Source: Mobula hypostoma
Lineage: Eukaryota
Reading direction: 5' to 3'
Assembly: GCF_963921235.1 (NCBI RefSeq)
Contig: NC_086097.1
Coordinates: 64,916,001-64,980,000, forward strand
Length of the DNA: 64,000 bases
Positions 1-64,000 of the stretch are shown here, in pieces. Every line of letters begins with the position of its first letter. The first letter of the stretch is position 1. The notes beneath the pieces were generated by a model. That model was not told the DNA's origin, did no database searches, and saw only the letters and a list, made by a program, of their open reading frames with translations. The translations under genes were made by a program, and so were the position numbers.

Positions 1-1590
1 ATTTTTCCAGCTGGTCCAAGTCCCTCTGCAGGCTCTGAAAACCTTCCTCACTGTCTACTACACCTCCAATCTTTGTATCATAGCAAACTTGCTGATCCAA
101 TTTACCACATTATCATCCAGATCATTGATATAGGTGACAAATAACAATGGACCCAGCACTGATCCCTGTGGCACACCACTAGTCACAGGTCTCCACTCAG
201 AGAAGCAATTCTCTACCACCACTCTCCGGCTTCTTCCATTGAGCCAATGTCTAATCCAATTTACCACCTCTCCATGTATACCTAGCAACTGAATTTTCCT
301 AACTAACCTCCCATGTGGGACCTTGTCAAAGGCCTTACTGAAGTCCATGTAGACAATATCCACTGCCTTCCCTTCATCCACTTTCCTGGTAACCTCCTCA
401 AAAAACTCCAATAGATTGGTCAAACATGACCTACCACGCACAAAGCCATGTTGACTCTCCCTAATAAGTCCCTGTCTATCCAAATGCTTGTAGATCCTGT
501 CTCTTTGTACTCCCTCCAATAACTTACCTACTACCAACGTTAAACTCACCGGCCTATAATTTCCCGGATTACTTTTCGATCCTTTTTTAAACAACGGAAC
601 AACATGAGCTACTCTCCAATCCTCCGGCACTTCACCCATAGACAGCGACATTTTAAATATTTCTGCCAGGGCCCCTGTAATTTCAACACTAGTCTCCCTC
701 AAGGTCCGAGGGAACACTCTGCCAGGTCCCGGGGATTTATCCACTTTAATTTTCCTCAAGACAGCAAGCACCTCCTCCTTTTCAATCTGTACAGTTTCCA
801 TGATCTCACTGCTTGATTCCCTCAATTCCATAGACTTCATGCCAGTTTCCTTAGTAAATACAGAGGCAAAAAAACCAATTTAAGATCTCCCCCATTTCCT
901 TCGGTTCCGCACATAGCCGACCACTCTGATCTTCAAGAGGACCAATTTTTTCCTTACAATCCTTTTGCTCTTAATATACTTGTAAAAGCTCTTTGGATTA
1001 TCCTTCACTTTGACTGCCAAGGCAACCCCATGTCTTCTTTTAGACCTCCTGATTTCTTTCTTAAGTATTTTCTTGCACTTCTTATACTCCTCAAGCACCT
1101 GATTTACTCCCTGTTTCCTATACATTTCATACAACTCCCTCTTCTTCTTTATCAGAGTTGCAATATCCCTTGAGAACCAAGGTTCCTTATTCCTATTCAA
1201 TTTGCCTTTAATCCTGACAGGAACATACAAACTCTGCACTCTCAAAATTTCCCCTTTGAAGGCTTCCCACCTACCAAAGACATCTTTGCCGGAGAACAAC
1301 CTGTCCCAATCCACGCTTTTTAGATCCTTTCTCATTTCTTCAAATTTGGCCTTCTTCCAGTTCAACCTCAACCCTAGGACCAGATCTATCCTTGTCCATG
1401 ATCAAATTGAAACTAATGGTGTTATGATCACTGGAACCAAAGTGCTCCCCTACACAGACTTCCGTCACTTGTCCTAACTCGTTTCCTAACAGGAGATCCA
1501 ATATTGCATCCCCTCTAGTTGGTCCCTCTATATATTGATTTAGAAAACTTTCCTGAACACATTTTACAAACTCTAAACCATCTATCACCT
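1..1590 (-). mobile_element. CR1-clade LINE, 5'-truncated ORF2 (end of endonuclease to RT), frameshifted; runs off the window edge
   Basis: ORFs 1340-1588, 880-1371 and 58-840 carry ILDLLL/SDHN, PGNYRPVSLT, QHGF..GRSCLTNL, DFSKAFDKVPH and GVPQGSVLGP motifs. Confidence 0.95.
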
Positions 1591-1787
1591 TCTAGCTATC
1601 CTCTTTTCCCTCTCCATACCCCTTTTTTCTGCATCTTCCCCCTTCGTCGCTTGTCCTGAAGAATGGTCTCAGCCCAAAATGTCGACTGTTTATTCATTTC
1701 CAGAGATGCTGCCTGACCTCCTGAGTTCCTCCAGCATTTTGAGTGTGTTGCTCTTGATTTCCCTCATCTGTAGAATCTCTTGTGTTT
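1591..1787 (+). mobile_element. Penelope-like terminal fragment with a decayed hammerhead motif
   Basis: CTGAAGAATGGTCTCAGCCCAAAATGTCGACT at 1656-1687, followed by the GATGCTGCCTGACC..GAGTTCCTCCAGCATTTTG block shared with the copies at 4774-4845, 5423-5553 and 22540-22629. Confidence 0.6.
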
Positions 1788-2332
1788 TTGTTTCCATACC
1801 CTATCTCTCTATAATTGTATAATTGACTGACTGACACATGAGTTTGACAACAAACTTGCAAATTTCACATTGCATTCTTTGAATGAAATTGAAATGGGGA
1901 ATCGACACTGAAAGCTATGAAACTATTAAGAAAAAAACTTGCTTTACATCACCCAGTCAGGTTTACCCAGGTATTTAATGGCAACCAGTTTACTCTCCAT
2001 GCTGTCCGGTCTCTCACTGTATCAAACAATAGCAAGAATACTGATGCATATGTTTAGACTCTTACTAATTCCTACAGTAGCTACACTATTAGAGATGCCT
2101 GTAAGAATCAGATGGTAAAGTATATAACTGAGGCAATCAAATTGTGCATTTAGACACTAGATAATCTAAAAATTAGTCATCTGTTTATACAAAGCAAAAT
2201 GAGGCAAGGGACAGAGATGTTACTAAAACTAAGAGTATGTATTTAAACCAAAATTGGAATGAATACGTTCTCCTGTTGCCCGTTTGCCTAATCCAGCATA
2301 TAGGTGAAAGCCAGGCAATGATTATATTCAAT

Positions 2333-2880
2333 AAGACCATAAGATTTAGGGGCAGAGGTAGGCCATGTGGCCCATTGAGTCTGCTCCACCATTCAATCAT
2401 GGGCTGATCCAATTCTTCCAGTCATCTCCACTCCTCTGCTTTCACCGCATACCCTTTGATGCCCTGGATAATCAAGAACCTGTCTATCTCTGCCTTAAAT
2501 ACACCCAATGACTTGGCCCCCACAGCCGCTCATGGCAACAAATTCCACAGATTTACCACCTCTGACTAAAGTAATTTCTCTGTATCTCAGTTCTAAAAGG
2601 ACGTCCTTCAATCCTGAAGTCGTGCCCTCTTGTCTTACAGTCCCCTACCTTGGGAAATAACTTTGCCATATCTAATCTGTTCAGGCCTTTTAACATTTGG
2701 AATGTTTCTATGGGATCCCCCCTCATTCTCCTGAACTCCAGGTATACAGTCCAAGAGCTGCCAGGCATTTCTCATACGGTAATCCATTCATTCCTGGAAT
2801 CATTCTCGTGAATCTTCTCTGAACCCTCTCCATTGTCAGTGTATCCTTTCTAAAATAAGGAGCCCAAAACTGCACACAAT
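2333..2880 (-). mobile_element. CR1-clade LINE 3' fragment
   Basis: Translates CVQFWAPY...ERVQRRFTRMIPG and LEFRRMRGD; short (ATAAGACC)-type tail at ~2330-2344. Confidence 0.9.
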
Positions 2881-2934
2881 TAAAGTAAGCAGCCCCAAAC
2901 TGCACACAATAAGAGATAATCCAACTTTAACCCT

Positions 2935-3043
2935 CTGCTATTCAATGCCGTTATCATCACTGAATCACCCACGATTAATACCCTGGTGGTTACCATTGAC
3001 CAGAAGCTGAACCATAATGTCTGAAGATAGGAATCCTGTGATG
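2935..3043 (+). mobile_element. Old LINE (L2/CR1-like) fragment, left part of an element split by the Rex1 insertion
   Basis: Decayed RT-like segment (..ACCCTGGTGGTTACCATTGACCAGAAGCTGAAC..) that appears to continue at 5948. Family assigned by pattern recognition only. Confidence 0.5.
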
Positions 3044-4007
3044 AGAATCAGAATCAGTTTTATTATCATTGTCTTATATGATCCAAAATTTGTTCTTTTG
3101 CAATGGCAATAAAGTGCAGGTATATAAAATTACCATTAATTACTAAATAAATAATGAGTGCAGAAACAAAGAATAATGAGGTAGTGTTTATGGACAGTTC
3201 TCATATCCAAGGGGAGAGGGGAAGTTGTTCCTGAATCATTGAGTGTGGGTCTTCAAGCTCCTGCGACTTCACCTTGACAGTAGTAATGAGAAGAGGGCAG
3301 ATCTCAGATGTTGAAGGTCTTCATTGATGGATGTCGTCTTCTTGAGACACCACCTCTTGAAGATGTCTTCGATGGAGCGAGGGTTGTGCTGTGATGAAGC
3401 TGACTGAATCTGTAACACTTTGGAGCCTCCTGCCAGGATGAGAAGCAGCCAGTAAAAATGCTTTACACCAGACATCTATAGAAATTTCCAAGAGACTTGA
3501 TGACATACCAAATCTCAGCAAACTCATGACGAAGTAGAGTCACTGGCACGCTGCCCAGACAGATCCTCCAAGATGTTGGAATCCAAGAATTTAAAACTGC
3601 TCACCCTTTCTACTGCTGACCCTTCAATGAGGACTGATGTGTCCAACTTGCCCTTTCTGAAGTCCATAATCAGTTCCTTGGTCTTGCTGACATTAAGTGT
3701 GAGGTTGTTATTATGACACCACTCAACCATCCACTCTATCCTACTCCTCTGTGTTTCACCATTGCCATTGGAAATTTTGCCAAAAACCATGGTTTCATCT
3801 AGTATTTATAAATGCCATCTGAGCTGTGCTTAGCCGCACAGTCATGAGTGTGTGGCGAGAGTAGAACCGTGAACTAAGGATGCAATCTTGAGGTGCATCT
3901 GTGTTGATTATCACCAAGGAGTTTTTATCACCGATCTGTACTGACTGTAGCTTGCCGATGAGGAAGCCGGGGATCAATTGCAGAGGGAGGTCCAGAGGTC
4001 CAGATTT

Positions 4008-4566
4008 AGATCATAGGACCATAAGACCACAAAGTATAGGCACAGAGTTAGGCAATTAGGCCCATTGGGTTTTCTCCACCATTCAATCTTGGATGATTTA
4101 TTTTCTCTCTCAACCCCATTCTCTGCCCTCTCCAATAACCTTTGACTCCCTTACTAATCAAGAACGTACCACCCACTGCTTTAGATATACCCAGTGACCT
4201 GACCTCCATAGACATTCTATGGAGTCACCACTCACTGGCTGAAGAAATTCCTCCTCATCTCTGTTCTAAGGGACTGTACCCTCTGGTTTTAGATTCTCAC
4301 ACTGTTGGAAACATCCTTTCCACTTCTGCTTAATCTGGGACTTGCAGTATTCAGCAGGTTTCAATGAGATTCCCTGCTCATTCTTCTAGACTCCAGAAAG
4401 TACAGGCCCAGAGTCAGCAAACACGCCATATTAGTTAACCCTTTCACTGCCTGGATCATTCTTGTAAACTTTCTCTGGACCCTCTCCAATGTCAGTACAT
4501 TCTTTCTTAGCTATGGGACCCAAGAGTGTTCAGATATTGTCCTACCAATGCCTTATAAAGCCTTAG
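4008..4566 (-). mobile_element. CR1-clade LINE 3' fragment nested in Rex1
   Basis: Collinear with the 3' end of the 17067-20137 element; (CATAAGAC)-type tail at ~4012-4030. Confidence 0.85.
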
Positions 4567-4633
4567 TGTAGAAGTTTGATGATTAATACTGAAGGGAGGA
4601 TGGTAATGAATGCCAAGCTGTAATTGATAAGCA

Positions 4634-4845
4634 AACAAGAGAAAATCTGCAGATGCTGGAAATCCAATTAACACACACAAAATGCTGGAGGAACTCAGCA
4701 GACCAGGCAGTATCTATGGAAAAAAGTACAGTCGACGTTTTGGGCAGAGCTTTGGCCAAAGGGCTTCAGCCTGAAACGTCGACTGTACTTTTTTTCCATA
4801 GATGCTGCCTTGCCTGCCGAGTTCCTCCAGCATTTTGTGTGTGTT
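4634..4845. mobile_element. Palindromic Penelope-like short element (inverted terminal fragments)
   Basis: Inverted arms at 4670-4740 and 4774-4845; flanking direct repeat GCTGTAATTGATAAGCA (4617-4633) / GCTGTAACTGATAAACA (4846-4862). Confidence 0.75.
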
Positions 4846-5422
4846 GCTGTAACTGATAAACAGCAGCTTAACGCATGCCTTGCTGTTGTCTAGATGCTTC
4901 AAAGCAGAGTGGAGAGTCTGAGATTACTTCTGCTGAAGAGCTGTTGTGGCTGTCGGCAAACCGCAGTGGGTCCAGGTCCTTGCTCAGGCAGGCATTAATT
5001 TTAGCCAAAACCAACCTCTCATAGTACTTTATTACCATAGATGTGAGTGCTGCCAGTCAATAGTCATTAAGGCAGTTCACCCTGGTTTTTTGGGTACTGG
5101 TATGATTACTGCCCTTTTAAAGGAGGTGACAGCCTCAGACCACAGCATGAGAGGCTGAAGGTGTCAAACGCTCCTGCTAATTGGTCATACAGGCTTTTAG
5201 TACCCAACCACATACACCATCAAGGTCTGATGCCTTGTGAGGGTTTATCCTTTTGAAGGATATTGTTAAAGGACATCAGTCTCTGAGACAGAGATCATAA
5301 GGTTGCCGGATGCTGTGGGGATTTGTACAAGTGTAGTGTTATCTGCCCTTTCAAAGCATGCATAAAAAACGTTGAGCTCATTGGGGAGTGAAGCCATTCG
5401 GAAACAATGGCAAGTTGTTGTG

Positions 5423-5553
5423 TAATAGTAATCTCTTACTATCTCTTCTTTCAGTTAGTCCTGACGAAGGGTCTCAGCCCGAAACGTCGACTCTACCTCT
5501 TCCTATAGATGCTGCCTGGCCTGCTGCGTTCACTAGCATTTTTTGTGTGTGTT
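5423..5553 (+). mobile_element. Short Penelope-like retroposed fragment with a 13-bp target-site duplication
   Basis: Exact direct repeat GCAAGTTGTTGTG at 5410-5422 and 5554-5566; same family as 1591-1787. Confidence 0.8.
5457..5492 (+). ncRNA. Minimal type I hammerhead ribozyme motif
   Basis: AGTC-CTGACGA-A-GGGT(CTCA)GCCC-GAAACGTC-GACT: helix I AGTC/GACT, CUGANGA and GAAA core boxes, helix II, palindromic ACGU in place of helix III, GUC cleavage triplet ending at 5488. Confidence 0.7.
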
Positions 5554-5947
5554 GCAAGTTGTTGTGCATATGATTGTGACTCTAATTTCACTCAGAATTG
5601 CTTTTTCACTCTCACAACATTGTACCTGTAATTTTTATGGGATTCTGGATTGCCAGTCTTGAATGCCACAGATCTAGCCCTCAGCAGAGTGTGAATCTCC
5701 AGCTTCATCCTAGACTTCTGACTTGGGAAAATTTGGTATGCTCTCGAAAGCATGCGCTCGTCATACAGGCCTTGAAGAAGTTGGGGATGGCTGAAGTATA
5801 TTCAATCAGATCTGAAGATAAATCCGTGACTACAGTTCAGTCAACCAGTTCAAAGCAGTGCTGTAAACAGTCACCCGCTTTCATTGACCAGACCTTCACC
5901 ATCCTCACCACTGGTGTCACAGTCCTCAGTCTCTGCCATATCACTGT

Positions 5948-6460
5948 GTAACCCACCTCCCAACTCGACAAAGCCTGCCCACCATCTCCAAGGTTCAAGT
6001 CACAAGCGTGATGGGACTCCATCCAGTGGACTGAATAAATACAGACTTGACCACACTCAAGATGACACAGGGTATAGCAGCCCACTTGATAGCTCCTGCA
6101 TCTACAAACATTCACTCACCCCATCACCTACACACAGTTTCTATCAGCTGCAAGATGCACTACGGCGACTCCCCAAAATAGCACCTTCCAAACCCATGAT
6201 GTCTACCAGCTAGAAGGACTAAGGCAATAAAAGCATGCAAACACCAGCACCTGAACGTTGCCCTTCAAGCCACATACCATCCCTGCTTGGAAAAAATAAT
6301 CGTTCCTTCACTTTTGCTGAGTCAAGATCCTGAACTCCCTCCCTAACAGCACTGTGGGTATACCCACACCACAAGGACAGCAGCAATTCATGAAGACGGC
6401 TCTCCACTCCCTTTCAAGGGCAAGTAGGGTTCGGCAATTAAATGCTGACTCAGTTCACAA
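5948..6460 (+). mobile_element. Old LINE (L2/CR1-like) 3' end
   Basis: Decayed ORF end (..WNSLP-like CCTGAACTCCCTCCCTAACAGCACTGTGGG). Related short pieces occur at ~23800-23910 and ~54500-54620 (minus strand). Confidence 0.55.
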
Positions 6461-7933
6461 GGCCCATTACATTAAACTATTTCAGCCATCTTAAAACAAT
6501 TAGTGAAAGTAGTCAGTTGCACGTGACAGGTTAGCTTTGCATGACTAAACTGTAGAAGTATATTGGACGGTTTCTGCTGCTCATTCTGACACCTGAGCTG
6601 AGAAAAGATCCAGGGCTATTGATCAAGGACATAACATGAAGGCTCATGGAGATCAAGTTTTAGGGAGCAAGCAAAATACCTTGGCAGTCCCTATGGAACT
6701 GTATAACAGGGGCAGAAAGCTTATTAACTGTGTACTGAATAAAATGATAATGATTTACCAAAACCCCAAAGTGTCAGGAATTCTGTATTCAAGTCTAGAA
6801 ATATACCATATTGCCTTTAGTGCTGTTGTAGGTAGCCAATGTTATATTTATATTGTGATCGGAGTGTGCTAATACAGTGTAACTGGCTACTTAATTATCC
6901 AGTTAGTAATTAAGAAGACATTGTGAAAAAAATCTTCAAGTAGTTAAGGGAGCAATTAACTAAGTAGCCATGGTAGATTCACTGATCAGGTAGATTCACA
7001 TTTCCACAAAATCAAAATGGATACATTTTATTCTCCCCAATCAAGAGATAAAGATTAGTGATTTACACTGGTGAACCCTCATATTAGAATTTGTAAGAAC
7101 ATTGAGTGTAGCATTAAAATCAATGCACTGGATTTACCCAGTCACCTGGACTCACCAGCATGCTCCTCCACCCCCCCTCCCCACCCCCCGTCCCCCCATG
7201 TATTTTCCAGGCTAATTCAGCTGAGCCTTTGTGCTCAGGAGAGACCTAACAAAATAGTAGAAGGAAGTTCAGCAAGTAGACCTTGTATTGTCTAACACAG
7301 AGGCCCTACCCTGCTGTGTCCTGACAATCGTTTTTGCTGCTTTAAATATCTGATTTTCGATACTATTTAAAAATTATTACACGTGTTTTAGAAAATTTTA
7401 AAAACAAAATGAAAACACTGGTAAATACTGAAATAGGTCATAGGTAATAAATGCTGCAACTTACTTCTTCCTTCTAAGTGTTAGGTCAGATATCCCCAGT
7501 TGATTCAAGAAGGATTTTGAACCTATGCCAGGTCTGACTGGCTAGTATTGTAGAAGCACATTTTCCATGTAACACTAGAAAATACCAGTAAGTGAAAGCC
7601 CTCTCACTGGACACTTTGTGGAGCGCAGCTATAGAACAAAATGATAAGTTGCTGACATCTGTCCCACAGCACATCCCAGATTTAAAGGAGATCTGTGTGA
7701 GTCCAAGTAACTGATGGTTCCTTTTGGAACTACTACCCACCACCAGAACATTTCAGCCCAATGCGTTTCAACTGGTCGTATCAATTAACCATTTCATTAC
7801 CAGAACAGATATCAAAAGTGTGACCGAAGGATGGGTTTGAAGCAAAAGTCATATGCTAGACTTTAGCTATGGAGGTCATTACCAATCTGGTATTGTAACT
7901 TTTCTGATGCAGTGGGTTGTTACTTAGTACCAC

Positions 7934-8349
7934 TGTTAGGGTGTTTCCTGGGGTTAGGGTTTATAGCAAATATTAACTTCAGCAGCCAATCTTCAGAATG
8001 AAAGTGGATTGTAGATTAAATTTAGAATGCAGTCCTGACAGTAGTTTCCTGTAGCTGTGGACACCTGTTGATTGAAAACCAGACAATGCTGATTAACATT
8101 CATTTTGTTTGTCTGGAGTGTGGGTGCAAAGAAGGTGTGAAAATTATTTGTAATTCAAAGGAAGCATTGTAGATACATTGTAAATATAGAATTGTTCTTC
8201 TGTTACCTTTTGATCTTTAGCATATGAAATGTCAAGTAGTATTGGCCGAACAGGCCTCTTCCTCCAAGAGTGTTTCATTTTGTTGAATAAAACACTTCTG
8301 TATCCACTGGCTACAGTGACCCTCTGGTAACTTTGTTCATGTTACAACA
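7934..8349 (+). repeat. 5' LTR
   Basis: TGTTAGG...TTACAACA; aligns end to end with 11376-11776. Confidence 0.88.
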
Positions 8350-11300
8350 TTTGGGCACTCCTCCAGGATTCCTTCATGACCCATCACGTGACCCTCAATT
8401 TCAGCGGTCAGAGTGGGTGAGTATTTTCAAAATCAGCACTTACACTTGGACCTGTTCAGGTCGGTTACTATGGGATCACAAGGTATCACCAAAACAGTGG
8501 AGAGCTGAGCTAGTAGATACAAAAGTAGTGTGGTGTGTGTGCAAGCATGTATGTTTATGTAAGAGACTAAACACTGAGTGTTAATTTGCTGAGACAGGAC
8601 CACCGTTTGTGAAGGGTGGTTGCTGACCATTCCGGCCGCCAGTGGAATCTGTGCATACTCGTTCGGGGAACTGTATAGCGGCAGACACATTTGTGTGTGT
8701 GTTTTAAGATTAAGTCTGTAACCTTGGTGCAATAATTTGTAAATGCAAAGGAATACAACAGGCATTATGAGTTCAGACGCACATAAGTGGCAGATTGCAG
8801 AGTGCATACTCTGCAGTTTTAAGTGTTTCCTGTTTAATTTTTATCCATTGTTTATGCTTTGTGTAGTGTGGGAATTTGTGTGGAGATATTTGAGGGAGAG
8901 ATTATCCCCAGATATATCTTTCAGGATGGCACCGATTGAAGTCAGGCAACATCAGGTCAAGAACCCTGATGACTCAAGCCAGTCGTTGACTTTGATTACA
9001 ACCATCCATAAGCCCTTCACCTCCGGGGAGAAGCAGAGCATTTTGTCAGAGTTGCCCTCACTTAAGGTTACCTGCGGGATGCAGAATTCTGGCGCAAGCT
9101 CAAGGAAGTGATTGAAATTCACCAGATGAAACCTAAAGATATACATATGTTAGTAAGGGTGAAGTGCTCAAGGAATATGTGGGACAGTGTGGCCCAGGGA
9201 GTACAGGATGGTATGTGGGCAACCATCAGGGAATGCCAGCAATAAAGAAAGATATCACTTCTTTAAGGGGGAAGTAGGGCAGTGACTGGGGGGAGCAGAG
9301 AGTAACTGGGGAACAATAATTTCAGTCATTCAGAGAGCTGATGAGCCTGGCATAGATTTTACAGAATCCATAGTAGTGCCTTTTCTTTCTGACTTGACTG
9401 CTGATCAGTTTATAGAGCTGGTGATGTCAAACGGCTGACGGCAGCCTCTATTGCCAGTGGTGGTCATCCACGGATGTACACAAGAGGCTTATTTGGGGCC
9501 AGCAATGTGAAATGTTAGTCTACACGGGGTCATCAGTATAAATTACCGACCAACCCTGCCCGTGACAAGAGGCGATTTACATTACCAGTGCAGGAGGTGA
9601 AACAATGAGGGCAGACAGCAGTCAGCCCCAGGTACTTGAGCTTGGGGGAGTACATAGATTTTTGGGTGTGCTCAAACAATGAAGGTGTTCATTGTGGGGA
9701 CAGACATTGAGTAAGGCAGGTGGAATCATAGACTCAGGAAAAGGAGAAATAACATGAACAAGACAGAAACAGCGAACATGTGTGACCTGCAATGCAGCTA
9801 AGATGGCCCACAGAGAGACAGCAACCCCAAGCAGGGAGGAGAGACACGGTGATGTGTGGGAATCATGGCAGGAAGTCCCAAGGGGAGGAGGGGACAAGCA
9901 CAGTCAGGGAAATAGTGCGGCTGCCTGTGGAGGTAGCAGTGATTAAATAAAGGCTTACCAGAGAGGGGACAGTAAGGAGCAGAAAGGGAACAAGTGGGCA
10001 GACGTCAGTGCGAGGAGGGCCACAGAAGAACAAGAAGCAATAGAAATTACAAGTGTACAGGAAAAAACTACAGTGCCAGTTTAGTAAGATTACGTGGAAA
10101 TGTGAAGGACCCCTGGGATCAGGGTAACACATTGAGGGATCGAGCAAACAGCAGCGATATATTGAGGATCAGAGAGAGCCAGAGGGAGAGAAGAAGGTCC
10201 TCCCACAGCCAGGTGAGCAAGTCATGGTAAGGGAGCTGGGTGAAAGGACAGGTTTCACTCCCCGGTGGATAGAACCTCAGGTGGTGCCCCAGATGAATGA
10301 TGTCTGTGTTGGGATACTGTCCTGGTGAGGCAGCCAGTGGGAACACTGGACTCAGGATAAACCATATGACCCACCTCTTGTCGCCTTCAAGACAGAGGAA
10401 GAGGTCAAGTGTACCCTGTAGCAGTGCCATTGCTGAAACCCAAGTGATGAACACCAGCAGGCTGACCACAGGTAATGGAAGCAGACCCACAGCAAACGCA
10501 AAGGCAGAGAACACCGAGAGAGCGTGTCTGCAAGCCGTGAATAGCCCTTTAAAGTATAACAGTAAACGTACTCTGTTATGAATGCTGGCTGCTGAAGGTC
10601 GATGATAAGTTGCATAGCACAGAATAGAAAAACATTTGGGAAAAATAGATGGGAAGGGATCCGAGTTACAGCAGAGACATCAGGTTTCACAACTTCGATG
10701 GTGTGGCAGACCAGGAAAGAAAAGGAATTGCACACATCTGGGCCTTAGTGATTCAGTGGTTGGGCCAATGATTGGAATGGACAGTTCGGAAGAGGGTGCC
10801 ACCAGGGTGAGCTCCTTGCAATCATCCAAATAGAGACCACCCCAACACCCGCCCCCCCCCCCAGTACATCAATGAGCAGCTCTGAGAGACTAACCATCAT
10901 GATTGTGATGACCTTCTGTCATGACATGGAGTGTGAACTGTTCCTATGAGTCTGGTACATTCACTTCGCTGGTGCTCCTAACCAGAGAGTACCCACTGGT
11001 GCCCCTGACCAGAGAGTACCCACTGGATGCCATTGCAGAGTTTTAGCTATCAGAGAATGAAGGGGTGAAGATCAAGAATATGATTAAACCACAATCGGCC
11101 AGCAGGGAGGGAAGCAAAAGGCATACAAATGACAGAACTGCACTTTAAAGACTGTCGGTCAAATTTCTGGACCAATCTCTGCTTAGTGTCTTGTAGGTAG
11201 CCATGTAGGGAGTCTTGTAGGGTTGACAGCATACATGTAGATTCACAAGGGGTATATGGAAAAGGGACACCGAAGTACGGGGCATTTTTGCTGCCTTACT

Positions 11301-11375
11301 CGTTTAGATCTTCCTTAAGGTTTGACCTTTCCTAAAACAATTTTATTTTTGTCCAGGAAGGCCAAGAGAAGGAAC

Positions 11376-11776
11376 TGTAAGGGGGTATTCTGGAGTTAGG
11401 GTATATAGCAAATATTAACTTCTGCAACCAATCTTCAGACCTGAACATGGATTGTAGGTTAAATTTTAAATGCAGCCCTGAACCATAGTTTCCTGGACCT
11501 GTTAATTGAAAACCAGACAATGATGATTATCAAGTATTTTTCAGTGCCTGGAATGTGGGTGTGAGGAAGGAGGTGTGAAAATTATATGTAAGTCAAAGGA
11601 AGCATTGTAGATACATTGTAATTATAGAATTGTCCTTTGACCTTCAGTATATAAAATGTCATGTACTATTGGCCAGACAGGCCTCTTCCTCCAAGAGTGT
11701 CTCATCTTGTTGAATAAAATACTTCTGTATCCATTAGTTTCAGTGTCTCTGCAGTAACTTTGTCCACATTACCAGA
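11376..11776 (+). repeat. 3' LTR
   Basis: TGTAAGG...TTACCAGA; shares blocks such as TATAGCAAATATTAACTTC, AAAGGAAGCATTGTAGATACATTGTAA and CAGGCCTCTTCCTCCAAGAGTGT with the 5' LTR. Confidence 0.88.
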
Positions 11777-14700
11777 CTAGTTAATTTAATCACTAGTTAA
11801 TTTAATAATAGCGCGATGCAAGTATCTTCTTCGTCCTGCTACTGGTGTCCCAGCTTACATGTGGCTTATGTTGCATATAGCCATTTGTTATGGGCATTTT
11901 AAATTGCGATTTGAAGACTGGAGCTGCATATTTTGAAAAAAATTCTAATAACAGCCAAATACACAACTTTTTAAACTTGGGAAATGTATTAGCTTGAATA
12001 TTAACAAAATAGCAGTTCTGTTAATTCTTGAAATCAGAATAATAATGGCATCTTCTGAAAGAAAGCAGATTTGTTAATCATGCTGTCTACAACGTGATTT
12101 TGCAACTTTTCCAACTCATGCTTTGTTTGCAATTTGTGTTCAAGTTTATTTCCCCCTATAGCTCACTCATGATAACTTACTTTGTGACAAGAAAACTGTA
12201 GTCACTATTTTCTATGACCATAATGTGCATAACTGCCAACCTCCTTTGATACAGAGCCCCTCAAATGCAATTTGATTAGCATTTCAGCAAAGCAATTTCA
12301 TGCCAGTTTGTCTTTGAATTTATTTCATCTGTTGCATTGATGACATCATAAAATACAATGTAGATTGATAATCATAATAAGTGGTCACAGCAAGTTGCCA
12401 AGCAACAGTTCAATTGAGCAGCTCTTATGATATCGGCAAAGTCACTTCACTCTCATTACATTATATGAACTATTAAATTATAGCCTTATTACTCACTCCA
12501 ATCATTCATAATTCCATACTTCTCAAAGTTCACTTTTGACTTTTAGTACCATTATGTAGCAAGCTTGCAGAGTGCATTAGAAGCAATGTAGCATGGTTTA
12601 AAACATGATAAAGATGATAATGTTAAAGAATCGATGGTCTGCAGCATTACAAAATGACACAAGGCTTCAGCTTCCAAGTCATAGTGCGGAAATTATAGTC
12701 ATCTTCCCTTCCAGTTCTCTGCCAAAAACTCTGAGTCTATTACTTGGAAGTACAGACTGGTGAGCATCACAAATATTAGCATTCAGTTTAGATTTGTTCT
12801 AATTAGGATCCTTAACAATTACTTTTGCTTTAATTATTGTGAATTTTCATGATGTATGATAAAGGATTTTTACCTCACAATAAAATAATCAACTTTATTT
12901 ATCCTGTATCCTCTTTCACTGACGTACTTATGATATTGTTATATTTTCAACAACTCTGCCTTAGCTTATTGTCTTAAATTTGCAGAGGATGTGAGTAGGT
13001 CACTAAGAAATACTATAAGTAGCTATGACACGTTTTCTCTGTGCTTTCTGCCTAACTTCTGCTGTAATTCCAAAGGATAATTGTGAAAGTCACCAATAAA
13101 TTTATTTATAAATTACTAATCCAATCTACCTTGAGCAAATTTTGATAAGGATCTATAATTCTTTAAGCTATGTCTGGATATCTTCCCCCTCCATCTGAAG
13201 TACGTTACAAAGCTTCAGTTTCCATCGTTAAAAAATAAGAGTATTCTTGATTTCCCACCAAAGGTACAGAAGAATCCACATATGACTACAGAGCTTGAAT
13301 TAACAGACTGTGTATCAGGAAAGATTAATTATTCTGAAACTTCACACCCTTATGAGAAAGATGTGGGATGGAGGAGGTTGTTACTTGAAATATATAACAC
13401 TGTCAGAACTAGAATGAAAATGGATCAGAATTCTTAGACCAGTCTAAAATTTGAGCCTTAGGGAATAGTATCTAAATTTGTGAACATGATAAGAGTGCTG
13501 ACGTAGGAAATGCCAATGTTTTAATTTCAAATGGAATGAATATGATGAATTCCTATTTGTAATATTAAGAGAATTATTGTAACAAGGCAACTCTAGGGAG
13601 ACTGAATGAGTAAGCTGTATGGACCAGTTATGATCTCATGCCCAAACATTAATATCCCCATGTTTAAGGTATAATTAAATGAGGGCAAAAATGCTAAAAT
13701 GGAATATAACATCTTACAGTATAATTTAAGAAAGGCAAAGTATCTATCTTTTTTATTGATGACTTTGAAAATTGTGTATTAGTATACACTCAACATTTTA
13801 TAGCAGAGTTCTGAGGCTGCTGTTCCGGAAAAAAATGTAAATAGGATTGCTACAAGAAAGGAGCCAATACCAGTTACTGTGAATAATAATCATTCTTGAA
13901 TATCTGAACATTTATTTCCCATAGCTTACATCTTATACGCGGTGAATAAATTGGGGACACCAATGCAAGGTCTTGATCAAATTATGTAGTAAGCACCATA
14001 ATAAAGCTATAATCACAGCCTTTATTCCATTCCTTACTATACATAGATGCAATTGATGAATTTTATAATTCTCATTTTTTATCTTAATGCCAAAAGACAA
14101 ACAAAAGAAGGAATGAAGATCCACATTGCCAGAGGGCCCCTATCTCCTGATCATGCAAGGAGACAAATCTCAGGTTTCTTGGTTCAGTACTTCATAGTTC
14201 CTAAATTTTTCGTACAATACAGTTGTGATAATTCTTTAAATCAAATAGTCTCCCTGTGCTTCGTTCTGGGGTTAATGGCTTCTAAAATGAATTATGTGAG
14301 CCTGTAGAATTACAAGAAGCAAGAAGTCAATCAAGGTGGGGGAGAGCTGAGAAAGGAGATTATGAACTCAGATTTTTACGACTCTGCTAAGATTTATCCA
14401 CATGTTTGAGATAATTAGATCTGATCACTTTCATTTCAACCATCAACTAACTGACTGTTAGGACAGAACTCCAAAAGTCAAAACAATTAAAAATTCCAAT
14501 GATTTATGATGACAAAAAATTTCTGATTTCTCCTTCATTAGCACAAAAGGTAACCATTGCTAGTATATCTGATCTGTTTGACAAGTACAGGTTTTTTGTT
14601 AAATGAGTTTCAACAAGGCTGGTTAGCACTTCATGCACAGCATTCTGTATAGAACAGAGATGTCACTGACTGCACTAAAATAGCAGTTATTCTGCTATGG

Positions 14701-17066
14701 AGGCATCTTATCCAACCCTTTCTTTAGTTTGATGTCAGTAAATAAGGAGAAGAATTAATACATCTCCATCGCTTTAAATAGGCTGCTACACCATCACCTG
14801 CAGCTTTTTTATTGGTAACAGTGCAATGGTCAACAATAAAAGAAAAAAAACAAGGGTCAAGTTAGATGGCCCTTAAGAGGGAAATTAAAATTTTTAAAAT
14901 GTTGAAATAATAAAGAGAAATCAGCAAATGTCTATATCAGCCATTGGCCCAGTCTGCTGCATAAAGCCGAAGCACAATTAGTCATACACCTACAGTAATT
15001 TCCTAATGCTATACAAAATCTCATCTGAAATCAGAAATTGCTATCTCTAAACATTTATTCCACCAAATGCTAGTTAATTGCTGTAACGGTCATTACATAA
15101 TGAATAATTTTCACTCAGAAAAAGAAAGAAGGGAACATTTTCTCTTTTTATTCTGCCGGGAAGCTCTATTCACTGAATGTTGAATGCACAGCGTTTCACT
15201 GAAACATTTTATTATGCTGAGAGGTCAAGTATTACACAGCATCTTGTATTACGCTTTGCATGCTAAGTATTTCACTTCGCCAATTGACCCTTCGGCGTAC
15301 TTGCTATACAACCGGCTAAAATGCCGGACAATTAGCAATACTTTTGTTACCGGTTAACAAACAGAACTGTCAAGGCAAATGATTGCATTTACAGTACTTT
15401 CTTCACAAAATTGCTGATTGACAGCTCAAATCCACATGGCACCAACAGGTATAAAGAGCTTCCTACAAACAATCTTTGAATGTTCATAAACAGTATTCCA
15501 CCATTTTTGATTTTGAAGTTAAAAGACCAACTGTATATTTTATCCAATTAAAAGCATTTGAAGAAAAATAAGGCGAGTCCTTAGAAAAATAAGGTGCCAG
15601 TATATTTGCAGTTTTACTTATAACTGTGATTAGCTGTGGCTTTGGTTCAAACTTTATTATAGGGTTTTATTAAAAGGAAAATCGTATTTATCTGGTGGGT
15701 TGTTTTAAACTTCCTAGTACAGGAATGTATGTTTATCATTCACAATAATAGAATCTTTAAACACTCCACTATAATGTTGTTAATAACATTGTATAAAGGT
15801 GTTTAAAATTTTACAACTTATCAAGTTCTGAGCTGCCTTTTATCTATTCTGAAGATTCTCCCACCTGCCTGTTTGCTGAGTAATATTTTTATTACAATAT
15901 ACTTGGCCTAGTAAGGGGCATATTTTGTCCAATGTTTGAAAAAGGTAATTTTACTTTGCTCTAAGTTATCAAACTAATCAAGCTTACACAATTCTCAAAG
16001 ATCAAAAACAAAAGATATGGAAAATAGCCTGCAGGCTTTGCTACAAGATCTCTAGGTAATTCATTAACGGTATAATTAGCATCAACTAAATGTACTATAA
16101 CATCGTCAAAAAATACAATGTAAATGTTTCAATTAAACAGTAAATTTATATTTACATATGAATAATAATAAGTTATTGTTATATGCAAATGATAGCTATT
16201 TTCAATTGGATAGATTTCAGGAATGGGTAGAAGACCTCAATGCAGACACAACAGATTTTTTTCACATCAGACTCCATTTAAACAATGAAAGGGGGCAGCA
16301 TTGTATAATACACTTGTCCAAGTGCAATTTGAATATAAATGAGTAATTCTGTTAATTGAAAAGAAATTCCAAAACCCAAATCACATTAGATACATACATT
16401 GTACGCATGATTAGTAAGTTATTAAGTTAAACTATAAGTTTTAATTGAGTGGCATTTTTCTTTTCAATTGTGCATTTCATTTTCTGAAGGTGTTATGCAT
16501 CACTACTCATATTCTGCATTCTGTTGGATCTGGTTGGTTTGCCAGGTACTCTAAACATTGGCTATTCATTAAAATACTACCAGAGAATGATAAATAAAAA
16601 CAAAATGCAGTAAAAACATTTTACATTAAAGCTGAAAAATTTCTCTCCAACTAAAAGCATGCTAAAATACAGCAATGTCATTAATATAATTTAATTACCA
16701 TTACACCTGACTTTCTCAATAAATGACTACATTTCTGATAAATAGGCACTCAATTAACATGTATCAAGTACATTAAGCTGAGAAAATCATTAAGACCAGT
16801 GTGTCTGCACACCACATAGTTTTATTGCCTATCCTTATTACAAAAAATCTTGTGATTATCCAAAAAGTATTCACATATGTTTGTTTGTTTTTTCACATCC
16901 ATAATTATAATCAGAAAAAAATGATTTTAATTAACAATATGACAATTTTGTAAGACTGCTTAAAATATTTCACATGTTCACAACCATACTTACAATTGGA
17001 AAAGCTAAAAGGATTTGACGCACACCATTAAAACTGCAGCCTCAGAATCTGCTCCAGCCATTTATT

Positions 17067-20000
17067 TAGAAACATAGAAACATAGAAAATAGGTGCAGGA
17101 GTAGGCCATTCGGCCCTTTGAGCCTGCACCGCCATTTATTATGATTATGGCTGATCATCCAACTCAGAACCCCGCCCCAGCCTTCCCTCCATACCCCCTG
17201 ACCCCTGTAGCCACAAGGGCCATATCTAACTCCCTCTTAAACATAGCCAATGAACTGGCCTCAACAGTTTGCTGTGGCAGAGAATTCCACAGATTCACCA
17301 CTCTCTGTGTGAAGAAGTTTTTCCTAATCTCAGTCCTAAAAGGCTTCCCCTCTATCCTCAAACTGTGACCCCTCATTCTGGACTTCCCCAACATCGGGAA
17401 CAATCTTCCTGCATCTAGCCTGTCCAATCCCTTTAGGATCTTATACGTTTCAATCAGATCCCCCCTCAATCTTCTAAATTCCAACGAGTACAAGCCCAGT
17501 TCATCCAGTCTTTCTTCATATGAAAGTCCTGCCATCCCAAGAATCAATCTGGTGAACCTTCTTTGTACTCCCTCTATGGCAAAGATGTCTTTCCTCAGAT
17601 TAGGGGACCAAAACTGCACACAATACTCCAGGTGTGGTCTCACCAAGACCTTGTACAACTGCAGTAGTACCTCCCTGCTCCTGTACTCGAATCCTCTCGC
17701 TATGAATGCCAGCATACCATTCGCCTTTTTCACCGCCTGCTGTACCTGCATGCTCACTTTCAATGACTGGTGTATAATGACACCCAGGTCTCGTTGCACC
17801 TCCCCTTTTCCTAATCGGCCACCATTCAGATAATAATCTGTTTTCCTATTTTTGCCACCAAAGTGGATAACTTCACATTTATCCACATTAAATTGCATCT
17901 GCCATGAGTTTGCCCACTCACCCAACCTATCCAAGTCACCCTGCATCCTCTTAGCATCCTCCTCACTGCTAACACTGCCGCCCAGCTTCGTGTCATCCGC
18001 AAACTTGGAGATGCTGCATTTAATTCCCTCATCCAAGTCATTAATATATATTGTAAACAACTGGGGTCCCAGCACTGAGCCTTGCGGTACCCCACTAGTC
18101 ACCACCTGCCATTCTGAAAAGGTCCCGTTTATTCCCACTCTTTGCTTCCTGTCTGCTAACTAATTCTCCACCCACACCAATACCTTACCCCCAATACCGT
18201 GTGCTTTAAGTTTGCACACTAATCTCCTGTGTGGGACCTTGTCAAAAGCCTTTTGAAAATCCAAATATACCACATCCACTGGTTCTCCCCTATCCACTCT
18301 ACTAGTTACATTCTCAAAAAATTCTATGAGATTCGTCAGACATGATTTTCCTTTCACAAATCCATGCTGACTTTGTCCAATCATTTCTCCGCTTTCCAAA
18401 TGTGCTGTTATCACATCCTTGATAACTGACTCCAGCAGTTTCCCCACCACCGACGTTAGGCTAACCGGTCTATAATTCCCCGGTTTCTCTCTCCCTCCTT
18501 TTTTAAAAATTGGGGTTACATTAGCCACCCTCCAATCCTCAGGAACTAGTCCAGAATCTAACGAGTTTTGAAAAATTATCACTAATGCATCCACTATTTC
18601 TTGGGCTACTTCCTTAAGCACTCTAGGATGCAGACCATCTGGCCCTGGGGATTTATCTGCCTTCAATCCCTTCAATTTACCTAACACCACTTCCCTACTA
18701 ACATGTATTTCACTCAGTTCCTCCATCTCACTGGACTCTCTGTCCCTTACTATTTCTGGAAGATTATTTATGTCCTACTTAGTGAAGACAGAACCAAAGT
18801 AATTATTCAATTGGTCTGCCATGTCCTTGCTCCCCATAATCAATTCACCTGTTTCTGTCTGCAGGGGACCTACATTTGTCTTTACCAGTCTTTTCCTTTT
18901 TACATATCTATAAAAGCTTTTACAGTCCGTTTTTATGTTCTCTGCCAGTTTTCTCTCATAATCTTTTTTCCCCTTCCTAATTAAGCCCTTTGTCCTCCTC
19001 TGCTGAACTCTGAATTTCTCCCAGTCCTCAGGTGAGCCACTTTCTCTGGCTAATTTGTATGCTACTTCTTTGGAATTGATACTATCCCTAATTTCTCTTG
19101 TCAGCCACGGGTGCACTACCTTCCTTGATTTATTCTTTTGCCAAACTGGGATGAACAATTGTTGTAGTTCATCCATGCAACCTATAAATGCTTGCCATTG
19201 CATATCCACCGTCAATCCTTTAAGTGTCATTTGCCAGTCTATCTTAGCTAATTCACGTCTCATACCTTCAAAGTTACCCCTCTTTAAGTTCAGAACCTTT
19301 GTTTCTGAATTAACTATGTCACTCTCCATATTAATGAAGAATTCCACCATATTATGGTCACTCTTACCCAAGGGGCCTCTCACGACAAGATCGCTAATTA
19401 ACCCTTCCTCATTGCTCAAAACCCAGTCAAGAATAGCCTGCTCTCTAGTTGGTTCCTCGACATGTTGGTTCAAAAAACCATCCCGCATACATTCCAAGAA
19501 ATCCTCTTCCTCAGCACCTTTACCAATTTGGTTCACCCAGTCTACATGCAGATTGAAGTCACCCATTATAACTGCTGTTCCTCTATTGCACACATTTCTA
19601 ATTTCCTGTTTAATACCATCTCCGACCTCACTACTACTGTTAGGTGGTCTGTACACAACTCCCACCAGCGTCTTCTGCCCCTTAGTGTTACGCAGCTCTA
19701 CCCATATCGATTCCACATCTTCCCGGCTTATGTCCTTCCTTTCTATTGCGTTAATCTCTTCTTTAACCAGCAACGCCACCCCACCTCCCCTTCCTTCATG
19801 TCTATCCCTCCTGAATATTGAATATCCCTGAACGTTGAGCTCCCATCCCTGGTCACCCTGGAGCCATGTCTCTGTGATCCCAACTATATCATAATCATTA
19901 ATAACAACCTGCACTTTCAATTCATCCACCTTATTACGAATGCTCCTTGCATTGACACATAAAGCCTTCAGGCGCTCTTTTACAACTCTCTTAGCCCTTG

Positions 20001-20137
20001 TACAATTATGTTGAAAAGTGGCCCTTTTTAATGCTTGCCCTGGATTTGTCGGCCTGCCACTTTTACTTTTCTCCTTTGTACTTTTTGCTTCTATGCTCAC
20101 TTTACACCCCTCTGTCTCTCTGCACTGGTTCCCGTCC
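17067..20137 (-). mobile_element. Young CR1-clade LINE with near-intact ORF2 (APE endonuclease + RT), truncated at the ORF1/ORF2 junction
   Basis: ORFs 18775-20139, 18160-18726 and 17164-18138 are all in one frame, separated only by TAG codons at 18777-18775 and 18162-18160. NARS, GITETWL, GDFN, SDH and FADD motifs are present; (TAGAAACA)n tail at 17067-17089. Confidence 0.97.
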
Positions 20138-22459
20138 ATTGTGTGATATGTGTAACTAAAGGAATACTTCGATCCTATTTCAAAAAATGTGTGCCAAAGT
20201 CAGGCTTGGAACATGTTTCTGCACCCTGACTGCTTAATTTTAATTGGAATCATCATTAATTCATCCAGCTCACAAGTAAGTTTAGAAGAATGAATTTTGT
20301 GTTTTTTTCCATAGTGAAGATAAAGCAGTCATATATATTCAAATTATTATGATTTTTAAGAATAGTTTAATATTTCATAAATGAAACTGTAAAATCTTAG
20401 AAAAACAAATGACTACTGCTATATTGACTTAGTGACAGAGAGATCAGAAAAATTCTTCTTTACATAGCACCATAGTAAATTTCATGTCCATATTAACAAG
20501 GATTTTGCTTTTGCTTCATATAAAATAATATTATTAAAGTATCACTTGGTTAATGAAGTTAGGTGTTATTGTAGTGTTTGAATTATTGATCTGAATGGAC
20601 GAGTGTTACCAAAATGTCAAACTTATACTTTACTGGTAAGGTGTAAATATATGTAAGTTCACTGTTACACGTAGGAAATACAATTACAATTAGACTACTG
20701 TTTCTCTGAATAAATAATACTGTGAAAACTACATTACTACTAGAAGTGAAAATGTATATTTGTCAAAATAATTAACAGTGGTTAAAGTATAACAAAATAT
20801 TTTTAGGGTTCATGTTTTCATCAAGTTCATTTTTTTCACTCTGTTCCTGTTGCATATTCAAATTTTTTAAAAGTTGTTAATTAATATGAAAATACATGGC
20901 CATAGACCTATAAGCTGTTAAGGCTATGCAATACCTCAGTATTAAATTTAAATGTTTTCCTAAAATAACATTCAGTACTCTTGGAGGATCTAATAGGCAG
21001 GAACTTTAAAATTTGCCCCCCCATTGCAATAATTGACCTGGCATTCATTCCTTCATTGGAAAACGGTAGTTCTTTTGAAACTTTCATAGTTTGAATCTAT
21101 TTCAGAAGGTCGGAAGTGCTTTGGAATATCTGAAATAGGTAAAAGAACATTTACTAGCTATCACTTTCTTTGCATATAGGTCCAATCTTACAATTTCTTA
21201 AATTTCATATTGTGTGCTATGTTTAGTTTTATTCTTGCAGTGTAAACAATTGTACTTGTTTTTTTATTTCTGAGGCAGTGCATTTGCTTAGTTTGCAGGA
21301 ATCACTATTGTAAAGAACAGTAGATTATGCTTGTTGGAACTTTATGCTGATGTGTATTGTATCCAAGTACCAACATAGTGTTGCCACCCCTTCATCCTAC
21401 ACTTGTGCATCGATCTTTTCAATTACAACAGTAGATCGTCAGACCTTTAAGAATTTGTGAAGTAACTAATGGCGAGACTATCAATGTTTACTCTTATGGG
21501 GACGGAATAGTAACACAGCTTCTGGAGTACTAACATGCACAACTAATTATTGAACTGCCTCGGGTGTCATCCTGTTACCTATATGGGGCTTCTCCACAGA
21601 GGATACCGTTGCATTTGTCACCAACAGTGAGATAATAAAACCAGACAAACTTGCTGACAAAATTGGCCACTACTTCCCAATTAAGAATGATGGAAAAATC
21701 TTAGGCCCGACATATTCAAAGAGCAAAAGCTTTAAATGACATGATAAAGTATAACAGCTATACCTCTGGCACTGAACAAACAATTTAATAAGTATGCATT
21801 CTTCTTTTCTCAAAAAATAGTATGGATTGTTTTTCTTTCATCTTTCATCCCAATTTATGTATGCACTATACATATGAACAAGCATTTGGGAGAGCAGTGG
21901 TACAGATTTGCCAGCTGCTGCAGAGTTATGGGCATCATCAGCCACGTGGGAACTCAGTTCCCGACCACATTTCTGACCTAAAAACAAGTTACATTACAAA
22001 CAGTTCACAGGAAAAGAACCATGGGAAGGACCTGTATCTCTTTTCCTTAATCCAACTCTACTGACGATAGTAATCTTGCTTTCTATCACATGTCCTAATT
22101 TGTATTTCCCATTGTGAACAATGTGCCTAGAAATTGTTATATGCTTTAAAAGGTAACACTGATCTGAGGTTCCATGCTAGTTTTATGCATTTACCGAGAT
22201 TGTACACGTTAATTGTAAAAACAAAGTGCTCAATTTTTGCCTATATTTTATAAAACATGATTAATCCTGAACTTAGGGTGCCAGATTTACCGGTTATAAA
22301 TCATAATACCAAGATTACTGGAAATTTGAAATAAAGCAGAAACTGCTGGTCAGGCCAATAGGTTCGATTCAACAGATCGGGAAACATTTATTAATAGACC
22401 AAGGGTTAATACTTGGTTAATGACCTTATGACTGGATAAAAGGTCACCAGCTTGCCACA

Positions 22460-22629
22460 AACATGAGTGATTCTACAGACGCTGGTAATCTTGAGCAACA
22501 CACACAAAATGCTGGAGAAACATCAGGACTGGTCACAATGAAGGGTCTCATCACGAAATTTCGATTCTTTATTCCCCTCCATAGATACTGTCTGACTTGC
22601 TAAGTTCCTCCAGCATTTTGTGTGTGTTG
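22460..22629. mobile_element. Second palindromic Penelope-like short element
   Basis: Perfect 22-bp inverted repeat CAACACACACAAAATGCTGGAG (22496-22517 / 22608-22629) enclosing a decayed hammerhead-like segment. Confidence 0.7.
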
Positions 22630-24039
22630 ATCAGATACTCTGACCTCTTAAACATTTTCAGTACTTTATGTTTAGATTTTTATTTCATTTCATACTGAAA
22701 CGTTAAGATGACGTCGAAGGAACATATACTAAAATTTGAGTTAGCTGCATCAAGGTAATGCTTTCAGTTAGCAGTGTGATCAGTAGGTATGGTTATTGTC
22801 AATAGTCCTATTCTGTAAAAAGCTATCCACTCAATGCTCCTTCTTGGAATAATGCAGGAATTCTAGAATGCCACACAATGAATGCATTATTTCTGTTTCC
22901 TGGATTAGAGGTACTTATGTGTGCAATGATCTTCCTTTGATCAGACGCCACCTGAGATAGCAGTTTTTTTCTCTCTGCAAATACCACAGGATTAACGTGA
23001 AGAAGCTTGATACCTGCATGGTGCCACGTACAACTCCTTATACTTGAGAGAACCCTGTAGTGCATCATTAAAGTGATATATCCTGTGTACACGAGACTGC
23101 TTTTATTTAGGGAATGTGAGGAAAGTAATAGTGCTTCTCTGATACAGTATGTCCATGCACTGTCGACCTACTCATTGTATAGTTTTCCTTCAATAACTTG
23201 AAATAGTACAATGGCATAAAAGCTTCATGCTGTGGTCATCTTTACTTGGATAAAAATATCTCACATTGATTTATATGTTGTCCTCAAGTCACGGTGAAGC
23301 AGAGTGCTGTGAACAGTTTTGCAGAACAGAGTTGCTGGAAGAAGATCTTCCCAAATGTGTTAAATTGCATTTGGAGAGCTCTATTAAAGTAAATGTGCAT
23401 CACTTAATGTTACTCAGCCTAATCACTGTTCCCAAGAAAAGTTTGATTTGATTCTCTGAATATTCTACAGTACCTGCTAGACCTGTGGTCATACTGCTGA
23501 AAAATCTATTTAGGAAACAGTAGGCTTGATGACAGAATTTCTAGCCAAGAAGAGATATGGAGCTATGCAGAAAATACACAAGGACTCAGAAGCAAACCTT
23601 ATCACAGAGTTTCTTCAAAGCACTGTGACAAATGAATAGCAATCAATAGTAAATCTAAGAGTGGTGCTCTGCAGCAGTTTAAAGTTTTAACTGATTAACT
23701 TAATTATTGGAAAGGGACAACCCCAGCTATTTCCTGAACAATTTATTTTGACTATTGAGGATTGGATTTCTTTATTCATATTCTGGCTCTGAGTATTGCT
23801 AGCAAGACCAATATTTATTGTGTTTGCCTGATTTCCATAGAGAAGGTGAAGGTGGTATTCAGCCAGCATTTTGAACCACTGTAGTACTTCTAGTGGTGGT
23901 ACTCTCACTAAGAGTATCAAGGCCTCACTCTCTTAAGTCTGTAAGGTGGCTGATGTGTAATCACCACCCCACTTCACAGAAATCAAGTGCTTCCACTCCA
24001 CAATAGTAAGTTCAGGGTCTTCATGGTCCCAGTGGAAAA

Positions 24040-24980
24040 GCTCAGCAAGGAAAGTCCCAAATGTAGCTTTGGTTTCATAGCCAGGCACCTCAGGTACATC
24101 CACAAACATCATTGCCCTGAGTGAAGCACAAACAATGGGAGATAGTCAGATTAATGAAAAAAAAACAGTGGATACACTTCTTTCTGGGGAAGAAAACCTG
24201 AAGACAAGCATCATCTTCATGGAGTGAGCTTCATTATCAAGAGGAACAAGCTAGTCAGGCATCTCAGCTCCTCACCCTGTAAAATTAGTGAATATCTCAC
24301 TCTTCCATGGAAACAACATACTATATAGGCATCAATGTACAAACTTCAAACTTGGAAGCAAGGGATCAGGAAAGAGTTTAACCTTAGGAAAACCCTGGCC
24401 CACATCCTAGAGAAAGACAAAGAGAAAGAGTGATTTCAGAAGTATACTGCCCTTTGACAAGGGATAATCAATAAAATTAAGGGCAGGGAGGCCAGCTCCA
24501 AGGAAACATTCTTGACAAGATGCATGGAGCATAGCTTTGACACAACCCACACCCTACTTCGCTAATGTGTCAAGCATACGATATCACTGCACGGGTCAAG
24601 CAGTCGAACCTGTTAGATGATATCAGTGATGGAGCGAGAAATCACAAGCATATTCATATCACCCGTTACATGACAATACCAATGGATGCTGGGTTCACCA
24701 CCACCAAATCTGTCCTATAATCCCCATAAACCAGACCCTAAAACATCAACATTAACAGAGATTTTGGTGGCAGAAAATTTTCAACAAACTTATGAAGCCA
24801 CAGCACCTCACAGACAATCAGCTGAGTCTCAGTAATAAGAACCAGTAAGTGTTCATGGCCTGTGGGCTTGCCCAAACTGCACCATAATTGGCATCTGTTC
24901 AGATATCAAAAAGTACTAGGACTGACTTGATCTGAATGACTAGGAGTCAGGAAAGCCAACGAACTACAAACACAGAACAA
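24040..24980 (+). mobile_element. Old RTE-clade LINE (endonuclease region), heavily decayed; probably resumes at ~25835-26215 and ~27660-28060
   Basis: Remnant codons for IALSE, GYTF.W and GV.F motifs near 24110-24235; no long ORF remains. Confidence 0.5.
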
Positions 24981-24984
24981 GAAG

Positions 24985-25834
24985 GGAGAATGAAAACTTG
25001 GCTGAGTGGTGTAATAACAACAACCTCTCATCAATGTCAATAAGACCAAGGAACTCATAGTAGACTTAAGGAGAAGGAAACCAGAGGTCCTTGAGCCAGT
25101 AATCATTGGAAGATTAAAGGTGGAGAGGGTCAGAAACTTAAAATTCCTGGATATCATTATCTCAAAGGACCTGTCCTGGACCCATCAGATGAATGTAATT
25201 GTAAAGAAAGCACGATAGTGCCTCTACTTCTTCAGGAGTCTTCGGAGGTTTGACATCTTTGAAAAACCTGGCAAACTTCTATAGAAGTGTGGTGGAAATT
25301 GTGATGACTGGCTGCATATTGGCCTGATCTGGGAACACCAATGCCTTTGAGCAGATAATCCTACATAAGGTAATGGATATCTGCCCAGTACATCATGGGT
25401 AAAACCCTCCCAACCATTGAGCACATCTACATGAAACATTGCTGTAGAAAAGCAGTAATCATCATCAAAGATCCTCACCACCCAGGCCATGCTCTTTTCA
25501 CACTGCTGCCATCAGGTAGAAGGTACAGGTGCCTCAGGACTCACACCACCAGCTTCAAGAACAGTTACTACCCCTTAACCATCAGGCTCTTGAAAAAACG
25601 GGATAGCTACAGTCATTTAAGGCCTCTGTAATATCATTATTTCATGCTCATTATTTATTGCTATTTATTTATATCTGCATTTACAGTTTGCTTACGGTTA
25701 ACAGTTCCTGATGTTAACAGTTTATAGTTACTGTTCTATAGATTTACTAAGTATGCCCACAGAAGAAGAATCTCAGGGTTGTATGTGGTGACATGTATGT
25801 ACTCAGATAATAAATTTTACTTTGAACTTTCAAC
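24985..25834 (+). mobile_element. Rex1/Babar-type LINE 3' part
   Basis: WCNNNNL..NVNKTKELIVD, IIKDPHHPGHALFTLLPSGRRYR..RT.TTSFKNSYYP; AATAAA plus (ACTTTG)n-like tail at 25808-25834. Confidence 0.9.
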
Positions 25835-26214
25835 TAAGTGCTGTCAGGGCCCCATCTCCCAGAAAGCCCAGACCAGAGGTGAACATATTGAGGACAAAGA
25901 GAGACCTCCTTCAAAGAATGTACCCTTGAAATGAGCACCTTAGATGCCTCTTCACCGCAACTTATTCGATCCAGGTTTGCCACTACTCCTGACCAAAATA
26001 ATAAAGCATCTGGAGCAAATGATAACCCAAATTAAGTTCTTACATATGGAATGACTTCAGCCACAGATTCACAACTTCACTGTTCACATATGGGAAGAGG
26101 CGGATATACCTTTTGACCACCTTCATGAGCAGACAAATTTGACTGTGGTAGCTACAAAGGGGTCTCTTTGCTTTCTGCAACAGCAAGAGTCATTACAGGA
26201 ATCCTCCTCAATCA

Positions 26215-27040
26215 CCTTCTGTATAAAAAACTTGTCCCTGACATCAGCTTTGAAATGACCTCCTCTCACCTTAAATGCATGCTCTCTGGTATGAGACATT
26301 TCAGCAACAGGAAAAAGATATTGTCTGTCTACTCATCTATGACCCTCATAATCTTATAAACTTCTGTCAGATTCCTGTCTATCTCCACCACTCCAGTAAA
26401 GCAACCCAAGTATGTCCAACCACCCATTATAGCACATGCCCTCTAATCCAGGCAACATCTTGCCAAACCACTTTTGCACCCTCTTCATAGCCTTAACATC
26501 CTTCCTGTAATTGGGTGATCAGAATTGTATGCAATACTCCAAATGCGGTTTAATTAGAGTTTTATAAAGCTGCAACGTAACTTCCTGAACTCAATGGTTC
26601 AACTAATAAAAGCAAGCATTCTATAAGCCTTCTTAACTACCCTATCAACCTGTGTAGCCACCTTCAAGGAGCTTTTAAAGTGGACCCCAAGATCCATCTG
26701 CTCATCAACACTGTCAACGATCTTGCATTTGACCTACCAAGCTGCAACAGTTCGCATTTGGTGGGGTCAAACTCCATCTGCCATTTCTCTGCCTATATCT
26801 GCAACTGATCTATATTCCATTGTATCCTTTGTCAGTCTTCTACGCCATCTACAACACCACCAATCCTAGTATTATCTTCAAGCTTACTAACCTACCCATC
26901 CACATGTTCAGCCAGGCCATTTATATACATCACAAACAGCAGAGGTCCCAGTAGAGATCCGTGTGGAACAACGCTAATCACAGATCTCCAGCTAGAATCA
27001 ATCCCTTTGATCACTACCCTCTGTTTTCCATGGACAAACA
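26215..27040 (-). mobile_element. CR1-clade LINE fragment, decayed
   Basis: Collinear with the CR1 RT/3' region (reverse strand shows remnants of PQGS.LGP and LEYC.QF). Confidence 0.8.
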
Positions 27041-29309
27041 CCTTGCTGGTCAATTCACTGCAGTCTGGTGGCTATGTTCTTCAAAACCCAGCTTGTTTAT
27101 TCAGTGATGGTGTATTCAGAACAGTCTGGTGATGGACAAAAATATTTCCTTCCAGAGTACATTCTGCACCATTGCTATTGCCCATACTTACTGTTGGATC
27201 CCGATACTTCTGTGACCCAAAGGTTCTTCGGAAGTCAAAAAAGAGGCATAAGACTTGTTGCTTACAGCTGTTTTATTAAATGTTGCAAGAAGGCAAAACA
27301 AACAAAGAGAGATTCGAGAAAACAAAGAGAAAAGAAAAAGCAGTCGCGGCTGTCTCATACTCCAGAGATAACAAAAATTCCAGTGATAGCAATTAACCTA
27401 CAAAAGAATTTCAGGATGTATATCGTTTACATTTCTCTGACATTAAATGTACCTATTAAAACCTGTTGAAAATAACCAGATTCAAGCAGTGTGACATCTG
27501 TTAAGGAGCTTCTGGAAAACCACAGAAGCAATTGTACCATAGTTGCTGGTAAATTAACTGAACAATTACATGTTCAGTCTGATAATTATATTCTGGTGAT
27601 TATATAAAAATACAAACAACATCGGAAAGTTAAACTACAAGAAAAATAACAATTCTATGCCCTTTAACATGGACAAATATGGAGGGAGCAAAAAGTGGTA
27701 TGAGATCTTCTTACCCATTTTTGACTGATGGAGTGAGATCTCCTGGGGTCTGGAATCAATGTTGAGGACTCCCAAGATCACTCCTTTTTAACTGTATCAG
27801 CAGGACACCTCCAGTAGATCTATCGTACCAATGGGTCAGTACAGATTTGTCAGTGGTTGATTACCAGTTGTGTACAGCTGAAAAGACACATCTCTGGGAG
27901 GAGTGTGCAAAGGTTGTGCCTTGACGAGAAGTTGCTCAAGGTTCCTGATTGCACCTAAAATAAATTGATCAATCTGAAGAAGGTAAGATAAGAATATATA
28001 TATCTAAATGAAAACTTCGTACCAAACAGGATAAGTGCAAAGCTCCATGCAATGGATTCACAGACATTCTTCCTTCTAGTCACAGTGCCAAAAATTCAGT
28101 GACAAATTCTGTTTTTATTATTCATGAATTTCACTCATTTTAATTTGCTGATTTATCTACATAACACCAGACAAGTCTGTATCTGAGTCAATATGCTTTG
28201 AAATGCACTGTAATATTTGATACCTTTGAAATGAATACAGGATATATTGCCATAAATAGTGATTGATAGATTTCTGAATAATAGAGAGATCAAGGGAGGG
28301 AGGATTAGACAGGAAAATTGTGTTGAGATACAAGATCAGCCATTGACTGATTGACCCTCAATCTTGATACCAAACCTATCATGTAGCAGCTTACTAAACA
28401 CATTTTGCAAGTAGAAATATGCCACATCAAATGCATTTCCCTCAATAACCTTCTTTATTCATAAAAAAAAGCACTATTAAGTTAGTTAAACATTGTTTTC
28501 CTTGAACAACTCCATGCTGGCTTTTTCCACCAATCCACACTTGCCCATTTGACTGCTATTCTGTCCATGATTATTAAAGAGTTTCTGGAACTTTTCCCAC
28601 CACTGAGGTAAAAGTGACTATACTTAGCTGGTTTTTCCCCTTGTCCTTTTTTTGAACAAAGTGCATCGAGTCAATTTTCTGTGAGCAGCTGGAATTGCGG
28701 CTGTTTTCTGTAACGGATTCCTAGCAAAGCAATTTGCAGTTAGTGCTCCAAAGGCAGATATCAATCAGGATTATGAGTGCAGTAAACATGCAGAGTAGAA
28801 ATATTGAGAGAGGATGCTTGATGAATTTAAATGTCAATTATGCCAGCATTATCTTGCCCATTAATTTTGCCACATTGATTCAATGCTTTAACTTCTGACC
28901 AGCCACTTCATTCAGGTATCACTTATGTAATGATAAAGATGAGTAAAATGTGTCTGAACTACACTCCTGCATTAATGGGACCTGTATGTAAAAGGTGCAG
29001 TGACTAATAATATTACCATCAGAGAATTCCAGAAACAAGTTTACTACCTTAATCCAATATGTAAATCTCGGTTATTTTTGCTTTATCAGACCACTAGTAC
29101 TGGGAAATGTTCTTAGAAGGAAAGAAGCTACAGCTGATAGAATATATACAAGTGGGTTTGGGATAAAAGATTAATCTAGTGCAATTTATCCCTGTTCAAA
29201 GATCATAAGCTAGAAACTGGTTTGCAGAGATGGCACCAGAAGCTGGGCATGTGGATGCAATAGTCAAGTAGGTTCACAGAAAGTGAAAGAAAGAAAGAGG
29301 GAGTGAGAG

Positions 29310-29329
29310 ATGGACAGAGAGAGAAGGAC

Positions 29330-29362
<33 letters not shown>

Positions 29363-29380
29363 AGGGCAGGGGAGAGAAAA
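29310..29380 (+). repeat. (GA)n-rich microsatellite / purine tract
   Basis: Direct inspection. Confidence 0.9.
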
Positions 29381-30589
29381 CTAACTGAAAAGGAACAAAG
29401 CAAATGGTAGGAGCATTCGTAAAAGATCCAAACTGAAATCATCAGGTGAAACAAGCAACTGGGAATAATCCATGGGAAAATGAAGAGATTGCGGAAATAG
29501 GGCAGAGTTGTAGTGGGTTGTTGTTTTCAAGAGCCCTGTGCACCCTTGGGCACATTCAGGCAGCATTTTATTAGACTGATCATCAACTTGCACTTTATCT
29601 TTAGTGCAGATATTCCAGAACTGTGTGTAGTTGGGCAATCTGATATTACAGAAGTTCTCAAATAGACATTAGATTACTTCCATTGGAAATGGGGTTTGTT
29701 ACTCATTTCAACATCAACTTAAAGTGATTCATTTTCTGTCTCTGCTGATCTACAAATACCGCACTTCTGGAATGTTTATGGGTAAGCCGTCCACCGTTAA
29801 TAAGACTTTGACATCATAGCCACATTTGTTACATCCACAAAAGTTTAACCGACTTCAAAGTTCATATTTCTGAAGAAGATAAAAATCAAGTAAAATCATG
29901 AGTTTACTGACATGATAATGACTTAAAAATTCAAAGGAATGTAAGAACAAACAGGAGTTGACAGTCGAATTTTGAGAACCCATAGGTCTAGAGCTCCCAC
30001 TGTAGAGCAATAACTAAATTAAGACTCTGTGATGCAAAGTGGTCAGCATGTTCTGGGACCGAGTTCCATTTTCCTACAGAAAAGATTGCTGTGAGTAATT
30101 GGATTGGCTTGAATGTGACTCTAATACCACACTAAGGACAATGCCATCAGGTGTATGACAAACCATCAACTTTATGCCCCTCTCAGTCACACGCTATCTA
30201 GATCTGGCATACCTTTGATGCTAGCTCAAAATTGTCCTTAGGCAAAGCATTATGGGAGTACCTTCACATCATGGCCCGCAATATTCATGATGATAGAAAG
30301 ACATTTTGTAAGATGGTAAACTTTTAAAGAAGGAATAGAAGTGTTTAGAATGTCTACACTGATTCAGCAACAGGGTGAATACACATCGTATTATAAGGAT
30401 TAAATCTCAAGGTAGCTTTGAGGATGCAAAGGATGTATAAAGGCAGTTTATGAGTGTTCAAAAAGATGACCGATGGAGTATAATATGGATGTGTGTGGGT
30501 CCATGCAACTTTGTTAAGAAGAACAGCAAAAAAATGGTGAAGTACCAAGGATTTTAATGTAGAATTGGTTATAGTCACATAGTATGACA

Positions 30590-31245
30590 ACAACCTATTG
30601 ATCAACCATATCCGTGCTGATCAGTAGTACCCAGCTGGACTAGTACCATCTTCTTGCATTTGACTCATAGCCTTCCATGCCTAGGCAGATCAAGTGCTTA
30701 ATAGATACTTTTTAAATGCTGCCAGCAACTCTGCTTCCACTACTCTCACAGTGTGTTCCAGGTGTTCACCATTCTCTGAATAGAAAAAGATCTCCTCTAA
30801 ATCTCTCTCTTTTGACCTTAAACTTATGTTCTCTAATTTTATCTGTCAATATAGGGAATAGTTTCCTGCTCTTGGCCCCTATCTATACCCCTCATATTGA
30901 TACGAACTTCAACTATATGCCGTCTTAACCTCCTCTTCTCCAGAGAGAACAGACCTAGCTTTTTCAGTCCCTCCTGGTGTGTATGAAATGCACCATTCGA
31001 AGCAAGATCCTGGTGAACTTTCTCTGCAAACTGCCCCACCCCCACCCCATCCCCGGCACTGTCCCATCTTTCCCATAGTTTGGTGCTCAGAACTATATAC
31101 AGTATTCTAGCAAATGATTGACCAATATTGTATAATAGACGCAGGGGATCACCAAGTTCCTCTTATATTCGGTGCCCTGACTGTTAAAGGCCGGTGTCCC
31201 ATTTGCGTTCTTATCCACGTTGTCTACCTGTCATATCACCTTTGG
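30590..31245 (-). mobile_element. CR1-clade LINE 3' fragment, decayed
   Basis: Translates LKKLGLFSLEKRRLR...INMRGIDR. Confidence 0.8.
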
Positions 31246-31259
31246 CGAGACACAGAAAA

Positions 31260-31780
31260 TAAACACAGAGGTATACTAAAGAATTAGGAAGACAGCGGAA
31301 TATTGTCTTTTATTACCAATGGAGTAGAAAGAGAAGAAAATATTACTGAAGTTGTGCCAGACTTTGCCGAGACCGCATTCAGATTTGTGCAGTTTTGGTC
31401 TTCGTATGTAAAGAAGGATTGTTTTCGAGTCTGTCTAGTGTAAACTCGCCCCATTCCTCGGAGGAATTGTTGCAGTATTTGGAAATACTGAATAATAGTG
31501 GCTAAAGCCCACTGGAGTTTAAAGAATGAGAGGTGATCCCTTTGATTCTGAAAGGGTCGACCAGGAGGATTTCCGTAAGCTTTTTTCCCCGCTACTTGTA
31601 AAGCTTGGAACATCGACTCAAGAAAAGAGTTTGGGCATTTAAGGCTGAAGTTAGGGGGGAGATGGTTTAGTTTTGGATTCTACGGAAAGCGCATAATGTA
31701 GAGACCAAAATAAAACGTATACAGGACCGTCACAGTGATATTGAATAATGAAGCAGTCCATAGTGGCCGCTCCTGCAATC
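31260..31780 (+). mobile_element. Very old CR1-clade LINE 3' fragment
   Basis: Remnants of the RPHL...VQFWS.Y and LEF.RMRGD coding sequence (AGACCGCATTCAGATTTGTGCAGTTTTGGTC; CTGGAGTTTAAAGAATGAGAGGTGATC). Confidence 0.7.
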
Positions 31781-32694
31781 ATAAAACTTGCCATCCTTGA
31801 GTTGCCAAACCAAGTAAGGAACTAATCCGACAACAATCCGTTTTTGAGGTTAAAAGGGCCAACTACTCAAACAATGCATTTATACTCCAAATTGAACGAC
31901 ACACTGCAAAGCGATTGGATCGTCGCGCCACCCCAAAATTAGTAATGAATAAATTCTTACTCAAGAGCTGTCCTGAGTCCACGGCAGTGAAGACTGAGCT
32001 CAAATTCCTCAAAACAGTAACGTCGCATGGAAAGTTAATCTTTGTCACCACAAACCTTTTTCACCAAATGTTGAATTTCGAGCACAACGCAGTTACCTAC
32101 CTGGGTCCTACAGAGCAGAAAAGTTACTCTCACTGGCTATACTCTCCTGTCTGCACTAATATTTCTGCTGCACCGATCAGTTCATGATTCTGGACCAAGT
32201 AGCGAAACAACCTTGCCTGGAACTAATGTGACAGCATCTGTTGTCACCCTCATCCATGTGTACCTCTCTTTCAGGTGGGTCATAGATCAAAATTCTAAGA
32301 AAATGTTGTTGGGAAGTAGCCACCTCTTTTTCTAAACCCAGGTACGCCTGACTGCATTGTCAGTTGACCTTGAGAAACTGACCCGACACGGTAACCTCCC
32401 ACATGATGGCGATTTGGCGTGAACAACAGAAGTGGAAGAAACTTGTGGAGGTTGTGACCGAATCACTGGCAGCGCTGCACGCTGTTGCTGTGACTACCGT
32501 GTGGAATCTTGGAGCATGCAGGCGAAGTGAGTGGGGAGGCTGGCCCGCCTGTATAGTGCGGTGTATATGCTGACAGAGAAGAACTGCAGAGTACAGACAC
32601 CGGAGCGAGGCAGGACTATCTCACTTCAGTCATGATAGATACTAAGGTTCAAAATGTTTTCTTATTATTTACAGGTTTCTTTTTGGTTATTTAT

Positions 32695-32885
32695 GATCAG
32701 AATCGGGATTATTATCATTGCCCTATATGACGTGAAACGTGTTGTTTTACGACAGCAGTACAGCGCAAAGACAGAAAATTACTATAAATTGCAAGATAAA
32801 TAGTGCAAAAAAGAAATACAATAACGAGGTAGCGTTCAGAAATCTGATGACGAAGGGGAAGGCGCTGTTCCTGAATCGTTCGTCT
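32695..32885 (-). mobile_element. Rex1-type LINE 3' tip
   Basis: Similar to 3044-3250, with an ATCAGAATC tail. Confidence 0.65.
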
Positions 32886-35800
32886 CCACACCATTCGATA
32901 GATAATTGTCATTAGTTCAAAAAGTTCATCCCACTCTCCAAAACACTCTCCCTGTCACATGAATCGAACAATTTTTTCTGCTCATAGGCTTCTATCCTCT
33001 CTATTCAGTCACTCATAAATACAACCCAGAAAGTACCCACCAGAACATGTTTAAATAACTGAAATGCTAAGTAAAGTTTTATCAGTTTTAACTTTGCAGT
33101 GCCATACATCAATGGTTTTATAGGCTCAATTTTCATAACTAGTCATGTTATTATTAACGGCAACACGAATTTGGGGCATAGATTAAAAGGTGACATTCCA
33201 TTGTCTTCGCCTGTCACCTTTATTTTCATTGTGTATTTAAACATATCTCGCTACATTCGTATTCCTGTGATGTTGAAGAAGCGTGAAATTAAATGGAGCT
33301 ACGATGTTTTATTCTGGATGTGGGATAAAAATGCTGCGATTACTTTGCTCGATAGGACAAGTCAACGCAACTCTGCACCTTTCAGAAAGATGGTAACCTT
33401 CCTACTGCGTTATAATAATTATTTTCAAAATGTATATGTTTAGGAATAAATGACTATATCTGCAGTTCTAATGCGGATATTCCGGTATTGGCCTCTCATT
33501 GCATCTTTCACTTTCTGTCTTGAACCACTATTTATTGATTACCTCTTTTCTAGCTATTTAAAATTCAATCTATTTCTCTTCATAAGTGCAAAAGAAATAA
33601 TGTTTAGAATTTTATGTAATATTCATTCAATAATGCACTCGCAATTTACGATTTTAAATAAAAATGCCAAATAAATGTGAAATATTATTCATTCATTGTT
33701 CTATCATAGAATCGTGTTGTAGAGGAGTTTTCCATAACAGTTAAACTTCACGCCACTCTAAAGATGTACAAGTGACTGTTAACCTAGATTTAATGATACC
33801 ATCGTCTTGCAATTCTAAAAAAAAGTAATCTGTTGCTGTGTAATGGGTTTAAACCAAAACCAACCAACTACAGAAGAATTTTATTTTATTATATCCTAGA
33901 ATGTCCTGCATTCATGAATTTGTTCCATTGTATTTTTAAAAAATCCGATCGTTAAATTGGTAAACACTACTCGACTCTGTGTTACACTGCCTTCGGGTTT
34001 AGGGTGTGCCAAAGGATCTCACCAGCACTATATTAAACATTATGCTAAATATTTAATAATTAATAGGCGGAACTTACTTCCCTCTGAATTTTTAGTTTGC
34101 TGAAGAAATGGCAGCTCTGCGGGTAGTTTCGGAGATCATGGGTTTCAGCAGAGCGGTTTATGTAAACCAGGTTAAAGACTAATTGGCATTCCAAGTTGAT
34201 CAAAAAACAAACAAAAACAAGACGAGACTGTAACATTTAAATGTATGATCACCGCAGTGCAATGATAAGGTAAACCAGAGCAATGAACGCATGGGTATTT
34301 GAGACTATGAACTTATGACCTTAACACTTACTTCGTCCTTTTGGGTGTGAAATTCGGTTCAGATATGAATTACTTTCTGTATTGCTCCTTCTGATTTTTT
34401 AAAAACTTAAATTCTATGCAAATGATAGAAATGCTATTCGCCAATAACTACGACTATTGTAATCATTTAGCTATCTGCACTTTAGGCAAAAAAAAAATTC
34501 CACGTTGCACTTTGAAGACGCGACTTGACATTTTTGGAATACTCAAATACAAATGGAAGAAGAATGTAAAACATATTGAGGCACATATTTCAATATTTAC
34601 ATCTTGGTGATCCATTATTTACCATATATTAAAGTAAGTAAATTACCAGCGTCAAGCACTATTTTATTATTCGTTTAGTCAAGGAGCCATCGCATTTTGA
34701 AGAATTGATTGCGCTCTTCGTTACGCTTATTGCAATTTTATACTGAAAATAAAATCATTCGGTTGAGGCTATTAATAATGCACGATACCTAGTATTATTT
34801 TGAAGTTAATGTTAAAATACTTCTGTTTTCTTCTTTTGGGCCAATATTATCAATTGTGACATTTTAAAATTTATGGTACAACATTGCCTTAATTCGTTCC
34901 TTTAGTATTATATCCTAACGGTGGTGATTCAATTTTAGTGACAATTACGTCTGTTAAATTCGGTGACAATGGCTTAGAAATGTATACTACTCTAAAATAT
35001 ACATATTCCAATAAATGACTTCAAGAGCTTTTCTTACGTAGAAAAAATATAATGAATAGTTTGAAATATACATTGCTTTGTGCCCAGCTCCGCAGAGAAG
35101 TTCATTGCAAAAAGTTTACCTTCCTCGAAGACACTTCTTCAGCGCACTTCCAACGATTCTGGCCATTCATTATAAATCTATATGAAACTATACATAATTT
35201 TCAAAATGGCGATGATAATATCGAGCTCCAAATATCTTTGTTGATGTTTTAATAAATGGTATACGATTGCAACTATTGTTCCGCATGTTGCACTCAAAGC
35301 TCATTTACAGTTCAAATACCAATCAAGATTAGGTGGCAACTAATTAATTCTCCAAGTTTTAATATAAAAAACAAAATCATTTATCCTATGAACCACGGAG
35401 AATAACGTAAATTAATCTGCTGCGGCTCCAAGCATCGAGATCAAGTTATATACTTTTAAGCATTTCACTATAAACTATTAAAATATATCTGGTGGCAAAT
35501 GTGCACTTTGTTTATCTCATGGTGTCCCTTTTAATCACCATTCTCGCAAGAGATGCAGTAAAGTCGGTTCCAATTAAACTTTCATACGTTTTATTATGCT
35601 TTAAAACTTTTTTTGTATATTGACAGTGGCAACCTTCTTGCGCAAATTGCAACTTGTACGTCTTTTCGTCGAGATTGTGTTCTAAATGCAATGATTTTGG
35701 ATGATTTTGAAGTTTAAAACTATGTGCGAAATCTTTGTCGACCATCTTGAGTTGTACACGCCGCTATTAAAGGGATAGAGATGAGTGCACGCACGCTTCC

Positions 35801-38800
35801 CACAAGTAATTTCCAACAGTTACAAGCAATCCAAGAAGACCACACAGAGAGTCCAAAGAGATGCAAATATAATCCGTGGTCATTCTGCAAAGCTTGAGCA
35901 AAACTCCGCCAAAGCTAATGGTAAAGCAATCATTTCTCAATCATAGACTGCTCTTGGATCTTATTTGAAATCTATAGAAGTTGGAAATGTTCTATGCATG
36001 TTAGGGGTTGATTTGGCAAAATCACAGCATGGCTGTGACTGGCAGTGATTTATAATGGCTACATTTTGCCAGAATATGCAATGCATTTCAACTAGGGTTG
36101 AAAAGAGCGATCTTTGCTCTTGAACACATGTTGAATATAGCTGTATGGTACAGTAGCCATTTTGAATTACTGTCCTTTGAAGAAGGTCACATTAAAATAT
36201 ACTAATTGTCATTAATTTTGATGTTATGACTATCCGAACACACTGATGAACAATCTGATCCGTTATTAAACCAGTCACTATAGACGACCATGCCGGATCA
36301 ATTGGCGGAAATTAGGGAAACCAACAAATATAGGTACAGAGAAAGTAGTAAAAGTCTGAAAGGAAAATCTCGTTCCACGTTTCACGATATCAATTCCTTT
36401 GGAAACGAAAGAGAAAAAAAAATTAACATTTATTAACCCCACAAAATTTAGATACGTGGTACAAGGTAATAATGATGAAATATACTAATACATGACACTT
36501 TAAGAACGATCGTATAATTTGTATAGTAAACATATAAAATTTCTAAAGATATAGTTACCATTACCTGTCATGGGCAACCATGCCACCAAGGCTAAACTTT
36601 ACCAAATATGCAGATTATTTTCTCTTTAGAAGCAATTTATGTGATACAACTTTGGTTCAAGATGATTATACTTTAAAACGCGATACAATTGGCCCATAAA
36701 ATATGAACGATATTTGTCGTTTGACACTCGAGCAAAGATTTGTATGGTGTACAAACGATGGTGCCCCATATTGTAAAATATGGCTGTCCAAACTAAAACA
36801 CTTCTTGCTGTTTTTTTAACCTCGTCCATACTACTCACATAATGAAGAAAAGAATAACCCATCAACAATGTATTTTGTAAATTAACAGGCAATAAGTTAT
36901 AGTAAATTCAGCACTGAGTACGACAATTGGTTGCTTTAAATCGCATTACATTAACAGGTACAGTGAAACATTAGTTTGTTCTGGTAAACGTGGCTTTAGA
37001 AGGAGTCATCATACCGTGCTAATGGAACTCTGGCAGCTACTAACCATTGGAGACTGAAGTTAGAAAACAACAATATGGATTGAACCGTTATGTGTGAGAA
37101 ATAAATATTAAAATACACCCTAAGATTAGATTTGGTAACAGTGAATTACCAACTAATCTCTTAAAATGCTTGTTTCAGGTTGGTGTTCATTAGAAGGTTA
37201 GTTTATTATCTACTTTCTGGCAAGAGGTGAGCATGTGAGTATTTTTAGTTATAAAACCTTAAGTATATGTTCCCAACGCCTAACACAACTTTCTATTCTG
37301 CATTCATTCTGAATCATTCACTATCCAGAGCTTTCATGATTGCAAATGTGCCTGTTTTCAAATGGAAATAAGACACAAACTGATTATGTGTGCTGAATCC
37401 GAATCAGCCGTTGCAGTCTTCTGAAACCCCGCACTGAAAAGAAGCTGGCTGAAGACCTGTGCAACCCGGCCTTATCTGAGTTGGGTCGATCTATTTTCCA
37501 ACTTTTGCCATTTATGAGTGTCTCTGCTAGATAATTACGTTGCCATTGTAAATTGTCCAAACAGAACACAGAGAATGAGGCTCTTCCTCGTCTGGGTCTT
37601 GCTACTGATTTTTCCAACAATAGATTCAATGACTTGCATAGAAACGCCTCATTGAGTGAACAAATGCGAGCGACATGTCTCCACAGGGAAAATGAGAAAT
37701 CATGAGTTTTGAGTTGTTTGTCACTGCTGCAATCTTTGTACAAATTTGACTACCATTGATTGTACCCGAACATTTTATCTGCTGACAGACTTCTGGTGTT
37801 TGATCAGAGAAATAACTCAATGCTCCTTTAAAGGACATATTTGTCAGCTACTGTCAGTGGTATTGAAGTAAGCGACAATCATACCGCAGACTACTATTTT
37901 ATCATTAATAAAACTACATATGCTTTAATTAAGACTATCTCAATTATTCAAAAATAGCTTAAATCTTACAAATTGATATCCAATCCAACATTTATGTTAA
38001 TGATTTGGAAACCATTCCATGTGACTGTCTATAAATCGCTGTATATAAACCAGACAAAACATGCTGTTCATCTTTGTTACTGTATCTGATGTGAGAAAAA
38101 TGGTGTCGAACTTCGAGTAAAATGAACATTTCTTTACAAAATACATCTTTTTAAATAAAAATGCTACGTTTATGAATTTTGAAATGTTGTTATATTTAGT
38201 TCGTTTTAAATATCTTATTTTATAGTTTAGTTGTCCAATTCAGTCAACAATTTGATAATATTCACGTGAACTTTATTGAATTGGCCTAAATACTACACCT
38301 TTGTCATGGTGAATATAATGAAATTGTTAACTGGATTACTGTGCCAAAAAATCAGATTGGTTATGTTAGTAAATATTGCAGCTATCGTAACAGCAGTTCA
38401 AAATTTATAAATGCATATAATGTTGCGAGTTATCAGGAATTTACTCAATGATATTTTTAAATCATATATTGTTTCAGATCTTCCAGGCGCTTTAAAATTT
38501 TGTACAAACGCTTAATTTGTACAAATGGCTGATACTTACGCTGAATAGTTCATATTAAATTGTAATTAATAATTTAAGAACACCTATACCGAATTCTTGG
38601 TAGCAATCAATAATAACTAATATTACACACTCCTCATTCCCTTCTGATAGTTAGAAGTGATCAACGAAATCAAGTTCAATAGATAATTTAACGCACAGGG
38701 CTCCACAGTGCAATCCGCACCTGAAGAAAATTTACCAAAAATTCATAAATGCACGGTAGCAAACAGGGCTCTCATTTTCACATTTTCTCTTAGGCCCTCA

Positions 38801-41800
38801 ATTTTCAATCAGTTGTTCGTTTCCAAGTCACACAGGAGTGTTTGCACACCAATGTCTGTCATTTCCCTTCATTAATTTCCTTACTAAAGCTTTTAGCATT
38901 AATTCCTTCTTTGTGGAGCTTTGAAAATTATCTATTTCACTTCGTTTAATTTTAGGACATAGCCTCAAATGAAGCATCTCTCTTGGAATTATACATAAAA
39001 TGTTTCACTGAAATGAAAAGATTAGGAATATCGTAGGTGAAGATATCCCTTCAATATTTTTCATCTATGCCTAAAAAAACAGAAGTTAACTATACCATCT
39101 TGCGCATGGTTTGCCACAATTTATGTAAACGTAAAATCCATTCGCCTTCCATAAAGCCGGATTTTTCTCGGAGTCCGTGATAACCCGCCGGTTATTATAA
39201 ATAACTAAAATAACTGATATTTCAAAACGGAGCTATATTTAAAACATATTTCCCTAAAATGAATACAATTATGAATGTTATTATTACCATAGTGAAATGA
39301 TATACATGACAATATATCATAGAAAACGCAAAAAAAAACCAATTAGATCAAACAGGAAACTACTATTCTTTCAGGGTAAGACTTATCAGTAAAGATAATA
39401 TAAATCATATATTTCTGCCTGTTAAAGTGTGATGTATCACTTTTATTTTAGAAGTTATTCGTGTAAAGTTATTTATTCGACAAGATTATACCGATACAAT
39501 AGTTTTGTTATCCACATTTTAAATTTCTTTTAATCTTGCCAGCGGGATATTTGATTCGATAATGATTTTGAGGTGAAACCATTGAAGTGTAAAAGTTATA
39601 ATTCAAGTAATGTTTTAAAGTAATGTTTGCTAAATTGCCAAAATTCATATAGAATATTGATATAGAATATATAAATAACATATGATATATACATTCGTAT
39701 AAAATATATACAATATGCTGCTGCGTAGTGTGTATACATAATATAAAAAATTAAATATAAAGAAGATTAATTATATCAATTTATATATTTGGGGGGGGGG
39801 AATATACCCTAGTCTGTGAAGATGTAAATCTGCCACAGTGATATGAATCGTTTTCTTTCTGAATCTAAGATTATTAGCTCAGTAATAAACTTAAACGACC
39901 TGCCACTTTAGAACATTATTTTGGCAATGGAAAAGGTGCACGAATTTTTCAGATTCAAATTGTAAACAAAGTATTTCTGGTGAAAAGTTGATGGTAATAG
40001 GTTTTCCAAATGCCCAGTTATACTTAAATAAGGAGGCTGTTTTAAAGTGTATTATTTAACTTATATATATCCGCAATGAGTGTGACGGCGATTTGGCGGC
40101 TTTATCTTCCTATATAACGTTCCACAAGAAAACCGTTAAAAATGAAAGATATTCCACCAGTACAATACTTTACATATTTCGTTTCGTTTGGTTTCTCTTT
40201 TTCTGTCCTGTAAGTATGTTAGATGTTATATGGCTTAGAAGTACCTCCTGTGATGGTTCGCCGCTCTAATATTCTTCGTTATTTTGCATCGTTATATTAA
40301 TGGCTATTTTCGATTCAGGCATTCGCTGCTTGGTTCGGTTAGAAAGTTATCTGTTCATCATTATGTTGAAAAAAATAGAGATGTTCGGCAGGTTTTCCAT
40401 TGCACCGGGATAAAACAGTGCGTTACTAACAGCCGCATTTATAAACCTGACAGCAGCGCAATTCAGGACATTTTATAGAACCTTTGTAAACATCGGCTTG
40501 TGTAACATCATAACATTAGTTCATATTTTGCTGTCGGAATACAGCCAGTCCTTCCATTGGCAATAACATTTTGTGACCAAGTGCAGTTGAACGCCGGTAT
40601 ATTAAATGTCTAGTTTTGGAAAATAACTATCTATCATTAATTTGGACTCAGCCCTGGAGAAGGGAACTTTAAAATGCACGTCAATTAACATCGGCATTTA
40701 TCTAACAGCTCAACTTTATTTAGTTAATCCATGCTAATATTAGATATGGAAGTGGCAAAGTTGAGCCACATAAATTAATAAAAACCTATAAATAATAATT
40801 GTTATTGCATTGCAATTTATTTCTATTACAGAGCAAGAGGTACATATTTGAAACGATTATAGCCCCAAACATTTCTATAAATTAGAATATGAAAGGGTTT
40901 AGCAAAGAGTTATTAATATAAGAAACAGTAATAGAACCGCTCTGACCTACCTTAGTACTTGCGAGTTAATTCCTCAGCTTCCGTAGAACCAAATGTCTCT
41001 AACCTGGCAGTGAACTTAATTTAAAGAGCTTCCAAATCAGGCATATCTTTATGTAGACACCAGCGTGAGATACTTCGGTTAAAACAAAATAATAAGCATT
41101 TTTGAAAAGTACCGTCGAATGTATGACAAATGTAATGTTGTGTAACCGTTCTCTCCGTACATTTCCTGGGAGAATGGGAGCCTACGCTTTTACTGAATGC
41201 TATTTTCTGAAGGGCCCAAGCCTGAGCTACCTCTTGAAGAAGGAGCTTTCATATGTTACAGACATTTATATAAGGCTCATAAAAATAATGACGTTGGTCT
41301 TTGAGGCCTGCTAGGTGGAAATCACCAAGCATGGACCCCAAAAAATATTAACGCGTGGATTTTAAGGAAATTTGCACATCTCACAATTATCATAACGCAA
41401 CGTTGCAAGAGTCTGTTCAAAAATGTTTTTCCTACCTATCCATTTAAATAATTTTGAGATAAATTCATAAATATTGATGAGCATATTTAGAATGCATTTT
41501 GAGTGACAAATATGTTTATTTCATAAAGAATGTAACATTAACCACATTAGGATATAAGCCAAATAACAGAATGTGCTGCATCAAAAAGGGCATTTTAAAA
41601 GTTTTATCTTCGACTTAAAGGGAATCCAGTCCAAAAACTGTATTGGTAACTTTGCTACGATCATCGGTGAACACACAGCGAAAGGCCACTTTACTTCGGT
41701 CTATAGCTTCAGAAATTGATTCCTGTTAATAATCAAACATAAAACGATCCACGTCATAAACAATGTGTGCCTGACCCTTCAGAAATGAACATATTTGATC

Positions 41801-42974
41801 TAGACCCAGACTGAAAACAAATCAAATATTAATTTGAATCAAATTCCTGAGTTATATTGATCATTTCCTCCCACCAGCCATTCAGCCCTATCGCACTTTC
41901 ATTCAGATCGTTATATCTTCTCAATAGAAAAATAATCTCGGAATTGTGAAGCTCTTTAAATGGTTTAGATTGTGTAACACCACAATACACAGCGGGCTGG
42001 CGGGGTCAGCTAGTACCAAACTCCTGCCAATTCTGCGTTTTACTGAGTTTTCGTAAAAATTAAACAAGGTATGTCAGGTAAACAGATTACTTAAACACCG
42101 ATTCTGTGAATGTTAATTCCATATGAAATCCGTGCACTTATCACTCAATTTTAACACGGTTAGTGCGAGTTTTGTTTGAAATTGTCCGGACCTGGCAGCG
42201 TAACTCATAAATCTTTCTTTTTGCTTATCGCAAACAACTGAGATTTCCTTAATGCCAAAACAAACAGCGTCTTCCATGGAGAAATCATACTTGATCTTCC
42301 TAATTGAAATGCACTTTGGCCTCATTAACTACTTTAATTCCCTCTGCGAAATTAATTCAAAATAAACATAGGTGAAACTCTCTGACTTTCAAATTGTTGC
42401 TTGTTCGATTTTGGTGCTTATGGCCAGCCACAAATTGAACTTTCTTTGACATCTGGACTTCGAACTGTGGCGATATCAGCAGCGCCAGTAACAGAACGGG
42501 CTATTTCGTGCACATTTAGATCGCAAGCACTGCACTGCCTTATCATTTATTCACCTCAGAAACAAGCTTTCACCATTACCAAAATAAAGTACTGATCTTC
42601 AACCAAATAATTTTCTCAGTAAATGCCACCTGGCTCGACGCCTATCAACAAGAAAATGCAACAAAGTACTACAAAGTATATGGTTCCTTCACTGGTTTGA
42701 CAGGCAATGGTCAATCTAAACACGGATTTCATCAGCCTTTAGATACCGAACTGGGTCGATCCTGCCTTTAAAAAAAATAAGCGGGGAAACTGTGGACGAT
42801 CCTTCATTAACTTAACATTTTCTCTTCATCCATTTCATATCTTTCAAACTACAAATGTCGCATAAATACACTCCGATAAAGTCCGCGACACTTACAGGCA
42901 AAGAAAGAGCAATAGTGTATATCACAGTAAATGTACAATAGTATGCAATAAAATAGTTGTGGGTATTGTGGTTT

Positions 42975-43618
42975 AGATTTTCATAATTTATTAGAACTAT
43001 ATTTATACCAATTGTCTATTTTAAGTTACAGCAAAACGACTTTTTACGCCGGCATTAACGAACGAACTATCAAATACTGTACACGTTCAGTCCATCATGA
43101 AAACATTTTTTCACAGCATATACAAATTGCTAAAAACTCTAAATTCGGCCCAGACGTGTGCATTTTACAGAAATATACACCTACGTTTTATATTAAAACT
43201 AAAAAAATTGCAAGTCGTGTTAAATAAACCTATCGTATTTCTTATCTTTCCGAAGAAAGAACATTAATTGGTGTCACGTCTTTGTTAACACTTTCATATT
43301 TCGAACGCCTTATTCTATCCCGTCCAACAGATAAACTTTACTTTTGCAGATCTTAGGTAGGGACAGATCTGTATCCTGTAAACTTCAGTCTATATCTGCA
43401 AACGGAGAAGTCTTTTTTTTCCCACTGTGATATATTCCAGAAATATGTGCATTTCAAGTCTACAAAACAAAAGAAATTTACAAGGATTTGCTATAATTCA
43501 GCGGGAAGCTCCTGTATTGATTCATATGTACGCAAATTAGTACCCAGAACACTCTACCAAAATACAGCAGATATGAATCAATAGAGCATGGTATTGAAAC
43601 ACAAGCAAAGTGAATCAT
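42975..43618 (-). other. NKX2-1: NKX2-1 3' UTR with poly(A) signal AATAAA at 42992-42987
   Basis: Minus strand reads ...TGTAACTTA...AAATATAGTTCTAATAAATTAT. These blocks resemble the mammalian NKX2-1 3' end as I recall it. The cleavage site is approximate. Confidence 0.65.
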
Positions 43619-44289
43619 TCACCAGGTCCTACCATACAATAAAGTAGAGCATGACATGGCTGTACCATAATCAGAACTAGAAGAGTTTAGGTGAGACAAG
43701 CTAGTGACGTGGCTTTGGATAGAAGAAGGACTTGCTGCGGTTTGTCCTAATTCCGATGTCTGACCTGCGCTATTTGCTTGCTGACTTGGGCCGTGAGCTG
43801 CCCCACTGGTAGCCACAGTGATGGCGGTAGTTGTAGATTGTTGCTGCTGGGACTGAATGGTGGAGATTGGGGCATTGGCACCTCCTTGGCACGGTTTTCC
43901 ATCTTTAACCAGGACAGGCACAGCCACCCTTCTTGGAGATTGCTGTTGTTGCTGGCAAGTGCTGTTGTCCTGCTGCATGTGTTGTTGCGCCGCTTTGTCC
44001 TTCGCTTGTCGCTTCATCTTGTAGCGGTGGTTCTGGAACCAGATCTTCACCTGAGTGGGCGTGAGATGGATCATACTGGCCAAATGTTCCCTTTCAGGGG
44101 CTGAGAGGTATTTTTGCTGCTTGAAACGCCTCTCTAACTCATAAACCTGGGCTTGAGAGAAAAGCACTCTGCGTTTTCTCCTAGGTGTACTCTGGAGAGG
44201 AGCCATGGGTTTGCCAACGTCTCCCAGAGAACCCAGAGCCCCCATTCCGCCCATGTTCATGCCTGAAGACGGGGCCATGAAGCGGGAAA
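43619..44289 (-). CDS. NKX2-1: NK2 homeobox 1 (TTF-1), second coding exon (homeodomain, NK2-specific domain, C-terminus)
   Basis: Acceptor ...TATTCCCATTCAG| ends at 44290; splicing restores the conserved ISRFM. Contains [26 protein letters not shown]...[11 protein letters not shown] (Tyr54 NK2 homeodomain), [17 protein letters not shown] and the NKX2-1-type end [25 protein letters not shown]. Spliced CDS is 1041 nt = 346 aa. Confidence 0.95.
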
Positions 44290-45252
44290 CTGAATGGGAA
44301 TAAAAGAATAAACTCAGCAAAAACACCTTTGCAATGAGGTAAGTATACATTTTAAAACAACGTAGATACACTTACTGCAGCATTAATGTACTTATCAAAT
44401 ATCCAAGATCCAGTGGTGGCGCGCTCCTACCCCAACCAATTAAACTAACAGTTAGATTACTTCTTTCTGCAGCGAGTTTAAGTGAAACTGACTTCTAAAA
44501 TGTATCTATTAGCAAATGATCAGAGATTTAGTTATTTAAAAATAGACCTATTATTACTTTTTTTAAAAAAAAGGTTGAAATTAGGAATTAAGTATCTTTC
44601 AAAGTTTGAAGTGTACTTCCGCAGAATAAAATGACGCAGAGTATTATATTTGTGCAATTTGTGTACAAATACTATTACGGTTTTCAAATAATATTTGATA
44701 ATAAAATCGTGCAATTTATATTAGATGTATTAACATATGTAAAATATTTATCAATAAAGAGAACATATTGATTCCCTCTGTGCCGGCCTAATATATTTTT
44801 CAATTTAGTTCTTACACTGCTAAATCATGATTTAAATATTTAAATTGTTTAATCTGGGCACGACGGTGCAGCACCTGGAACACAAATGAACTGCTTTGTG
44901 CCGCGAGAAATGATTAAATAACCATGGGCAGGTAACTTGAGTTGTCCATAGATTTACTCCACGAAGCATAAAGATTAGCAATACCAGGAGAATCCGAGAA
45001 TGAAAACTAAGGGCGCAGAAATACAACCGAGTACAAATGCCCCGTGCAATTAGACATTCTTGCTCTAATCTTCTTGAAAATCAAAACACGCTAAACTTAT
45101 CATTTAGAAATGGAGGTGTTGAAGATACTGAATTTTGAACGCCATTTTCATTATTTTAACACAATTAGAATACCTGAAATATCTTTACTATTTCGACAGT
45201 GTGTTATTTAACCCATCGCCTTCACTAGTACACAGACAGTTATTTCACTTAC
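44290..45252 (-). other. NKX2-1: NKX2-1 intron, 963 nt, GT-AG, phase 1
   Basis: Canonical GTAAGT donor and pyrimidine-rich CAG acceptor; frame is preserved across the junction (A|TT = Ile). Confidence 0.92.
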
Positions 45253-45622
45253 TGGATGAAAAGCGTGGGTCTGGATTCGTCCCGTACCAGCTTGTCGCAC
45301 TCGCACTGTTCCTCATGGTATCTTGGTAAGCAGGAAGATCGCCCATGTTGCCAATGTTGCTGTTGCAGTAGCCTCCCATAGCAGCATGTGAAAGCTGGGG
45401 GACCCCGTGTGACATGTGGTAGGTCGCCGCAGGTACCGACGTATTATGTCCGATTGAATGCTGTTGCATTCCCGGCTGGGAGACCTGTGGCTGTCGGTAA
45501 GTTGTCAAGTGAGCGCCGAGGTTACCCGCTGCGTCCATGCCAACTTTCTTGTAGCTCTCCTCGATGGGGCTCAAAATATCTGAAACTGAGAAGGGCGTAG
45601 TGTGCTTGGGGCTCATCGACAT
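45253..45622 (-). CDS. NKX2-1: NK2 homeobox 1 (TTF-1), first coding exon (TN/eh1 domain)
   Basis: Translates [19 protein letters not shown]...[15 protein letters not shown] at 45622-45620; phase-1 donor GTAAGT at 45252-45247 (minus strand); 370 nt. Confidence 0.93.
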
Positions 45623-45905
45623 GGTTCAGCAGCGAAGTAGGCAAATTTGCTGAACGGATAAACAGTGTTATGTTAGCGCCGATCTTGTGGACGTACACGT
45701 AAGAGAGTGATTGAAGTCCGCCTTAATTGTATTAAGTCGAGGCTATAGACCTGCGAGCGCCTAGCTTTTGTTTGTTGTAGCCAGGCGCCAGGTTTTAGAC
45801 AGACAGGAGAGGCGGGGCATGAACGCAAACGAGCAAACAATAGAACTTAACATCTTGCTAAGATAATTAGGTAACATGCTGATGGCAACGTAAATACTTT
45901 CGAGT
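45623..45905 (-). promoter_or_regulatory. NKX2-1: NKX2-1 proximal promoter / 5' UTR
   Basis: Immediately upstream of the ATG; CpG-rich; GC box GAGGCGGGGC near 45809-45818. Blocks TAAAACCTGGCGCC and TTACGTGTAC..CCACAAGATCGGCG (minus strand) resemble the recalled mammalian NKX2-1 proximal promoter. Confidence 0.7.
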
Positions 45906-48900
45906 TTATCTCGCCAATGTATTTTACTTAATGTGAAATATTAAATAACGGAACATTTGAAGGTGTCCATAGGTTCAATACGTTATCTATAAAGGATGTG
46001 CAATAAGGTTTCATTTGGTACTATCAGTGGTTGTGTTTACGTGAAGGTCAGTGTTTAACTCTGACTTTTGATATCATTGATAAAGCCAAGGGATAATTGC
46101 ACTTTAAGATTTTTTTTCACTATCGTTGAGTTATATACTTAAGTAATGTAAAAGTGCACTTGCTTCTTAGGAATAACTAAATATCTTTAGCCAGAGTGGC
46201 AGCATAAATGCTTGTTCGCTTTGTGACTGTGCTCGATATTAATGCACAAGGATCATTTTGCTTCAATTCAGGGGCTCTTATTCAATAGCCAAGAAGTCTT
46301 TCAGGAGAAAGAAGGCTCCCGCATGAGTTAACACCGTTCAAGTGTAAACCTCTGCCCTGATTATACTTAACATCTCTTGGAGAGGCGAGATTTCCACAAG
46401 ATTTGATGTTAGAATTTTATTCTTGAATCCACAAGTTAAAAGACTCTTCCCAGCTTTGAAGTATAGAGTACCATCCATGAATCTAGCGGTGTCTTGACAT
46501 TTATCGTCTAGCTGTGGTGCAAAGTCCACGATTTTGGCCATTTCATTTAAACTAAAGAAACGTAACTAAATTATCCGAAAGAAAACTGCTTTATTTAAAA
46601 AATATTTGAACAAGATGTATTCTGGTCATGAAACATTATTTTAAAATTGCCTTGCATTCACTTTACTTAACCGATATCGTGCAGACCATTTTACCTGCAT
46701 TATGAATTACTCAAGTAGTATGCAGTTAGATTTGATTTATCTATTTATACTATTGCAAGATGCCTTAAAGGTACATTTGTATGTTCCGTGTTCTCTATTC
46801 ATGGCAGTGTCAATAATGTCTTCTATCAATCTCCATCTATTGTTAATTGTATTTATGATAGGTGTGATAAGACCATTTATCACAATCACATCTCCTAAAC
46901 TGCTACTGCCAACTGTGTTTTTGAATATGCGTGGTTTCATCAATCCATTATTTAAAGCTATGTTTCTTTTGCTTTATATCTTTTATAATTGTTTACTTAC
47001 TTTCGAGCCGAGATACTATAGGATAGGATGAAATGTTTGTCAAAGGTTGAAAAATATTCCATGCATAATTAATACTGCAAGTCCTTAAGTCAGTCAACGA
47101 TAGAATCCCAGCTTTGGGAATATAGGTAAATAAAAAATGAAAAACCGGATTAATAACGGACAGTCATTATAATTCTGTATTTAATGTTTAGGTATAATTG
47201 TGCATTGGTTTATGATTATTTGATGATTTTATAACATGTACGTTATTTTAAATTTGCATTATTTTCAATATGGTGTTAACGCTGGTTCTTCTTGAACAAC
47301 AATACGTGTAACAACTTGTAAATAAGTACAGTCACAAAGCGAGTAAGGGTCTGAATGAGATTTTTTGTGCATGAAATATACGCCTGAACTCACCATATTA
47401 TCGAGTGTCATTCTCTTGCTCAGTTTTGGAATTAACCAAAGAAAGATCATATGCAAAGTGGACTTTCATACAATTCTATTCTGAGAAAGGTGGTCCTTTC
47501 TATGGATATATGAACGCCATGGCGGGGAATGAGATTTTTCAAAAGCTTCTGACCTTGCACAATCCAGACGATAACACTAGAGATAGCATACAAATTGTCA
47601 GTCAAACAGTCTCATTTTCAAAGCAAACCGTCACGCCAAAACCAAGGTGTTTCATTCATTGATGTACATGAGATAGACTTCTTCTGAAATTTGATGACCA
47701 ATATAAATCTCAGAAATGTAAGGTGTTTTACACTCAAAAGAACTTTTCTTTTATGAAAACATCAAAAATTTCGAATAAAATTTCAGTTTGTCTCCTGGCC
47801 CTGTGGTCTCACGTATGCGAATCTTCACAATGTAAAGAAGTATAAATTTTAATATGAATCATAACTGTTTGAAAGCTAGTCCAGCAGTTGTTGAGATATG
47901 AAATGTATTAAGTAAATATAATATTCTATTAGCTTCAGAAGAATGAGACTGCATTTTATGTTTCACCTGGCAGTAAGCGATCTGAATAACTGGTCGACAC
48001 AATGGTCAGCCGCACAGAACCGAACCCCTTTAATTGCCTTTTAAGTGTAATTAGTGTTATTATAGTGAAAATCGTAATAGCGATGTAGCAGCGTGTTACG
48101 TTAATTTAGTTTTTTTGATAGCTGAAACATACAGTGAGCTGCTGCTAATTGTTTAGATTTGTTTTGCTATGCTTTGGCAAAAAGGATGTTCATTTTTACA
48201 TTTATCTTTTGATTTTTTTTTACCCTCTCCAGTCAAAGCCTGATGAACACTGAACGCACCATCTTGAATATGCTTGAAAAGTGCAAAGATTTATTCACCG
48301 CTAAAATATTCAATGACATTAAATAAGCATTTAAACTATTTCATATGAAGATTCCTTTTCTAAATTTAACTTAGTTTATCAATCTATATTTTTGTCTGCT
48401 TAAATGGGAGTGGTGTAGTTTGGCCTTGATGTTCGGCGCTGAATCGATGGGCCAAGGAGCCCGCTTCCGTGCCTTACACATTTTACTAATAAAAATGTTT
48501 ACTACCAAATTATATTCAAATGAGTAAATATTTTTTGTCGTGCTAGAGGGACTAAACTGGTACAAGACACAGCGGAAGTCACGAGTAATTCAACTTCAGC
48601 ATCAAGGTTAATTGATAAAATTTCACTCCATGGAAAATACTTTCAATAGCCATATGCTGAAAATTTGCAAGCTGTATAAATATGCGAATCAGGTTCAGAA
48701 TTGGGTAGGCTCTGAGAAAGTAACCGGCGTAATATCCAAGCCTCCGCATCGGCGTTGGACCCAACTTGAAGTCCAGAAACCATTGGGTAGATTTAACAAG
48801 CCAAGTCAGTGTGGACCATTTTTAAACGACGTTCCATGAGACAATACATTTTTGATGATACTGTTTGAAAGTATTAAGGCTGTAATTTTATCCGGGGGCA

Positions 48901-49889
48901 TTACACTGTGAAAAAAAAAATCAAGTGTCTTTTTTTATTGCAATCCTACGGTACATCCTCAATAGGTACAGAGCATCTGTCTATGTCAGTTACTCCAATG
49001 TTCATAACGAATAGAGCAGATATACATGGGACGACAAGAGAAAGTTGTTTTGATGTAAAACATGCTTGCAATAATTAGACATTCTGTACTTGCTTGATGA
49101 TTAGCTGTAGAAAGTAATATCAACAAACAGCTGAATTAATTAGTGGAAAGTGAAGCCAATAGAAAATATGTACGACAGCGCAGAGCTGTCCAAATCACAA
49201 CACGCTTAACTTTACGACGTTGAAATTCCGAAGCAACCCAGCAATAATTAGTAACACTGCAGTAGGTCGAGAGCAAACGAGCTGTGCGTTTGAGAGACTC
49301 CATGTGACAACTGAACGCGAACAGCGGCCTCTGTTGATGGATTCTCCTCACAGTTATTCGCCGGCTGGGAGGCGGGGAAAGACACCAGTGTGTGGCCAAT
49401 TGTTCCCGTTCTCCACATCTCCAGACTTTTAACAGGTAACTGTCATTAACTTTTCCTTTAGTAATAGAAATGGACGAGACGTTGTTCTCTATCGGGGTCA
49501 GAGAAAGATGGAGTTGCGATTTGACAATTAGATTCAATCCACGATTTTTATTTTCTAAACCCGATTCAATCCCAGAACCAAATGGTACGAATTCAGCTTT
49601 ATGAAGATTATGGATACGTCATCTATTTATCAACACACATATATACTGCAATTTTCTCGCAAATTATTTACAACTTAAAGTCAAAGCAAAATGAAACAAA
49701 TTATTTTTGTGAAGTGAATGTAAATTATTTTGCATCCAGATGCAATTCTAAAACGATAACATTTGGTATACTATCAGAAATATAGAACTTTGACAACATA
49801 TAGTTCTAATGCGCTTCCATGAGCCGAGGGATTTAGCTACCTCCCGAGATTTGCATAAATCTTTCCAATTGCAATGCACATCGAGAGCG

Positions 49890-50400
49890 GTGAATAGAAC
49901 ATAATTAGAGGCAAAGAGTTGAAAATAGGAAAGTTTTGTTGTATTTTAATGAAACTCTGGTCATGCCTGAACTGGAGTGCTGTATCCTGTCACCGCACTT
50001 TAGAAAGGATGCAAAGATGACGCAGAAAATGATTTAACAAAATCATCCCAGGGATGATGGATTTCACCTCCAAAGATGAACATGAAGAACTGGACTGTTG
50101 ACCTTCAAAGCGGGTTGAGAGGATATCTGATAGAGGTGTGAAAGTTCATAACTGGTACAGATAGAGTGAATAGAGGGATGTTCGTCTCCGGTTGAGTATA
50201 TTTTAACGAGAAGGCCAGACGATGGGGGAGAGATCGCGACGCGGATTTCTTCTGTTGCGGGCGGCGGGATCTCGCTATTTGTATAGGAGGTGGAGGAAGA
50301 TTCAATCTGGCCTTTCGAAAAGGGATTACATAGGAACTGGAGAAAATAGTTTACCGTAGTCGGGATGAACCTTGAATCAATAAACTGAGTAGATACTTCC
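49890..50400 (+). mobile_element. Very old CR1-clade LINE 3' fragment
   Basis: Remnants of LV.PELE.C...SPH.RKD and RLRGYLIEV coding sequence. Confidence 0.65.
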
Positions 50401-51908
50401 CACTTCGTCATTTAAACTCCCCACCCTTCTCTTTATTTCCCGATTTTCCTATTCTGATTAAAGGCAGTCGACCTGAAAAGTTGACCTTCAGATGCTAACA
50501 AATATTTCCAGTACATGTATCCTGTTTTTATTTCAGACATCCAGCGTCTGCAGTATTTTGCTTTTGGACTGAATAGAATGCTCGGATGAATGGGCATACA
50601 AGATTGCTTCTTTCTGTACCATAGCCATTCTACGATATTTCTCTTATTGTGCATCTTTTATTTAAAAAAAAATTAACGCCTCAGTTCACGGATGATATTT
50701 GTCATGTCGTTTGCCTGCATTGGAGCCTTCTCAGTAGTTGCATCCTTTCAAACTTTACGGACTCCAATGAAAAAGTAATACAGTGACCATATTAATACGA
50801 ATCAAACCTAATTCCCTTTGGTTCATTGTAGGATAGCAATGTCGACATATTCTCAGCAGAATATGCCATTAACAGAACTCAACAAACTATTGTTGGATGA
50901 TTCGATTGAATTGTTAGCCAGATGAAGTTCACAAGATTGTAAAGAAGAAATCTAAAGTTTAATCGAATCTATTGATTAATAAGAGACAGCGTATTCGGGA
51001 AAAAAATAACGTCTTCAGCGCTGGAAATACAATTCGGAAGATTTCTGCTGGAAAGGCAATCTTTCATGATGACAGAAGTGTGCTACTAAGTGCCGTGAGC
51101 GCACTGGTCAATTGCTAAATTAAGCGCTTTTCTAAACTATTGCAAAGTAGCTGTCCCTTAATTGAACTTTCGTATTTCTTTTAATATAATGTCATATATG
51201 TTCCCTTCCCAATTTCATACCGGTGGGAGAGTATTAAATTGTCACGCATAAAACGTTGAAAACGGATTTCTTTGAATCTTTGAAAGCGTATCTTTTCACT
51301 TGGAGAACTTTAAATGAAAAGGTACAGTCCTTCATTTAAAGAAACAGTGAAAGATGCATTTGTTCGAATGTGCGAAAGCCCCGCGAAAGGATTAAATCCT
51401 TTCTCACAAAGAATTGGAGCGATTTGTTCGTTTTAAAAGATTCAAAGACATACAATTGCATGTCAAAAATTGGCTACTAGAGCGTTACTGGGGGATTACA
51501 AATTTCTCACACGGTACCTTGAGCAAAGGACTGTGTTAGATATTTAGAAACGATTTCAGGTATTATTGAACTTATATTAAATGAACAGAAATACGGAAGA
51601 AAATAACAATTGGCTTCGTTGTGTGCGGCAAGTTTACATCTTAAATTGCACTGAATATACAGTACATAAACCAATTATTCAGTTTAGCTCATCTGCTACG
51701 CAGGACATGCGTAATTTCACAAGAAGGAACTGTTTTTTTAATGCTTCTTTGCCACATAATTCACTAGCAGAATACTTTCCCCCCCTTTAAGTCCTCGCCC
51801 AATCTTTTTTTACAAAATGCAAATTTTAAATCCAAGATTTACTCTATCCTCCAGTTCAAAGGTTTATTCTACTGATGCGAACTCGCCGATCCAGCAGAAT
51901 ATTATTTA

Positions 51909-51935
51909 TATATGTATGTATGTATGTATGTATAT
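51909..51935 (+). repeat. (TATG)n microsatellite
   Basis: Direct inspection. Confidence 0.9.
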
Positions 51936-52007
51936 AAGGTTTTTAGAATCACCCAAACAGCTGCATTCGTTCTACCTCTACAAAACTCCAGCAACATAAC
52001 ACGGGGA

Positions 52008-52076
52008 ACACACACAAAGTGCAGGAGGAATTCAGCAGGTCAGGCAGCATCTATGGAGAGAAATAAATAGTCGACA
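52008..52076 (-). mobile_element. Penelope-like terminal fragment
   Basis: Reverse complement of the shared GATGCTGCCTGACCTGCTGA..TCCTCC block, ending at GTCGAC. Confidence 0.65.
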
Positions 52077-53234
52077 CCTGGTAATGTAACAGCATCCCCT
52101 TAATACAGACGATTAAACTATCTGTTGCTCAATGTGGTATCGATGGCAATTCTCTGAACTTGGAACACTGAATACAGTGCTGACCCTAAATGGATTCGCG
52201 GAAATGCGCTTGCGTGTATAACAAATCGTATACTGTATTTCCATAACCGTAGTATATTTTCAAAAATCACACCCCTTTTCAGCAAACACTAAGATATAAC
52301 AATGAACAAATCATAATCATTGTCCTTCAAATACATCACAACATACCTGAAATTAACCACAGAAGCACCTTGTATATTTTCCCCACAATCTCATGACTAA
52401 GTAGTAAAGAGAGAATTTCTCAAATCCATGAATAGAAGAAGAGTAAATCTGTTAACCGTTTAATCTACTGGTTATATGATCAGCAAAACTCCTCAAAGTT
52501 GAAATATCCATTCAGGGGCCTGATTTTGTTATCAATTGTCATTGGAAACGCAGCAAAGATGTCAGTATAAGACTTAGTACCATTGAGGGTCTCTGTCAAC
52601 ACTCTTCATGCTAGAATTTGTCTACATCGGCATCCAGGATAAACACGCCCGTTGGGATTTAATATGGCACATTCTTTACAACTACCCACTCTAGTTCCCA
52701 AAGAAGAAGCTTCCAGTTTTCACAAACCCATTTATTGCACTAAGATGGATAAAGTTATAAACGAAACAGGAGAGGGTGTGGTTATGCAAGTATGAAGTGT
52801 TGACAGACTTTCCTGAAGCTTAGAATATCAATAATATCTGCAAATACACCAAGGTCCATTGACTTGTGAAGAAAATGGTGGTTTCTAACAGCACGCGTCA
52901 TCTCAGGGGGGAGTCCCTGCCTAACTGTTAACTGCCAGGTAGATTTGGCAAATTAATAATATTGCTGAATATCCTCTGCCTGGCTGAAAAATAATAATGT
53001 AGTTGGCCACTCCTTGGTTGACATTTCAAGTCCTGTGGTGATACCATTACATTATTTCATGATATACAACAAAGTTACATTATATTTATCTAATACGGCA
53101 GTGGATAAGCATTATTGTTGATGGTCCTAATACATTGCACAATAACTTTGAATCGATCTTCTGCCAATACATGTACATTGATGCATTCAAACAGGATGAA
53201 ATGACCATGAACAGAGATATAAGTTTTCAGACGA

Positions 53235-53541
53235 CTCAGAATCGGACTGTGGTCGGGCATGGCAGGGAGAGTTTTCTTCCTTCTCCCGTCTGCGTGAGAT
53301 GTGGGACATTTGAGAGACTTTGAACTTTTTACTGTGCCATAGACTGTTCTTCATCAAGTTATGGTATTGTTGCACTTTTGTAACTGTGTGTTATAATTGT
53401 GTGGTTTTGTTAGTTTTTTCAGTCTTGGTCTGTCCTGTGTTTTGTGATATCACACAGGAGGAAATATTGTATTGTTTCTTAATGCATGCATTACTAAATG
53501 ACAATAAAAGAGGACTGCCTGTCTTCATAATCTAATCTAAA
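53235..53541 (+). mobile_element. Probable LINE 3' UTR fragment
   Basis: AATAAA at ~53503 followed by an (AATCT)n tail; family not assigned. Confidence 0.5.
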
Positions 53542-55074
53542 ATATGTTTGTGTTTCACTGCAGTAAGCAATATCACAGGGTATTTTATTAAACATCTGGT
53601 ATTGAAGATTTTCAAATACTCTACCTACAATTTAAAAGCGACCCATTATAATTCAGCATTCTGTGTATGAGAGGGAGATGTACATCAATAGACTTGTATT
53701 GCTACCTTTGTGGGTGTCACAAATGCCAAATGAAGTTGTTCCAATCTGTGAAAATCACCTATCTAAACAGAGTTTAGAACTATTCTGAAAATGGCATTAT
53801 AAAATCAATGGTAGTATTTTCATTATTTATTGAAATTAGATAAAACCTACTTTATAAGTGAATTCAAATTAACCTTAATTTCTGTAAAGTCATCTTTACG
53901 GGTACACTCCTGTCACCATCTTGAGAAAAATAGTCCCACAGATGATTCGATCTTCTATTGCACTTTGAGTTTATTGTGTAGCCGGTCCAAATATGTGCTG
54001 ATTCCTGTATAACTTCTCGCTAGCATGTCTAATATGCAAATGAAAAAGTATTAATTTTCAGAGGAAAGTTTAAATGGTAATTCATATAGTTATTTTATTG
54101 TTAAGAAGTTAATAACCAAATATTGAAATACTTAATCAGCAATTTAACAAACAAAACCTATCATTTTTATTCTGCATGGAGCTCAGAATTATTTCTACCA
54201 CTCATTTGTGTCTTCTGTTTATGACTTTACCACACACTCCAACAGTTTTGACCCTAGATTTAGTATTAGAAATTTAGCTCTGCTTTTAAACTTGAACAAC
54301 TAAAATAATTCTGTTCAGCATTTTTGTTCTGGAGAGGGTCAAATAGTTATCAGATTTGCTGAGCACCACACAGTGGTTAATATCTATAACCATCTGTCTG
54401 ATTCAGCACTGTCTTAGCACTCCAAAAGGAAACAAGAGCAACTTAGAACCATCCAGAAGGTTACGGTGAACTATTTCCATTATAAGATGTGGGAGACAAA
54501 TTAGTGATCTATTGCCCATCCATAATTACTCTGGCATTGCATAGTTTGTAGAACTATAGAGCTGATAAAGTCAACCATATAGCTGGGGGTACGGAGTCAC
54601 AATTATTCCAGACTGAGCAAGGGCAGCCAATTACATGGCCTAAAGGACAATAATGAATCACATTTGGTCCTTAGGCCAGTCTGGTTGTTCATTGTCACTC
54701 TTCCCAATCTTCAAAGTTCAAAGTTTAAAGTTAAAATCTTATTATTCATGGCAGGTTTATTAACTTAGTGAAATTAAATTCCCTGCTTCTTTCACTGGTA
54801 TGTGATCCCGTGGCTCTAAATCATTAGTACTGGGCCCTAGATGAGATATTCATAGCCCACAGTTATGTTACTTGACTAAGATCAGAGTCCTTGACCGCTC
54901 ACCAAGAGGCATAAGTTTGAATCCCACCACGAGGGCCAGAGAACTTAAATTCATTGAATTAACTAACTGTGAAATTAAAGCTTGCCTCTGTACTGATAGC
55001 CATAAAGCCTCCAGATTATTTTAAAACCCATTCAGGTTCATTACTATCCTTCAGAGAAAGCATTTTGCTCAGCA

Positions 55075-56331
55075 TTCTGTACCAACATCCCCTCAAAACT
55101 AACCTTGGCCTCAATACCTCCTTGCTTTTGGATCCTTGCTTTCCTAGCTTGTAGACCTCAGTCAGTTTGGCTTGACAACAACATGCCCTCAATGATCTCC
55201 ATCAAAGCAGGTGCACCACAAGGCTGTGTGCTTATCCACTCCTATACTTATTTTACACTTATGACTGTGTGGCTAAGTACAGCTCTAAAGCCATAATTAA
55301 GTTTGCTGATGACACCACTGTCATGGGCCGAATTGAAGGTGGTGATGTATCAGCATATAGGAAGGAGATTGAAAATCTGCCTGAGTGATGCCATAACAAC
55401 ATACTCTTACTCACTGTCAGCAAGACCAAGGAGCCTTTAGGAGGGGGAAACCAGAGGTCCATGAGCCAGTCCTCATCAGAAGAACAGAGAAGGAGAGGGT
55501 CAGCAACTTTAAATTCCTTTGTATTACTATTTTGGAGGACCCATCCTGAGCCCAGCATGTAAGTGCAATTACAAAGAAAGCATAGCAGTGCCTCTACTTC
55601 TTTAGGAGTTTCTGAGGATTCTGCATGACATCTAAAACTTTGACAAACTTCTACAGATGTGTACTGGAGAGTATATTGGCATCACAGCCTGATATGGAAA
55701 GACCAGTATCTTAGAATGGAAAATCATACAAAAGGTAGTGAATATGGCACAGTCTATCAAGGGTAAAGCACTTCCCACCATTGAGCACACCTATACGAAT
55801 TGTTGTCGCAGGAGAGCGCATCCATCATCAGGGACCCCCATCCCCCAAGACATGCTCTCCTCTAGCTGCTGCCATCAAGAAGAAGATACAGGAGCCTTAA
55901 GATTCACACTACCAGGTTCAGGAACAGTTATGAACCAAAGGGGATAACCTCATTCAACTTAATTTGCCCCATCATTGAAACGTTCCCACAACTTATAAAC
56001 TCACTTTCAAGGACTCTTCATCCCATGTTCTTGATATTTATTGCTTATTAATTTACTGTTATGATTTCTTTCTTTTTGTATATGCAGTTTGTTGTCTTTT
56101 GCACACTGGTTGAGTTTCCAAGTACTCTTGTTAACTTTGGATAATAATAATAATAAAAAGATTTGAAAAGAAAGAGTTTCCAAGTTGGAGTGGTCCTTCA
56201 TTGATTCTATAATGGTTATTATTCTATTATGGATTTATTGAGTACTCCCACAAGAAAATTAACCTCAGGATAGCATATGGTAACATATATGTACTTTGAT
56301 AATATATTTACTTTGAAATTTGAACTTTGAA
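55075..56331 (+). mobile_element. Rex1/Babar-type LINE 3' part
   Basis: GAPQGCVL and KFADDTTV.G codons at ~55210-55330; high similarity to 24985-25834; (ACTTTGA)n tail at ~56309-56331. Confidence 0.9.
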
Positions 56332-56589
56332 ATCTGCCACCTTTTCCCAATTTAGCCAACATGCAACAGCAGATCCATCTGTGTGGTTGATTCTTACAGC
56401 TTCCTCAATTCAGGGGAAATAAGGAAGAACAATAAATACTAGCATTTACAGCGTCCACAATTTGTGAATGAATGAGTGAGTAAAATACCTTGAGAAGTAG
56501 CAGACCAAATAAAATTACCATAATGTTATTGACTTCTGTCTTTATACAGAAAAGGTAGGTTATTTGTAATGCATTGTAGTGAAGGAGCA

Positions 56590-57005
56590 TGTGGTCCTAA
56601 CAAGAACGACTAAGTAGCTTAGGCCTGTATTTCCTGGGACTCAAAAGAATGGACGGTGACGTATTAAGCCATAAAAGATCCCAAGGAGGATGTAAATGTA
56701 GATGCTGGGATGTTTACACCTGTAGGAAAGTCTTAATCAAGAGGGCATAACTATAAGGTAAGTCGCCAATCATGTAAAACTGAAGTACATGGAATTTTCT
56801 TCCCATTAAGCATGTTGATCAGAATTCTTTGCCCCAGTGGGCGATAGAAGCTGGATCATTTGATGTAGAGTTGGATAAATAATTTGTAGATTAAGGAATA
56901 GAGAGGAATTGAGAAATGGTACAGAGAGTAGAGGCAGGCACAGGTCAACCACAATCATATTAAATGGAGATGATTTGTAGCACCCGATGGCTTACCCATG
57001 CTCAC
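56590..57005 (+). mobile_element. Old CR1-clade LINE 3' fragment
   Basis: Collinear with the CR1 3' ends at 60060-60500 and 62940-63395. Confidence 0.65.
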
Positions 57006-57117
57006 GCTCTTGAATGTCCTTGTAGATAATAGCAAACAATGTTGTACTTATATCCAAAATAAAACAAGAGCATGAGAGATAGAAAAAGGTAGGGATAAGG
57101 GAACAAACATTTTGGAG

Positions 57118-57265
57118 GCATAGGAGACAACAGATCCTGGAATTTGGAGCAACCCTGTGCAGGAGGAACTCAGTGAGTCAAGCAGCACCCACGAAGGGAA
57201 GGAATAGTCAATTTCTTAGTTCAAAATTCTGCATCAGGTTGAGAGTGGAGAGAAGAGATGGCCAT
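57118..57265 (-). mobile_element. Diverged Penelope-like terminal fragment
   Basis: GGAGGAACTCAGTGAGTCAAGCAGCA block; reverse strand has CTGATGCAG at the hammerhead-core position. Confidence 0.5.
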
Positions 57266-57304
57266 TTAAAGTGGAGAGTAGAAGAGGTGATACAAGGGCT
57301 GGTC

Positions 57305-60300
57305 TTGAGATCATAAGGGTAGTAATTTCTGGAAAGCTACCTTTGCCTCACACCACTGAGGGTAGAAGCACAATGATTTGGCAGATAAATGCCTGGCTGA
57401 TAAGCTCATGCAGGGGGCAGGGCTTCAGGTTCTTGGATCACTGGGATCTCTTCTGGGGAAGGTATGTCCTGTGCAAAAGGGACGGGTTGCACCTAAACCC
57501 AAGGGGGTCCAATATTCTTGCGTGCAGTTTCGTTAGAGCTGTTGGGGAGGATTTAAACTAATCTGGCAGGGGAATGGGAACTGGATTGAAGGGACTCAGG
57601 ATAGGATGGATGGTAATAAAGCAAAGATAGCGTGCACTCAGACTGTCAGGAAGGGCAAGCAGATGATAGGACAAAATTGCAGCCAGCAGGGTGAGTATCA
57701 GTGCATTAGGGATGCAGATCAAAAACGGTAGCAAATACAGTAATCAAAGTGTCATATCTCAAAGCATGGAGTATAAGAAATAAAGTGGATGATCCTGTGG
57801 TACTTCTACAGATTGTTGTATTTTACTGTGGCCATCACTGAGTTGTGACTGAAAGATGGTTGCGGTTGGGAGCTGAATGCCCAAGGTTACACATTGTATC
57901 GGAGGGAGAGGAAGGTAGGCAGAGGGGGTGGCACGGCTCTGCTGATAAAGAATGGCATCAAATCATTAGGAAGTGGTCACATAGGATTGGAAGATGTTGA
58001 ATCCTTGTGGGCTGAGTTAAGAAACTGCAAGGGTAAAACAACGGAAAATAGAAAAGGCATGTCAAAAGGGCAAGTTATAATAGTTATGGGAGATTTTAAC
58101 ATGCAGACAGATTGGGTAAATCAGGTTGGTAATGGATCTCAAGAGAGTGAATTTGTTGAATACCTATGAGGTGGTTTTTAGAGCAGTTTGTCATTGAGCC
58201 TACTGTGGGATCAGCTATACTGGATTGGGTGTTATGTAATAAACCCGAGGTGATTAGGGAACTTAAGGTAAAGGAAACCTTAGGAGTCAGTGCTCACAAT
58301 ACGACTGAGTTCAACTTGAAATTTGATATGAAGAAAGTAAAGTCTGATGTAGCAGTACTTCAGTGGAGTAAAGGAAATTGCAGTGGCATGAGAGAGAAGT
58401 GGCCAAAATAAATTGGAAGGAGATGCTGGCCAGGATGACAGCAGAGCAGTAATGGTTTGAGTTTCTGGGAAAAATGTGGAAGGCGCAGGATAGATGTATT
58501 CCAGAAACAAAGAAATACTCAAATGGCTGACCAGGGAAGTCAAAGCTAATGTAAAAGCAAAAGAGAGGACATACGACAAAGCAAAAATTAGTGGCAAGAT
58601 AGAGGATTGGAAAGCTTTTAAAAACCTACAGAAGGCAACTAAAAGAATCATTAGGAGGGAGAAGATGAAATACAAAAGCAAGCTAGCAAACAATATCAAG
58701 GTGGATAGAAAAAGCTTTTTCAAGTATATAAAAAATAAAAGAGAGATGAGAGTGGATATAGGACTGATAGAAAATTAGGCTGGAGAAATAATAATGGGGG
58801 ACAAGGAGATGGCAGATGAACTAAATCAATATTTTGCATCAGTCTTCACTGTGGAAGAGACTAGCAGTGTGCCAGGTGTTGAATGGTGTGAGAGAAGAGA
58901 AGTGAGTGCAATTACTATTACAAGAAAGAAGGTGCTCAAATATCTGAAAGATTTAAAGGTACATAAGTCACCCGAACCAGATGAACTGCACACTAGAGTT
59001 CTGATAGAGATAGCAGCAGAGATTGTGGTAGATAATGATATTTCAAGAATCATTGGGTTCTGGCTGGTTCTGGAGGACTGAAAAATTGCAAATGTCATTC
59101 CACTCTTTAAAAAAGGAAATTATAGACCAGTAAGCCTGACCTCAGTGGTTGGAAAGATGTTGAAGTTAATTGTTAAGGATGAGGTTATGGAGTACTTGGT
59201 GACACAGGACAAAATAGGACAAAGTCAGCATGATTTCCTTAAGGGAAAATCTTGTTTGACAAACCTGTTGGAATTCTTTGAGGATATTACACCTAGGATA
59301 GATAAAGGGGATGCAGTGAATGTTGCATATTTGGATTATCAGGAGGCCTTTGACAAGGTGCCACACAGGAGACTGCCTACCAAGTTAAGAGCCGAAAGTA
59401 TTACAGGAAAGTTACCAGCGTGGTTGGAGCATGGTAGGAGGCAGTGAGTGGGAATAAAAGTATCCTTTTCTAGTTGGCTGCAAGTGGCTAGTGGTGTTCT
59501 GCAGGGGTCGGTGTTGGGAACCACTTCTTTTTATGCTGTTTGTCAGTGATTTGGATGATGGAATAGATGGCTTTGTCATCAGGTTTTCAGATGATACAAA
59601 GATTGGTGGATGGGCAGGGAGTGTTGAGGAAACAGGAAGGATGCAGAAAGACTTAGACAGATTAGGAAAATGGGCAAGAAAGTGGCAAATGAAATACCAA
59701 GTTGGAAAATGCATGGTCATGCACTTTGGTAGAAGAAGTAAATGTGCAGACTATTTTCTAAATGGGGAGAAAATTCAAAAATCTGAGATGCAAAGGGATT
59801 TGGGAGTCCTTGTATAGAACAACCTAAAGGTTAACTTGCAAGTTGAGTTGGAGGTGAGGAAGGCAAATAGAATGTTAGCATTCATTTCAAGAGGTCTGGA
59901 ATACAAGAGCAGGGATGTGATGCTGAGGCTCTATAAGGCACTGGTGAGGCTTCACCTTGTGAACAATTTTGGACTCCTCATCTAAAAAAAGATGTGCTGG
60001 CATTGGAGAGGGTCCAGAGGGGGTTCAGAAGATGATTCCAAGAATTAAAGGGTTATCCTATGAGGAACATTTGATGGCTCTGGGTCTGTACTCAGTAGAA
60101 TTTAGAAGGATGAGGGGGGAATTTAATTGAAACCTATCCATTGTTGAAAGGCCCAGACAAAGTAGATGTGGAAAGGATGTTTCCCATGCTGGGGGAGTCT
60201 AGGATAAGAGGCACAGCCTCAGGATAGGTAGGTGTCCTATTAAAACAGAAGTGAGGAGAAATTTCTTTAGCCAGAGGGTGGTGAATTTGTGGAATTTGTT

Positions 60301-60509
60301 ACTGCAGGCAGCTGTGGAGGTAAGTCGTTTGGTATATTTAAGGCGTAGATTGATAGGTTTTTCATTGGCCATGGCATCAAAGGCTACAGGTAGAAGGTCA
60401 GGGAGTAGGGCTGAGGAGGGGAAAAAAATAGGATCAGGCAAGGTTGAATGGCAGAGCAGTCTTGATAGGCCAAATGCCCTAAATCTACTGCTGTGTCTTA
60501 TGGTCTTAT
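57305..60509 (+). mobile_element. CR1-clade LINE with the ORF1 3' end (SGNH esterase-like) and a decayed ORF2
   Basis: ORF1 end FLDHWDLFWGR...RDGLHLNPRGSNILA...EDLN* (stop 57559-57561); EN and RT motifs in fragmented ORFs 57894-60514; (CTTATGGT)n tail at ~60494-60509. Confidence 0.95.
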
Positions 60510-61300
60510 CATAAGACACAAGAGGAGAATCAGGCCATTCAGCCCATTGAGACTGCTCTGCCATTCCATTATAGCTGATTTGTTTTCCTATTCTCGTACC
60601 TTCTCCTCATTACGTCTGATGCCCTTACTAATTAAGAACCCATTACTCTTTGCTTTAAGTATTTATTTGTCATAATCACATTTACCATTTTCCTCTACCA
60701 TCTGACTTACGTCTCTAGCAAAAAGGAAATGTCTCCAGTTTCTCAAAACTGCTCCGTCATTCAATATGATTGTGGATGGTCTGATCTCAGTTTCAGTTCC
60801 AATTTCTTGTCAATTTTCCTCAATCCTTGACTTCCGTACAATGCAAAAATCTATCTTCCTCTTGGATATTTTCAGTGATTCATCTGTCCTATCTAACTAG
60901 GATGGAGAATTTCCAAGATTCATGATTGTCAGGGAGAAGAATCACATCCCAGTCTTAAAGAAGCAACCCTTATCCTGAAACAGTGCTGTCTATTTCTAGT
61001 TTTTCCATGACAGGAAACATGGTCCCAGTGAGTACGCTGTAGGCACCTTTAGTATCTCAAATGTTGCAATTAGCTCACTTTTCATTTCTTTTGATTCCAA
61101 TAAGTATAGCCCTATCTTGATCAATCATTCATCTTTACAGCAATCTTCTCATCCCAAGCACCAACATATTGAATTCCTCTGAACTGCCTCCAATCTGTGC
61201 TCAGATTTGAAGACCAGACAATCTACTGGAGTGTCTCAGCACCCAGTACACCAGGTGCCAGCTCACTTACAGGTACAGAAAGTTTTAGCTACTTTGTACT
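60510..61300 (-). mobile_element. CR1-clade 3' fragments (a short tip at 60510-60660 and an older piece at ~60720-61300)
   Basis: Reverse-strand similarity to CR1 3' ends; the tip abuts the previous element tail-to-tail. Confidence 0.65.
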
Positions 61301-62029
61301 TCTCACTCTGCTTTATTGCTGTTGATGTGTGTGCTTTGTTTTTCAATATTTTTAACAAGCAACAGACTTAGATAAGTTGATAATCTAATTTTTATATATG
61401 ATTATTCATTGATCACTGGGGTAGCAGTAATTACCCATGTTAAACATGTGCTTCTTAATGTTCTATGATTGTAGATTTGACCTTCAGTACTCATTGGAAT
61501 TTCACATTGTCCACTAAGGCATCAGACCAGACTAACATCCATTGTCGATCTTGTCTTTCTCTGTGGATTTTATTATCAGGGCACAAGAAAGAGATCCATT
61601 TTCAAGTAATCTATGTATTTTGTACTTAATGTGCTGGCAGAATCTTTTCTTAAATACAGTATTCCTTTTTCACATTGCTCTGTTTTAAATCACATATATT
61701 ATTTATAAAATTCTTCTATGCACTTAACTTCATTGGTTACGTACCATATTGTTAAATGGAACATAAATATAGTAATGAAAGCAATAATTTGAAAATAGCA
61801 TGATACAAAGCCTTATTTAAACTTCTAATCTTTATTGTGTCATTTTTATGTGTTCATTTTATTTTACTGATAGAAGCAGCCCTAAACTTTAGCAGTAGTT
61901 GGCCTTCTAAATGGAGCAGAAGGCAATACAAAATACCAAATGCAGATCACAGGAGTCAACCACTTATTAGACCCAAATCAGTACGAAGAACAGTAAAGAA
62001 CAAAAAAAAATCTGGCATCTGCAGCTTAC

Positions 62030-63396
62030 AGGCCAGTTAGCCTGACCTCAGTGGTTGGGAAGATGTTGGAGGCTTTGGGGGACTTGGGGGCACATAATAA
62101 AATAAGCTAAAGCCAGTATGGTTTCCTTAAGGGAATATCTTGCTGACAAATCTGTTCAAATTCTTTGAAGAAGTAACAAACAGGATAAACAAGAGAGAGT
62201 CAGTGGAGGCTGTTTACTTGGATTTTCAAAAGGCCTTTGACAAGGTGCTGCCATGAGGCTGCTTGACAAGATCAGAGCACATGGTATTACAGGAAAGATA
62301 CAAGCATGGATAAAAGATTTGCTGACTGGTAGGAGGCAAAGAATGGAAACAAAGGGGTCCTCATCTGGTTGGCTGCCAGTGATTAGTGGTGTTCTGTAAG
62401 GGTGGGTATTGGGACAGCTTCTTTTCACATTGTACGTCAAAGATTTGGATGACAGATTTGATGGCTTTGTGGCCAAGCTGGCAGATGATATGAATATAGT
62501 TGGAGGGGCAGGTAGTGTTGAGGAAGCAGGGAGTCTGCAGAAGGACTTAGATAGATTGGGAGAATGGGCAAAGAAGTGGCAGTTGGAATATAGTGCAGGG
62601 AAGTGCATAGTCATACATTTTGATTGAATTAATAAAGGCATAGACTACTTTCTTAACAGGGAGAAAATTCAAAACTCAGAGGTGTAAAGGGACCTAGGAG
62701 TCTTTGTGCAGGATTCCCTGAAGGTTAATTTGCAGGTTGAGTTAGTGGTAAGGACGGCAAATACAGTGTTAGCATTCATTTCAAGAGGACTAGAACATAA
62801 AAGCAAGGATCTAATGCTAAGGCTTAAAAAGGCATTGGTATTGCAAGCAGCTTTGAACCTCTTATCTGAGAAAAGAAATGTTGGCATTGAGGACAGTCCA
62901 GAGGAGGTACACAAGAATGATTCCAGGAATGAAAGGGTTAATAAATGAAGAGATTTTGATGGCCCTTGGCCTGTACTCTCTGGAGTTAAGAAGAATGAGG
63001 GGGATCCCATGAAACCTATCATATATTGGAAGACCTAGATATAATGGATGCGGAGAGGATATTTCCTGTAATGGATGAGTTTAGGACCAGAGGGCACAAC
63101 CTCAGGATAAAGGGACGTCCATTTAGAACAGAGATGAGGAGAAATTTCTTTAGCCAGAGGGTAGTGAATCTGTGGAATTCATTGCCACTGGGAGCTGTGG
63201 ATGCCAAGAAATTGGGTATATTTTAGGTGGAGGTTGATAGGTTCTTGCTTAGTCAGGACATCAGAAGTTACGGAGGTAAGGCAAGAGAATGGGGCTGAGA
63301 GGGATAACAAATCAGCCGTGAAGGAATGGCAGAGCACACACAGGATCAATGGGCTGAATGGTCTAAATTCTGTTCCTATGTCTTATGCTCTCATGT
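62030..63396 (+). mobile_element. CR1-clade LINE RT/3' part, decayed
   Basis: KLADD..GG, LQKDLDRLGEWAKKWQ, TRGHNLRIKG..FFSQRVVNLWNSLP; tail at 63375-63396. Confidence 0.92.
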
Positions 63397-63659
63397 AATA
63401 TGCGTCCCTAAAGCCATTCATACACAATGCAAGTAAATAACCATGGTCAAAACCTCAGTAATTGACAAATCTGCAGTTCATAATGAAATAGGTGAAGAGA
63501 ACTGATTTGAATTCCCATTTTTATATTTTCAACTCAGTTGGCAAACACTTGAATGCCAGCTCAATTTAAGAGTAATTTTATCAGATTATTAATGCAATAG
63601 ACTAATATTTTCAAAAATTTAACTGTCTGTGAGTTTAGGCGCTTATTGTCTTTTTTTGT

Positions 63660-64000
63660 CTTATGAGGATAGGTTAAGTGAGCTCAAGCTTTTCTCTTTG
63701 GAGTAAAGGAGGATGACAGTAACTTGATGGAGATGTACAAGATGATAAGAAGCATAGATCGAGTGGACAGCCAGTGACCTTTTTCCAGGGCTGAAACGGC
63801 TAATACAAAAGGGTATAATTTTAAGGTGATTGGCAGAATACAGAGGGTGGATGTTAGAGGTATGCTTTTTACACAGAGTGGTGAGTTTGTGGAACACACT
63901 TCCAGGAGCAGTAGTCGAGGTAGTTACATTTGGGATATTTAAGACACTCTTAGATAGGCAAATGAATGACAGCAAAATGGGGGGCTATGTAGGAGGGAAG
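63660..64000 (+). mobile_element. CR1-clade LINE 3' fragment, runs off the window edge
   Basis: Remnants of YEDRLSEL.LFSLE.RRM and FFTQ.VV.LWN.LP. Confidence 0.85.

Follow-up and report, generated by a model that had tools for sequence, protein, structure and literature searches.

A minimal hammerhead motif in the Mobula hypostoma genome lies in a probable 5'-truncated terminal repeat of an autonomous Penelope-like element

We analysed a stretch of 64,000 nucleotides of the Mobula hypostoma genome (hereafter the window; contig NC_086097.1, positions 64,916,001 to 64,980,000, forward strand), in which a short insertion carries a hammerhead ribozyme motif. The insertion comprises the following features.

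5410..5422, + strand: left-hand copy of the duplicated target site (target-site duplication, TSD), identical to 5554-5566, included in the controlled TSD test
5423..5429, + strand: 5' addition foreign to the family; 5425-5429 repeats 5438-5442 in inverted orientation, and 5423-5424 perhaps belong to a longer TSD
5430..5555, + strand: 3' end of the terminal repeat (pLTR) of a Penelope-like element (PLE), the last 126 nt of the unit, with no tail; corresponds to 3382-3507 of the 3508-nt unit of locus L047 (88%), and 94-98% identical to 29 other loci
5457..5492, + strand: minimal type I hammerhead with helices I and II, CUGACGA, an extra A, GAAA, ACGU and C17 at 5488; identical to the core of locus L031 (36/36)
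5554..5566, + strand: right copy of the TSD, whose first 2 nt overlap the end of the element

Six or seven further decayed pLTR pieces were present in the window, none with an intact core. At 4631-4749 (-) and 4759-4847 (+), 600 bp from the hammerhead insert, pLTR pieces of an older subfamily stand head to head; one arm only has the tail and both are without the CUGA box, as in a typical inverted PLE insertion. LINE-type RT/endonuclease remains occur at 58-1401 (-), 17164-20199 (-) and 59082-63201 (+), the second being near full length by its appearance and spread over three frames, and a hairpin with 70-bp arms lies at 60433-60579. Two exon-like homeobox frames on the - strand (43619-44371 and 45245-45625) presumably represent exons of an NKX2-1-type homeobox gene, the insert being located about 38 kb beyond the 3' end of this gene. 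A tblastn search of the window with the Penelope ORF gave 0 hits, in line with the preliminary description, which had seen no RT/GIY-YIG partner ORF there.

Helix I of the hammerhead (4 bp) pairs 5457-5460 with 5489-5492, and helix II (4 bp) pairs 5469-5472 with 5477-5480 around the loop 5473-5476. The CUGACGA box corresponds to 5461-5467 and is followed by an extra A after A9 (5468), and GAAA to 5481-5484. Helix III is reduced to the palindrome ACGU at 5484-5487 (A15.1-C15.2-G16.2-U16.1), with no loop, and GTC at 5486-5488 places C17 at 5488, with a predicted cut after C5488. All conserved hammerhead bases were present in the window copy and the pairs were checked; the intact core with both catalytic boxes, helices I and II and a GUC site thus reads as originally claimed, and its assignment to the minimal type I hammerheads of PLEs, with a palindromic helix III, agrees in the core and in the extra features with the available text of Cervera and De la Pena (2014, PMC4209133). 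Relative to the majority of 27 gap-free close copies, the window copy differed solely at 5476 (loop II) and 5493 (outside the core), and its core is thus intact. Exact matching of the 34-letter core pattern on both strands of the 3.48-Gb genome gave 24,774 + 24,815 = 49,589 matches, against 0 + 0 for the reversed pattern, so that the core cannot be due to chance. Rfam gave 0 hits for the whole window at gathering score and 0 hits for 5300-5700 at E up to 10, a null result that is uninformative since the motif is without helix III. The folding z-scores of the region were not significant (-0.8 to -1.5). The case for the hammerhead is made by the motif, its position within the element and its copy number, not by folding.

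The parent element was recovered by a DNA search of the same genome (1,745 candidates, of which the best 40 were scored and 30 fetched). The fetched loci matched 5430-5555 at 94-98% and most of them continued upstream. Among 28 independent close copies (the window copy and one duplicate excluded), 14 reached an ORF encoding RT and GIY-YIG, as mapped on the full-length element, and copy lengths ranged from about 126 nt to more than 1.6 kb. L031, 95% identical to the window copy over 125 nt, runs without interruption for 2.3 kb together with sequence coding for RT and GIY-YIG (PF01541, 25 bits for a cut-off of 22.6). A protein search with the RT part produced 52,368 candidates, the best 150 of which were scored, with some frames of about 1,000 residues. 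Twelve loci were chosen among these matches for their long frames; four of them (L047, L050, L056, L057) were organised as pLTR-ORF-pLTR, each repeat containing a hammerhead, and in three (L047, L048, L049) an unbroken frame extended from the start region across RT and EN. The L047 protein contains DKG, YIDD, a CX4CxxC linker (residue 880) and GVIY-CxxC-YIG, in a single ORF with RT and, at its C terminus, GIY-YIG carrying the CCHH residues. Pfam scores of the full ORFs were significant, though below the curated cut-offs (RVT_1 22.5-28.3 bits, GIY-YIG 15.9-20.8, E 1.8e-06 to 0.017), and the Atlas neighbours of the element protein were RT/GIY-YIG clusters at 0.97. The anatomy of a PLE was recovered: pLTRs, 5' truncation, inverted 5' copies, an optional tail and TSDs of variable length. 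The pLTRs of the full elements were just 85-90% identical to the window copy, so that the full-ORF elements form a sister subfamily. None of the loci examined was a full-length copy with an unbroken ORF from the subfamily to which the window copy belongs, and this subfamily was thus possibly copied in trans.

We therefore consider it highly probable that the insert was copied, with truncation at the 5' end, from the terminal repeat of an autonomous PLE, likely of Neptune type, and that the hammerhead is cargo of the repeat and likely inert at this site. The clade assignment depends on one motif. In the available text of Craig et al. (bioRxiv 2021.04.23.441226), a Zn-finger-like CX2-5CxxC motif in the RT-EN linker is the criterion for Neptune; the CX4CxxC linker motif thus indicates Neptune or Nematis, which shares the motif, and not Poseidon; Neptune is the likely type. 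An assignment to Poseidon was rejected, since the Penelope/Poseidon group is defined by a linker without Zn-finger.

The boundaries of the insert were examined in a controlled test. The identical 13-base stretches 5410-5422 and 5554-5566, separated by 131 nt, confirmed the exact 13-bp TSD of the preliminary description, refined here to 11-13 bp because 5554-5555 also fit the element's own end; should 5423-5424 belong to it, the TSD could be 15 bp with one mismatch. Shared stretches of at least 10 nt were found in 7 of 25 loci, the window included, versus 0 of 506 mismatched flank pairs; they measured 10-15 nt in the seven positive loci and were absent from the 18 others. This count excludes L005, L020, L028 and L029, whose 5' ends lay beyond the locus, and L009, a duplicate of L008, and it includes L007 and L026 with short left flanks. 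Directly after the element end, WAGT was present in five tail-less copies (L001, L003, L006, L002, L008), a possible target preference.

The insert is short, flanked by a TSD and without ORF in the window, features that would also suit a dedicated non-autonomous family of about 130 nt (SINE- or retrozyme-like) spreading itself with the PLE enzyme, and PLE derivatives of this kind have been reported in vertebrates in the available text of a 2026 preprint (bioRxiv 2026.07.22.740005). Five of the 28 close copies (L003, L015, L018, L022, L030) started within 12 nt of the same point, although the query itself favours copies starting at 5430. However, the 5' ends were spread from 126 nt to more than 1.6 kb, half of the copies reaching the ORF, and no fixed 5' boundary or length was shared; a base foreign to the family immediately ahead of 5430 was seen in no more than 207 exact-pattern copies, and the junction was shared by 2 of these, one of them being the window copy. 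Moreover, retrozymes are defined as tandem arrays whereas the window copy is single. The length spread largely refutes a short non-autonomous family, which we regard as very improbable, and the separate dispersed family of non-coding retroposons first proposed for this insert had to be abandoned.

The 5'-truncated PLE repeat also fits what we observed at the 3' ends, which were bimodal: 12 of the 28 close copies stopped where the pLTR does, as the window copy also does, and 16 had a tail of 20-45 nt. The 3' end of the window copy is 68 nt past C17, and loose ends in contigs of presumed type from sequencing runs fell at the same two 3' places, 39 nt apart. This is the tail that has been tied to two internal RT start sites (PMC11167929). 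An adjacent inverted 5' piece was found in 10 of the 28 close copies, and inverted 5'-truncated copies are described for PLEs in the available text of Craig et al. (bioRxiv 2021.04.23.441226).

By analogy with other PLEs, from which we infer the insertion steps and the behaviour of the ribozyme, the GIY-YIG domain of the element would nick both strands about 11-13 bp apart, and, of two start points within the RNA of the element, RT would use the nearer, 68 nt 3' of where the ribozyme cuts, which could explain why the window copy has no tail. RT would then copy 126 nt, and the cDNA would briefly fold back on itself before being joined to the target. Full elements carry the ribozyme in both pLTRs; the RNA is predicted to be cut solely as a double hammerhead, the CUGA/GAAA strand of one copy cleaving the GUC of the other, probably with the help of the element's protein.

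The fold-back would account for the 5' junction. The pairing of 5425-5429 with 5438-5442 closes a hairpin on the cDNA strand (7-bp arms, 4-nt loop, -3.6 kcal/mol), and the junction is likely an aborted fold-back. The same turning point was observed in L022, a locus chosen for its likeness to the window, with 7 added bases, and in L089, with an inversion of about 88 bp and its own 13-bp TSD. The turn thus recurs, but a hot spot was rejected, since the 2 of 207 copies with this junction (the window copy included) compare with about 0.3 expected by chance. The junction could represent the frozen first step in the formation of PLE inverted ends, a reading to which we give slightly less than an even chance: in such a snap-back, the new cDNA would fold through a stem of 2 bp and a loop of GAGA, then copy itself, over 5 nt in the window copy, 7 in L022 and about 88 in L089. 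If true, this genome, with its tens of thousands of young copies and its unbroken ORFs, would permit direct tests both of pLTR inversion by snap-back and of the job of the PLE hammerhead.

The preliminary description had suggested that this copy may still be catalytically competent. This stands for the core, intact at the sequence level, but not for the lone copy, which is without helix III and whose predicted fold buries the core. In nearest-neighbour estimates, which leave out tertiary contacts, the best monomer fold (-11.9 kcal/mol), in which the cleavage strand is base-paired to the CUGACGA box, is favoured over the open hammerhead (-7.9 kcal/mol). N7 is a C (5465) in this copy, with which the box can pair with the cleavage strand (5485-5488) in the monomer, and the predicted pairing is possibly a built-in off state; this C belongs to a CpG and decays in many copies. 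The double hammerhead was modelled as a nested structure that is valid and would have one strand cut the other. The window contains no second intact family core, and the predicted folds make the lone copy likely to be inert at its site.

One could nevertheless imagine the window copy working as a ribozyme on host read-through RNA, for instance by supplying an enzyme strand to the half site within the same-strand copy at 4759-4847, or to other copies in trans, given that all its core bases are intact, with departures from the subfamily majority at 5476 and 5493 alone, and that the genome offers tens of thousands of potential partners. This seems very doubtful to us: two folded monomers (-23.8 kcal/mol) are predicted to be more stable than the double hammerhead (-14.7 kcal/mol) by about 9 kcal/mol, and the copy at 4759 is paired with its own inverted partner at 4631-4749. 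Published minimal PLE hammerheads showed no cleavage as monomers and low cleavage as dimers in the available text of PMC4209133 (a dimer model of their cleavage is given in the available part of a review), and cleavage by the hammerhead of PAc, a PLE of Anolis carolinensis, was seen exclusively with protein and was not needed for insertion in vitro (PMC11167929).

The core was nearly invariant among 68 distinct hits, so that covariation of the helices could not be shown. At the pair 10.2/11.2 of helix II, the one pair probed genome-wide, we found 53 double changes; the 30 inspected comprised 16 A-U double transitions, 2 U-A and 12 unpaired, and look like neutral decay. In diverged subfamilies the core is retained although the sequence on either side has changed, which fits selection on the core, though pattern searches favour such an outcome. 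A merely coincidental hammerhead shape, the 36 nt being conserved for another reason such as protein binding, would agree with the lack of compensatory pairs (18 of the 30 double changes restore the pair, 16 of them as plain double transitions) and of Rfam hits, but is the least probable reading of all, given that every conserved core base is present where PLEs carry the motif, that three extra features outside the published descriptor (the base after A9, G10.1-C11.1 and the palindromic 15.2-16.2; PMC4209133, available text) occur as well, and that the core outlasts its flanks in diverged subfamilies.

Two side observations concern the region of the core. The stretch 5434-5458 contains a CTTAC resembling a branch point, together with a pyrimidine tract and an AG, immediately ahead of helix I or at its start, and a YAG after a pyrimidine-rich stretch occupied this site in 88 of 95 distinct cores. 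The end of the Drosophila virilis Penelope intron maps to the 5' end of helix I according to the available text of PMC4209133; none of the 15 joints listed here (76 more lie beyond these) was spliced into the AG that precedes helix I. Furthermore, contigs of sequencing run X8 aligned to 5456-5492 showed joints from 5492 back to 5456-5458, which suggest that another organism has the bare 36-nt core in tandem units; they could be a mini-retrozyme or an assembly artefact.

By itself, the locus matters little, being one of at least 49,589 like cores. The family is a very abundant and recently active PLE with unbroken ORFs, which could serve the study of PLE hammerhead function and of the formation of inverted ends and tails. 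Our search, confined to the literature, found no paper on PLE hammerheads of sharks or rays; one Chondrichthyes genome was sampled in the 2026 preprint (bioRxiv 2026.07.22.740005), to judge from its available text.

Among known systems, non-LTR retrozymes, as presented in the available parts of PMC7229834 and bioRxiv 2026.07.22.740005, resemble the insert in being non-coding, in their type I hammerhead and in their proposed origin from PLE pLTRs. They form tandem arrays giving circular RNA, whereas the insert is a single truncated pLTR; assignment to the non-LTR retrozymes, which requires an array of at least two units, was thus rejected. The element shares with the EN+ PLEs of the Neptune and Nematis clades, as described in the available text of bioRxiv 2021.04.23.441226, the RT with C-terminal GIY-YIG, the two cysteines inside the motif, DKG, the CX2-5CxxC linker, partial tandems, inverted 5'-truncated copies and a 30-40-bp tail. 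Like PAc, which is a Poseidon element (PMC11167929), it has a hammerhead near the pLTR-ORF junction and two 3' ends (RT starts) downstream of the hammerhead that define the tail. PAc is without linker Zn-finger, unlike the present element, and its ORF starts inside the ribozyme, whereas the probable start codon of the present element lies 139 nt 3' of C17, past both RT starts.

The closest likeness is with the minimal hammerheads in the pLTRs of metazoan PLEs (Cervera and De la Pena, 2014, PMC4209133), reported in fishes for PLEs of the Xena, Poseidon and Neptune types. With those described in the available text, the window copy shares type I, a 4-bp helix I, an extra base between 9 and 10.1, G10.1-C11.1 (G5469-C5480), the palindromic 15.2-16.2 (C5485/G5486) and the lack of loop 3, as well as the commonest published situation, mostly single dispersed copies from truncated PLEs. 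Helix II has 4 bp here and 7-8 bp in the Schistosoma families, and the matches number at least 49,589 here versus about 4,000 in coelacanth and 9,000 in Xenopus, obtained by another search method. The sister subfamily with intact ORFs differs by G10.1-U11.1, all the listed copies of L046-L057 having T for C at position 11.1. Apart from covariation, every feature testable here identifies the insert as a truncated pLTR with a PLE minimal hammerhead; the presence of the hammerhead motif in PLE ends was already known, and the window copy is an ordinary example of it.

Follow-up and report, generated by a model that had tools for sequence, protein, structure and literature searches.

Several CR1-type LINE copies are present in the window, which is the whole 64-kb stretch of vertebrate DNA analysed in this work. 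The features of the copy under study, together with a younger copy, are collected in Table 1. The match of the ORF1 remnant to PF13472 (E=1.5e-4) is under the curated cut-off of Pfam, and 17 ORF1-type proteins match the remnant at 55-68% identity, the nine named ones being from rays, skates and sawfish. Concerning ORF2, tblastn aligns the decayed reading frame of the window copy along the entire ORF2 of the young copy. Moreover, the junction between ORF1 and ORF2 matches published rows labelled LINE/CR1, the published row HypSab_CR1-6b is close to it when both are compared by eye, and the named vertebrate proteins cluster in the ORF1 tree. The window copy is a vertebrate CR1 LINE with an esterase ORF1 and an APE-RT ORF2, and it is dead. 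The esterase ORF1 followed by the APE-RT ORF2 is the likeness that it bears to the vertebrate CR1 LINEs of the literature, where these elements appear as CR1 subgroup 7 with ORF1 type IVB (PMC4120745) or as canonical CR1 (PMC13343379).

Table 1. Features of the window CR1 copy and of the younger CR1 copy, with positions counted in the window
Feature	Position	Strand	Basis
CR1 ORF1 3' remnant with SGNH esterase domain, ending ...GEDLN*	57313..57561	+	Pfam PF13472 and homologues
Slippery heptamer U_UUA_AAC (TTTAAAC) in ORF1 phase	57552..57558	+	
ORF1 stop TAA, abutting the heptamer; TAG in most relatives	57559..57561	+	
-1 (ORF2) frame linker of 59 codons, closed by TAG at 57729	57552..57731	+	
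G-rich GGGG-AAT-GGG, spaced 10 nt from the heptamer, candidate 3' stimulator locked in position	57569..57578	+	
In-frame ATG, no family feature	57606..57608	+	Reads: 57607 T>C at 62, 50, 44 and 80% of depth; 57608 G>A at 26-55%
In-frame ATG, 37 codons past the heptamer	57663..57665	+	No variant among the 40 of 157 variant rows listed
Remains of ORF2 (APE endonuclease, reverse transcriptase) with the 3' end of the window CR1 copy	57732..60509	+	tblastn/blastn against the young copy; Pfam PF03372
Younger copy from a different CR1 family; its 5' truncation lies a few codons past the junction, heptamer region absent	17164..20139	-	

The first-pass annotation of this DNA had placed TTTAAAC in the X_XXY_YYZ phase right before the ORF1 stop, and this is how the sequence reads: ORF1 ends GAT TTA AAC TAA, with the heptamer one codon ahead of the stop. 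It had also described a -1 frame that stays open until an indel at the start of the endonuclease. The translation of this frame from 57552 is indeed FKLIWQGNGNW..., and the indel could be placed. Related contigs, from 4 of 24 public runs, carry an additional A at 57717 or diverge from the window copy at 57718, so a 1-nt indel of the window copy itself is located near 57717; the TAG that closes the linker is due to this indel, and the endonuclease resumes in the neighbouring frame. On the other hand, TTTAAAC alone is common, occurring 15 times on the plus strand and 9 times on the minus strand of the 64 kb, and therefore a single copy is little proof and the weight has to come from conservation. 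The longer motif TTTAAACTAR is found twice in the window, at 46546 and 57552.

Conservation of the heptamer at the ORF1 end

With an amniote-type ORF1 profile, 47 loci were found; most end before the junction, and 18 reach the junction region. L019 was left out since its junction is deleted, and the remaining 17 loci plus the window copy form a set of 18 copies chosen by ORF1 homology. The 17 loci are termed avian-type since their linkers resemble those of stork gene models. All 18 copies share ancestry, so the counts that follow are not independent.

The third base of the codon preceding Leu is T in every one of the 18 copies, though this codon encodes C, S, A, T, I or D. For the five of those six amino acids that were counted, 15-52% of background codons end in T. 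The Leu codon is TTA in 17 of the 18. By comparison, TTA makes up 31/490 Leu codons (6%) in the rest of the ORF1s, counted over 46 loci, and 14/91 in the young shark-type ORF2. The Asn codon is AAC in 13/13 and never AAT, with a background of 37/79 elsewhere in the ORF1s and 14/46 in the young ORF2. The full heptamer is intact in 13 copies, and the remaining five are degenerate. In the reads, none of the 40 variant rows listed (of 157) falls in 57552-57562, which sets a weak bound on heptamer variation. In the same contigs, synonymous changes are seen in Leu and Asn codons close by (57489, 57495, 57498 and 57519), and a change at 57551 turns the preceding Asp to Gly with the T retained.

Motif searches covered the published consensus sequences in Supplementary Table 2 of PMC13343379, apparently only up to nucleotide 400 of each row. 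TTTAAACTA gave 23 matches, 17 of them at the ORF1 end as placed by eye from the flanks, in rows of eel, bowfin, frog, coelacanth, elephant shark, sharks, rays, alligator and crocodile. The 18 synonymous variants followed by TAA or TAG gave 44 matches in the first 400 nt per row, none of them at the ORF1 end. One more row retains TTTAAAC without the TA after it. These counts are those of motif searches, from which rows with a wholly different junction would escape, and anchors upstream of the junction gave only two informative rows in the same table. The searched files of the supplement to PMC4316615 (Suh 2015) held matches only in the 3' part of ORF2. CR1 hosts with the junction signal comprise sharks, fish, frogs, reptiles and birds.

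The first-pass annotation had asked whether synonymous variants occur at the junction. Among the published rows 17 are canonical versus 0 synonymous, in line with the codon counts of the 18 copies, and the heptamer is conserved at the nucleotide level, beyond Leu-Asn coding.

The C-termini of the ORF1 proteins were also compared. From 255 homologues found by whole-ORF1 similarity, 200 reach the catalytic block; 183 of these have a tail of 20-45 aa, and the 17 with a longer or shorter tail were set aside. The 183 proteins end in LN (131), GN (9) or KN (2), so that 52 do not end in LN and 41 have none of the three endings, and in the subset with a 26-aa tail LN is the end of 110/116. The named LN-ending proteins are from sharks, rays, coelacanth, a teleost, frogs, turtles, a snake and a lizard. 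Fourteen different residues precede LN, and those whose codons cannot end in T (E, K, Q, M and W) account for 3/131. Among representatives with less than 60% identity these five residues precede LN in 0/28, versus 19% at positions -4 to -10, a protein test of position -3 that is partly confounded by helix periodicity, as these residues are scarce at -6 and -10 too (1/28 and 2/28). One real family of four sequences ends in RELN, and therefore the X of the heptamer is not always U; this family may carry a G_UUA variant, and a G_UUA-type site is used by equine arteritis virus (PMC5009743).

In a distant ORF1 clade the ends alternate between xLN, QGN (Q in 9/9) and SKN (2/2), which are interleaved on the tree, and one FLN protein forks with two QGN proteins at a supported node. 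Back-translated, these ends would fit U_UUA_AAC, G_GGA_AAC and A_AAA_AAC, all of which PMC5009743 counts among its four most shifty heptamers. The near-terminal W-G-F of one protein would fit the fourth, G_GGU_UUU, and this is suggestive only. DNA for the QGN/SKN group was sought, with four weak bacterial matches as the only result. Scans with the shark-type profile returned no CR1 DNA from metagenome or GTDB contigs, and the same profile gave only four weak unrelated matches in viral contigs.

Reading frame, start codons and the downstream element

Upstream of the heptamer the -1 frame meets a stop in all 18 copies, and no ATG lies between this stop and the heptamer. As the frame is closed upstream and free of ATG, the F-K-L encoded at the heptamer cannot start from an upstream AUG. 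From the heptamer into the endonuclease, the -1 frame is open for 632 codons in L005, 94 in L006, 953 in L007, at least 160 in L012 and 438 in L015. Five stork gene models place 95-97 aa between FKL and the endonuclease motif, and their first Met stands about 12-14 aa ahead of the motif; two Hypanus models read on from GFKL, with a Met 65 residues further on in one and 20 in the other. Fused gene models were dropped as natural fusions, being probably single broken copies or spliced predictions, and served only to read the -1 frame.

The position of start codons is more varied. An in-frame ATG stands at codon 4 or 5 in 7/18 copies, including four of the five open avian-type copies, and GTG or TTG stands at codon 5 in four further copies. 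TAATG, an AUG overlapping the ORF1 stop, is found in three published shark rows and also in the reads, where 57563 C>G reaches 6, 22, 61 and 10% of depth in four runs. These data point to an AUG near the stop that exceeds chance Met use and that has several origins. The first Met of L015 is codon 23, the alligator rows have no AUG among the first codons, and the window copy itself reads TAATC, with no AUG at the ORF1 stop; a stop-adjacent AUG is absent in 11/18 copies. As to whether there is a conserved ORF2 AUG, which the first-pass annotation had expected to be absent, none is common to all lineages, but the AUG at codon 4 or 5 and the TAATG of some shark families leave this expectation only partly upheld.

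The two in-frame ATGs that the same annotation had reported in the window copy are both present (Table 1). The one at 57606 looks like CpG decay and is probably a former ACG, and the one at 57663 may be common to the subfamily of the window copy. Furthermore, the young copy had been offered as an argument from its missing Met. Its ORF2 comprises 991 codons from the D at 20136, with two internal stops, and begins D-G-N-Q; the linker part is Met-free, and the first Met is indeed codon 191, in IMGDFN. However, this says nothing against an ORF2 AUG, because the truncation of the young copy lies downstream of the position of TAATG in ScyCan_CR1-1a, its nearest published relative, in which TAATG is seen at the junction by eye. 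Canonical heptamers in phase number 0 in the 991 codons of the young ORF2.

The G-runs noted earlier after the heptamer are confirmed as GGGG-AAT-GGG. The first G-run begins exactly 10 nt past the site in 12/17 copies, and the same spacing is found in alligator, crocodile, sawfish and catshark rows. Codon 7 of the ORF2 frame is GGG in 14/17 copies, versus 56/166 Gly codons elsewhere, while the linker otherwise varies from about 37 to more than 100 residues. Folding of the sequence after the heptamer, by a method that does not model pseudoknots, gave no stable structure in any of 17 copies (z between -1.83 and +1.58), a set in which L048 was placed 7 nt off register. The G4Hunter-type score is 1.52, a value that 1/57 ORF2 tiles equal or exceed, and quadruplex prediction is positive in 2/17 copies. 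Heptamers that lack a stimulator shift poorly, and the want of a stable fold counts against frameshifting at this site. The position and sequence of the G-tract suggest that it could be such a 3' stimulator, or it may instead reflect a requirement of the linker for Gly.

Weighing the explanations

The codon counts and frames described above would be explained by -1 programmed ribosomal frameshifting, which we consider the likely main route by which vertebrate CR1s with an esterase ORF1 make their ORF2 protein, as an ORF1-ORF2 fusion. Termination and reinitiation at an overlapping or adjacent AUG (UAAUG, UAGnnAUG) or at a near-cognate codon would give free ORF2p instead, with the heptamer and the G-tract as positioning signals. 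The AUG, GTG and TTG codons at positions 4 and 5 speak for it, as does TAATG in shark rows and reads, a position at which the family of the window copy has ATC or ATT. It also has a precedent in SART1, with UAAUG and a downstream structure (PMC5972666, PMC3894237), and L1 tolerates the loss of the ORF2 AUG (PMC1965478). Nevertheless, reinitiation predicts neither a slippery heptamer in the exact phase, nor a T fixed across six amino acids, nor the switching between xLN, QGN and SKN, and stork, alligator and ray lineages lack an AUG there. It is the main rival to frameshifting, though an unlikely explanation of the junction as a whole, and in the subfamilies that bear an AUG it may take place beside frameshifting.

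Very unlikely, in our judgement, is a role of the motif outside decoding, as a cis-element of the DNA or RNA (an internal promoter, a packaging site, a binding site of ORF1p or RT, or a processing signal) that overlaps the stop by accident. Such an element would fit the strong nucleotide conservation, the read-depth peak at 57545-57574 (in run X9, 209k versus 42k at 57515-57529), the presence of TTTAAACTAR in two published shark rows within the AT-rich 5' UTR, and the finding of no fold after the site, but it would not fix the phase to both reading frames in 18/18 copies, nor keep the putative swaps within X_XXY_YYZ. That ORF1p merely requires a terminal Leu-Asn, its codons being inherited or due to codon bias, is likewise very unlikely. 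Leu at -2 does fall in step with the hydrophobic positions of the last helix (-10, -6, -2), and all copies have a common ancestry. However, TTA would not be expected at the junction of nearly all copies from its small share of ORF1 Leu codons, and the neighbouring Leu and Asn codons are synonymously variable in the same contigs. Moreover, the ORF1 family profile matches the ZfL2-1 esterase 4C1B with E=1e-47, in an alignment that reaches residue 169 of 171 with LN absent, and two ORF1 clades of seven rows each also have no such ending, so the esterase fold does not need LN. The last five residues of ORF1 are coil in a predicted structure, a weak point given the low confidence of the model (mean pLDDT 59.5). 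Protein constraint as the only explanation is largely refuted here. Two further candidates were discarded along the way: an AG splice acceptor, as the stop alternates between TAA and TAG, and a TURBS-like UGGGA, which lies downstream of the stop and is absent from avian-type copies.

Proposed recoding mechanism and relation to known systems

In the proposed frameshift, UUA would occupy the P site and AAC the A site, and both tRNAs would move back by one base on U_UUA_AAC, one codon ahead of the ORF1 stop. The majority of ribosomes would terminate and release ORF1p, and a minority would read on in the -1 frame to give a fusion of ORF1p, linker, endonuclease and RT. The G-rich tract, with its fixed 10-nt spacer, would be the likely 3' stimulator, acting more likely as a linear protein-binding site or a G-quadruplex than as a pseudoknot. 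The idea of the first-pass annotation that CR1s may make an esterase-EN-RT fusion gains support from the conserved heptamer and the open -1 frame, from which we infer the frameshifting itself.

The same annotation had recognised UUUAAAC as the coronavirus slippery heptamer, and this is correct, since the coronavirus IBV uses U_UUA_AAC (PMC5009743). Nidovirus -1 frameshifting and retroviral gag-pol share with CR1 the heptamer and its phase at the end of the 5' ORF and the polymerase in the -1 frame (PMC5009743); CR1 differs in that folding found no pseudoknot or hairpin, that the stop is immediate and that the host is a non-LTR retrotransposon. At the nsp2 site of PRRSV, trans-activation is by nsp1beta and PCBP at CCCANCUCC, 11 nt 3' of the shift site (PMC5009743). 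The likeness to CR1, as an analogy only, is a short linear motif at a nearly equal fixed distance; the PRRSV motif is C-rich and has binding factors, whereas that of CR1 is G-rich and is a candidate judged by its sequence.

Among LINEs, ORF2 of the Dictyostelium elements TRE5-A and TRE3-A is stated to require a -1 frameshift (PMC5911963). These are likewise APE-type non-LTR elements, but they are not CR1, and the legend in PMC5911963 gives neither heptamer nor assay. Because of this statement, a -1 frameshift is no new idea for the LINE class as a whole. SART1, which couples its ORFs by UAAUG, and mammalian L1, which uses termination-reinitiation, resemble CR1 in their bicistronic LINE RNA, and some CR1 subfamilies also have UAAUG with a conserved downstream element; they differ in making free ORF2p, in that a slippery heptamer is not part of their published description in the sources used, and, for L1, in a spacer of 63 nt. 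The 1997 papers on chicken CR1 and turtle PsCR1 reportedly describe two ORFs and may comment on the junction. They lie outside the literature searched, and a prior remark is possible; within that literature, including the parts of PMC3905857, PMC2881922, PMC11835228 and PMC4316615 that it covers, no report of CR1 frameshifting was found. The word frameshift does not occur in the main texts of PMC4120745 and PMC13343379, nor do overlap and slippery in that of PMC13343379, and CR1 goes unmentioned in the first 300,000 of the 449,034 characters of PMC5009743.

The deeply conserved signal is real, in a dead copy of a known element, and a frameshift mechanism at the CR1 junction is probable on the codon, phase and frame data. 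A wider reading, which we hold tentatively and would sooner doubt than accept in all its parts, is that the LINE dominant in most vertebrates has carried a -1 signal at its ORF1/ORF2 junction since before the split of sharks and birds, with swaps among the best-known heptamers in distant relatives. The stimulator would be the G-tract at +10 nt, acting via a host G-tract protein, ORF1p or a G-quadruplex and not via a pseudoknot, and the product would form a gag-pol-style RNP in which the esterase is covalently joined to EN-RT, while some subfamilies would have repeatedly gained an AUG for free ORF2p too.

The production of LINE ORF2p is treated as open in the reviews, in which reinitiation is the sole tested route (PMC2881922, PMC5972666, PMC3894237), and in most vertebrates CR1 dominates among the retrotransposon groups (PMC13343379). 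If frameshifting at the junction is true, it would join the natural examples of recoding in vertebrate cells, as a very widespread one. It might also provide a natural G-tract or G-quadruplex stimulator, of a kind that PMC5009743 (2016) calls anticipated rather than known. Moreover, CR1 ORF2 would be mis-annotated when it is started from an internal Met, screens for intact CR1 should include the junction, and engineered CR1 assays may need the fusion.

Variant ORF1 endings

One CR1 family, represented by four ORF1 (SGNH esterase) homologs (P0111, P0119, P0283 and P0284), ends ORF1 in RRELN, which makes a junction heptamer with an initial U impossible; judging from this ending, the family may possibly carry G_UUA_AAC instead. 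The more distant ORF1 proteins P0155, P0178, P0179, P0188 and P0249 present xFF[H/R/G] or WGFLGRV at their C-termini, and U-rich or G_GGU_UUU slip sites could lie slightly 5' of the stop. P0030 is annotated as an SGNH hydrolase of Pseudomonas aeruginosa on a 4.2-kb contig. Its sequence is that of a shark-type CR1 ORF1 ending in REGLN, and its presence in a bacterial record is probably due to host contamination.

Junction motif in published consensus rows and downstream hairpin

In the supplement of PMC13343379, the SquAca_CR1-3 and SquAca_CR1-18 consensus rows also show TTTAAACTAR ahead of the ORF1 start, within an AT-rich 5' UTR, either by chance or as a second use of the motif. AldAff_Crack-2, labelled LINE/Crack in the same supplement, carries the CR1 junction motif where its ORF1, of the esterase type, ends, and this row is possibly mislabelled.

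Six avian-type copies (L006, L007, L015, L022, L030 and L041) share a short hairpin of the AGGC...GCCT type about 27-50 nt 3' of the heptamer, a more distal position than that of a usual stimulator. This hairpin was not seen in the window CR1 copy carrying the heptamer.

CR1 copies and a putative NK2-type gene in the window

The 'young' CR1 copy, of another family, is not intact, since its 991-codon ORF2 has two in-frame stops at 18775 and 18160 (-), codons 454 and 659. The first self-inverted match tabulated is located at the meeting point of the 3' end of the heptamer-bearing copy and an opposite-strand repeat end.

Additional features of the window
Feature	Position	Strand
Self-inverted match	60446-60566	
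Self-inverted match	4670-4845	
Two ORFs (NK2-type homeodomain and N-terminal domain)	43619-45625	(-)

The two NK2-type ORFs resemble the exons of an NKX2-1 gene, and the pair is bordered by several CR1 copies.
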